A program made the translations under genes and the position numbers. This document shows, in pieces, positions 1-64,000 of a stretch of 64,000 bases of DNA. Numbering within the stretch: the stretch's first letter is position 1; each line of letters begins with the position of its first letter. The notes under the pieces were generated by a model. That model was not told the DNA's origin. It made no database searches and worked only from the letters and a program-made list of their open reading frames with translations. The stretch is from contig ADNK01001198.1 of assembly GCA_000320545.1 (NCBI GenBank), positions 1 through 64,000 on the forward strand, given 5' to 3'. This DNA is from Bigelowiella natans CCMP2755 (taxonomy: Eukaryota; Protista; Cercozoa).

Positions 1-438
1 CAATGCGTTGGGAACGGAAAAGTGGCACATGCTTTGTGGTCTTCAGGTGAGCTTTTGATACGAAGACGCAAGTGGCACTGGTTGCGCAAATCATTGATTT
101 TGTGGGCATGTCATTGCTGCATTTGTGCTCGTTGCTGTTGCATGCACGTGTGGGGAAGTCGGTGTGCGCGAGCAGTTGCTTTGGTTCACAGGTGCGGTTT
201 CAACTTCAACGAAGACACAGTCGATTGCATTGCGAATTCAAAAATGGCATTAACTTTCACAATGAGAGGAATGAAACAGCAGAGTCATGTGGAATGATGT
301 GATGTTCGTTGAATGGCGGAGCACAAATAAAATCTCAAACTGGCATTGAGATTGAACTAAGCGATGCAGTGTTTCTCACATTCTTTGACATTTTGTGACA
401 TGGCATTGAATCACATGTGTTGCATTTGACGTTCGCGA

Positions 439-981
439 TCAAGATGTGTATTGCTCCAAAGATTTCAACAATTTCTGATTGTACGTGGCGTTAAGATGCT
501 CATAAAGACCCCGATAATCTTGACAATTCTGGAAAAACACATGTCATTCAACGTACAAAAATTTAGCCAAAACTCATTACCTCTCCGAAGAGTTTGAGAC
601 CCTCCTTAAGTACCCCAACTTGTTCAATTAACCTCTCGCGGAGTTTATTTACATGTTGAGAATCCGTTTCAGAATTGTGGGTATCTGTGTGCAAACCAAT
701 GCAAAATCTAAATGAAGAAGCTAAGTTTTTACTTGCCATATGCACACACAACTATAGAAATAATACCAATGTAACCCTCCGTAAGAAATGCTTCACAGAA
801 CAACTTAGTCCCACCATTGACACCAGCGTCGATTGTACCCTGTATTATTATAACACACACAAACACCCAAGAATGCACACATCCCTCAACTCTACCCTCT
901 TGATTCTCTCTTGTTTATGATTAGATCGACTTTTGTCGGATCTATCGCTGATATTTATTGATACAAAAATGAAACTATTAT

Positions 982-1044
<63 letters not shown>

Positions 1045-1379
1045 GTAATGTGCATAATATTGATTGACCTGAAGAAGGGCCAAGAGACCGTTTACTTCCA
1101 CCTTTTTGGTCTCCGATGCAGGAGTGTTGACATTGGATACAGATCTAGAGGAACATCGGAACAACATATATCATGCATGTGTTGACATTGGATACAGATC
1201 TAGAGGAACATCGGAACAACATATATCATGCATGTGTTGACATTGGATACAGATCTAGAGGAACATCGGAACAACATATATCATGCATGTGTTGACATTG
1301 GATACAGATCTAGAGGAACATCGGAACAACATATATCATGCATGTGTCAGTGGAAACGATCAAGATTTCATCGCCCCCC

Positions 1380-1414
<35 letters not shown>

Positions 1415-1932
1415 GCGAGAGAGAGGGAGAGAGATGTATTAGGGGATAGACGAATTTGACAAAGTGAAAACGACGTAATTACAATCTCTTTTGAGAGACG
1501 TTGAAATTTAGGCCTGGTACTGCAAGATTCTTTTGAGAAGCATTTGGAGACGAAAACATTGCAGAAGAAGTACCACCGCCACCAAAAATAGAGCCTCTAG
1601 CGGAATTATTTCTGCTAAAGATCGATTTGCGACTTTGTCTTGCTGTTGGTAGGCCGGATGGGGCTCTGTCACCCACGTTAGATATGCTGCGGGGAGACTT
1701 AACACTTCCCATACCACCTCCAGCACTCACTATTTATGATATGATCAGGCAGCAGGAAAGCATATTCGCAATGATGATGATGATGATGATGATGATGATA
1801 ATGACGAGATCTTGTGTAGTAGTAATAGGGACAATATAATAATGTCCACTGTTAGAGGATGTAATACATGGGGATATGATGCAGCAACGTGTTGGTGACA
1901 ACACCGCTACTCACTAATTGCGACTATCACAT

Positions 1933-1970
<38 letters not shown>

Positions 1971-2710
1971 GTGTGTCTGTATATCGTGGCCTGTGATACC
2001 CTGTATGTAGTACTTACTACTCCTCACATTACTTGGTGAGAGATGGATATGTTTCCTACTAACTTCTCACTTACTGGCTTCGGCAGCAGCAGCACTCACT
2101 TTTTTCATTTCCTTCAGAATTTGGCAGTTTTTCTCATGTACCTAAATATTATCACAACATTAAAGCAGCAAGATCACCGAATTATGACATTACTACTTGA
2201 TGAGGAGGAAAATGAATGGTGTTTCTTCGCTTGGCGTGATTCTAGATGCTATGAATTAATTACATACAATAACCAGAAGATGATCAATCATCGAATTGTT
2301 TATCTATCTATTTTGTTGTTCTTCTTATATGACAAGAATGAATAAATGAATTAATCAATCAATGTGAATCATAAATTCACCACACTTACCAAATTAGTTG
2401 CGTTCTCTATTGGTGTTAGCATGAATTCCTTCTTACTCACCACTCGGCACCGCCGACGAACCTATAATAATAACACCAAGTAGGAGGAGGAGGAGGAGGA
2501 CGGCGACAAGGAGTGTGTAAGAAGCAGCCATAAGGAGTAGACAGAAGAGATAGTCACTTGGAAGAGTGGTATATTTAATAGCTAAGTTAGGCTGAATCCT
2601 CCTATCATCATCATCATCATCATTATTCTTTTTTTATTTTCTATCGTCTTCGTTTCCATGATGAATAAGATAAAGCACACAGCAACCACCAATTACTTGT
2701 TAAGTAGCAG

Positions 2711-2741
<31 letters not shown>

Positions 2742-5700
2742 ACCGTAGGGAAACTGGCCTCAGAAACAAGAAAGGTTTGTCTAATCCACAGTTCCTTGAA
2801 TTCATTAGCAGGTCTCTTTTCCTTTGCTCTCTGCTCTGGTTTTTCGTACATGAAGACTGATCTATTGTTATTCTCAAAGTATTGCATCACAGGCTCTGTC
2901 ACATGTGGATTGCTCCGTAGTTTCAACACCCTTTTTTTCTCTTCCTCAGACAGCAATTCCTTCTCTGCTATAACTTGCCAGCTGGGTAGTTTTAGAGTCG
3001 TAATAGCAATTATCTTCTTATGTTCTTTCAGATCTTCCTCCTTTGGACTCCATCTCATAACGAGCTTAGCATCTGGGTATTTGCGCTTTATCCTTTGTGT
3101 GAAGTTCATCACTTTCTCCAAACGCCCTCCACGATAGACGTATTCATTTCCATTCTCTTCATCTTCAAACTCTCCGCAAAAAATAACACGATAATAGCTA
3201 GGGTAGAAACGAGGAGTTGATGCTATCTTGTGGAAGAGCTCAGCCTCTTGACGGAGGACAGAAGCAAGGAAATCATAATCAAACACATCATAGCGGTAAA
3301 ATGCCTCCAAACGCTCACACATCTCAATGGCTCTTTCCCAATCTTGTCCTGTTGTAAAGAATGAAATAGCGTTCTGTAGAAGACGTTCTTTCCGCTGCTT
3401 TTCAGATTCTCGAGGGAATTCCCCACGCGGTTCCAACATATTATCTTTCCAATCCAACATGTCTACTTCTAGTAACAGAGTAATACCAGCTTCTTGATAG
3501 TTCTTCAGCTCAGCATGCAATTCTACGAGGAAATCAACGTATCGAAAGTACATTTCCTTGCGGATATTGCCACTTTCATCCTTCTTTCTTAGATAATCCA
3601 TAAGCGCAAGTGCTCTCGATGTGCGCTCATCCTCATAAATGCCGGTGGTAGGAAATTTAAGCAAAGACAGCATAAGATCATGAAGATGTCCGATGTGATC
3701 AAGAAATAGAGCACCAGGCAGTTTTGTATGAGCAACATCGGTAGCAAATCGTTGTTTGAGCTCCTCCTCCAACATTCGATAAAACGCTTCACCACGGACT
3801 TGATTATCATGTACCATTTCAGAGAGGAAATCGATTGTGAATCTCTCCACTCTATTGATGGTGGAAGTGCATTTGTATTCTGTAACGATCATTGAGTAGT
3901 ATATGTCCATACATAGCTTCTGTGACTCAGGACTCCCCCCCCCCCCCCTACTCCGTTTAGAATCATTCCTGCTGGTGGTCTCCTTTGATTCTGAGGAGCT
4001 GGTGCTTAGCAAACCTGTAGCAATTATCTTCAATAACCCTGGCACTAGTACACGTGAGAACATCGGTCTACGAGACTTGAGTGAATCCCAGAGAGATTTA
4101 ATACCCTCTCTAACCTTTGGTCTTGGGTCGTCATATCCGAGCAACTTCTCCACTTGTACACGACGCTTTTGATTCATTGCCTCCATCTCAAGGTCTCGAT
4201 GTAGTAAGAGTTCCATACCAAGGGCAAAATAGAGGGAAATAACGTCTTCTTGTCGTATGGTAAGATCTTGAGCTTGCTCAGCCACTTCGCAAAAGAGTTT
4301 AGTGAGCATTGCATACACTTTGCATACAGTCTGTACTTGCAAAGTTAGGAGTACTACCCACACTTCCTCGTAGATATCTTGACTCATCACCTCTAACCAT
4401 AGACGCAATACGCGAGAGAGAAACTTAAATCGTTTATCTGATTCCATTGAAGTTATATGTTGGAGCAATACATCTTGAGGTAGTATTTTGAAGAACGTCA
4501 TTGTGCAAGTCAATGCGTTTGCAACTAACGTTGTACTACTAGTAGTAGGTCCTACGAGTTCTTTTACTTGTTCTGAAAGAGGGGCTAAAAGGGTGTGGTC
4601 TCTTCGTGCTTGACACAAAAGCAGGGAGGTATCCGTAAGATAACTTAAAACTGGAATGAATTTGAGAAGTATCTTAGACTGTTCTTCCTCAGAACGTAGC
4701 TCATATGATGATGATGATGATGATGATGATGATGCGGGGTTGTTTATACTACTACTACTTGTACGACTGATAATAGCAGCCTTCACATCCTCGCCTCCTC
4801 CACCACAACTGGTTTCTTTTACTTGGATGAAATGAAGCAATTTTTTTAGGATATCTACTGCCAGATAGCACTCATCTACCCCGCCATCAGGTACAAGATG
4901 AGCTTTGAGGTATTTGAGAAGTAGAGGGAAGAATGCCTCCTGTGCTACAGGGGCTTTAAAAGCCATCTTTTCAGCTAAGATACGAATAAGATTGAGTCGC
5001 GGTGCGTTGTTCTGTGGACTAGAATGAATCGACTCAACCAACCATACGACGATATCCGCCAACTCTTTTTGAGAAAATATCTTCTCGAAAGTGAGGAGGA
5101 CAATGGGAAGTACTTTGATGAAGCACATTTGGCCCTCTTTGACTTGCTTGTTTTTGCCAACATTACGTTTTAGAAGCTCAGAAATCAATTCCAAAGTGTC
5201 GTTTCGTAGAGCTTTCTTGAAGTCAGAGAGACTTAGAGTATCATCAGAATCTAGCTCATACGATCGTACACAGAACTGCATCAACCATTGAAAGCTTTTT
5301 GATAGTGGGACCAGACTCTCACTACATTGTATTAGTTCTTTTTTAAGGCGTTCATTGCTAAGGTTTAGTAGCAATCCATGCACCTTCGAGAAATTGAAGA
5401 CGTTCTTGATATAAGCCTCCATCATAATCTGTTCTTCTTCTTGAATGTTACTGAACACCTTTATAAGAGCTGTGAGCAAATCCTGGTGTAGCTCTTTGTG
5501 CTTAAGGCTTTGAAGCATTCCAAACAGCATGGACATTGTCACCTTGATGTACCTCTTAGTCTGCTCGCTTGAATAGGGTTCATTGTTGAAAGCTCTTAGA
5601 TAATGCTTTAGTTGTATGATACTTGTTTGCTGCCAACTTAAGAGAGGATGCAAAACATGTGACTGTGTTTTCAACGTTGAAAGCAACTTGGTCTTGACTC

Positions 5701-7981
5701 GAATTTCCTCACCCTTTCGTGGCTTTAAACTCTTATCGATGCCATGAAGGTACCTTTGGATGATAGAAAGATAATAATTATGAGGAGAAGCAGGAAGAAG
5801 AAGAAGACTACGATAATGACCATCTTTGTGCGGTGATATGGATGACGATGAACCATTTCGCTAACAAAATCATAATGTGTCATTCATATTTGATCAACAA
5901 ATTACTTGCATCCCTTGAGCTCTTTCAAGTTTGAACTGATTTTGTACGTGTGTATCACGTGATCCTGTGAATGAAAAAATAAAATGAGGAGTGAGTAATG
6001 ATGCCTTTATCCAAACAATTGTGTCACTTCCTTTTTTGCTTAAAAGGATAGAATATATATCGAGTGTAGTATGATAACAATAAGACAATCAATCAATGAA
6101 CAACAAATTATTAATTTTCATTTAACATACACTGTCGGGTAAAACAGCCCCCTTCTCAGAAGTCAACTTCATCCACCTAAAATAATATTTATATTATGCA
6201 CTTGTTGCTATTAATCTTTGTTAAAATGGTGATTGGTGGATAGATATTAGCTGGACTACGTACCCAAAGCTGAGAGGAGTTCCTTGCTTCTTGTTTGTTG
6301 ATGCATGGTAGACAACAAATTGAAGATGCGACTAACAATAAATGCAAACAACAATAGCACAAACCACAGATTGTAAGTATGTTGTCTACTAGAAGTATCA
6401 TTACTACAACTACTACTACTCCTATTACTACTATACTATTACTCTTTCCAGTAGCTCTGGATCGATCTTAAGGCTGAGGATTTCGTCCCATAGTGGCGTG
6501 TTGGAGTGGTAATAGACCGAAGATGTGAATTGATCTTGAGGATCAGGACTACCAGCAGCTTGGATAGAACGTGGAACATGCTTTCCATCATCCAGAAACA
6601 CCTAGTAGTAATCGATAAAATATTGATCATGATCATGAGAATTTGAAAATAGTACTACTAAGATGACGTCTACTACCTTGATTACTATTTGTACATTCAA
6701 AGCAGCTTTTTTGGATCCCTGAAGTATTAAGTATTATTATTATTAGTAGTAGTAGTAGTTTAATAATAATAATGTTAATACGACATAAAATAAGATATTG
6801 ATGAGAGGATCATAACAAATAAACATACGACTGCTGACTAACCAAATACTACCTGCAAAAACACTCCCGTATTGAGCCACATGAACAAGTCATTTCGAGC
6901 CTCTCCCGGATTGAAAATCGAGGGAAACGATAACTTCCAGACAACATATTAGAAAAAGATTAGTATATGATAATAGAACAACCAGTTGTCGATCAAATAC
7001 GGCAAGCACATTGTCTGATAGTAGTACAGAAATTATCATAACAAATAAAACAAAAACCTTCCCCATTTTCCTCACTTTGACAAATTGACACAAAAAATCA
7101 TGAAGATATCCATACATACTCAACAAAATGATATACTATATTCAATTTAGAATTGTATTATTTGCATATCATCTTTGCTGCATAATAATGTTCCCAATTT
7201 AATCCTTCTGTTAGTTTCCATCATTACATAACAAACAACTATGGCAGACAACAAACACACACCTTTCTTGAAACCACAACCCCCTTTAACTCGCCATCAT
7301 TGCGATTCAGGACTTGATCCAATGTAGCATTCTGCAGACGAAGCTGAAGAACTACTTGTTTGGCCTCCAAGACCTGATGATATGAGTATAAGAAGAAGAA
7401 GAAGAAGAAGAGTAAGAGACCAAGCTCAACGCTTAGCCCAAAAAACTTTGCTACTATAAATTTAATTACGAATAACTAGTAATGGGATAATAGCACCAAC
7501 ATTTATGAGGAGGAGGAGAAGGAGGAGGAGGAGGAGGAAATACTTTCTTGTAAAGCAGCAAAAGTGGTATAGTAAATAGAACAAACATCCTAACCTGTTT
7601 GGTCTCCCCAACCTTTCCCTCGAGCATCTTTCTTGGCATCGAAGAGAAATGCTTGAAAAAGAAGAAAGGAATCATAGTAATTCATTTTGTAGAATGTTTT
7701 ATAATGGCTATTATGTGTTGTAGTGCACAGAGTAGAAAATTGTTTTTTTGGAGGAACTGTACTGCTGCTGCTTCTTCTTCTTCTCCTTCTTCTCTAGAAA
7801 ACAAATTGTTCCCGTCATCACTTCCTCCTCCTCCCCTTCCTCCTCCTCCTCCTTATGGCAAACTACTTGTTCATTTGCTGGTGCTCGAATTTCAAATTCT
7901 CTCCCAGGAGTGTACTCTTGATCGACGAAATTGGTGAAACCTTTAAGATATATGTACATTACCACACACACCCACACACAT

Positions 7982-8042
<61 letters not shown>

Positions 8043-9047
8043 GAATTATTACCAAGATCCTCTAGACGGGCCATAGAGACAAAGAATGGACGACGATATT
8101 TTGGATCATTAGGCTTGGAAGTAGCGTTTTGCGACTTATCAAGTAGCAGAGATCCATTACGGTAGACCTGATTCCAGCAAGTAAATATAATAAAAAAATT
8201 ATGCATCGACAAAACCACACATGAACACACAATAATAAATAATGATGATGAAGTAAATAAAATGAGTTTTTCCTTTTATTATAAGTGTTATCACCAGACA
8301 TATAAGGGTAAATCCTAATGAGTATCTCACTTACTCACCTTGCAAACTAAATAGACGTTCTCTTCAAAATCCTCCAGGGTTAGATCGGTGAATATTGTTT
8401 TATTCTTGAGCACATCCCGTGCCATACCCTGAGATCAATCATCGGTGAAATACATACTGTTTTATTCTTGAGCATCACCAGCATGCGTAGTTGTTTAATA
8501 ATGTTTGACAACTCTCACCAATGATGAAAAAGTAAGAGACCATTCCTCAGTGAATGCCAAGTTAGTTCTGAATTGAAATAAACACATCATAACAGCTGTC
8601 ATTATGAGAACGAACATCATCCTCCTCTCCACTCACAGAGCATAGACATATCAGCAGGGTGCTTGAATCAAGATAAGCACCGCTCTACTACTACTAGTAC
8701 TACTACTACTAGTACTACTACTACTAGTACTACTACTACTAGTACTACTCTTCTGCATCAATATTATCGACAACTATCTGACAACTTTTTGTTCCAAAGT
8801 GCAAATGTGAGATGGAAATCCTAAGGGTTAGTAACAGTACAAGAATATGATATGAAGTGTTGGAACAACGTAAGAAGATGACACAAAAGTTCTATATGAA
8901 TAAGTAGGTGTTGTAGTGGTTTAGCTATTGATATGGATGATGATGATGATGATGATGATGATACCTCTTTAATTGTTGTGATGACCATCGAGCACTCCAC
9001 CACCAATTGGAACAAATTTATCTGAATAATGCGTATAAACAATATAA

Positions 9048-9108
<61 letters not shown>

Positions 9109-9269
9109 AATTGTTTGCATTAACTTTACATAAATTTATATTTATCACACTTATTATGTTTCAAGAAGTATGATTATTCAGTAGCTACTCGGCAAAATAG
9201 ATGAAGAAACACGCTAACACACACACACAAACACACACACACACACATCACATCACATCACATCACACT

Positions 9270-9302
<33 letters not shown>

Positions 9303-11710
9303 TTACTACTACTACTTTATTACTTTACCTCAGGTTTGCGACCAAGAGCAGCATTGATTATCTCCGACACAGTGTTTGTTTTCTTGCTTATTCTGGATAT
9401 GAGAATGTAGTAGGAATATCACTCATATAAGCAAACAGATATCATGTGATATTATCGGAAAGTATTTTGCGATTGACAACCTTAAATTATGTTGGTCCTC
9501 TCCAGCTTGGTACATCTCATGGTGTAACCTTGTTTAATGATAATGATGATGATGATGATGATAAAGGCTGTTGTTGCTGCTGCTGTAAGTCTGTGACCAT
9601 TTCATCGTCATGATGCATCATCAAAATCGAATTTCTTGCATGATGATATTTTTCACCACGACTAAATCAATGTTATAACACAGGAATGAAGGCTCTCGGT
9701 TGACTGGATAAATGAGGGGAAAGTAGCTATAATATACCCGAATAATGTGATGATGGACGTGTTGGAGGTATCAGCTTTCAACCCTGTACAAATTGAGTAC
9801 ATGACATTAAAAGTAATACGATCATTGACTGAAAAATAATAATGACGTTCACCTTTATTATTTCGGGGGATTATGAAACCCACAACCTTCTTGCGAGACT
9901 TCTCAATCAACTAATATCAAGAAAACATAATAATACGATTGTAAATGAGGAGACTGCACAACAAACAATACGGCTACTTTTACCAAGAAATATCTATTGT
10001 AAAAACATCAATCAATCACTTAAGGCAGCACAGCACTTAAGTGAGAAATAACAACCTGGATGATACGTTTTCTCAAAGTAGGGAACTCTGATGCCATATT
10101 CTCCTTCGTTACCAGTAATAACTAAATATATGATAATAAACAATTGTTAATACAATAGATGAGCTAGGTCGCTACTCCTGCTACTACTACTACTACTACT
10201 ACTACGATAAATAGTGGCATATATATGATGTATGTCTATTATTACCTGAGCTCTAAGCTCCAACAGAGTGGTTATACGCTCTTGAATCTTTTGATAATCC
10301 GTCACTTTACCGTCAATCAAGCTTTCGTTTGCTTCATCCAACCACAAACCCATACTAATATGCAGATTGTAAGACGACTGTTAGTCAATATCAACTATGT
10401 TACCACTAACTGGTTGCTGTAGAAATCATCATTATTTTATATGGTTGTTGCCTTCGTAGTTGGAAGAATAAAGGAGGAGGATTGTTATAGTACCATTGAT
10501 CGATTTCCTTAAGGATCTTTTGCATGGTCATATCACTTTCCCTTGCACTCAGCGTGGTATCTGGCTGGTTGTTTCCTTCTGCCTCCTGTTCATTGCTTGC
10601 TACTGTAGTAGTAGTAGTAGCAGTACTACTACTAGTATTTTTTGAGTCATCGCCCTTATTTAAGGCCTCCTTAGTGGATGATTTCTTTCCAGGCGGAGGA
10701 GGCACGTTTGGAGCAGCCGTGGTTAACGTGGGAGAAGATGAAGTCGTTGTGGGAGATTTGTCATTTTGCAACAACTTAACATAGGAAACTGGGAAGAATC
10801 CCAATGCTTTTGGAGATTTCTGAAAAAAATAAATGAAGGAAAATTTTGAAATAAACATTTGCTAGCTGTGTGGTAGCGCTACCACCAGCATCACCTAGTT
10901 ACTAAAGGGAAGGAACGACATACATCGGTAACGTAGCCTTTGAACCACCCACGAGATTCTGCCACTACAGTAACTTTGTCATCCTTCTCAAGAGCTAAGA
11001 TATAGACAATAATAACACCGCAAACGGCCCAGGTTTTGGGTGCGCATTAGTCTCATCATCAAAGTATGCAATAATCATATCCAGGCCCAGTAGAGAGGAA
11101 AAAGCAGCAGAAATTTTAAGGATCATGTTTATATTATTACGAATTTGAAATTTGTCCTTGCCCTCAAACTTGTACAGCGCAATTCCTGGTTTATTGACGG
11201 AACTCCACTTCGATCCAGCTCCTTGCTTACCACCTACCGAAGCAGCCTAGAGAATTATATACAAAATAAAATGGATGTATCCGTGTTTTGGCAATGTATT
11301 TTATGGCAACCTGCTGATGATGTGATTTCTCTAGCTCTATATAAGATTCTGGGAATATTCCTTTCCTCGTCACACCATCCACTTCAACCGTGCCTTTGAA
11401 CCAACCTGCACGCTTTGATGCCACTAACACACAACGAAACAATTAGATCGTAGATGTTGAGGCCATGAAGCTATTATTTTACAACACGACCTGTAACGTA
11501 CTGCCCTTTTTTCAGCGGCAGCTGGAATTCTCCATTGGGAGTGAAATCATATTTTGCTGAAATATATTGCCAATGTTTACGATTTCAAACAAACGAGAAC
11601 AAAACGTGAGGTATATGCCCAAAATGTAGAGTATCTCTTCAATGTTTATGTATATTCCTACAACATACCTTTTGACATTTATCATAAATTTTATGAATTT
11701 AATTATATTA

Positions 11711-11749
<39 letters not shown>

Positions 11750-12166
11750 AACACACGGTTTATTTTCGAATAGCACTTATACAGGTGTGTAAACTCATTG
11801 CATGCGAGTATCGTATACATGGTAGTTCATGAACACAAAATGAATATTGTCAAAATGTGTTACGATATGTGCGAAAAGAGAAATCTAGATTCTAAATTCA
11901 TAAATGATATGGTGTTTTAGAGAAAGAAAGGGAAAGGATAGGACACACGAATAAGGGGGGGAGAAAAAGAAAGAGAGAGACAGAGAATGGCAGAGACAGA
12001 GAGAGAGAGAGAGGGAGGTTGGCACTGTGAATTTGTGTACTCTGTGGGTAACGTTGATGACACGATGAAGAGAGATGAATCAGTTAACTATAAGATGTAC
12101 ATCTATAACTATTTCCATTCGACCTTTGCCTCTTTGATCAACTGTTTCCCAAGGCGTAGATGCCAT
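439..12166 (-). CDS. DOCK-family (DOCK1/2/5-like) Rac GEF, multi-exon: 2x SH3, DOCK-N, C2/DHR1, ARM, DHR2
   Basis: Probable start MASTPWETVDQRGK at 12166. SH3 motifs AKYDF..GWFKG..GIFPESYI (~11340-11555) and IALYKF..GWFKGY..GFFPVSYV (~10770-11190). IFTDL..VYLVCK at ~8340-8400. The 2744-5753 exon ends with DHR2 lobe A/B (RFYPSYYRVIFCG, EYVYRG, NEFKELW). Then LTPIENATNL (~2400), nucleotide-sensor GTIDAGVNGG (~810-840), KLRERLIEQVGVLKEGL (~590-650) and a final exon NCQDYRGLYEHL ending at TGA 439-441. Confidence 0.9.
1124..1347. repeat. Perfect 55-bp tandem repeat x4 spanning a DOCK splice acceptor
   Basis: Unit gtgttgacattggatacagatctagaggaacatcggaacaacatatatcatgcat starts at 1124, 1179, 1234 and 1289. 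Confidence 0.97.
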
Positions 12167-12442
12167 TGTGGCGTTTTGTTTCTTTTTCTTGGTCTACCCC
12201 GTTTGCAACGGTTCCGGCTGAGCGGTTGCAGATCTTTGTCTCTACTACTCTCAAGCGTACGGCTATAATCCCGGCCTAGTCCCGGCACTGATACTGTGTT
12301 GAATCTCTGGAAAGACTCTGGATAACTCACAAAAAAATAGTACAAAAAAATCCGGTTAATGACCGTAAAATCCGTATTTTAAAATTAGCAATTCAGAACA
12401 TAGCAATTTTATCCTGCGACATGATATCTGCGCCGATTTTAG

Positions 12443-14029
12443 ATGGAAGCTTCGTTCTCGACCTCGAGAGAAGTCGACGTTCCAACACGGCTAGGGAGCG
12501 AACGACTGTGCTTCATGAGTCCGTCATCACCAAAGGGACGCGGAACGACTGCATCTTGTAGAATCTCCGTGATATTCTTCGTGAACTTACTATGTCTTCT
12601 GCAAATAGAAGCGAAAAATATCCCATCTGGCGCCGTTGCGTCCCCACCTGCAGCAAAATCGTTACCTTTGCGACGGAGGATTTTCAAGGTCCACACTTAC
12701 CAACCATCGAGTTCTCATGACTAAAAACTTTGACGATTTTTAGAGCAAGAAGCTGGGAATTAAAGTAGGATGTGGATCAATTCAACGCAAAAATGTAGCA
12801 GTTAGATCGTCTGCAAGGCCTAGTCAAGGTACACTTTAAAGAATTTGTCATTGTCCACCATTTAAATTTTGGGCATTATGCAGCACCACTACCACTATAC
12901 GCCTCTACCATCGATGTCACAAGAAATGACCTTTACGGTTCCGACTCTACCGAAGGAATGACAAGGGTTATTGATGCACTGGAAAAAGCATGTATTGAGA
13001 TCTCCACAGCTCTAGCCAGAGTAAACATAGACCGCCGAACTGGTGATCAAGGCGATATCAATATCCAAGGAGAAAAGCAGAAAAAAATCGATGTGTATGC
13101 CAATGAACTAATTAAAAGAAAACTTTTTGAGAGTGGTGTAGTAGGAGCCATTGCTTCAGAAGAAGAGGATGACATAGTTCTTCCATCAAATCATTCCGTA
13201 GAAAAAGGCCCAATCTATGCAGTAGCATTTGATCCTCTTGATGGATCATCAAATATTGACTGCTCGGTTCCAACGGGGACCATATTCTCCATATACCAAA
13301 TTCCAGAAGAGCAGAGAGATTCGTTAGATTCAACAAACAATCCTTTCCTTTCCCCAGTGACTTCGATCATAGCCTCAGGATATGTAATGTATTCATCGGC
13401 AACCAGTCTAGTTCTGAGTTTCGGAAAGGGAACGCATATTCTTTCACTGGATCCAGACACTCGAAAGTTTGTGTTAACGGGTGCGAATATGCGGGTTCCG
13501 AATCGGGGACCATACTACTCTTTAAATGAAGGACGGTATTTTGATTGGCCAAACGGACTCCGAAATTACATCTCGGATGTAAAACAGGGGAAAGGAACGT
13601 GGGGGAAGAAATACTCATCACGATACGTTTGTTCCTTGGTAGCAGATGTCCATCGCACAATTCTTTATGGTGGGTGGGCAGGAAATCCAAGACCTCATCT
13701 ACGGTTACTTTTCGAGGCGGCCCCCCTTAGCTTTATCTTAGACCAGGTTTCACGCGACTAATATCGTATAAGTATGCTGCTACTGAACTAATTTGAATAA
13801 TGCACAAACCAGGCAGGAGGCAAAGGTTCTGACGGAAATCGCCCGATTTTAAGTTACACCCCAGATACACTGCACCAGGTACATATGACATTTCCCACAT
13901 CTGACCCCCATTATTAATATTTCTAATATATTTCAGCGACTTCCTGTATTCTTGGGTAGTTCTGAAGACATTGAAGAATTAGAAAGCTACGGAGATGTTC
14001 AACAAGGGAAGGCAAACTATGAAGCCTAG
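12443..14029 (+). CDS. Class I fructose-1,6-bisphosphatase, plastid cpFBPase II-type, with bipartite leader; spliced
   Basis: Motifs ASEEED, FDPLDGSSNID, YSSRYVCSLVADVHRT, GGWAGNPRPHLRLLFEAAP. Spliced C-terminus AGGKGSDG..RLPVFLGSSEDIEELESYGDVQQGKANYEA, TAG 14027-14029. First exon carries a hydrophobic segment ISVIFFVNLLCLLQIEA followed by a basic/Ser-rich stretch. Confidence 0.92.
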
Positions 14030-14783
14030 GCGAGGGATCTTAATGCAGCTCGGCATGTACTTGCGAAGTTTGTTAGCTTTGTTACAAACGATAAAGTTCA
14101 TGATTCGAAATGTGATGCCTTGGATAAGGATGGAATAATGATATTTTATTGATTATTTGTATAATTAGATACGATGCAAGAATATGCACTATTTACCTTC
14201 ATGTAATGCATGCTCCACATATCTTAGCCTAAACGACGCTGTATTACGCTTGGATGGAAACGACGGAGAAGCAAGTGGGCATGCTGTGCTAGCAAACATG
14301 TGTGGTGAACCGATAATAATGCAAAAACGTACATTGCATCTGAACGAGATTACAACTCGCAATGCAGCGTATATTTATATATTCATCTGCCGCATCGCAT
14401 GCATGCACGCGGTACGTACGTATACGTAGGATGCGGCGGCGGCACGCACATACAGCTAGAGTGTGTGATGTGCTTAATTGAATCCTATACGGCTTGCTGA
14501 CACAATGCGTGCAACTAGCTTTTGGATGACATGCGGCAGTCACTAACCGTCGTAGCTTTATCGCGCACCACATATATACACAAGTTTCGGTGCATACGTC
14601 GTTCGCGTGCAATGTGTACATGCACATTGAGTACACTAATGCAAAGACTTTTATTTTTCATGTGCAGCATATATGCATAGCCATCACATATACTATGCAT
14701 GGCATAGTGCGCTGCATGCATAGCTCGTATTACGATTGTAGGCGCCACTAATGTGTAATAAATGGGTAGGAGATAGAATCATG

Positions 14784-15965
14784 CTAGGCAGCTCGTTCAA
14801 AAGAGTTTCTCTTTTTCCATCCACAAACCCGATCGAGTTCTATGATGCAGGAACGCGGTCCCTGAGGTTTTCCAATTTCACCTGAAAAGACGGAAGGGGG
14901 GTATGCACTAGACGCAGTCGCTCCGCCCTGAATAAACCACTCTGAGCTCCCCCAAATATCGCATGGGAATAAATCCCCCAGTTCCTCTGTTAAGGCCTTG
15001 GTCACCGAGAATTCGAGCACAAACTTCAAATCCTTATTCAAGAGCCGACAACTATTCCACGTCTCATAAATTTTTTTACATTCTTTTTTGCGTCGTCTTT
15101 GCCACTCGTCACTTCCACTGGTCTTTACATTTTTGGCGCTTGTAAAGGCAGAGGAGCATTGTTGGAATGAAAACTTGACGTAGTCGAAGTCTATGATGTG
15201 TTCTTTAATGAATTCGTTGTTGAAGAGAGGGTTCTCACCGATATCATCGAGAGCAATTTCATACCCTAAATCACGAAGATTCTGCAGACGGGAAAACAAT
15301 AGTTTTTTTGATTTTTGGTTTTGAGGCCACGAATTCTTCGATTCATCCAGTTCTAAAACGATTCCCGTTCCAGAAAAACCAAGGAGAGTAGAATAAAAAC
15401 GCTCATCAAGAAAGTCTCTTGGCAGCGTATTAACAAAAACTCTGCGAATTTTAGGGAACAACGACATAGAGTTCTGTGCGTTCTGGATTTCTCCTAGTTT
15501 CCACGTGATGTATTCCCTCCGATTTGACATGTGTTTTAGCTGAACGAGGTCCATCCAGGGTGCGTGCGTTCCGCTACCTGCTGTCCGAATAAGAGATTCA
15601 ACTCCGTGAACAACACGATCCTCGCCGTCCAGCGACCAGATAGGCATCATTCTCCACTGATACCATGATTCATCTGGGCTTGTTCTCATTCGTCGCAGGT
15701 GTCTAATCTGTGTTTTGCTCAGAGCTGGTGGTTTGTTTACATTGAATTCACGAGGCTTTTCACGATCAAAGTTGATTTGATCTCGTTGGCCAGGATGCTT
15801 CCACTTCTTTGTAGGAGAAGAAGAATGGATCTTGGAATCAAACCTATTAACTGCATCCAAAAATGCCTCTTCGATGAGAGGGGTGGGGCTAGTTGGCTGG
15901 CTAGGTGCTCCCCCGCAAGCAAAGAAAACGTTTGGGAAAAGTGCCGCTTTAGTTCGGCGGTGCAT
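14784..15965 (-). CDS. Intronless EAL-domain (c-di-GMP phosphodiesterase fold) protein
   Basis: EAL motifs in the expected order: MMPIW, GVESLIR, VFVN, IVLELDE, IALDDIG, DYVKFS, FVLEF, FIQGG. The first in-frame ATG is at 15965; the ORF track starts at TTG 15980. Confidence 0.8.
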   Translation of the reverse strand: MHRRTKAALFPNVFFACGGAPSQPTSPTPLIEEAFLDAVNRFDSKIHSSSPTKKWKHPGQRDQINFDREKPREFNVNKPPALSKTQIRHLRRMRTSPDESWYQWRMMPIWSLDGEDRVVHGVESLIRTAGSGTHAPWMDLVQLKHMSNRREYITWKLGEIQNAQNSMSLFPKIRRVFVNTLPRDFLDERFYSTLLGFSGTGIVLELDESKNSWPQNQKSKKLLFSRLQNLRDLGYEIALDDIGENPLFNNEFIKEHIIDFDYVKFSFQQCSSAFTSAKNVKTSGSDEWQRRRKKECKKIYETWNSCRLLNKDLKFVLEFSVTKALTEELGDLFPCDIWGSSEWFIQGGATASSAYPPSVFSGEIGKPQGPRSCIIELDRVCGWKKRNSFERAA

Positions 15966-16399
15966 TCCCGCGTCTCTCAACCTTGTCGCTCTAATGTTAA
16001 GGAATATTCAAGTTGTGCCTCCTCTTAATGCCTCTTTGCACATGTACGCATTCTTCTTCTCTGAGCAGTCGATGAACGTGGCTCTGGAAATGATGATGGG
16101 GGGGGCGATGGTGTCTGTCGTCTACTGTGTCTGGAATCCCTTCGAATAAATAATGGTTGTAGTCGACACACACCCTCCTAATTTTGTAATAATACAAGTG
16201 GTCCTAATAATGAATACATGGAGGAGGGAGTTGTCTGTCGGCTGTATTGGAGTAGTAGTTACAATGATGCTACTTGATAACGACATTGAGTTATTTTATC
16301 CTACGACAACCACTAGACTACTATTTGCTTTGTCTTTATGTCAGAAACTCTTTTGAATTTATCCAAATCTACAAAGAAGTAAGGTGCGACATGACAACT

Positions 16400-17202
16400 G
16401 TCGCATGCACAGGAAGCAAGGGCGTGAGAGAGGCATGGAGGCACATACGTAGCTACAAGAAATGTAGGCGATTATCATCATTGTGAGAGACAGCCTTTGA
16501 TTTACCATCAAATTAAGACATGTCTTCATCTTGTACTTGTCGCAGGCAAGCGAATGTGGTCATAGACGTCTTTGTCGTCATTGCCGTTCGTGTCGCCGAC
16601 AGGTTTGCATCATGTCTTCATGCAAACATCATTATTTTCTCCGACGGATTTCCATTTTTGTTGGACGAACCCACAAAACAAAAGGCGGGGTTTGTCCATG
16701 CGAATGTCTACGCTCATACTCGTAGTGAGTTTCCGGAGGTCTGTCGCGTGTTGGAAATCCATCATGGCATGGGATGATGGTAGTGTCCGACAGTGTCCGA
16801 ATATGTCCGAAGATTGTTGTCTCCTAGAATTCCGGACATGTCTCACTCAGGATGCCACGCTCTGTCGCTCCAGACCAGTGGGCTGGCAGGCTGGCAGGGC
16901 TTGCTGTGCTGTGCGGTGATCGCCAAAACGAGTCGTCACCGTCTAGCCGTGCTAGCGTGGTGGTGACATGCTCAAGTTTGGTTTGATGACGTCAGAACCA
17001 GCTAGCCAGCTCCAGAGTTAGCCAGAGAAAGTGATTTCTGGCCGGACCGGACCTGCATTGAAAGTGATGTTTTTTTGGTTTGCTGGTTTGCTTGCGCATG
17101 CATGCATGTGTGCACGACTGCTAGCACAATCTGAGCAATGCTGGAATGCTGCCTCCTTGACATTCTCTAGCTAGCTAGTTCTGGCACGCGGTGCCCTGCA
17201 TG
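16400..17202. repeat. Decayed intergenic repeat interrupted by the LTR element (continues ~22927-23350)
   Basis: CTAG/CATG/TGCA-rich. Shares an inverted segment (gggatgatg..tgtccg..tgtccgaaga) and the 14-mer gcaatgctggaatg with 43300-43930. Confidence 0.5.
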
Positions 17203-17206
17203 AAAC

Positions 17207-17532
17207 TGTTGCGCGTAAGGTGTTCACAGGCCGAGGCGCTACGTGCACAAGTAGGCAGGGGGGGGGAAAGGCACGTTTGCTTCCTTTTGAAGAGTTGTGT
17301 TTATTTTTATTAAAGATTATATTTTTATTAAATCGTGCACTGCGTAATCATTCGCGAAGCTTTCGCGAATGCCGCCGCACGTGGGGCAGCACACTTCCGG
17401 TGTGCTGCCATGAGTCCCGCCGGAACCCACGTGCCTATGCTGTATTAATATCTACGTTATCTATATTCTATATCCGCGACAACCCCTTTGTTGTCGCACG
17501 TGACTTGTGCCCGCGTAGTGGTACGCGCTACA
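17207..17532 (-). repeat. 3' LTR (326 bp)
   Basis: tgttgcgcgta...tacgcgctaca; matches 22597-22922 by eye. Confidence 0.97.
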
Positions 17533-17543
17533 CCTCCCCCAAG
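17533..17543 (-). promoter_or_regulatory. Polypurine tract
   Basis: Minus-strand GGGGGAGG directly abuts the 3' LTR. Confidence 0.85.
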
Positions 17544-17583
17544 TCACGTTGCTCCTTCCTTCCTTCCTTATTCCCTTAGACCT

Positions 17584-20500
17584 TCATCGCTTTCGGAACT
17601 TCACCAACCACCAGGTAATAGATTCCTCTCTAACCTTATCTCCTTTGTCGCTTACCCAGAACTCACCTTCGTCCTTAGGTTCGTGTCCATACCAGCCCTC
17701 TGCATCAAGGTCCCCCAGGACCTTATACCAGTGCTCAAAGGGTAAGTCGGGAACAGCTAGGTAGAGTAGCTGATATTTTCCGTCCTTTATTTTCATAGCT
17801 ACCCTCTCCATATTTCGTAATCCAGGGTAGCCTAGATAGACAATCTTCATGCGCCAATCGTCGTTCACCCTGACCTTATTGTTTCCATATTCCACATCGA
17901 ACTTAGGTCGGGGTCCTAAACAAGGCATTGCTCGCTCCCACACAGTAGGGTTTACTTTAACATCCTCTAGGAGCTTCTCACCGATATCATAATTCTTTAG
18001 GTGACTGATGTGGCGCAAGGTGACCCTGTTCCCATCATAGATGTAGTACTGCTTCCTCCCCTTCCTCTCGGTAACCTTTGCAACGCCACCCCAGAAGGGG
18101 TCTTGTTTATTTCTCGATCTCAGATTTACCTTGGCCCTAACATACTGTCCTTCCTTTAGAACTCGGCCATCGTACGGGACCTTCTCGTCTTCGCTCTCGG
18201 TATCGTCGTCGTTGTCGTCGCCTTCTTCCCTCTCCTTATCCTTGATACCTCCCCCAGACGTGAAGGTGTCGTTTACTAACCCTTGTATCTTGTCTGGTGT
18301 GGTGCTATTTATCCTGCTTAGGTTGGCCAAGGTGCGGTGGAGTCGCTCTACCTTGGAGTTGGACTGGGCATAGTATACAGGTGAGGCATCAATATTAGGG
18401 TGTGGTAGCTGTAGAAGAGAGGTCTCATTATCCACATGTAACTTCTTTGGTATCTTGTTTATGCTAACTTCATCAGGGATAGCCTGGAGCTCAGACTCCC
18501 AGGTACGGTAGCAGTTAGTAAGCCTCTGCTTATATAAGCCTTTGTTCTTCTTAGCAACGTTGACCTTGATAATCTTTTTAACCCAGCACTTTCCAGTGGC
18601 CACATCAACGAAGGTAAGGTAGTGATAGCCATCGTACTTATAAACATCAATTTGCACGATATCTAAGAAGTTCCTTGCTTTGATTTTCTTAGATGCACGG
18701 CTCTTGCTGGACTCCTTGGTGGCGACGCCTGCCGCCTTCAAGCTGGAGCACCTGCAGCCACGCAGGTATGTCCTTATCTCTTTTAGCTTGTAGGGCCAGT
18801 AGTAATGGTAGAGTAGAGCAGTGATATGGTTTTCTCCTACGTGTGCAGGTCCATGGGCGGTAAAGAGAAGGGCTCCCCTGGTCCGCCGTGGCACGTAGGT
18901 ACGCCTAACATTATTAGTGTATACATATATCCTATCACTAAGTACCTCATGCTTGTGTTTGTATTTATCCAGGTGTTCTTGAAGGTGCTGGAGCTCCTCT
19001 GGCTCAGGCAGGAAGTCGCCGTCCTCGAAGGTAATCGCGTTAACCATAGGGGTGACCTGGGTAGGGACTTTCTTTTCGAACAGCCTGCTGAAATAGTCAG
19101 CAAGCTGCTTGTCTCCTGGTGCGTAGACCACTGTCCTCTTGTCCCTAAACTCTTCCGTGTCCGCCCTCATAGCTGCATACTCATCGTTAGGCGCTTCGAG
19201 CTTGCGGTCGATGCCTAGGAGGGGCTTGTGGTCAGTCATTAAGGTGAAGCTGGGCACCGACAGCAGGTAGTATCTTAGTTTCCTCTGCGCCTCAGTCATG
19301 GCTTTATACTCTCCTTTTGTAGGGCTGTACTTGGCCTCAGCTGCTGTGCAGGCCCTGCCCCACACCCGTATGATCTGCTGGTCTTGGGTAAGTACAGCAG
19401 CCATACCTAGCTTAGACCAGTCTGTCCATAGGGTAGCTGGTCTAGTAGTGTCTAGCTTAGCATTCAATAGGGTGTTGCTGCATAACTTTATTAGGTTATC
19501 GAAGTGGGCATCAAGGCCAGCCTTGGCCCACACCTTAGCGAAGCTGAGGCCTACAGAGTTCTCCTTCCGGTAAGCAGTAGTAAAAGCAGCTGCAGTCCTA
19601 GCGTAGGTAGGGGAGAACCTACGTAGTATCCAAGCTGCAGTCTGCAAGAATGACTTTAACTCCTTTGCATTCTTAGGTTTAGGGGCTTGCTGTAGTGCTG
19701 CTACTTTCTCGGGGTTTGGGGTGATGCGGCCTTGCTCCAGGTAATATCCACACCACTTGATTCTTGTAGCTAGGAATGTACACTTCTGCAGTCTAATAGT
19801 AAAACCGAAGTGTGCAAACCTAATAAATATATTTTCCAGGAGGAAGATCTGAGCGACGACTGTGTTGGTACATATTATGTCATCATCCACATACACAAAC
19901 ACAAACACCCACAACACAGACGCCATCCCATCATGTGTGTATGCCCTGTAGTTCTGACTACTGAACGCATCCCCTGATATGCTTAGGCCGTAAGGGAATA
20001 CGACGAAGTGCCACTTCCTGTGCCTGCTGGAGAACGCGGTAATGGGGCGGGAGGTTTTGTGGATGGGTGTCTGCATGTATGATTCATTTTTATCTAGGGA
20101 AGAGTAGTATTTGTATCCTATGACGTGTTCAATAACGTCATCTATCCTTGGTGTAGGTGTCTGGATCCTCTTTATTACTCGGTTGTGGCGGATGAAGTTG
20201 TGCGCCAGGCGGAAGAAAGGGTAAGTAGGTTTCTTAGCTAGCACATGTCTCACGTTCCATGGTGAGTTGCTTGGCTCTATCTTCCCTTCCTTTGCCCATT
20301 CATTGATCTGCCACTCTATCTTTTCCCAGTCCGCTTCCGGTCGCCTATGTTCTGGGTCATTGATGATGCACTCTTCGTATCCCTTCTTTAGCTCGATCTT
20401 TACTGGGGTAAGCTTGCTGGAGGGCTTCGTCGTCGGCTTGGTGATGTCAGAGTACTTCTCGTTTAATATTTTATTAATGTACTTTTTGCCTTTGTCGATA

Positions 20501-22557
20501 TCCCAATCATCAGCTGGGGGGGTCTTGTCCAGTAGCTCCGTTATCTGTCGGATGGTCTTGCCGGGGTTCTTCTTCCGTAGCTCGGTAGGTGTAGGTAGCT
20601 TGTTGTCCGCTAGGTCCATAAACTCTAACGCATTAACGCTTGACTCAGAGGTCCACTCGTCAAGCCGTATCATGTTCTGGCTGATGGTCCTGCCTGACTT
20701 CTTTGGCAACTTAGCAAAGTATATCTTGTGATTGTAGAATGATATGATCCCCCCTAATTTTTCTAGGGCATCCTGTCCGAGGAGTAGTTCCATGGATAAA
20801 GTCATGGCTACTCGGGTCTTGATTTGGGTCTCCGCGTCGCTGCCAGGTATCTGTAGCTTTAGCATTAGCTCACCGACGGTCTTCATGGAAGAGCTTCCGT
20901 CTGCTTGAGCATATTTACGTTCTTTCTTAGTCACTTGATCCAATAGTCCTAACCTTCTTACTGTGCTTAGGCTTATGAAGGACTTCGGCATGCTGCCACT
21001 ATCCCAAAGGGCAGGTAGTTTCTTGTAGTCTCCGTAGCTGTCTTTAACTTTAACCTTGGTCATAGCAACTTTGATAGTCCTGTTAGCGTCTTCGTCATTA
21101 ATGTTGCATACTCCTAAGTTCTTTATGTCGTCTAGGGTCATGGGCTTGTCTTGGTCCTGCGTTGCTGGTACTGCTGTCTTCGTCGGCGCCTGCTTAAGGT
21201 GATCTAATATTCCGTTTATCTGCTGCTGTATAGCATTGATACTGTTCTGCTTTTTGTTCTTATATTTATTGTTCTTCCCGTTGTTGCTGCCTTGCCATTT
21301 GCTGTTGTTATATCCTTGTCCTCTGCCTTTCTTTCTCTTTAACTTCTCGTAGTGTTCGTTGAGCTGCCTGATCGTCATCCTGGGTCGTCCTTCTTTCCTG
21401 TCTCTGCAGTCTTTAGCGGTGTGTTTCCCTTTACGTGAGCAGTATCCGCAACGTCGGTTACCTTCCCTGTCCTTGTACCAGTCTCGCTGCGGCTTAATAG
21501 CGTTAATGTTTCCTATGCCAGGTACCTTAGGGCTGGTAAACTTGCGGTCCTGCTCCTGCTCGCGTAGGGATATAGCCTGCACTGCTGCCTCCATCGTGGT
21601 GTAGCCTTTCTCCGTAACGTAAGTGGATTCCTTTATCTTTAACTTGAACTCTTCAAACCTTGCCTGATCATCACCTGTGTTGTAATTAAAATCATGTAGT
21701 TCGTCGATCATATCCTGGAAGCGCGTGGCAAAGTCTCTAACAGGTTCTCTCTCATGCTGCATCATTGCTCTGTATTTTCTAATAGCCTGGGGTAGGGAGT
21801 TAGCATCCTGTTCATTTACAAAAGCCTTCATTATCGCCTCAACGTCTCGTAGCCCACTAACTGTAGTGTGTATTTTCTCTAGCTGCCTGATCCGGGTCCT
21901 GCCTGTCTCGTAAAGGTCCATGGCTTGCTTTATTATAGCTAGCCATTTGAGCTTGTCGTTTTCGGTGGGGTTAGGGGTAAAGTCGCAGAGTATACTCCTA
22001 GCGTTCTTCCACCACCTCCTTGCCTCACCTCTTTTCCCGTTGTATTTCGTTATCATAACCGGTGCTGTTTTAACAGACATGAACTGGGTGTTCCGCTGTA
22101 CCGGCTGCTGCTGCTTGACGGTGCTCTGGGTCGTCCCCCGCGAGGCGCCCAGACCCCCGTCGTTCCTAAACAAAGCTGCCCACTCTGGAGGTAAGTCTGC
22201 TTCGTAATCCATGATGTCCTGCATGATAGCTGCCCAAACATCATGTGTCTGATACTTGTATTCTATCGATACTTTCAGTTTGGCGTAGTTGCTCGCCCTG
22301 GGTCGCAAGGCTCGTAATGCCATTACGACCTTCTTGCTTTCGGCGGCCACGTCCTCGTCGTCCGCCTCGTAGAAGTTCTCCAGTGCCTCTGCTGCTGCAT
22401 CTGCTTTCTTAATCCCGGGTGCTGGTCCCGGCGGTGCCTGTGGAGGTGTTCCTCCTCCTTCCTTAGCGTCCGTATCGCCCTTCCTTTCCTGTTTCTGCTC
22501 GTGCCCTTGCACGGCCTGCGAGCCAAAGTCCTGCTGTTCTTCTAGCTGCTGTGACAT
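17584..22557 (-). CDS. Gag-Pol polyprotein (1657 aa): Gag with CCHC knuckle, aspartic protease, RT, RNase H, integrase, C-terminal Dam-like extension
   Basis: CGYCSRKGKHTAKDC; ALWDSGS; LDKNESYMQ and YVDD; WTDWS, TDHKPL, ADYFSR; HGPAH..CRC; QID..VDNE..VER; SH3-like IN C-terminus (DPFWGG..RHISHLK); a further ~130-aa tail. Uninterrupted frame. Confidence 0.96.
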   Translation of the reverse strand: MSQQLEEQQDFGSQAVQGHEQKQERKGDTDAKEGGGTPPQAPPGPAPGIKKADAAAEALENFYEADDEDVAAESKKVVMALRALRPRASNYAKLKVSIEYKYQTHDVWAAIMQDIMDYEADLPPEWAALFRNDGGLGASRGTTQSTVKQQQPVQRNTQFMSVKTAPVMITKYNGKRGEARRWWKNARSILCDFTPNPTENDKLKWLAIIKQAMDLYETGRTRIRQLEKIHTTVSGLRDVEAIMKAFVNEQDANSLPQAIRKYRAMMQHEREPVRDFATRFQDMIDELHDFNYNTGDDQARFEEFKLKIKESTYVTEKGYTTMEAAVQAISLREQEQDRKFTSPKVPGIGNINAIKPQRDWYKDREGNRRCGYCSRKGKHTAKDCRDRKEGRPRMTIRQLNEHYEKLKRKKGRGQGYNNSKWQGSNNGKNNKYKNKKQNSINAIQQQINGILDHLKQAPTKTAVPATQDQDKPMTLDDIKNLGVCNINDEDANRTIKVAMTKVKVKDSYGDYKKLPALWDSGSMPKSFISLSTVRRLGLLDQVTKKERKYAQADGSSSMKTVGELMLKLQIPGSDAETQIKTRVAMTLSMELLLGQDALEKLGGIISFYNHKIYFAKLPKKSGRTISQNMIRLDEWTSESSVNALEFMDLADNKLPTPTELRKKNPGKTIRQITELLDKTPPADDWDIDKGKKYINKILNEKYSDITKPTTKPSSKLTPVKIELKKGYEECIINDPEHRRPEADWEKIEWQINEWAKEGKIEPSNSPWNVRHVLAKKPTYPFFRLAHNFIRHNRVIKRIQTPTPRIDDVIEHVIGYKYYSSLDKNESYMQTPIHKTSRPITAFSSRHRKWHFVVFPYGLSISGDAFSSQNYRAYTHDGMASVLWVFVFVYVDDDIICTNTVVAQIFLLENIFIRFAHFGFTIRLQKCTFLATRIKWCGYYLEQGRITPNPEKVAALQQAPKPKNAKELKSFLQTAAWILRRFSPTYARTAAAFTTAYRKENSVGLSFAKVWAKAGLDAHFDNLIKLCSNTLLNAKLDTTRPATLWTDWSKLGMAAVLTQDQQIIRVWGRACTAAEAKYSPTKGEYKAMTEAQRKLRYYLLSVPSFTLMTDHKPLLGIDRKLEAPNDEYAAMRADTEEFRDKRTVVYAPGDKQLADYFSRLFEKKVPTQVTPMVNAITFEDGDFLPEPEELQHLQEHLDKYKHKHEVLSDRIYVYTNNVRRTYVPRRTRGALLFTAHGPAHVGENHITALLYHYYWPYKLKEIRTYLRGCRCSSLKAAGVATKESSKSRASKKIKARNFLDIVQIDVYKYDGYHYLTFVDVATGKCWVKKIIKVNVAKKNKGLYKQRLTNCYRTWESELQAIPDEVSINKIPKKLHVDNETSLLQLPHPNIDASPVYYAQSNSKVERLHRTLANLSRINSTTPDKIQGLVNDTFTSGGGIKDKEREEGDDNDDDTESEDEKVPYDGRVLKEGQYVRAKVNLRSRNKQDPFWGGVAKVTERKGRKQYYIYDGNRVTLRHISHLKNYDIGEKLLEDVKVNPTVWERAMPCLGPRPKFDVEYGNNKVRVNDDWRMKIVYLGYPGLRNMERVAMKIKDGKYQLLYLAVPDLPFEHWYKVLGDLDAEGWYGHEPKDEGEFWVSDKGDKVREESITWWLVKFRKR

Positions 22558-22573
22558 TGTTAGTCAAATCGTT

Positions 22574-22591
22574 TCCCGTGTGTGGAAGCCA
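22574..22591 (-). promoter_or_regulatory. Primer binding site
   Basis: Minus-strand TGGCTTCCACACACGGGA, 5 nt inside the 5' LTR. Complementary to a tRNA-like 3' end ...GGAAGCCA; the tRNA isotype was not determined. Confidence 0.75.
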
Positions 22592-22596
22592 AAGGT

Positions 22597-22922
22597 TGTT
22601 GCGCGTAAGGTGTTCACAGGCCGAGGCGCTACGTGCACAAGTAGGCAGGGGGGGGGAAAGGCACGTTTGCTTCCTTTTGAAGAGTTGTGTTTATTTTTAT
22701 TAAAGATTATATTTTTATTAAATCGTGCACTGCGTAATCATTCGCGAAGCTTTCGCGAATGCCGCCGCACGTGGGGCAGCACACTTCCGGTGTGCTGCCA
22801 TGAGTCCCGCCGGAACCCACGTGCCTATGCTGTATTAATATCTACGTTATCTATATTCTATATCCGCGACAACCCCTTTGTTGTCGCACGTGACTTGTGC
22901 CCGCGTAGTGGTACGCGCTACA
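22597..22922 (-). repeat. 5' LTR (326 bp)
   Basis: Direct repeat of 17207-17532. Confidence 0.97.
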
Positions 22923-23381
22923 AAACCCTCCTTCCTCTGGCTAGCCGGTGTTGCAGTCCTTTTGCCCACGCTGGCATGCCAGCATGCAACACGTGTGCGC
23001 ACGGAAAAAGCTTGAAAGTTCAGATTGGAATGGGTCTGGGTCTCTGGCTCTAGGTGCCTACACAGCAGAGATGCTAGCTAGGATGTGTCGATGTCTAGAT
23101 GTGCGTTGCTCTGAACAGAGCGCGCAATGTTCATGTCGATCTAGCGATTGCACGCCGTCACGCACTGAATGCATGTGGTAGACGACAAAAACCCCTCTGC
23201 AGCTGCGGCTCATGTACGTGGCGAATCGCACAGCAAATCTAGAACTGAGCAAGGTTAGAAGGGCATCACACGATCAATGCATGCTAGCATGCTAGCATGT
23301 CTAGCTTGCTAGATGTGCATTCATTTTGGTGCAATGAATCCATGGAAAAGCTGATGTGAATCACAAGTGTGGCATTATCAA

Positions 23382-26300
23382 TTAGCCAAAATAGTCCTCC
23401 CAACTTCCTGTAGGTTTTTGGCCACAATCCTAAACATAGTCAATGTCAAAATTGTGCATGACAATTACAAGTTGCTATTGAGCATCAAACCTCTGCCTCG
23501 TCGTCGTCTGAGTAGTCATCGAAATGACTAGCATCTGTATCACTTCCTATCTTATTTATGTACGGAGCCTGCCCGAATGAACAATGCACATAATGAGATA
23601 AGAATACTTTTCAACAAATGCATCTACCTTTATTTTCTTCTGAGCCAACGCTTGCCAGTTGATTCCTTTAAACCAGGGATGCGATTTGATGCGCTGAGAA
23701 CCACCCTCTATGACGCCAAGCCTTTCTGAAGACTTTCTCTGAGATCAAGTACATAATTTTGCTTAAACATTGGATTCCACATGCAATTCAATCCTGTACA
23801 GTTTAGTAAGTAGTGAAAATTGCTCCCCGGAGATGTCAAATAGTTTCTCGCCACACATTAGAATAAATATCCAATGTTTCATCGTTACACAATATTCTCA
23901 TTTCGTGGGAGTATGTAACTTTGAAGCATACTTTATGCAACATATTTCCCGTTCAAAATGTATTTGGTGCCAAAATTTATATTTCATTCGCATATTTGTT
24001 CTCAATAAAGGAGAAATATAGCTGTATCCGGGGGTGGGTTCACCCAATGATATAAGCACTGTGTATTGGATTAACTGTACTTCAAGGAGCAACTGGAAAA
24101 CCACCATAACCACAATCGCAAACTACCTTGAGTAATCCCCCGAGAAGGTCCTTAAGAGAGCTGGAAAAATTCGGTGGGTATGTAATGGGTTGCTTTGAGC
24201 ATATCATTTTATACGTATGTTTTGGATTTTCGGCATAGAATGGCGCATAAGAGGAGATGAGCTCGTATGTGAAGATTCCGAGGCACCACCAATCCACACC
24301 TTTACCGTGGCCCCAACCTTTAATGATTTCAGGGGCTAAGTAATCTGGCGTACCACAAAGCGTGTATGTGTTTCCAGTTATTTCTTTAGCAAAACCAAAA
24401 TCAACGAGCTTCAAGTACCCGTGTTGATCGACAAGCAAGTTCTCTGGTTTTAGATCTCGGTAAATGATATCAAGGCTGTGCATGTATTCAAATATAGAAA
24501 CCATGTTGGCCGTATAGAAACATGTATGAGCTTCCGAGAAAGAGCCACCTTTATTCTGAACCAATCCAAATAATTCGCCACCGAGACATAATTCTAGAAC
24601 GAAATACACGTATCTAGAGTCCTTATACGTTGCGAAGAGCTTGATGATGAAAGGATGGTTCATTTTTTGAAGGACTTGTTTCTCACTTACAATGTGTTTA
24701 GATTGCTTGGTGTCTAGCACGATTCGCTTGCTAACGCACTTGAGGGCGTATGTTTTTTTCTCCGGAGACTTCACCAACCAAACAGAACCGAATGACCCTT
24801 TGCCCAAAATGACCGATCTACGCAACTCATTGAGTTTGTAGTTAAAGTTTGTCGCGACCACTTTGTTCTTTGAGTCGTTCTTACGTCCGAGGCCTTCAAA
24901 CACGACAGTATTCTCGCTATTTGTATCAATATTTTGCTGAAATTCATCAAATGATTCAATATACACGCCGTTGACAGATTTTATGATCCATCCAACTTGA
25001 ACTCCCAACCTTTCTGCCTGGAGGTCTTTCTCGACCTTCGTTACCTATGAAATATTCCAACACCAACGTCACTAAATTGAAGTTGCTTTAGAATGTTTTG
25101 GTTGTGATGATGATGATAATGGTGATAAAAGGAGAGTGGCTGCGATAAATTGACGATAGGATCGAAGTTTTTGAAGCAAATGAGCGAAAGTACTGATCCC
25201 ATTCTTCAAAAATGATTGAACACGTTTTCTAATTCACCATATCACATATCCTTATTTATACTATGATAATAATACCCCTATTACGATACCAAAACAATTT
25301 TTTTATTTCACAAACCTTGGTGCCAAAAACCCTCATGCCAAACGTCCCGCCCCATGGAAAAACGATACTGTGCTTATTGTAGTCCTTTGCACGCTCTGCA
25401 AGAAAATCTTTAACCGGGCCAAGAAGAGTCTCAACTGCTAATTTTGATAAGCGCATGAGCACGGTAGGGGTCTCAGTTGCTTTCACCGTGGCAGCGCGTT
25501 TGGCGCCAGTTGAGAGGGCGATCTCACCTATTATCTCCTTGTTTTTCCACTCAACCTCTTGGCCATCAACAAATGCTGTTACATCTCCCTTCTTCAGAAA
25601 ATACATACAATCACCGGTGTCTCCTTGTGACATCACAACATCGCCTTCCTTGAATTCAACCTCTTCAAGTGCCTCCGCAATTGTATGCCGCTCAAAAGAA
25701 GATAGAGCTCTACATAGATCAGTTTGAGCTAGAAATGTGGAACGCCTTGCTAACTCACCCTCCGATACTTCCTTGAGAAGTCGCCTGAATGTGAATCGGG
25801 AAATACACCACAGAGTCACATCGCTCCTAGCATAAATCGACAACGGTGTAGTAGTGTCATGTAGTAACGCCAGCTCTCCAATCAATGAACCCTTATGCAG
25901 CACTCTTATCACATCATCCTCTGATGATCCTGTGGTTTCCTCGCATACGCCATGTTTCACAACATAGAGCATAAGAGCGGGCGTATCCTTCTTCACTATC
26001 ACTTGCCCCTTCGGAATAAACTTCTTAAAGAAACCTCGAAGAATTGCGTCAAAGTGTCTATCACTCGTAATTTCACCCAGCAATGCTGATTTCCGTGTCC
26101 AATTGTAGATCTCCTTTTTCTCATCATCTGATTTGATGTACAATTTAGGATCCACAGGAGCTCGTGTTTGGTCTTTGGGATCTATCGTGGTCGCTATCAC
26201 ATTCTCGCGTTTTACAAATACGCTTCTTAGGTTCCGCTGCCCATAGATCTTGGTGAAAATTTCCATAAATTTTGTTTTTGTCCAGAAGAAACAGACGAGG

Positions 26301-27062
26301 TCCGTTACAGCACGAACCGTAGCGCCTCTAGGAGCCTTGTTGATCAAAGCTCCTTCTCCGAAGTAGTCCCCAGATCGCAAGGTCCCAACCTTAGTATCAG
26401 TACCTACAATCACATCAGCTTTTCCTTTGAGCACCAGATAGAATCCATCTCCTTCTTCTCCTTGTAAGAATACAGGCTCTCCTTCCGAAGTCTTTTTTGC
26501 AATTCCCTCTTTTGCAAGAAGCTCTATAATGTCAGGTTTAAGTTTTGCTAACAACGGCACCGTCTTGAGTCGCTCCATTGTTTCTTTACGATCAACTTCA
26601 ATTTCTACGTTTGCCCCTCGTAATCGTGCTGCCTGTATTTTATCACCTGCACGAGCCTTAAGGGCTTGAGCCTTTGCTTTTGCTTTTGCCCGGTGCAGAG
26701 CTATGAATCCTTTAGGATCACGCATGTACAACATAATGTCTGTAACCAAGCGAGTTTTGGTCGGAGACTCCAACAAATATTGCTGCGACATGCCCAGAGA
26801 CACACCATAATTAATAATCTCAGATCGTGTCATACTCTCCAATTCAAACCTAGTTTTACCCCCGCCTTTGACAGACTGCTGTTGGTGTTGATTTTCAGCG
26901 TTCTTCTTCCCTCCTTTTGACTTGCTATCAGCATTATTAAAAGATGGTATGTCAAGATGCAACACCGGATTTTCTCCCTCCGCCATACCTAAAACCAATC
27001 ACCATGAAGAACTTTAAATTAATCATTGTTCACGTACGTATCATGAATGTCGCCAGAACCAT

Positions 27063-27108
<46 letters not shown>

Positions 27109-28561
27109 TAGGAATAAATCCGAGATGTATGCATTAATTGCTTTACTTTTAGATCACGCAAAACATCATACCTTTCTGAAGGTTAGGAATGGAACCGGGA
27201 TTTGAAACTGCCCCTACAACTAACGATGAAGACACCCCAGAAGAAGAAGAAGAAGAGCTTTTTCCACAAGTAAATAAACCTAAGCTCTTTTTCTCCTTTT
27301 GTCTGAAAATGTTGTTGTTCAAATCATTTGCTTATGCTACATCTCCGCTGACATCCCACCCCACTTTCATAACTTAAGATGTGCCCTCCTAGCCGTACCT
27401 CTTCACTACACCCGCGTGCTGAGCGTGTAAAATATCTTGAATGGCCTATGTAAGGAACAAGTCTTGGAAGTTACAAAGCTAGTTTACTTATCTACTATTC
27501 TCTCTACAACTTCTTTCAAATGCTGCTTTAAGTACAACCACTACGCCAAATCATGCTATGCTAATCCTAAACCTTCGAATACTACCGGTGTGACGGAGCC
27601 GAATCTTGGCACTGACACTCCTAATGATTTCGCGTACTCTCTAGTTGTAGTGGAGGTGAAAGTGGATTAACAGAAACTGCATAAACAATCACATGGAAAT
27701 TCTTTCTCCTCACCTAAGTTCTTTCCAATGCATACCGCGCAAATCTTCTTCTGAATACGATTTTTCCGATTTATGGTCCTGTAGGTTGATATGTATTAAT
27801 AATATAGCTTGATGCAAACCGAAATTAACAAACATGTAGATAAAACTATAGTGTTACAGCAGCTGCGTTAGGGCCATCCTTAGACTTGAAGGAGAACCAG
27901 CTCTTCTTCACCGGAGTGTGCGGGTTGTCCTGATAGTGACATACGGTTGATAATATTACAGTTGATACGTTGAATGCGCTCGGATTTGCAGTAGTTAGGT
28001 GGCAGATTGAGGATATAGTTCAGACTTCTTTAGCTATTCTCACTTGCGCTTTAAGAACTTCTAGAACCATTTTTTGCATGTTTCCGAAGATGGGTAGATT
28101 GAGCCCCAACTCCCGGCCTATCTTTCGAACCTTGTAGTATGAATGATCGATGCAGATAACACATATAACCAAATATGTGAGTTCGGAGAATATGAAATCA
28201 TGCAACTCCATCAAATCCGCCTTGCTTTACCTCTGACATCTTCATTTGCATGAGGTCGTCATATTTGTAACGGGTTTTTGTGCGAGGGGAGGGCATGTTC
28301 AAGTATGCCGCCCTACTGATCGTTCGTTCGACAGAATACTGCTTTGAACCCCAACAACTTAAATGAATATTGCAATGGGAGTAAGGGGAAATAAAGAGAG
28401 GAAGCGAGAGAGAAAGGGAGGGAGGGAAGGATGGAAGATGGAAAGTAGCAGGTGATGTGGTAGTCCTCCTCCTGGTCCTTTTCTTTCTTTCCTCCTTCCT
28501 GTCGTATCTCTTCTACGTTGATCTTGTCTTTCGTACTAACTAATGCAGCTTCTGTCGCCAC
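23382..28561 (-). CDS. Cyclic-nucleotide-dependent AGC kinase (PKG-like): N-terminal HeH-like repeats, 3 cNMP-binding domains, PDZ-like domain, kinase; 5' end approximate
   Basis: Kinase motifs GKGSFG, YALK, YRDLKPEN, DFG, TLCGTPDYLAPE. Spliced AGC tail HPWFKGINW..APY..SHFDDY..WEDYFG, TAA 23382-23384. cNMP cassettes FGEGAL..PRGATV, IGELAL and IGEIAL..KRAATV. Small upstream exons at 27.2-28.3 kb join in frame through GT-AG introns. Confidence 0.88.
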
Positions 28562-28979
28562 TATTCATTAAGATCAATGCAATCATCATCAAATATTATA
28601 GTCAAGCCAATTTCAGTCATTAAACTTGTAGCAACCTTTACGTCAATTAAAATCCCATTGGATTCCATCGATTCTGAAGGACTATCTGCTGCTGCTTATG
28701 GATTCCGAGATTAATATTTTTTGGATTCCGAAACCATTTCTCATTTCTCGTCCGCCTCGCGTAATCTTGCATTCAGCGCTTTCAGCTGTGAGTAGCAAAG
28801 GAGGTACTTGGGGACTCCTGCTGTTTATCCTTCTATCTTCTATTTTTTATCTTCTGTGATTCAACTATTCTATTTATTTTGCCTAAGAGGAAGAAAAAGA
28901 AAAGAAAAGAAGCAGTAAGAAATACGACGACGCGCCATTTGCTTCCTCAACCCGATCTACTTATTCAGGACGTGCAATA

Positions 28980-29120
28980 ATGTCGACTACTGTTGCCCCT
29001 TTCGAGCCACCTGTCTCGGTGGAGATTACCTCAACGTTGACTAAGGGGGAGAAATCTAAGTTCACGGTGAACACGAAATCGCGAGATTTTGATTCCTTTT
29101 CTTTGTTCCGCTTATTATAA

Positions 29121-29172
<52 letters not shown>

Positions 29173-30010
29173 TTAGCCTCGTGTCTTCATTTTTTCAGGA
29201 GTACGTAATTTTGGTAAAATGGCTGAAAACGGGAGAAGCCTGGACTAAATGTCATCGCTTCAGCGAATTTTCAAAACTCCATAGCACGGTATGATGTTTA
29301 CTTGGGGGCGGGACATACTACACAATTCAAATATGCTACCAGAACCACCTTTTCCTGTATATATTGTAGCAGAACATTTATCACCACTGCTGTTAGTTGA
29401 ATTTGGTGTTGGAACTAGATGTCCGAGATCTTCCAAGGCCTTCCAACGATACCTCCAAAGACTTGGAGTCTGACAAAAAATCTTGACAAATCCTTCGTTG
29501 AAAATCGTCGAAAGCAACTTGATACGTATCTCAAGGCCCTTATCCAGCATGAGGTGTTGGAATGTTTGTATGTCATGGTTTGGCATGATCATAATATTCT
29601 TAATCGTCTTACTCCGCGTTCTTAGGGCGTCATGAACACTGTGTCATTAGTGGATTTTTTGAGTATTTCTGAGCACGTCAAGCTTTCACAAACAGCGGTA
29701 ATTAGTTAATTCATCACGCAATCAAAATAGATGAATGTCCACACGCACTTGAACATTCGAAAAGAAAAATGTACAGAGAGGGAGATGGACGGGGAGGAGA
29801 TGAGAAACGGTGTAGTAAAATCTTATGATACTCTAAGACGTAGCTACACACACACACACACACACACACCCCTATATGTCGCCTGACGTATACTTTGAAT
29901 GATTGTTATTATTATTATTATTATTTGTGGTTGTTTGTCCGTCCTTAAGGTTCCCATTGAAGTGTCGAAGATAGAGGAACGTAAATTTGGCATTAACCAG
30001 GTAATGGTGC

Positions 30011-30048
<38 letters not shown>

Positions 30049-30531
30049 AGTGGAAAATGAAATAACACAGAAAAAGAGGAGGAGGAGGAGGAGGAGAATA
30101 TTGGATACAGAAGTTCTTTTTGGTTATGATGAGAAGAAGAGATACGAGATAAATTATCATCACAAGTATTGTTGAAAATGATGGCAGCGAGGACTGTGGG
30201 AAACCACCATCATCATCGAATTCTATATCACGAGTGAATACATCTCCATGCGTGGATTGTGAATACACTCTATCGTTCTTAGTTCTTGTTTGACGAAAAA
30301 TCCGGTGCTGTCTTCACAGCGTGCGAAGAAGTAAGAGTCTCTTATTATTAATTTATAATGATCGTGAAGATCCTCTTTATACCATATGTCGTGCGTGATT
30401 ATGATTGATGATGTTTTAAGGTGAAGTTGCTCAACCGCTTCGATGCTCATCTTTCTAACATACGTATGCCTTGGGAAGATCAGGTAGGCTGCTGCACTAC
30501 ACTATCACTACACTATCACTTCACACACACT

Positions 30532-30570
<39 letters not shown>

Positions 30571-31569
30571 CCAGCTAGTAGCTAGTACATACACAGTTGT
30601 TGTTGCTGTTTCCAGCTGGTAGATAGTAGTAGTAGTAGTAGTAGCAGCAGCAGCAGCAGCTATTGTGAATTATATTGCGGATATAAACCTAGTGTGTGAG
30701 TGAGTGAGGAAGATAAATGATAGTGAGAAGTAATAGTAGTAGTAGTCCAAATACTGCTACAACTCTAACTACTACTACTACTACTACTACTATTTTTACT
30801 CAGGGCAACATTGCACCTGTGGGTTCTTTCAGCTGTTGGAGACGTGGCAAAAAGGTAGTTACTTGTACTAATTTATTCTCTCCTGTAGCGTCTGGTGATG
30901 ATATTTTCCACATTCACTATTTCTTCTTAAGCTTCTATATCGTCTGATATTATCGATTGTTTCTACTCTTCTTTCTTCTTGTTATTATTCTTTGTTTTTA
31001 CTATTATTCTGTTTTCTTTTGAACAGGGCCTATGGGAGCTCGTAGGAACACAGTTTTATGATTGCCCCATCTCAAAGGTAATAATGTGATAATTCTTATC
31101 AGTAAAAATAAGTGGTAGCAGCATCATTCATTGTATGGACTACTACGCAATGATTCGATGATTGCGCCTCAACTGATACTGATATTCCACAACAACTATT
31201 ATCCTACATTATCAGATTCTATGGTGCAGTAAGACCAAAGTCGTATACTCAGCTTTGGCAAATGGAGATATTGCAGGGTAGATGATGATGTAGTAGTAGT
31301 AGTAGTAGTACTAGTAGTTGTAAGTAGCAGCAGCAGCAAATGATGATGAGGATGATGACATATTATTATATGTTGCTTGTGCTAGGTATTCGGTAGCATT
31401 TGAGGATGGTGCTGGAGGACGAGGAGGAGGGCGGCGAGGAGGCAAAACATTTAAATTGCAATCAAATATGAAGGAAGTCCATCAGGGTGGGTGCTACTAC
31501 TACTACTACTACTACTACTATCATTTCTGTCACCATTTTTATTTGCTATATTTAAGAGAAAGAACACAC

Positions 31570-31602
<33 letters not shown>

Positions 31603-31789
31603 GATAAATGATGATGATGATGATCAACAGCCTAATTACACAGTTTGAATTTCCTTCTACTGCCGCTGCTGCTGTGTGTGCTTCTTCATCATATTTTCGG
31701 TTATATGTGATTGCTTTTTGTTCACTGCTGATATGACCTGACTGCTTATTTATTTCCTGGAGAGATGTATAATAAAGATAAATGGTCAA

Positions 31790-31822
<33 letters not shown>

Positions 31823-32044
31823 GATGAATTTAGGCCGGATATTATGCATGGAGTGGTATGGAATCGGTAAGTAGCAGCAATCAGCAATCTCCAGTATATT
31901 AATTAATATGATTATGATGATTATCTACAAAGGCAAGAAGATCGTTACAACAGGGAATGATCGAAGACTAGTCGTACACGATGTTCAGGTGGTGATATCC
32001 TTAACACACCTCCTCCTTGTGCATATGAGCATGCATTCATGAGT

Positions 32045-32083
<39 letters not shown>

Positions 32084-32409
32084 CTCGTTAGAAACAAGAA
32101 GAAATCAACGAAATAACGCTCAAGTCGAAACTCACTGCTCTGGTAGTAAGTAAATATATTTCCTTACTTGATGAGCGGGGGGGGGGGAGGGGGGGAAAAG
32201 AGAAAAAAATCATTTGTGTATCTACATTGTTGTTTTTCATTTTTTTATGATTGTTTTAATATCTAGCCCTTAAATGGTAGTCTTGTTGCTATTGTTGTTG
32301 TTGTTATTGTAGGTCCCTTACATGTTATGTATCAGTATATATCAGTATATGTATGTTGTATGTCCGCCACCTGATGATCATATTAGAAAGAAGTACTACT
32401 ACTGATGAC

Positions 32410-32442
<33 letters not shown>

Positions 32443-33276
32443 AATGATGATAATGCCTTCTAGGTGGTAGAGACGGCAAACAACAGAGCAATAGTAGGTT
32501 CTACAGACGGAAAGGTATACAAATAATAATAATGAGCAATAGTAGGTTCCACCGAGAGAAAGGTATAATAATAAAGGAGGAAGAAGATGAAGAAGATGAG
32601 AAAATGGGAATAATAGATCATGAGGAATACGCTTTCAGTCTTGTAGATAAAAGTGCTCTTATATTATTCTTTCTCTCTCGTTTGTTTTAGATTGGCATAT
32701 TGGATATTTCTGTAAATCCGTGTGAAGTGTTATTGTCACTGTCGGGCCATAAAGCTACTGTTAATGCATTGCATCACTTTCCGGTATTACAACAACAACA
32801 ACAACAACTACTACTACTACTACACGTACGTAGCATCATTCGTTGGTTTACTACTGTGTGATTATCGTCGTTGTCATCATCATCATCATCATCATCAGAA
32901 ATACAGTGATTGGTGGAAGAAGGAGGAGGGAGACCACCCATAGAACAAACAACTATTAAATTTTGAGAACTTTGTCATCACAACGTATATTATTTGTTTG
33001 ATCTTGTAGTCGTTGATCGTTGGTTCATTTTCATGCCGCTTTCTTCTTCTTCTTTCTTAGAAACGACGTTACTTGTTTTCGGGTGGTAGAGATTATTTGT
33101 TGGGTCTTTGGTCTATTAAAAACAAACGGGACGTGCTCATGGTATTAGCAGTAGTAGTAGCAGTAAGGGTAGCATATTTCAAATGTAAAGAAGAGGAAGA
33201 ATAGTAGTAGCAAAAGTACATCAAGCCCCTTTGTAGCAGCAGCAGCAGTAGACAACAGGATATAACATAAATATAC

Positions 33277-33316
<40 letters not shown>

Positions 33317-33365
33317 TATTAATATGTGTGGTGGTGGGTGTTGTAGTCAGTCATTATTTGTTTAT

Positions 33366-33398
<33 letters not shown>

Positions 33399-33414
33399 AT
33401 CGTCGTTGTCATGG

Positions 33415-33445
<31 letters not shown>

Positions 33446-34350
33446 CTCTGACCAGTCTGAAAGGATAGGATTCTTAAAGAAAGGCCCACCCGCAGCAATA
33501 ACCACTGTAGAATACATCTCGGATCACAAGTACATTATCACAGGTAGTACTAGTAGTAGTAGTAGCAGAGGTCGTTGTAGCTCCTGCTTGCTGTCGTTGT
33601 TAAGGAGTAGTAAGAGGAGTAGTAGTATAAAAAGCAATATGATGTGTATGTGCTCATAGTCAATATCAATAATCACGTTTATAGTTGAATAATAAAATTG
33701 TTGTTGTTGTTGTTGTTAGGCCATGAAAAAGGTTTTGTTGCTGTATGGAACGCTGCTACAGGGAGAGTTGTCATGGTAGTAATAAGTAATTAACTAAGTA
33801 AATATTAGTTGTGTGCTTACTATGATGTATATATGAAGATGTTGCTACATTTCTTCCTTTATTTGGGATGAATGTAGTAGACACCACGGATAACCCCCCC
33901 CCTTCTCCTTCTCCTTCTCCTCCTTCTTCACCTCCTTCTCCTTCTTCTTCTTCTTCTTGCTCGTTTTGCTTTCTTCTACTCCATTATTAGGTGTTTCGAG
34001 CACATCGTTCTCAAGTCACAGATCTAAAGGTCAGAGAGATGCAGTTGTTGAACAAGATTCCTCTTCCTATTATCATCTGCTTTCGTCGTGTTCTTGTCAA
34101 TTGTGTTTGATGATGATGAAACACGTTTGTTTCTACTATTATAACAGTGGATCCAAGGGGGGGCACACGTTTTGATGACGTCTAATCACAATTGTATTCG
34201 ATTCTGGCAATTTCCTCATGTACAATATAATATATTATATAATGGCAATTTCTTTACGTACAATATATTATATATTATCCGATTGTATACCAATTGACAT
34301 GTCAATGTATGAATGATGTAGCAGAGATATCTGCTGATTCAACGTCTTCG

Positions 34351-34381
<31 letters not shown>

Positions 34382-34833
34382 GACTATTACTACTACTACT
34401 CATCAGAGACTTTTACATCAAATAAAGTTAAAGAAGAGTCAAAACTGCAACAAAAACAACACTACTACTACTACTACTCAACACAGACTTTTACATCAAA
34501 TAAAGTTAAAGAAGAGTCGCTACTACTACTACTACTACTACTACTACTATTACTACCCAACACAGACTTTTACATCAAATAAAGTTAAAGAAGAGTCAAA
34601 ACTGCAACAAAAACAACACTAATAACCCCAACCAACCCTTTTCCAAATGATGATGGATCTAATAATAATAATAATACAATGGATAGCATATGAATCTATG
34701 CCGAGCTCACGAATCTACTGCTGATGGGGACATGGAAGGTCAAGCTATGATTTGTCATTACTATTATTACAAAAAGAGTAAGGGGGGGTAGAGAAGGAGG
34801 AGTAGAAAGTTTGATGATGCTATATAGTGCTGG

Positions 34834-34878
<45 letters not shown>

Positions 34879-35217
34879 GATAATATATAATTACACAATT
34901 AGTATAGATATTATATTCCTCCGTAATAAAAAGAGAGGATTGTTATTGTTCTGGTGGTAAGTCATTTATCATAAGAAGCAAATTCTAACTACTCCTAATT
35001 TTCTTGTTCGATCTTGATTATTGTATTTATTATATGTTACTGCTACTACTACCACTACTACTACTACTGCTACGGGTATGATATTTGACAAACCAGGAGG
35101 AGATAATGATAATAAAACATCAACGTTAATAGGAGGAGGAGGAGGAGGAGGAGGAGGAGGCTCCTCCCTAACAATCAAAGCGATAGACTACTCAAGTCTC
35201 TTCATGAAAACCACCAC

Positions 35218-35254
<37 letters not shown>

Positions 35255-35950
35255 CTGATGATGATGATTTAGTAGTAATAGTAGTAGTAGAATGTTTGAT
35301 GTATGCTTGTGATTATGTATTACTCCTGGTCCACCACTACCACTTATCTTCTTACTATTATCATTTCCGTTAGAAGTTGATAAAATGATATAATCTAGGA
35401 GGAGGGAGAAGATGATGATGAAGATCTCAAAGACGATGACGATAGAGAATATTCCAACGACGATGATGGTGATGATGATGACACTAAAGCTCTCCAGACA
35501 AGTACCACCACCACCATTGCAAATACTACACTGTTAGTAATAATCATAATAAGAGAGGGTAACAATGTACTAATGAGCTGCTTTAGAGGGAAGGGAACGA
35601 GGAAAATCATCAACTCCTTCCTCATTTGCTACTCCTCCTCCTCCCCCTCCCCCTCCCCCTCCTATACGATTCCTCTGGCATTTTTGTTTGTTTCTTTCGA
35701 TGTGGCCCAATGGGAAGATGATGATGATGATGCCGTCTATTTATTATGATAGGTCTTGGAGGAGATTTCCATGATGATGATGACGATGATGCTACTGCTA
35801 CGATTCATAAGGTTGTGATGTGATGTGGTGTGATGATGATGATGATGATGATGATGATCATGATGACAACGATTCTATTAATATCTTAGCGAAGAAACAA
35901 TGATTTACAAGCAGCAATCTCTCATGATATTAACACTTATAAATTTATAA

Positions 35951-36016
<66 letters not shown>

Positions 36017-37632
36017 CTCAGTCTAGCAACCCTTATGAGAATGCTGAAAGCAAGGGCAAAGATGATGATGATGATGATAATGAAAAGGAGGAAGAGGAGG
36101 AGGAAGAAGTGAGAGAAGTAAGAAGTTTGAGCTCATTTTTAAGGTAGGTAGATACTACTATTATTATGAATGATTAGTAGCAGCAAGTAGAAGTAGTAAT
36201 AGTAGTAGTAGCAGCACGATAGCAATGTATTCCTTCTGAGATAATGGATTAGTTGGTATGTTATCCTAATGATGATGATGAGGAGGAGGAGGAGCATATA
36301 GTCACAAATTATGTAGTTTGGTAGCTATCTTTCACCTAGTTTCATGTTTTTCTTCGGACTCATGCGAATTTACCACCCCCCCCCCCCCCCTCCCCCCCTC
36401 TCTTTCTCTCTCATATTTTCTGTATGTTTTTCATCATATGTCCATCGGCAATTTTCCAATGAAAATGTGATAATTCAGACCGTCAAAACGATATATTGTG
36501 AAACCGGAGGAAAAGGAGGAGGAAGAGGAGGAGGGAGGACAGGGAAAGATAGATGACCAAAAAATGAAGAAGATGGAAGAAGGAGGAGGAGGAGGAGGAG
36601 AATCAACACAGCAGCAGGAGCAGCAGGTTTTGTGAAAAACTTAACATAAAAAATGACATCAACGGCAAGATTCTTATAGCTGTATTGGGTACAACAGAAA
36701 GATACATGATAAAATATATTTCTATTCTCTATTCATCAAGGAAAATGAAGAGGCCCCAGATGATGACAACGACGATGTTGCTGATTCTACCAAAGAAGTA
36801 TATGAGGAGTTAGCACATATTAATTATCATCAAATACAGATTAGTGAGAATCAAAGATATTATTGTTGCTAAGGATGATGATATCAATGTTCATAACAAG
36901 TCGCACGCTTAGCATGTATAAGTAGTAGTAATGTGTGTATTAAGTGTGTTTTAAACCCATTTATCATCAACATTGCATCAATACGTTTGTTGTTGTTGTT
37001 GTTGCTTTGAACCCATCTCTAAGGCTGCTTTGATGTGTTTGTTTTGAAGGAAAAGAAGATGAAGAAGGAACAAGTAAAAGAAGAAGAAGAAGAAGAGGAA
37101 GAGGACATTTTTGCCAAATCGAAGCATCAGGTTGTAGGTTTCACGCACACTCACACACACACGCACACACACACACACACAAACACACACAACACTCACA
37201 CACAATACACAATATATAATATTTACATAATATGTTGTCGCAACATTAGTCATCTCAAATTACTTGTGCGGGTGAGATTGCAGCAGTATGGAAATGTGCC
37301 AATTGTTGTTCGTTGTCTATCGATTATTTTGTCAAGTTCCGCTCGGTTTTTGTTTCTCAGGTTGATAAACAAAAAACGATTGAAAAATTCGCAGATCTGT
37401 TTGGAACTGGGGACGATGATGATGATGATACAAGGTTATTGAAGCTAAATATGGTGCTAGTGGTAATGGGGTGATAATGATGATGACGGTTATTTTTCAA
37501 TAATTCGTAAGAATCACGTACAATCACGCAACACCAACATGGTTTTCAACGCTAAAAAAAAATTATATGTTTTCTTCCACCAGGACCACACGTGCGAATA
37601 TATTCGGCGACGATGATGATGATGATGACTAA
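28980..37632 (+). CDS. PX-domain + WD40-repeat protein with long acidic low-complexity tail; many small exons
   Basis: ATG 28980. PX motifs FT|EYVILV..HRFSEFSKLH..LPTIPPK..VENRRKQLDTYL. WD40 exons TTGNDRRLVVHD, LSGHKATVNAL, LFSGGRDYLLGLW, GHEKGFVAVWN, FRAHRSQVTDL, CIRFWQF. Last exon NIFGDDDDDDD, TAA 37630-37632. Tail exon structure is uncertain. Confidence 0.78.
34404..34620. repeat. Imperfect triplication of a ~35-55 bp unit interleaved with (CTA)n
   Basis: agacttttacatcaaataaagttaaagaagagtc occurs three times. Confidence 0.9.
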
Positions 37633-38531
37633 TTTGCATCCATTGTGAATTTGGGGCGATAAATGAGCAATTGGCAGCCCCTCCTCGAATTTTGTATTAT
37701 ATGCAAGACAATAAATTTATAAGTAGTGCACAAGAATACGTAGTCCCATATGCTCATGATCATGAATGCTGTAATGGATCGCGAAATCAGCAGCACATAC
37801 AAACAAACGACAAGGCAGGACACTTCAGCGCCAACTAGCCATGTGCTTTTCAAGTCTTTCTAGCTTTGCTGATGACGTATATACCCGCCCGATCACTACA
37901 TACTTCTAGGCCATGCATTGCTAGATTGGTGCCAGCTTCGCTAGTATAGCCAGGCGTCGCAGTCATCGTAATAATGACTATAGATGACTGTGAAAAACAT
38001 GACCATAGCGACGTACCTATATACCAGCTGGTAGCTGGCAAACGTTAGGACGGCGCTTGTGACGTGAAGCATGCTCTACTTGTCTAGATCTCTAGGTATC
38101 TACACTACGATACTATAGCGGCAGCAGCTGATGTTCAATGCATTGCATGAATATCATTGCTGGAGCTTCAATTGCTCAAAGTCCAAAGGCATGCATGCGA
38201 TGCGTACAAATTTAATTTATTCATTGCACATGCTAGCATGCATGCATCATTCTAGCATTGCATGTGTAGCGATAGCAGCTGCGTAGAGCAGATGCCTCAG
38301 CGCGCTGTATACATCTACTAAGCGTATGGTCTACTCTATAGTACTATCTAGAATATTAGAAATGATGTATGCATAGTAGTAGACAACTACTCATGATCGA
38401 AAGATTTGTATGAGGCCTTGTAGATGCGCCAATCAACTATGATAGATCATGCCAATGTCCATTTCATCTTATTTCAATGTCATTCTAATTTGAGTACTGT
38501 TGTCTGCCGACTTTTGGATCCTCCTCCATCA

Positions 38532-39770
38532 TCAATATACAGCAGGATCAAGAACGGGATGATTCTTATCCCTATAGGGTGTTGCCCCGTATGGTCTTAA
38601 ATAATAATACACAAAACAACCACAAACAGAAACAGAAGTTACATTCAATTACATATGCACGCCAAGTATTTGACTATATGACAACACTTTCCTTCCTACA
38701 CACACACACACACACACAAAATAATGACGGGTGGGTTAGTCTCTTGAGAGTAGTACCTGCTTCCATGAGGAACATCTGTTTTGAGGGACTCCAGAAATCT
38801 ATCGAACTGTGGGTCTGTTGTTGTTGTTGTTATTGTTGTTATTGTTATATGATAGGAGGAGGAGGAGGAGGAAGTACTCTTAAAGTCATACACACATATA
38901 TGATGTTTAAATTGTAATTCTCTCTCTAAAGTCTTTTTAACATTCTTTCTTAGACCAGCACCAGGATCACACTTTACTATTATCTTCTTCTTCTTCTACT
39001 TCTTCTTCTTGTTTTCTTAAGTCGTCATGTTATAACCACCTTTATAGAAATCTGGATTTTTCTCGCATTCAGGAATAGGCCCTACCAAGTTGCCGTTCTT
39101 GTCCCACATTTCTGGATATTTCTACGTGTATCGAACAACCAAAAGCACATCATGCATGCATACAACAAGTCATTATCATCACTTTCTAATGAACAAACAT
39201 GAGGAGGATGATTTGATGAAAATCGCTTGGAAGTGAGTAGATATGTAAAATAATGATATCGATCCAATCTGTAAGTGTTGTTGTTGTTGTTGCTGGTCAA
39301 GTTGCAGCATTGCAGGATGTGGATCTACTGCTACTAATATATAGTAGTACCTCTTTCAATATCCGAGTTTCTGTAGGCATTTCTAGGGTGGGGGTGATAC
39401 AATGGTAGGTAGGTACCGGTGAGTAACAACGATGTAATTTATGTTAGGAGTGTATATCATTATCTATCTGTGGCCTGGTACCTAATTTTTCCCCTTTTGA
39501 AAGTTTCATTTTGTCAGTTCTCTCACGGTAGGTTCTCTGTGTGATGGCAGTAAACACGCACGTTAGTAGTAGAAATTATGAATGGCGAAATCAAGCAATA
39601 AGTGTGTGTTGTGTTGTGTTGTGTTGTGTTGTGAGGAGCTCTATAGAGAAAAGTGGAAAGAAAGACCCGCTCTCCCCTACCGAATAACCTGGAATTATAC
39701 TGCAAATGCTTCTCTACAACTATTACTCTGCTTTACTACCACTATGAGTAGTAACAGCATTAATACAATT

Positions 39771-39804
<34 letters not shown>

Positions 39805-42800
39805 CTCGAAACTTTCTTTCCATTCACCCCTTTTGACTCTTTCCATTGTAATTCTGGCAGTAGCAACGGTATCTTGCCAGCTCTGCAGATCAATCATCCA
39901 AATCATTTAGATAATTTTGACTTTTCCATACATGTAAGTGTGGTGGTTGGTAGTGAATGATTGTTGTTGTTATTGTTGTTTAACCTTCACTGCCTCCACA
40001 AACTTCTCAGCAAACCAATTTGACTTAACTTGCTTTGACTTTATGAATTTGGGTTGTGCTCTTTGCTTGTATATCCCTGGTGGACGACGATGACAGTGTT
40101 ATACGATTGACGATTATAATTTGGAAAGAAGAGAAATGATTCAATCATTGATATGTGAATAACATTACAGTCACTACCCATTCCGTTGTTACAACAACAA
40201 CAACAACAACTACTACTACTTCAACTACCTGTAGGGAAATGCACTTCTACTTCCGTGGCTCTTGGATTGACCTACATCAGATGATGATGATGATGATGAC
40301 GATGATGATATTATAGTGAGTAACCAACTCTAGTAGTACCTTACACCAGTAAGGATCTGTTAGTATCGTATCGACGAGTGCAGATCGCTTGACTGTGGAG
40401 TAAGTTTGTCCAATATGAGTGTATCGTTTCCTCCTGTTGAACTTATTAGGAACGTTGTACTAGTAGTAGCAGAATATAGATGGTAGAAGAGAGGGATGGT
40501 GTAACAAAAGAGTAGTTAGTTGATGTTATTCTTTGATGAGCAGCCGGAAAGAAGATTTACAATACAGAAGAGAGGGATTGCTGTAGATTATGGATATGGT
40601 ATTTGTGTCATGTTAGTACTCTTGTCATTAGCTTCAAAGCTCTCTTGTTTCTTTTATATTTCTGGTATCTTTGCCGGTACTGCTGCATCTGAAAATGGTA
40701 GCATTTCAACAGCAGGAGAGAATAATATAAATATGATATACTAATGTTTTACATTGCTCGTGCAAACATATCGATGACAAAAACAAGAAATGTATAACTT
40801 AAACAAGCACACCACACACACATTTGTGTGATGCACGTAACAATTTCAACAAGAGGAAGCAAAGATTAGTTTGTTCTACTAGTAGTACCGATTCGTGTGG
40901 ATATGGAGGATAAGCTCGTTGCCTGTTGTAAAACAATTATAACGATATTATTATCTATCATGTGTGAAGAAGTAACAACAATTATAACGATATTATTTTC
41001 TATCAAGTAGTAACAACAGCAGCGACAACTCATTAGCAACGAGCCAGCTAGTAGTAGTAGTAGGAGTCGTAGTAGTAGTCAGGGTTATTCCACCGTCATC
41101 ACCACTACCACCACCACCTCCACCATGATTGTTCCAACACCATCCTTACCAGCATGATCACAATTACTAGTATTACTTGTAGGCCTTTCTCTGCTCTTCT
41201 GTCATCCGGGGTTCGGTTCCCTCTGCGGACAACAGTCAAGCAACAATTATGATAATGATGATGATGATGATGATGATGATGATTATCCACAGTAGCAAAT
41301 CGACCAGCATTTGAGGAGGAGGAGGCAGGGGGAGGAAGGATGGTTACCATTTTTATTAATTTGGTTATAGTTGATTTTGTATAGTCTTAGTATGATGAGT
41401 TACTGGCTGCTTCGAAAGATTTGTAAGTTCCATCCATAGCTTTGTCTCCGCCTTCCATATACTTCATATCCTGAGTAGTAGAAGCATACCATAATTCAAA
41501 TGAATCCGGACTACTCGACAAGGGATCAATCAGCAGTGAAACAGCAGCAGCAGCATCATCATCATCATCAACAACAACAACAACTGACATGATACTGAGA
41601 TCCTCTGGGATACGAGTCCATGCCCATATCGAACATGTACATGTAATACTCCCTGAGAAGAACGACGAACCACACAAGTAGTATTACATAAATAATAATA
41701 ATAATAATAGCACTATCAACAATAATGAATTAAAAGAAATCATGCATAATACGACTTGAGACTATAAACAACACATTCAATGATAACAACAAATAATAAT
41801 AATAATAATAATAAGCACACATAATACCAAGGAGCAATGATAGCTTCATAGGCCGAGAATCCAAGGACAATAACGAACGACGTGATCCACAGGCCTTTAC
41901 CTCTACCCCAACCCATGCGGTACCAAAAATGATTTCTCTCATCGTATTTATCGGTTGGCTCAGGAGGTTCTTCCCCCTCTTGCACAGGTTTATCGACTTT
42001 GTACATACTTCTGCCACCTTTGCCCTTTTTCTTTCCCTTTTTAGCTTTTCCACCTCCTCCTTTTCCTATGCTGTCTGGATTGAATGCTCTCAGGTATTGA
42101 TACTTAATGTTTTCAATCAGCTTCGATACAAACTCCGAAAGCGGGTTTCTAGGTTGCCCAACGTCATCATCACCGCCGCGACCTCTACCCCTAGCGTTCA
42201 AGCCGAAATTACGATTGATCCCATCATCATCATCGCCTCCTCCAATTCCACTTAATTCAAGTTGTGGAACATACTCCGGGCCAGTGGGATGAGCATTGAA
42301 TAGTCGGTGCTTGGGCAATTTTACGAAAACCTCGTTGAGCCGACTGCTGACTTGCATTCCACCTTGTGATGATGACGAGTGCTGTTGTGCGTGTCGAATG
42401 GGAGTAATTCTAGCACCTGGAATGTAATTTGGAACTCTACTAACACCTCGCGGTGCTGAATATGCAGCTGCTCTAACCTCAGAGGCGATAAACCTAAAAG
42501 AGAGGGACGATGATGCTGCTGCTGATGATGGTGGTGATGATGACGACGATGATGAATATGTACTACATTAATAACTATTCTCCTCACCAATTACAAACCG
42601 ACACCAAAATAGGTTAACAAGAGGGATCATGAGTCGCACCAGTTTTTATGGCAGACATGGAGTAAGACAAGGAAAATTGATTGCTAGAGTGGGTTGGGTC
42701 ACCTTGAGCTGGAAGCCTTGTTGAGTACTGTTGTACTTGCTAATGCCGCTGACAAAAAGAATACGCACGCACATATGCCTAATATTCTTAGGCTCTGGGG

Positions 42801-42884
42801 ACTGTTGCGATGTCGCTTATGATGACGCACAGGCTTGAACGCTCCTCTATTATGAAGCCTCCCTGCTCGATGAGACAACGCCAT
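38532..42884 (-). CDS. Hypothetical spliced protein with signal+transit-like leader and one TM segment (possible plastid membrane protein)
   Basis: MALSHRAG..ILGICACVFFLSAALA leader, Gly/Asp-rich linker, TM LWITSFVIVLGFSAYEAIIAPW. Downstream exons join in frame (KGTEPRMTEEQRKAY, VNPRATEVEVHFPTG, DPQFDRFLESLK) to TGA 38532-38534. No recognised domain; several middle exons are unresolved. Confidence 0.55.
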
Positions 42885-43299
42885 CGCGGCTTGCTCTATT
42901 CGTCTCAAATTGGACCGTATGAGCGAGGTGAACCGGATTATTTATTGTGTACAGATTTTCTTTAATTTTCTACTCACAGAAATGCAATCCTGCAGCTAAA
43001 TCGTTGGGCTTCCCACATGCACCCCCGATAGCTGGTACCCCCCAAATCTTTGAATCAGTATATGAAAATTATACATAGGTCGAAGGCATACCCTAAATTA
43101 TTTCTACGACATCAAATATTTTATGTCATTCATGTAATATGCCTTCAATATATTGTCTATATCAAAAATGCGAATGGACTTCTGTTCTGAAACAATTCCA
43201 GTTCGAAAAATTGTGGGATTTGCTTGTCGCATGCGGAATAAACCCTTCCATTTTGACTGATAATGTTACTGGTCATGGCGGGCATGATGGTGATCAATC

Positions 43300-43930
43300 A
43301 TCAAGTTGCAATTGATCAAAGTTAGTTCGAGGCACTGCGTTTCGTGCACTGCAAATGATGTCTTGCAACATTTTGGAAATGTAGTTTGACATCATTGTTC
43401 ATTGTTCATTGTTCAGCCCACCCAGACAGGCAACGTGTCAGAATGCACCGTTTGGACAACAACAATGATGCTGGCATGTCCAGTGCTTGCTAGCTCCAGA
43501 GCTAGACGATGCATGCTAGCTAGCATGGGATGCCCACATGTCTTCGGACACGCCGGACAGTTTCATCATCCCCGAGGATGTCTCCGCCATTGGAAATCTC
43601 TAGATCTAGCTAGCTCTAGTCGTCTGAATGCAAGTCTAGAAATCATTGCGTGTCAGTCTGTGGGATCGACAGAAACTTGTTCGCGCAATGCTGGAATGTC
43701 CATGCAGCAGACACCCAGCTAGCCAGACCAGCAGCAGGCGTACCAACTTCACAAACGCACACACCTAGACACGCTAGCACGTCTAGACGTGCTGACATGA
43801 TCTGGTGATGACAATGTGACGTGTGCAACGTGTCGCTGCACATCGCAATGAGGCTAAATATGTTGTATGTTGCACGCGGAGATGACATCCACAAAAACAA
43901 TGCGCGTGTACCGCGCCGCCGATACGCAGA
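43300..43930. repeat. Decayed intergenic repeat related to 16.4-17.2 kb
   Basis: Local similarity to the 16.4-17.2 kb block; dense gctagc/gcatgc. Confidence 0.45.
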
Positions 43931-43970
43931 AACATGCTTTTACAGGGTTCTAGTTTTGCCAATCTTTACA

Positions 43971-46101
43971 TCAATCTTTCAACTTTGATAGAATTTTGTA
44001 ACCCATTGTGCGAGTTTCCAAATGAAATGCCTGCTTTGCATGCAGATAAATTTTTGGCGGGCACCAAACCTTTCCACCTCTGCCTGCAATGTCAACTGGA
44101 TTCATGACCTTGATATTATCGAGGAGTTCAGGCATCTTTCCATTTTCGGTATGAACAGATCTTGAAAACGCCTTCGGCACCGATTGGGTACATGTCAAAC
44201 AAAGAACACGTGTACATTCCACAGCTTTGAATAGTTTTAAAATATGAGCTTTGTGCTGGCGAATACTCAAAGACCCAACTCCACAACTTCCTTCGAGGCC
44301 ATTACTCCAATATTCATCCATACCAGGGCTTTCAGATGTCCAATCGTCTGTACGTTCGTATCTGACAGCACCTATATGCCTCAAACCATTTTTAAGTGCC
44401 TGTGTGGCCTTACGTTTTACGTTAAGCAGCTGCCATACAACATTGCCATGTGCATGGACTTGTGCTTGTTGTGTTCCATCATCGACCAATAATGTAATCT
44501 GAGCCACAAATCTAGAATTTCCTCTGCTATTATCTGCTGATAGTGACTTCAGCGAAGGCATCGTGCTATGTGTCTCGTCAGCAGCAATTATATCATTATT
44601 TGGATGATCTTCGCCGTGTTGAGAGCACCCGGAGTCGCAACTTCGACATCCGGGTTTCATCGGTAGGCTACAATGTACACATATCCAAACCATTGAAGCC
44701 TTCTTAACACTAACAACCCGGCATGTGACTTTCAGAGATCCATTTGCTGCAGCAAGAGGCGAAAGGTCCTTTAACAGAACTTCCACGCCTTCACCCCTTG
44801 GAGTCAGAATTGAAGTCTTTTCGGAGATACATCGCGATTTTTGGGGTCCGTGAACATAAGAAAGAAATCTTATCAAATCCGACTTCTCATATTTGCTTGA
44901 TATATACTTTTTACATAATATTTCATCGTTATTATCTTGAAGAAGGTTCCTCAACCGAGGAAAAATATTGGATGAGTTCAGCACTTGAGAAGAACCACAA
45001 GCAAATAGATGATGAAATGGAATTGTTGACACCACTTCAAACCTTGAGTGTTGTGTAGTTCTTACATGCAATGATGCTGGGTATGACAGCTTCCTTGATC
45101 TAGTCGTCGTTTGGCACTTAATATTTTTTCGGGTAAAAAGTTTTTTGGCCTGCGAAACTCGAATCCTTGCCCCGGGCAACACACAAAGAGGATACAATCC
45201 CAAATAAAGGGAATGGTGCACAAAGATCCGACGACCATCAGAAATAGCCCTTAGCTCAATTTGCCATTGACCTATTGAATTACTGTTACTGCTATCTGAT
45301 GAGTTTCTCACCGCATGACCACGTTTATCGTCGTCAATAGTTGGATTGAGAAAATACCATCGCTTGGCGATCACAATGCCTTCGAAATCCTCCACAGTGG
45401 TGTTATTCTTCTCCACACTTCTACTACTACTGCTACTACTACTACTACTACTACTACTACTATTTGTTGGACTAGTTTCCTTAATATTGTAACCATTCTT
45501 ACGATTATTTCCCTCATGGGTCATTACTTCTACTTCCTTTTTCTTCCTTTCTTTATCAATGCTATTCGATACTACAGGTATAATTCGTATCTTCGAATCC
45601 CCTCCGTGATGAATAGGTTGGTTACTACTGCTCCTACTTGTTCGTAGCTGCTGCACCTTCTGCAAATTGAGAGAAGAAATTGCTGATGATGACGACGATA
45701 TATGCTTGTTTGGGGGCGGCTTTATCATAAACGCATCATCATCAGCAGCAACAAAATTTCCCTTGATTGAGGCGGTTGTTGTAGTTGTTGTTAAGGCAGC
45801 AGCATTTGCAACAGCATTTGTAGTTTTCATAATCCCGTTTATTTCATCTAATCGGTCGTCAAGATGATAATTTACTATTGTCATATCTCCCCCCTCTTCT
45901 TTTTCTTCAAGAGATCGTTTTCGATTACTCCTATTCCTAATTGGTTTTAAGCAGTCCTTGCTGCTACTGGTAATGTCTGTTCTTCTTTTCCTTTTTTTCG
46001 TTACCATACATTGCCGTTGTAGGGGCATTATCATATTATTTGGAACAATATCATTATTATTTTTATTATTGTTATTATTACTATCATTATTACAATTATT
46101 T

Positions 46102-46135
<34 letters not shown>

Positions 46136-46390
46136 AACCGCTATTTCTATTACTCAGATTATTGCCATGAGAAGTTAGCAACGACTTGTGATAGTTATCT
46201 GTAGTAGGAGTGGTGGTAGTAGTTGTAGTAGTTGTAGTAGTAGTCTTCGTAGTAGGTGCTGCTGCTGCTACTGGGCGAGATATAGCACTACCACCTCCAT
46301 CTTTGAAAAATTAAACATCAATACCAAAATATTTAAGATATATTATACATCCTCCTCCCTTACCAGGACTTACGACTACTACTATTACTA

Positions 46391-46423
<33 letters not shown>

Positions 46424-46630
46424 GACGACTACGAAAACAAATAATAATACTTTGATTTCAAGGGTGGGTACTCACACATTGATAATAATGTCTTCTTCTT
46501 CTTGTGATTATTTTCATCATCTTGCAGTATTATTGGGGTTGTGATGGTATTTAATGCCTAATTTATCACAACAACTATACCTGCTTGTTTATTGGTGCTG
46601 ACGGGATCATTTCGATGCTGGTCCTTTGGA

Positions 46631-46664
<34 letters not shown>

Positions 46665-46845
46665 GAGGTGGGGGAGGGAAGAATAATCGAATTGAATCGA
46701 TATGACACATAATGTACAACAACATCGTATTATTATTATTATTTCGAAGACTATTCATTTCTGAACATACTGACGACGCTAAACCACTCCTTTCAAAGCT
46801 GCTTTCTTTTTCCTGTTCTTCTTCTCCTGCAGCACCAGCAGAATG

Positions 46846-46881
<36 letters not shown>

Positions 46882-47275
46882 AAGGCAGACCCCTCCTTCA
46901 GTTGCTACTGCTGCTGCTGTGGTACTCTTCTCGTCTGCTGCTGCTTCTTCTCCTTCTTCTTCCTCCACAATTATAAACTCATTTATACATATTATCTGTC
47001 CTATGTACTTTGACAAGGCGCTGCTACCAGTAGACGACGAAGATAACGATGACGACAACGATGACGACTTCTTCTGATTATTTATATCCTTTGCTGCTGC
47101 TGCTGCTGCTGCTGTCTTCGTCAGCACCATAATATTCAAGGATCCTGTACGATCTTGCAGAATTAGGCGCTGGTGAGTACAACTACTATTGTTATTTTCT
47201 TCAATGAATGATAATGTGCCCACAAGTATCCCCGGAGCCATTATTACAGCACCGCCACCATCATCATCATCATCA

Positions 47276-47310
<35 letters not shown>

Positions 47311-47388
47311 AATACTAGTTTTATTCTTCTTTATCCCTCTTACCTTCTTCGAATGTTGCTTATGTTTCTGTTGGTAATGCTGGTGGTT

Positions 47389-47420
<32 letters not shown>

Positions 47421-50042
47421 GATGGTGATGTTTTGTAAATCGCATCATCATTCTTTGAGCCACGGATCGTTTCACAGGAAACTTAATCAAACAAGATGGA
47501 ATGCTCGCCCAGCGTACTTCCTCGAATCTAACAGTAAAATTAACAACCACAATAATCAGATAAAAATAACTAGGAAATCTGATGACAAGTTGTATATGAA
47601 TATTGTTCAGTTTGCTCAACTTGTTGATTATTCTATTTCTCTTCGGTAATAATATCTTCTCACCGATGATTCCCCTCCCGTTTCTTTGTTCCAGGCCTCA
47701 TTATCAATGTATTAAGTTCTTCCTCCTCGTGGTCAATGAAGAAGAAACCAACAGAAGAAGGTGACGAAGAAGGCATCGGCTTGCAAGATTCCTTCCTCTG
47801 TAGATTATATTTCGTAAAAATACCAGATGTTTGTTTCTCTCTATAACCAAACCAAATTTTGTTATTATGTAAATGATGGTGGTAATTGGTGTGTCAATGC
47901 TGGAAATTACTCATTTTGTGATATTCTAAACGGTTATGGTTATGGTGGGTAGTGATAATGCTAGTGTGAGTTTAGTTGGCTGCTGTTGCTGATCGACCTC
48001 CAAATAATCCAAAATTCTCCTTGCATTGGGAATCCACTCGTTCAAGCTTGGTATAAGCTGATTTATCATAATTTACAAAAATAATAAACACACGTGTATG
48101 TGTATGTGTGTGTATCAAAAATATAAATGATGAACTCATCCCTGTACAAAGCTTCCAGATATAAGTGTCTGTGATGACCTCTATTGTCACACTCTCTCTC
48201 TCTCTCTTTCTCTCTCCTTCTGCTCGTGTAGATTTGTAATTGCATATGCAGTGAATTAGTCACATATAACTACCAGTTTTGCGGTGAAATCACCGTCAGT
48301 TTCAGAAATACTTGTGCTTCTTCTATTGGTATTATCTCTATATGAGTACCCTCCAACGTGGCAAATTCGTCGGTGATGTATAAATTCAATATAAGGTGGT
48401 CGACTTTGCTGTTTCTTTCCTAGTTCCTTTTGCCACCGCAAACTACGCAATCGAGTAGAACCAGTAGCTCCAATTAAATCAACAAATCTTTGTCGAGAGA
48501 CATCATTATCTGATCCATCTTTTTGTTTTGAATGATGTTGAAGCTCGTTAGTAGCAGCACCGAGATGACTCTCTTCGTTCTTGCTATTTATTGCTGCCGA
48601 CAGTGGGGCATTTCGATAGCTTTTATTTAGAGATACAAATGCCAATTCGGTGTACTTGACGAAATCCTTTGTTTTGATATAATGCTTTAGGCGCATCTGT
48701 GTGAATAAATACAGAAGATACTCGAACTCCGATGCAGATACTCCATGAAAAGCGCTCCAAAATTTAGCCTTTGTTCTGCTGAAAGGCCGACTAACGATGC
48801 TATGGATGCTATTAATGTGATTATTCGATGAGAGTTTCACAATTCTAACAGTAGAGTGGGTGCAGCATGCAAGACCAAGAATACATCCCTTATAACCTTT
48901 AACCAAATGAGCGTTCCAAATCTCAACGAAAGCCCCTGGACGAATACCAACTCCCAACTTAAAACATGGTAAGTAATGATCTGTAAGGAATAGAGTCACA
49001 GCATCGTCGAGGCAATACACGAGATCTGTGATTTGGCGTGTGATTAGGCCATGATAGTTACAAAATCTTGATGAATTGCCTTCAATTTTACTCCTTTTTT
49101 TGGCCTCTTGAAAGCAGAGGGCAGGATGGTCTGCGGCTGATGAGACGTGTGTAATTGCTGTTTTCGTAGTATTTAATAAATAGTAGTCCAACATATTATT
49201 GGCAGCAATGATGCTTTCTGATTCCTTTCCAAACAAGGAAGACTTCCAGACCATGTTGTGAAATCTATAAATATTCCCCGGGCATATCATTGACAAATAT
49301 CGAAGCGCAAGATTGCGCAATATGATAGTCACTGGTGTGTGGTTTGTGGTTAACGGATCTCTTAATTCGACCATAAATTGGGGTTTCTGAGCGGGGCCCA
49401 AAATTGTAGGACTCACAGCTGTTACGAGACCTTCTATGTTGAAAGGCTTTTGTTCGATGCAATAATCACGCAAATGAAATGCCTGCATGAATGTGGATAC
49501 TTGAGTATTTCGTCTCCAAGCAGATGAAGATCCACTTTCAGCCAATAGCAGAACACGTGCGCAATCGACCTCGCAAACAACTCTGAGACAATCAAAATTA
49601 GGGTGAGGAAATACATACACCACTATCTTTGAATGGAATTTACCGTGGTGGCTTAGTCGGTGCAAGAAGGCAATTCCACTCGCGAAATAGTACGATACTT
49701 TTGAAGAGAGAAGGATCTCCGTTGGCGACTACACAGGCTACGCGCCCTGTCCGATCCATCATCTGAATGAGATAACGAAGAAGATGTAAATTTTGAACTT
49801 GATGTATTTGCACCGTTGTTTTTAACCTCTAATTCTCCATTCGTGTGAGTTAGCACCCCAACTAAGAGAGTACGCTCGACACATTGTTCTTGTTCAACTA
49901 GATTCTTGATATCCTTCATTGAAAGAAGGCGAAAAGTACGAAGGGATTCGGGAAGAACCCTTTCTTTAAATGCTTGCTGTAAGATCTTGGAACAAATCGC
50001 AGCGGCAGGTCCTCCGACCTTACTTTTTAAAGACTCTTCCAT
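43971..50042 (-). CDS. CTC1: CTC1-like (CST complex large subunit), multi-OB-fold protein
   Basis: IRPGAFVEIWNAH..LACCTHSTVRIV; LILQDRTGSL; YPLCVLPGARI; Zn-ribbon WICVHC..CRSC followed by AQITLLVDDGTQQAQV. Overall size and motif order match CTC1. Spans ORFs 49653-50042, 48256-49665, 46558-47619 and 43971-46181. Confidence 0.78.
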
Positions 50043-50432
50043 GAAGCTCAGGGTAGCGGTAACCTTAACGCCCAGCAGAGCTTTCCTTCCACATTATTGT
50101 ATTTTGGACCGGCCGCTGGCGGCATTTCGGTCCAGAAGGCGGGGGGCGGAAGGTCTTCCAAACCCGGGCGCGAAAACTGTGGGCTTGGTTTAGTAGATTT
50201 TATCGGAATTACAACAATGTGATGTCGCAGATCAAGAACCACATGAAATTCCACCTTTTTTTTTTACCATGACTATTTGATGTCGTAGAAGTAGAATCCC
50301 ATCAGTTTGGAGCATCGTCGTTGGTGACTAACCTAACGGTGTCCCTACCCTTTCTTGCTTGAGGTTACCGTACGTCCCTTGCGTGGGGACAGAGGAGTGC
50401 AGCACACACACTTGATCCTGAACCTGAGCGAA

Positions 50433-51779
50433 ATGCATCGATATACACCTATTTCGAAGGCTTCACCCTTTCGCAGTCCTTTCTCCCGCTTTGCTGCCAC
50501 CCTTTCCATCTTCCTCGTATCCTTCCTCCTCATCTTGGACGCCACGGTAGACATATGTGCTGATCAAGAGATTCATCGTGGATGGTGGTTGGATGGAATG
50601 ATTTACATTGGTTATATCTTTTCGATTTTAATAGTTGTTGCGCTCTACCTTTGGGATTTTCCCATATAGGTACGCAATAGGAGCTCCTTTCTTCTTGCTG
50701 CAGTTTCAAATGATTCACCCTGTAACGCCGAGACAGCTACTCAGGGGAGGTCTGCCTCTTTCAAGCTTAAATTCAGAATAGTTTTGAATGTAATAGTGTT
50801 GTACATATGATCTTTTCCTCAGGATCAGAGACGCAACCTTAGTGAACGACTTTGCTGAAAGACGAAGGAGTTCTTCTTTGCAAGTGAATAATGGGAGGCA
50901 GCTGTTACCTAAACCAGCATGCCAAATGTATGATCGCAGTCCCTCACAGCATCACCACCATCATATGGTACTATTTGGCGGTGGAACGAAGGGAACATGC
51001 TCAAATGATACTGACGCAGGTACACTGGACCAGCCTGTCATCATGTCAAGCACAAATGGATGATGACCTTTTAAAAAATCACATTAATCTGTTATCGCAT
51101 ATCAGCAGAGAGCTCCAAAACAACTCAGTCGAAAACTCGCTGGAAATGGAGATGGGGTTATTCTCTTTATCATCATCTTCTTCTTATTCTTATTTCTGTG
51201 ATGATGACAAGTCCATAGACGCAACAGCTCCAAATTGAATGATGTGTTACTACTTCTTATAATAGACTCCCCGTGGCGAAGACTACCTTGCACATCCTTC
51301 CCCCCCTCCTCCTCCTCACTACAAAATGTATCATGGCGGAGACCTTGGCCATTATCAATGGCTTCCAATGTCTCATGGCGACGGCCTTGGCAATTTTTAT
51401 CATCATCGTCAGCATCATCATCACAGCAACATCATCATTCCAGAAGAAGTTTACAAATGGTTCCCGTTTCAAGACTTAAGGCGATCATGCGGATTGGTAG
51501 AATATTAGTACTATTTTCAATTTTGATTTCTGAATACATGATTATGCGGTAAACAAGTACTGTGCTCCTGATACAAATGTAACTCATTATGATTTAAATG
51601 CTGCTGCCTGCACTCCTCTGCAGCGGGTTATATGACACCCTCAAGTGCCAGCATGGTATTTCGGGTGGTGGTTTCTATTGGATGCATCATGGGAGTCAAG
51701 GTAATTGTGGTTGTAGTGCTAGTAGAAGTAGTAGCGATCAATAATTAGTTCCTAAGTACATCATCTGACGACAAGAAAT

Positions 51780-51815
<36 letters not shown>

Positions 51816-51856
51816 ATCAGTTGGTGTCCACCGGAACCCCTTTGATTCTAAAGGAG

Positions 51857-51889
<33 letters not shown>

Positions 51890-52132
51890 ACTCGATGATG
51901 CGTACTCAATCGTGGTGGCAGAATAATGGAGAACAACTTTATTATCATATTTGTTATTTTGTTGCTGCAATGGTCCAATAAAGATGTACCTATGCTCTTC
52001 TTCTTCTTCTTCTTCTTCTTCTTCTTCTTCCGTCGTAGTGATTAAAATGGTTTTGTCTTCTTTTAATATCCAATTATCTCTTAGATTTTCGTTGTTCTTT
52101 GTACGCTTTCTTACTGCTCTAAAGCAACTCAA

Positions 52133-52167
<35 letters not shown>

Positions 52168-52550
52168 ACGATAATATTACTTATTATTATCTCAAATGAT
52201 GAATACCAGGTTATCGATGCAATGGAGTATGACGACATGGTACTACTGCTACTAGTAGTGTTGTTGTTGGTGGTGTGTTTGTCATTGGAAGGAGGGGGGG
52301 GAGGGAGGAGATTGGGAACATGAGGAGGATTCAGAGCAGCACAGTAAATGCATTGATTCTCAACATGCTGCGGCCCTTCATATTATAATTTGTTAAAACA
52401 ACTAATTGTTTTTGTTGTTGTTGTTGTTGTTGTTGTGGTTGTGATAATACAAAGGGCGCCCCTTTGTACCTGTTTTTGTTCCTTGCAATGTCTCGAATAG
52501 GAGCAGAAGTATTGAAAGAAGTTCAGGTAGTAGTAGTAGTAGTAGAAGTA

Positions 52551-52593
<43 letters not shown>

Positions 52594-53161
52594 GGTTAGG
52601 GTATGTCCATCAAAGCTGCCTGGTTTCTTGCTGTACCACCACCTTCTAATCATGAATCCTGCTATAGTGAGAATCTAAAATAAATATAACGGTGATTCTT
52701 AATTTTAGGGTTTGTTATTGAGTAGTGAGTGAAAATATGCTGTGTGTTATTAACTAGTCGTTGTCCTACGACAAAGTTCTTAAGGATGCAACCAGAAAGA
52801 TGCAGCTTGATGTACGTCATTGTAGTTGTATATTGCTACTTGTACTACTTCCGCTACTACTCCTACTACTACTACTACTACTACTACTACTATCCACATG
52901 AGGAAGAAAAAGAGGATAAATGATGATGATGATGATGATGATGATGACCGTACTTGTTGATGATCGTTGGTTCCACATGATCATACCACAGCAGCAGCAG
53001 CAATGTTTATCTGTGTGGTCCTGTCAATTATTACAATAATTATCCGTTGTTACTGCTGCCGCTACTGCTATGTCGTGGTGGTGGTGGGGGTGGTTTGCAA
53101 TTACTACTTGGACAAGTTTACAGATAGAATCACATACATCGGCGTTATAGAAAGCACACGA

Positions 53162-53194
<33 letters not shown>

Positions 53195-55150
53195 AAACTT
53201 CTCTTCTTCCTTTACCTCCTCCTCAGGTTTTCTCCCACTTACTCTCCCTCGGCATGCCCTTTCACAGAAATCGTAACGCTGGCAAAATATTAGCGGATCT
53301 TGAGAGAGGGTTGCAATAATCAATACTAACAAGCATCTGATATGAATTTATCTATCCAATGATTCTTCTATGTGTATCGTGATCATCATAATCTTGTTGT
53401 TATAGATATCGGTCTATGCAAGTGCTATTTCGGTTGGTAGTGGTGTATTTCATTCCAACATTCCTTGAATTCGCAATGGTATCCAGAGCTTTGTTCAAAA
53501 GGTAACAATATGTCAAATAATGCACCGATAAAACGAATGATGATGATATCATCGATGCTTTTAAATTGTGAAAGGGGACATCTCATGTTTTGAATGTGGT
53601 GGTACTGTTGCTGCTAACCCTCCCCCACTTCACCCCCCCTCTTTTGATGCAGGATGGGGCCTAAATTCGGTGCCATGTCCGTTGGAACCATTTTGGCATA
53701 CGTTGTAATAATTATCATAATACAAATTGTTCATTATACTATTCATCATAATACAAATTGTTCATTATACTATTAATCGGTGCGGTGATGATGATGATGA
53801 TGATGATGATGAGTATAACAATGTTGTACTAATCAAGGTTTGGATATGATTTCAACTTTTTCTTCATTCTCGAAAATACCCGTCACCTGTTATCGGTTCT
53901 TGATTTAACGAGGTGACATTTAACTTGTTGTTATTGTTGTTGTTGTTGTTGTTGTCGTACAAAGGCTTACACATGCTACGTTTCCGACTTGAGGTCACAG
54001 TATCTTGCGGGGACGATAAAGGTTTCATCGTTTGCTGTTTTCTGCGTGATCATGATAAGTGACATAAAAATAAGGATAAAATAGGGGAGGAGCTGAATAA
54101 TAGCAGGGAGAACGTAGTAATAGTAATAGTGGTAGTAGTAGTGAAATTAGTTTCTTGTGTAAATTTGCTACATAACGATAAATTATGGTAGTGATGATTG
54201 AGATGGTGAATGATGTTGATGGTGGAGCAATAATGAAGTGATATTCTACTGCTTTGACAATCATAACATTGAGTGTAGCTTCCATTGATACTTGATATTG
54301 AAACTGATTTCTCCCATGATCATCATCATTATCATCATCATTCATCACAGATTAGTCAAGAAACATCCTCAATCAAACACGACGTCCTTATAAATCATGA
54401 AACGGTTACAGGGTTCAACAACAAGGTGCTAGTACTAACATTACAACTAGTTGAAGTAGAAACATTTATTCATTGTAGATTTTACACACTACTATTACTG
54501 CTACTACTACTACTACTACTACTACTACTCCTACTCTTAGAAACATGAGATAGGTCGTTTGAATAAGAAGCTTCAGAAGAGGGAGATGGTAACACCAGTA
54601 TTACGACAAATTATATTGAACAATAATGAGAAAGCAAGGAGGAGGAGGAGGGAAGGGGGAGAGAGAGAAGGAAATGGTCTAGCAGTAACATTACATACAT
54701 ACATACATACATGACGATGATGATGACGATGACAGTAGATGATGATATATAATAATATGACAGGTAGCAACACAACAAACGTGGTCACTGTCGGCTCTCA
54801 ATCTAGGACAGGAATTGTACGTACAATGATGGACAAATGGATGATGATGATGATGATGATGATACTACTTAGCACTACCAATACTGCTGCTATTCATTTG
54901 TTTTTGAAAACAAAACCAGCCTTTCTCTCCCTATATGTACAAGATTATTTCTTCTTATGTTGGGTATTCATTACTTTGTGCAGCTACTGTCATCAATACC
55001 ATCCTCACTCATGATTCATGATTGATCATCTACTTAGAATATACACCGTGGGCACTGTAATGATGCTCCACTGGGTTTCACGTGGGATTCATGATGGAAG
55101 GCTTACGGTTGTTGTTGTTGTTGTTGTTGATACACCAAAAGAAGAACAAG

Positions 55151-55183
<33 letters not shown>

Positions 55184-56196
55184 TAAATAATCAACCAAAT
55201 AAATCTCGAGTGTAAATTATTTATCATCATTCCAATGAACATGATCATAATTCTAAAGTATCCTTCTTGTTGTTGTTGTTGTTATTCTTGATCTTGTTGT
55301 TAGAGCGGGGACTTGGTACTTGCAAATCACATGCTTGCACAGCTGAATAGACCCCTGGTAGTTATTCTAGCAAAATAAGTACAGTAAGTAGTAACAAAGT
55401 ATCAACTAGGATGGATGATAGCCCTTGCTCATACATACATACATACATACATACATACACCCCCTCAGAATTATGATTTCACGGTGTATTTCATCTATAA
55501 ATAGTAGACAGTATTCGTTTGCACGGTGTATTTCATCTATAAATAGTAGACAGTATTCGTTTGCAGAAAAATATCTTCTGGTATAATACCGACATCATCA
55601 ACATCATCATTCCCCAGGATTTCTTCGGAACACTTTACACGGAATCTAAGAAATCTATTGACGGCCTCAAGGGATTAATCTCACTCCTAGAAACAAAGTC
55701 ATTATCAGATGAGAAGGAGGAGGAGGAGGGGGAGGAGGAGGAGGAGGAGGAGGAGGAGGAGGGGGCTTTTTGAATTATAGGGATATTCCGAAATATATAC
55801 ATTTGTTCATTCGTTCGTTATTGTTGTCCGTTGTCATCATCCATTCGTCGCCTCTCTCAATGAATGATTATTATGATTAATATTAATATTAATTCATGCT
55901 GCAGAATTATCTCTCTTTATCTCAATCATTGTTTACTATTCTTCCATCATCATTATCATCATCATCATCATCATCACCACCACCATCATTCTTAGGCCAC
56001 TTGTAAAGCAAAGGCGTAACGCAACAGAACTGCCATCTCCAGTCCGAGGTTGTTGTTGTTGTTGTTGATGATGATGATGATGATGGTAATGAGGATGACA
56101 GCGATCTTCCAGTTGTGGTATTGATGATAATGTGGAAAAGTGTGAGTAGTTCTTTGGGTGCGATGGATGTATGCTGCTAGATACACCATATACCAT

Positions 56197-56228
<32 letters not shown>

Positions 56229-56373
56229 ATACACACAGGGGCGATTGAGCTGTCAGATATCTACTTCAAGTAAATATCCGTAGTAGTAGTAGTAGAAGAA
56301 GAAGAAGAAGAAGTTGTTGAAGTTGTTGTTGTTGGGACTATATTTGTTATGATTACATTGGGCAGGTAGCATT

Positions 56374-56404
<31 letters not shown>

Positions 56405-57082
56405 ATATCATCATCACTCCTCCTCCTCCTCCTGCTACTACTACTACTATTACTACTATTACTACCACTACCACTACTACTAGGTATCCTGAAAACAACC
56501 GCACCGTCCTAAACGGTTTATCACTCTCGATAAAGCCAGGAGAAAAGGTACCAAGTAACTATTCTTCTTCTTATATTGTGTATTTGTTCATTCCTCTTCT
56601 TCGTCTTTCTTCCTCAATACTCACACCTTTAGGTCGCTATCGTCGGGAAAACAGGAGCTGGAAAATCAACGATTTCAGATTTAATTCTCAGGTAAAATAG
56701 AGGAAAGTAGGTTAGCCATTTTCAGTAATTTGTTATTATTATTATTATTGTTGTTGTTGTTGTTGTTGCACGAGATTTGATTATCATTTTCGGTTTATCA
56801 TCGTCGTTGGCATCATCGTCATTGTCGCCAGGCATTATGACCCTGAAAGAGGGTCGGTAAAGATTGATGGGGTTGATGTTAAAGACGTTCAACTGAAAAG
56901 CCTAAGAGATGTAGTAGGAGTGGTTTCTCAGGATATGATGCTTTTCAATCAAGATATCAAGTACTACTAGTAGCAGTAGTGGTGGGGGTGGTGGTAGTGA
57001 TAGGAAGGGAGGCAATAGAAGAAAAACAAATTGCGACACAATATACAAAAAGATTCATATTTTTTTAAAATGCGTCCTTATT

Positions 57083-57114
<32 letters not shown>

Positions 57115-57952
57115 GATACTACCAGTAATAGTGTGTTGATGAAACTGGTAGTTGTTTAAGTTGTTGTTCCCTTCTTCTTTGTTGTTGTTGCTCTGCTCCT
57201 TTAGGTATAATATACTGTACGGCCGTCCTGATGCTACTGATAGAGAGGTACTATTATTATGCTAGAGAGAGAGATAGAGAGAGAGAGAGAGGTCTCTTTT
57301 CACCCATCTTCTCTCCTCCTCCCCCTTGTGGGCATTGTCAACTGATCATAAAGGTGGAAGATGCTGCTAATCTTGTAGGGCTTGATAAGTCGATTCAAAA
57401 GGTGGTTGATTGTTGTTCCCCAATTATAATGAATCAACACAACAACTCTGCTGCTAATTGCTGGTGCTGCTGCTGAAACCATCGATCATAATATGAGTAG
57501 TAGTAGTAGTAGTAGTAGTAGCAGATATGCCAGTGAGAGAAGGTAGAGCAGGAGAAGGAGGAAAATTATGCTAAGGAATTGATCATTACTATGATAATAC
57601 TGATGAGATAATACTTCTTTATTCATCCAGATGGCAAACGGCTACAAGTCCAGGGTTGGGGAGAGGGGTACAAAGTTATCGAAAGGAGAAGTGCAGGTAG
57701 TACTATTTGTCACTACTACTACTACCACTATACATCGAATCGATCAATCAATCAATCAATGAACAAGAAGATGCTGCTGCTGCTGCTGCTGCTCACTCGG
57801 TGTCGTTATCAGTCACTATTTACCATCAACCTGTATATTTATCGTGTTTTAACATGTTGTTGTTATCTAATAAAATATTATTGATTTATTGCAGAAAATA
57901 GTGATTGCGAGGATGCTACTGAAGAATCCGAAGATTATGATATTTGATGAGG

Positions 57953-57989
<37 letters not shown>

Positions 57990-59279
57990 TATGCTGTGTG
58001 TTTCTGCTGCTGCTAAATGGGATGAGGAGGAGGAGGAGGAGGGGTACGAGTAGAGATTAGTGCAAGAAAAGTATTGATTATTTGATTGGTAGGCGATCTC
58101 GTCTCTAGATGAGGAAACAGGAAATGACATTTTGGGTCAGTTGAAGAAACTAAGCAATGATAAGGTGATGAATGATAACACCATGATGATGATGATGATG
58201 AGGATGGATGTGTACATCCTTCATCAACCTGATCAAATCTTAACATAAACATAATTATGCAATCGTATGCATTCCTATATATAACCACCTTCTTATTTAA
58301 TCGTGGTTGCAGCGAACGAGTGTGTTTATCACGCATCGTCTGTGGAGTATCGTAGATGTTGTTGATAAAATCATTGTCTTGGAGGATGGAAAGATTGTAG
58401 AGCAGGTTACTACTATTTCATGTCATGTCCAAACTAAAATAATGAATCTAACTTCTTATCTTTAATTATTATTATTATTTCGTTAAGAGCATGATCAACG
58501 TTTGAAAACGTAATTTTTGTTGTTTTTTTCTCAGGGTACACATTCATCACTTATGAGGAATAAAGATGGAACATACTCAAATATGTGGAGACAGCAATTT
58601 GAGGTACTTTATTCGAATACGAATGTTGAAACTATCGATTCAGATTTGATTGTTGTTTGGCAGAATACTGATCAAAGTAGTGCATCATCATCGTCGTCAT
58701 CATCATCATACACCTCACGTACCAAAACACCGACTAAACATCCAACGTTCGTCCCCACTCGCTCTCCAACTCAACCTCCCACTCCTCTCCAAGAAATCCT
58801 CCTACCCCTCCTCTCACAATCCTCCCACCCCCCCTCCATCTCAACCTCCTACCCCTCCTCCAACAAATCCTCCCACCACCCCTCCATCTCAACCTCCTAC
58901 CCCTCCTCCTACAAATCCTCCCACCCCCCCTCCATCTCAACCTCCTACAAATTTTCCTACATTATCTCCAACTGATTCTCTGACTGTTGATGATAATACT
59001 CATTCCGAAAATCAACCTGCTGATGATAGTGCTGCTGCTGCTGCTATTGGTGCTATTAGATCATCTGAGTATGTCAGCATCGATGATGATGAACAAACTA
59101 CTACTCATGGAGCAAATAATAATAATAATAATAACCATGAATCGGCCGTGGCGCACGGAGCACAGCCCGTTGAAAGTTCTGTTCTGTCGCATAGTCCGAC
59201 TAAATCCAGATCAAGAAGTACCTCAAGGAATCGGAGTCAGACTCGCAAGCGAGCTGGAGCAGTCGCAGCTGCATCTTAA
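50433..59279 (+). CDS. ABCB half transporter, ATM1/ABCB7/HMT1-like, with signal-type leader and Pro/Thr-repeat tail; many small exons
   Basis: TMD exons VFSHLLSLGMPFHRNRNAGKILADLERG, FIPTFLEF, DVLINHETV, GDLVLANHMLAQLNRPL, FFGTLY. NBD: GKTGAGKS (56645), VVSQD, LSKGEVQ, IMIFDE|AISSLD, ITHRL. Confidence 0.9.
53714..53774. repeat. 31-bp tandem duplication (intronic)
   Basis: atcataatacaaattgttcattatactatt occurs twice. Confidence 0.9.
55480..55565. repeat. 42-bp perfect tandem duplication (intronic)
   Basis: cacggtgtatttcatctataaatagtagacagtattcgtttg occurs twice. Confidence 0.93.
58772..58960 (+). repeat. 24-bp coding tandem repeat (Q/N)PPTPPP(S/T), ~7-8 copies
   Basis: Units such as caacctcctacccctcctccaaca and aatcctcccaccccccctccatct. 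Confidence 0.9.
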
Positions 59280-59449
59280 TATTGTAAACTATTATTTCAG
59301 TTTAGGTGAATTCCCTCGTGATAAGTCGAGTGGTGATACAGTGTGGACTAGCCATAGAAATAAAAAAGCTACATTTCATATTTGGCAGACTATAAAAGTT
59401 AATTAAGCATTATAATCGACAGCAGAAATATTTTTATTTAGTACGGTGT

Positions 59450-60600
59450 TGTGTCTGCAAATGCTTAATTGTTGACAGGCGTAACCATGCTAGCATGCTA
59501 GCATGTACTCTGTACTGGGTGATGATGTGCAGATCGTCTTACGTGCGCTTGCTCTAGTGCTTGCTAGCTTGCGTCTAGCATTTTACCTCCTCCTAAGACA
59601 TAAGACTGATCATGGGTAGAAATAGCTTGTAATAGTGGTGCACGGCAACAGCTACCGTCGTAGTATACTAGCATAGCACCTGCTAGCCTGGGCTGTGTCA
59701 AGCATGCTAGCATGCTAGCATGCACACACATTGCACATGCGATGTGGATGAACAGTATATGTGTGCTAGGCTAGTAGGGTGCGTGCGCGCGTCCTGTCAG
59801 TGCGTCGCAACCTCGCGCGTTCTAGCGTTAATTGCGTAATCATGCGGCTAGAGCTACATGCCAGCATAGCTAGATGATGCCCCTAGACAAGACTAGTAGA
59901 GCTGATGCATGCTGCATTGTGCACCATCACAGGTGTCGCATTACGCAGATGTGGCCACGCACACATAAAAAACACATTCTAGCATTGTTGCTTTATTGCT
60001 TGGCTACGTATATATGTCTAGATATAATGATGGACATGCAATATGATGTGCACACAGCATGTGTACCACATTGCTGTGTCCATCATTGCACCTAGACACT
60101 TGCGCTGTTCTAGTGCTGCTAATAATGAGGCCATGGTGAGTGCGCCATCGTCAAACAGTCCCCATGCGCAGCACAGCTAAACTAGTACGCCACACTACTA
60201 CCGTGATTCCCATGCTAGCATGGTACTGCTACGCTAGTACGGACGTTCGCCGTCTCATATCTGTACATAGTCGTTGCCATGCCGGCTAGCCGGACAACGC
60301 AGCAATTATAGACATGTAATATCATATATATAATATATATACTATTACTGTGTCTATTATAGCAATTAATGCAATCTGATTTAAATTTGCTGTGTGCAGT
60401 TTGCTAGTTTGGCCCAACGACAGCACATGCAATAGTTAACAAGGACATACACATCATGCTGGATGATACACGTGATAAAGTCTGTCAAAGCTAAGTAGAC
60501 GCATATACATGCTACAGCAGGGTGTTCGCCATAGTAATAGTGTATGCATACATGCTGAACGCATGAGATAAAGGATGATGCCCAAATGATGAAGATAGCG
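59450..60600. other. CTAG/CATG/TGCA-rich intergenic block between convergent genes
   Basis: Runs such as catgctagcatgctagcatg; no credible ORF; lacks the microsatellites typical of introns here. Confidence 0.55.
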
Positions 60601-60644
60601 TACATATCGTTCTTTGCGACTCCTGAGCTCAACGGAATATTACG

Positions 60645-61969
60645 TCACCTTCTTGAAGGGAACCATTTCTCCACAATCAGAGGCGAAATTGTCCATTCAA
60701 TATTCGTATCTGGCCTGTTTGTTAAATTTGTTGCAGAAACCATCGTATCCTCCTTAACCTCCCTTTTATCATCATTATCTTTATTCTCAGCATTTCGCCT
60801 CCTCTCCTTTCTTTTCACACTTGCGGAATCACAACCGGGCATGGAGTGCCTTGAAGCGATAATTGTATGGCATGGAAGTTCCAGCTTTGACGCCAATGTT
60901 TCGGATGGTGATGATGTGAAACAAAGCATCTGAGACAAGTTATGGATCAAAAAAGGAAACACCCGAACTACTACTTTAATTTATGTTGCATACCAACTTC
61001 TTCGCTGCATTTAGGCTGAGTTGAGTCAATCGTTCGAGTGATGCTAAATTCAAAAGAACCATCTATTAACCGTAATTTTCCTGAAATATTGTCGAATTAT
61101 CAACCGATATCGAGGAGCTGGAAACTATCTGTATTCTGCGTCTTTCGGGCTTGATCAAAATCCCGACTGTGGATAATTACGCTGTATGCCGCATGTACAA
61201 TCTCTGGAGAACCCTTAGGTGAAACAAACATGGTCAATTCCTCTTTATTTCAGTATTTTTGGGGCACTGCCTCCTCTTTCAAATGTATGTATTACTGTGT
61301 ACAGCAAATAGTCTGCGCCGAATTTCAGTCCTGATTTCACGATCCAACCACGCGATCTATTGAAATGATGATGTCCCAAAAAGAATACAAGAAAGAATTA
61401 CATCTATTTTTCCAAACATATTTTTATAGGGTTAAAAAGGCAAAAAGTAAGACCTGAAGTGGTGGTACACTGCATAGCGTTCAGGAAAGCTTGGTTCGAG
61501 TTTGCAGAACAACTTCCATGTATCAGATGGTTTTAGTCGTTGCCTTTTCTTTATCTCCCGTAATTCCCCATTCATATCATTTCCCTTCTCGTCCAGCTCG
61601 CGGTAAATCTCGAGACAGCGAACGAAGCCACTGAGAAAGAAAGCTTCTTCCTAAAAGTTATTGAGAGGCTGAGTAGGATTATCACGATACTGCCTTCGTT
61701 CTCTATTTCGCACCAGAAGTAAGATAAGGACTTCATTTGGAGTTGAGTGCATGGGCTTGCTCTTCGACAGAGATCCCTAAGGTGTGACTTTGTTAAGTTG
61801 GTCCGTGTTACGCTATTACACTTCGGGGTTAGTGAGTCTTTCACACCTTCCCGAAGATTCCATATGCAAACAGTGAATGTAAGTCCCCCTTGTTGTGAAT
61901 CTCCACAGCACGCTTTCGGACCACTCCCTGAAAGAGATGCTTCTTCTGCTGTGCGTCGCCGCTAATCAT
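60645..61969 (-). CDS. SEN2: tRNA-splicing endonuclease catalytic subunit Sen2-like; spliced
   Basis: GIFGK|GSLSKSKP, LL|EEAFFL, YAVYHHFR|SRGWIVKSGLKFGADYLLY, GSPEIVHAAYSV, AAKKL|MLCF and C-terminal VEKWFPSRR. The catalytic Y/H/K-type motifs are present. Confidence 0.85.
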
Positions 61970-62458
61970 TGAGTTCCCTCCTCCTCCTCCTCCTCCTCCT
62001 CCTCCTTTTCCTTCCCCTCCTTTCCTTCCCTCAATAAGCCATGAATAATGGAGGAGAGAAGGAAGGAACAAATTATTTCCCGCCAGTCTGTTGTCTATTC
62101 GGATAAACCGGCTTCTCTGTTTTCGAAAAGCGACAACAGGAGAATATACATTTCGAACCTGCGACAAATGAATTTAGCGAATATTTGCAAGTGCGACAAG
62201 GAATTAGGGAGTGGCGGCAAACCAACCTGGGCAGCAGCAAGAAAGCACATCATCATTCATCAGCCATTTGCTACCAGGTTCTGTTTCTTGAGGAGGAAGG
62301 GTCATCAAGCAAACAAGGTGGTGGTTCATTGTGATGTGCATGCTATATGGGAGAAAGAAGAAGAAGCACTGGATATCATATGTTATTATTACACAAATTG
62401 AATTCTCGCAAATGAAGAATTTTGTCGACAAATAATACCACGAAGGCACCACCTCTCA

Positions 62459-64000
62459 ATGAGCGAGGAATTCTCCACAATTAAGAAGATTGGAGAAGGT
62501 AGTACTACGCTTTACTTTACATTTACCTGTTAGTGGTGACTAAATTCACTATCTTTTTAATCAGGAACTTTCAGTGAGGTGTACAAAGCAGAAAGAAAAG
62601 ATTCCCCTGGCGAAGTAGTAGCTCTCAAAAGGTATGCTTTATAGTACGCAACAAAAATTTGTGACTCCCCCCCCCCCCCCTTCCCCTCTCTCTCTGTTTG
62701 TGTGTGTGCGGGGGTTGTTGATGAATATTGTGCGCCAAAGTAGTATCATCTTAACATATTTAACTTAATCAAAGGATACGTCCCAATTCTTCTCCTGCGC
62801 GGATTCAGAATGAAGTCACAGTTCTCTTCAAACTGGGGTATGATTTTCTCAAATTGCGTACCGCACTTTTCATTGAACAAGTGATAATTGATAGGGGCCA
62901 AAGAAACGTTGCAAAAATACTGCAGTGTATGAGAGAATACGATCGCGTCACCTTGGCTCTGCAATATTTTCCACACAAAAAGTTTAAGGACTACTATCTC
63001 ACAATGTCGGAGGACTTTTACAAGCAGTATTTCTACGCGCTTTTCGAAGCTCTGGATCACTTACATACCCATGGAGTAATCCACAGGGATATAAAACCAG
63101 GAAACTTTCTGTCAGATGGCAAGAATCAATTTCTTTTGGTTGACTATGGTTTGGCGCAAAACGATACATCCTTAAGTGGCGATGACATATCGACGATAAA
63201 GTTGATTGACATGAAACCTTCAGATAAAACACCGGATGATAGCACAGAATGTTCCAGAGCAGGGCGCAAATCCCATAGAAATGCAACAAAATCAACGGAG
63301 GAGGCAAGGGATCCTATGCAAAAAAGGAAATTACGTAGAAACAACCCCACCTTACTGCCGAGTTCTTCTTCGCATGCTTCATCCTCACATGATATACCGA
63401 GGGCAGGCAAGCATTCTAAGAGACGAAGAAGAATGGATATTCGCAATAATAACAACCCAAAATCAAAGCCAACCATTATACTCAGACATAGTCCCAGATT
63501 GAAAAACAAGCAAAGCTTGTTGGCCCCTCAACAGAAACATAGGGTTAGCACGCGTTCATCTTTAAGAAGTAAAAAAGATTTGGAAAAAGAAATCCTTCAA
63601 GAGAGTCGGATGTTAGAACACAGTTCTGATATGAATACTCTTTTAAGCGGTTCCAAATCAAAAAGACACATTAGTAGCAGCTGTACGAGCAGCAAGATAC
63701 ATCATCATCATATTTCAAGATGGAAAATTATTTCACTGAAAGATGCCCATGAATGGAACTCATCGAGTGGGAAAAGTTTATATTTTCGTGCATTTAAGAC
63801 GCCACCATCAAGATCACAAGATAGGCGTGAGGAGAATGAAGTCAAGTTGAAGTTTCATCCTCCCTTACCGAAAAAAAATACTAGTGGGAAAAGACGAAGA
63901 TCAAAAAGGCAAGTTTCTCAAAATATCAGTCAGTATTTTTATCGAATGACCAATAAAATCTTCTTCTTCTTCTTCTTCTTCTTCTTCTTCTCAGGTTGTT
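62459..64000 (+). CDS. CDC7: Cdc7-like Ser/Thr kinase, 3'-partial (start may lie upstream, e.g. ATG 62048)
   Basis: IGE|GTFSEVY, VALK, SSPARIQNE, HGVIHRDIKPGNFL, LVDYGLAQ, followed by a long insert typical of Cdc7. Confidence 0.82.

Follow-up and report, generated by a model that had tools for sequence, protein, structure and literature searches.

EAL domains are regarded as a bacterial feature; in eukaryotes, the established component of c-di-GMP signalling is a cyclase, DgcA of Dictyostelium. Scattered EAL hits in other eukaryote assemblies are usually ascribed to contamination. A preliminary description of the window studied here, a stretch of 64,000 nucleotides from the alga Bigelowiella natans CCMP2755 (contig ADNK01001198.1), reported an EAL-type gene embedded among eukaryotic ones, which raises the questions of whether this gene belongs to the alga, where it came from and what its product may do. 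A full-text search, with most subscription papers outside its reach, found no paper on EAL proteins in chlorarachniophytes or on di-GMP in Bigelowiella. The Lotharella ortholog carries the automatic label 'EAL domain-containing protein' in UniRef, so that a database already records the domain, with no study attached.

A single-exon nuclear gene and its neighbourhood

The gene, its transcript and the regions of its product are laid out as follows:

14784..15965, minus strand: coding sequence of a stand-alone EAL protein of 393 aa (single exon, from the ORF translation; single copy in the genome)
14739..16240, minus strand: unspliced transcript of about 1.5 kb, with a 5' UTR of about 275 nt and a short 3' UTR (transcriptome and metatranscriptome contigs)
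15798..15965, minus strand: variable, predicted-disordered N-terminus, residues 1-56 (1 of 56 columns invariant; pLDDT <50 for 1-25 and 43-59)
15660..15797, minus strand: conserved N-terminal extension and first helix, residues 57-102, with HPG, FDR, PP-x-L, TQ and SWY (18 of 46 columns invariant in six orthologs)
14886..15659, minus strand: EAL-type TIM barrel, residues 103-360 (AlphaFold2 model, VIA-align)
14787..14813, minus strand: basic-x-Ser-aromatic-ERAA motif ending the disordered C-terminal tail (kept in four of six orthologs)

The frame runs for 393 codons without an internal stop, from an ATG at 15965 to a stop at 14784-14786. It is a single-copy nuclear gene, with no paralog anywhere in the assembly (91,405,885 bases in 3,736 contigs). 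Three culture-transcriptome contigs (L156-L158) cover 14741-16240 free of gaps at 99.9% identity, and one marine metatranscriptome contig covers 14739-16118 with no difference; the marine contigs reach over the gene and not over its flanks. The gene is thus transcribed in culture and in the sea, and the description of an intronless frame among intron-rich genes holds: the neighbouring FBPase gene has a GT-AG intron at 13747-13812, read directly, and the mean number of introns per gene is 7.8 in B. natans and 16.5 in Amorphochlora (PMC12730881). A hidden 5' exon, or a longer N-terminus with a signal peptide, was considered and rejected, as the transcripts are ungapped and an in-frame stop 14 codons 5' of the ATG rules out any extension. 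Within the 5' UTR, an 11-codon upstream ORF (16008-16043, minus strand) lies in the same frame as the gene and ends 14 codons before its ATG, and two further upstream ATGs are present.

The preliminary description had also called for reads spanning the FBPase and EAL genes. Both lie on one 5,289-bp contig from a 2025 run, which spans 12400-17017 with 0 differences and reveals no chimera. Runs of this kind are flagged as a possible source of the assembly, but the assembly was made by Sanger and 454 sequencing (PMC12730881).

On its upstream side the gene has a young LTR retrotransposon (17207-22922), about 1 kb from the transcript start, with two identical 326-bp LTRs, a 4-bp target-site duplication (AAAC) and a single uninterrupted ORF of 1,657 aa with protease, RT and RNase H matches. 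Contig depth over this element is thousands of times that of its flanks in two DNA runs, a summed depth and not a copy number. The observed/expected ratio of TpA is 0.43 at 16501-17000 against 1.0-1.3 in the retrotransposon (17501-22000), and is 0.49 in the EAL coding sequence. The next gene upstream, on the same strand as the EAL gene, comprises exons of a PKG-like kinase with cNMP-binding repeats (24082-26998, minus strand); if the retrotransposon were absent, about 1.5 kb would separate the 3' end of this gene from the start of the EAL transcript. Neither the FBPase nor the PKG-like kinase gene accompanies the EAL gene in Amorphochlora or on the metagenome contig described below.

Family membership, inheritance and origin

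Sequence evidence for the EAL assignment is weak when taken alone, because the Pfam EAL match of the B. natans protein (E=1.2e-5, 25.3 bits) falls below the 31.3-bit gathering cut-off, itself an annotation threshold and not a structural definition, and because a PDB sequence search gave no significant match (best, Listeria 3kzp at E 0.049); an NCBIfam search likewise gave nothing significant. Pfam EAL is nevertheless matched by all six orthologous proteins, and their profile aligns to that of 137 bacterial EALs with a probability of 99.4% (local hhalign, E=1.2e-21), every EAL motif (ExLxR, N, ExxE, DD, K, E, QG) being in register in the global alignment. The AlphaFold2 model, which is of a monomer, has a pLDDT of 70.7 overall, 80-97 over most of the barrel, and a pTM of 0.73. 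When compared by VIA-align, this predicted model gave EAL structures in all of the top 24 rows (Z 12-17; next fold, Z 8.0), with Z 17.0 over 231 residues at an rmsd of 3.3 for PdeA (3u2e). Foldseek also returned EAL domains (best E 2e-8), as did the top of the ESM Atlas search. By predicted fold and motif order the protein is a member of the EAL domain family (PF00563 homologs), as the preliminary description had supposed.

That description had further proposed a new low-complexity N-terminus of about 100 residues, which does not survive closer inspection. The first 100 residues have an entropy of 4.04 bits, against 4.0-4.15 elsewhere; only residues 1-56 are variable, and residues 57-102 are more conserved (18 of 46 columns invariant) than the barrel itself (65 of 258) and form the most conserved part of the protein. 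Structural alignments to EAL domains start at model residues 60-63, and part of the stretch 57-102 in the predicted model matches the helix ahead of the first strand in these domains. The motif at the C-terminal end may be a site for a basophilic kinase. A hydropathy scan found no signal peptide or transmembrane stretch common to the orthologs, which suggests that the protein is probably cytosolic.

Searches of 5.8 and 1.84 billion proteins retrieved five orthologs with identities of 42-58%; they come from Lotharella globosa, Amorphochlora amoebiformis, two other eukaryote transcriptomes and one metagenome contig. In Amorphochlora the gene sits between those for a mitochondrial carrier and a separin on a 251-kb contig, and it is intronless: the NCBI model of 472 aa drops 17 codons as an intron (L003:10001-11470), and this intron was rejected as the 1,470-bp span translates unbroken to 489 aa, the length of the protein held in EukProt. 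The metagenome ortholog is transcribed and lies among genes for a SET protein, CCT8, phosphoglucomutase and APC2. The CCT8 of this organism is 72-75% identical to that of chlorarachniophytes and is sister to all five sampled chlorarachniophyte sequences (support 100/99 and 100/98), which places the organism, on this gene, as an early-branching member of Chlorarachnea. That class also includes the heterotrophs Minorisa and Rhabdamoeba, and the organism may be one of them. Its contig (L004:1-18711) is gene-dense and nearly intron-free, with phosphoglucomutase, APC2 and a 2,311-aa SET protein each in a single frame; this contrasts with the intron-rich chlorarachniophytes and may bear on the timing of their intron gain.

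The gene has been inherited vertically under purifying selection. Synonymous sites are saturated in all ten ortholog pairs (pS 0.72-0.91, against pN 0.26-0.40), a wild allele shows 6 synonymous and 2 replacement differences, and GC3 tracks the host, at 0.44 in B. natans and at 0.73 in the metagenome copy, whose neighbours are at 0.65-0.84. Taken together, the spread of orthologs, the saturation and the host-like GC3 date the transfer, as read from these sequences, to before the radiation of the sampled chlorarachniophytes. The best explanation is that the gene was acquired by the ancestor that chlorarachniophytes share with the closest sister lineage sampled, and that it has since been single-copy, intronless and expressed. 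An intronless gene of a bacterial family, about 1 kb from a young retrotransposon, might instead be taken for bacterial contamination, a chimeric assembly or a recent non-functional insertion, and we consider this vanishingly improbable. The orthologs, two of them amid eukaryotic genes in Amorphochlora and on the metagenome contig, the transcripts from cultures and sea, and the saturated synonymous sites rule it out; the later contig joining FBPase and the EAL gene without difference and GC3 values that follow each host also count against it, and no bacterial protein among the 5.8 and 1.84 billion is closer than E ~1e-5.

As for the source, beyond the five orthologs the protein searches gave only bacterial EALs, at E 1e-5 or worse, and no homolog in other eukaryotes, green algae and plants included; no homolog was found in viral contigs, phages and plasmids either, and a structure search found no EAL among viral structures. 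Transfer from a bacterium is the simplest account of this distribution, in keeping with the horizontal acquisition first proposed. Chlorarachniophytes hold many endosymbiont-derived genes, and arrival with the green-algal endosymbiont, or by way of a giant virus, would be an indirect route; we hold it to be highly improbable given the missing green-algal, plant and other eukaryotic homologs, the equally empty viral and phage searches, and the presence of the gene in an organism whose CCT8 branches outside those of the five chlorarachniophytes sampled.

The donor itself is harder to name. No close bacterial relative emerged from a motif scan of GTDB genomes, metagenomes, viral contigs, plasmids and phages, or among ~1,600 genomes scored with the family profile. 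The best bacterial scores came from REC-EAL proteins of Polyangia (37 of 301 genomes at E<=1e-8, best 47.5 bits), all matches ending at loop 6, with five other phyla reaching at most 35 bits. The algal stem measures 3.4-3.5 substitutions per site, and 4.0-4.5 separate the family from the nearest bacterial node. The algal clade fell among Myxococcota REC-EALs in a tree of 79 rows and outside them in one of 44, both being quick searches on a sample selected in a way that enriched it for Myxococcota. The scores and the first tree favour a donor in that phylum; the second tree did not uphold it. The ESM Atlas contains three clusters of stand-alone 'EAL domain-containing' proteins of 327-332 aa, without a Pfam hit and with a feature score of 0.95 against the core; they hold 55-79 members, with taxa known for 2-5, and possibly represent an undescribed divergent bacterial EAL subfamily. 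These three clusters, of ~330 aa, may be the true sister group of the algal proteins.

A kept metal centre with a rebuilt pocket

The active-site positions, all on the minus strand and numbered with their counterparts in RocR, are:

15585..15599, minus strand: ExLxR signature, E123 (RocR E175) and R127 (RocR R179); invariant in six orthologs, aligned to bacterial EALs
15429..15431, minus strand: metal ligand N179 (RocR N233); invariant in six orthologs and in 124/124 bacterial EALs
15342..15353, minus strand: E205 and E208 (RocR E265, E268); invariant in six orthologs
15231..15248, minus strand: D240-D241 (RocR D295-D296), then the lineage-specific loop 6, DD[IV]G[ED]N (ortholog alignment)
15168..15176, minus strand: K264 (RocR K316), kept in 6/6, and S266 in place of RocR D318 (S in 6/6, D in 123/124 bacterial EALs)
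15003..15014, minus strand: E318 (RocR E352, general base), kept, with F/Y319 for G and V/L/I321 for RocR E355 (alignment)
14922..14930, minus strand: Q346-G347-G348, with QG kept and the following aromatic lost; invariant in six orthologs, in the register of global hhalign

An intact catalytic site has been defined by RocR E175, N233, E265, E268, D295, K316 and E352 (PMC2952852). These seven positions correspond to E123, N179, E205, E208, D240, K264 and E318 and are invariant in all six proteins, as are R127, D241 and Q346, so that the metal centre is complete and the order of motifs noted in the preliminary description (E/R, N, both E, DD, K, E, Q) is confirmed. The changes it listed, a degenerate loop 6 and altered QP (M107-P108) and KID (K264-F-S266) positions, are equally real and are fixed across the family. 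Two of the four recognition residues are retained (R127 and D241); the other two, Q and D, have become M107 and S266 in every one of the six proteins. The columns concerned are nearly invariant in bacteria: Q161, now M107, is Q in 120/124 bacterial EALs; G353, now F/Y319, is G in 122/124; and E355, now V/L/I321, is E in 123/124. A glycine stands in place of the aromatic residue after QG, and DD[IV]G[ED]N replaces the canonical loop 6, DFG(T/A)GYSS, in 6/6, with D240, D241, G243 and N245 invariant and the N245 column being G in 122/124 bacterial EALs. Further invariant residues are specific to the lineage (W155, K156, E159, W213-P214, Q269-C270 and W343).

Some catalytic role for the protein is probable on this evidence, since catalysis best explains why ten active-site residues have been kept over such a distance when receptors such as FimX lose them. 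Of the two options first put forward, phosphodiesterase or receptor, which were the right pair, the invariance of the seven catalytic positions favours the enzyme. Our main reading, to which we give a probability of roughly 55%, is that of an ancient, horizontally acquired, cytosolic and metal-dependent cyclic-dinucleotide phosphodiesterase. E123, N179, E205, D240, D241 and E318 would bind two metals (Mg/Mn), as in the bacterial enzymes; K264 and E318 would position the attacking water, R127 and Q346 would hold the phosphates, and one phosphodiester bond of the cyclic dinucleotide would be cut to give a linear dimer. Having apparently lost the bacterial sensor domain and the loop-6 switch, and gained a conserved N-terminal extension and a loop of its own, the enzyme is probably regulated differently.

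Two of the changes weaken the case for c-di-GMP hydrolysis without excluding it: dimer-linked activity is said to require loop 6 (PMC12943098; PMC5301497), and the equivalent of RocR D318 ligates the second Mg in PA3825 (PMC5301497). A changed loop 6 is nonetheless compatible with activity, because the sequence of Listeria 3kzp is DDVS at this point, and each of the three EAL proteins of Listeria hydrolyses c-di-GMP in vitro (PMC4125290). Loss of the E355 equivalent leaves the activity of TBD1265 unaffected (PMC12943098). Guanine stacking, too, can be kept, as the c-di-GMP-binding FimX of X. citri has the same arrangement of E-F and QG followed by a nonaromatic residue (E653-F654 and Q673-G674-D675; PMC7288161).

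The preliminary description had also envisaged a c-di-NMP pathway of the alga's own, for which the genome offers no support: an exon-by-exon search of B. natans matched none of GGDEF, DAC, SMODS, Mab-21, PilZ, STING or HD-GYP (HD_5). This is a weak test because the genome is intron-rich, with a mean exon of 159 bp (PMC12730881), so that such a search could overlook a cyclase spread over several exons; for Mab-21 and STING it was run without a positive control. One prok_STING match (L153, G000:C3064:6822-7022, minus strand; E 0.016) contains an internal stop and was judged to be due to chance. Bacteria-like STINGs of protists that have no cognate cyclase have been proposed to sense exogenous cyclic nucleotides (PMC10732462).

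With no maker found in the genome, and in a lineage that eats bacteria, prey would be the likeliest source of substrate: c-di-GMP or a related cyclic dinucleotide from ingested bacteria might reach the cytosol and be cleared there by the enzyme. We put this forward as a tentative idea that is more doubtful than the chemistry itself; prey nucleotides first appear in the food vacuole and not in the cytosol, which counts against it.

The same residues admit other readings. A metal-dependent phosphodiesterase with a rebuilt base pocket could act on a substrate other than c-di-GMP. That substrate might be a cyclic oligonucleotide with adenine or a 2'-5' linkage, the product of an algal synthase so far unrecognised; a linear dinucleotide and a cyclic mononucleotide are further candidates. 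The changes fixed in 6/6 at near-invariant bacterial columns (Q->M, D->S, G->F/Y, E->V/L/I), the new constraints to which the lineage-specific invariant residues point, and a genome in which no maker or reader of c-di-GMP was found are what such a shift would lead one to expect, and the next gene upstream is a PKG-like cNMP kinase, although that neighbourhood is not kept in other genomes. However, a similar aromatic swap does not keep FimX from binding c-di-GMP, TBD1265 can dispense with E355 and no candidate synthase was found, and we regard a changed substrate as unlikely, at something over one chance in five. A similar but slightly lower standing goes to a receptor or very slow enzyme, in which a cyclic dinucleotide bound at the metal centre would signal through the N-terminal extension or the C-terminal motif, as a sensor of prey or pathogens. 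Known EAL receptors lose metal ligands, whereas here 0/7 catalytic positions have changed in six deep lineages; this tells against an idea otherwise suggested by the lost loop 6 and D318 equivalent, by the swap to EF and QG-nonaromatic shared with the receptor FimX, by a conserved surface outside the active site (57-102) that suggests a partner, and by the fact that overexpressed inactive EALs can bind without cleaving (PMC4125290).

The algal genes thus constitute a native, old eukaryotic EAL lineage, in which the metal centre is intact and the base pocket and the regulatory loop have been rebuilt. At a little under even odds, we may be looking at the first vertically inherited eukaryotic EAL phosphodiesterase, with which Chlorarachnea destroy, or read and then destroy, the cyclic dinucleotides of their prey, or with which they turn off a protist cyclic-oligonucleotide pathway that is as yet unrecognised and has another base specificity. 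Its single-exon gene is a directly testable handle on whether bacterivorous protists degrade or sense prey cyclic dinucleotides, and bears on the role of bacteria-like components in protists that have no cyclase. The family also offers a natural experiment that can tell EAL residues serving chemistry from those serving c-di-GMP specificity; if specificity has changed, it would be a new activity on the EAL fold.

Comparison with known systems

Bacterial cyclic-dinucleotide components have been acquired by other protists, namely DgcA by Dictyostelium and the blSTING and eSMODS proteins (PMC4686194; PMC10732462). These are a synthase, receptors and CD-NTases, respectively, whereas the algal protein has a degrading-type domain, occurs in Rhizaria and has no cyclase found beside it; a review of c-di-GMP in Dictyostelium names only the cyclase DgcA and no EAL protein (PMC4686194).

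Among bacterial proteins, the active EALs (Caulobacter PdeA 3u2e/4hjf, Pseudomonas RocR 3sy8, MorA 4rni and Klebsiella BlrP1) share the barrel (Z 15-17 over ~230 aligned residues) and have the seven catalytic positions, the R, the second D and the Q in the same register. Algal identity to them is only 12-18%, with loop 6, Q161, D318, E355 and the aromatic after QG replaced and 15-40 residues inserted behind the KFS strand; the algal protein has neither a sensor nor a GGDEF domain and is encoded by a eukaryotic nuclear gene. The Listeria EALs (3kzp and 4q6j; PdeB/C/D) are stand-alone like the algal protein, and 3kzp, its best PDB sequence match (E 0.049, not significant alone), has an insertion after ExxE and starts loop 6 with DDVS, residues 151-187 of 3kzp being left out of the comparison; they differ in being without the conserved N-terminal extension of the algal family. 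The REC-EALs of Myxococcota (Polyangia) share N-x4-D-[LF]-[LI]-D and LR-x-LG-Y-x-IALDD-x-G with the algal family, but they have the canonical QP, loop 6, KxD, EGxE and QGY, from which the algal proteins depart, and a receiver domain: Response_reg is present in the Myxococcota proteins P0007, P0017 and P0018 and has no match in the algal ones.

The degenerate receptors FimX, LapD and YdiV are alike in fold (Z 12.8-16.2) and have lost metal ligands, all of which the algal family keeps; LapD and YdiV share this loss with FimX. FimX is without the DDFGTG motif (PMC5301497), and the algal F after E318, with a nonaromatic residue after QG, mirrors FimX of X. citri. Judged by these residues, the algal protein appears to be neither a canonical RocR-type enzyme, because loop 6 and two of the four recognition residues differ, nor a degenerate receptor, because every metal ligand has been kept.
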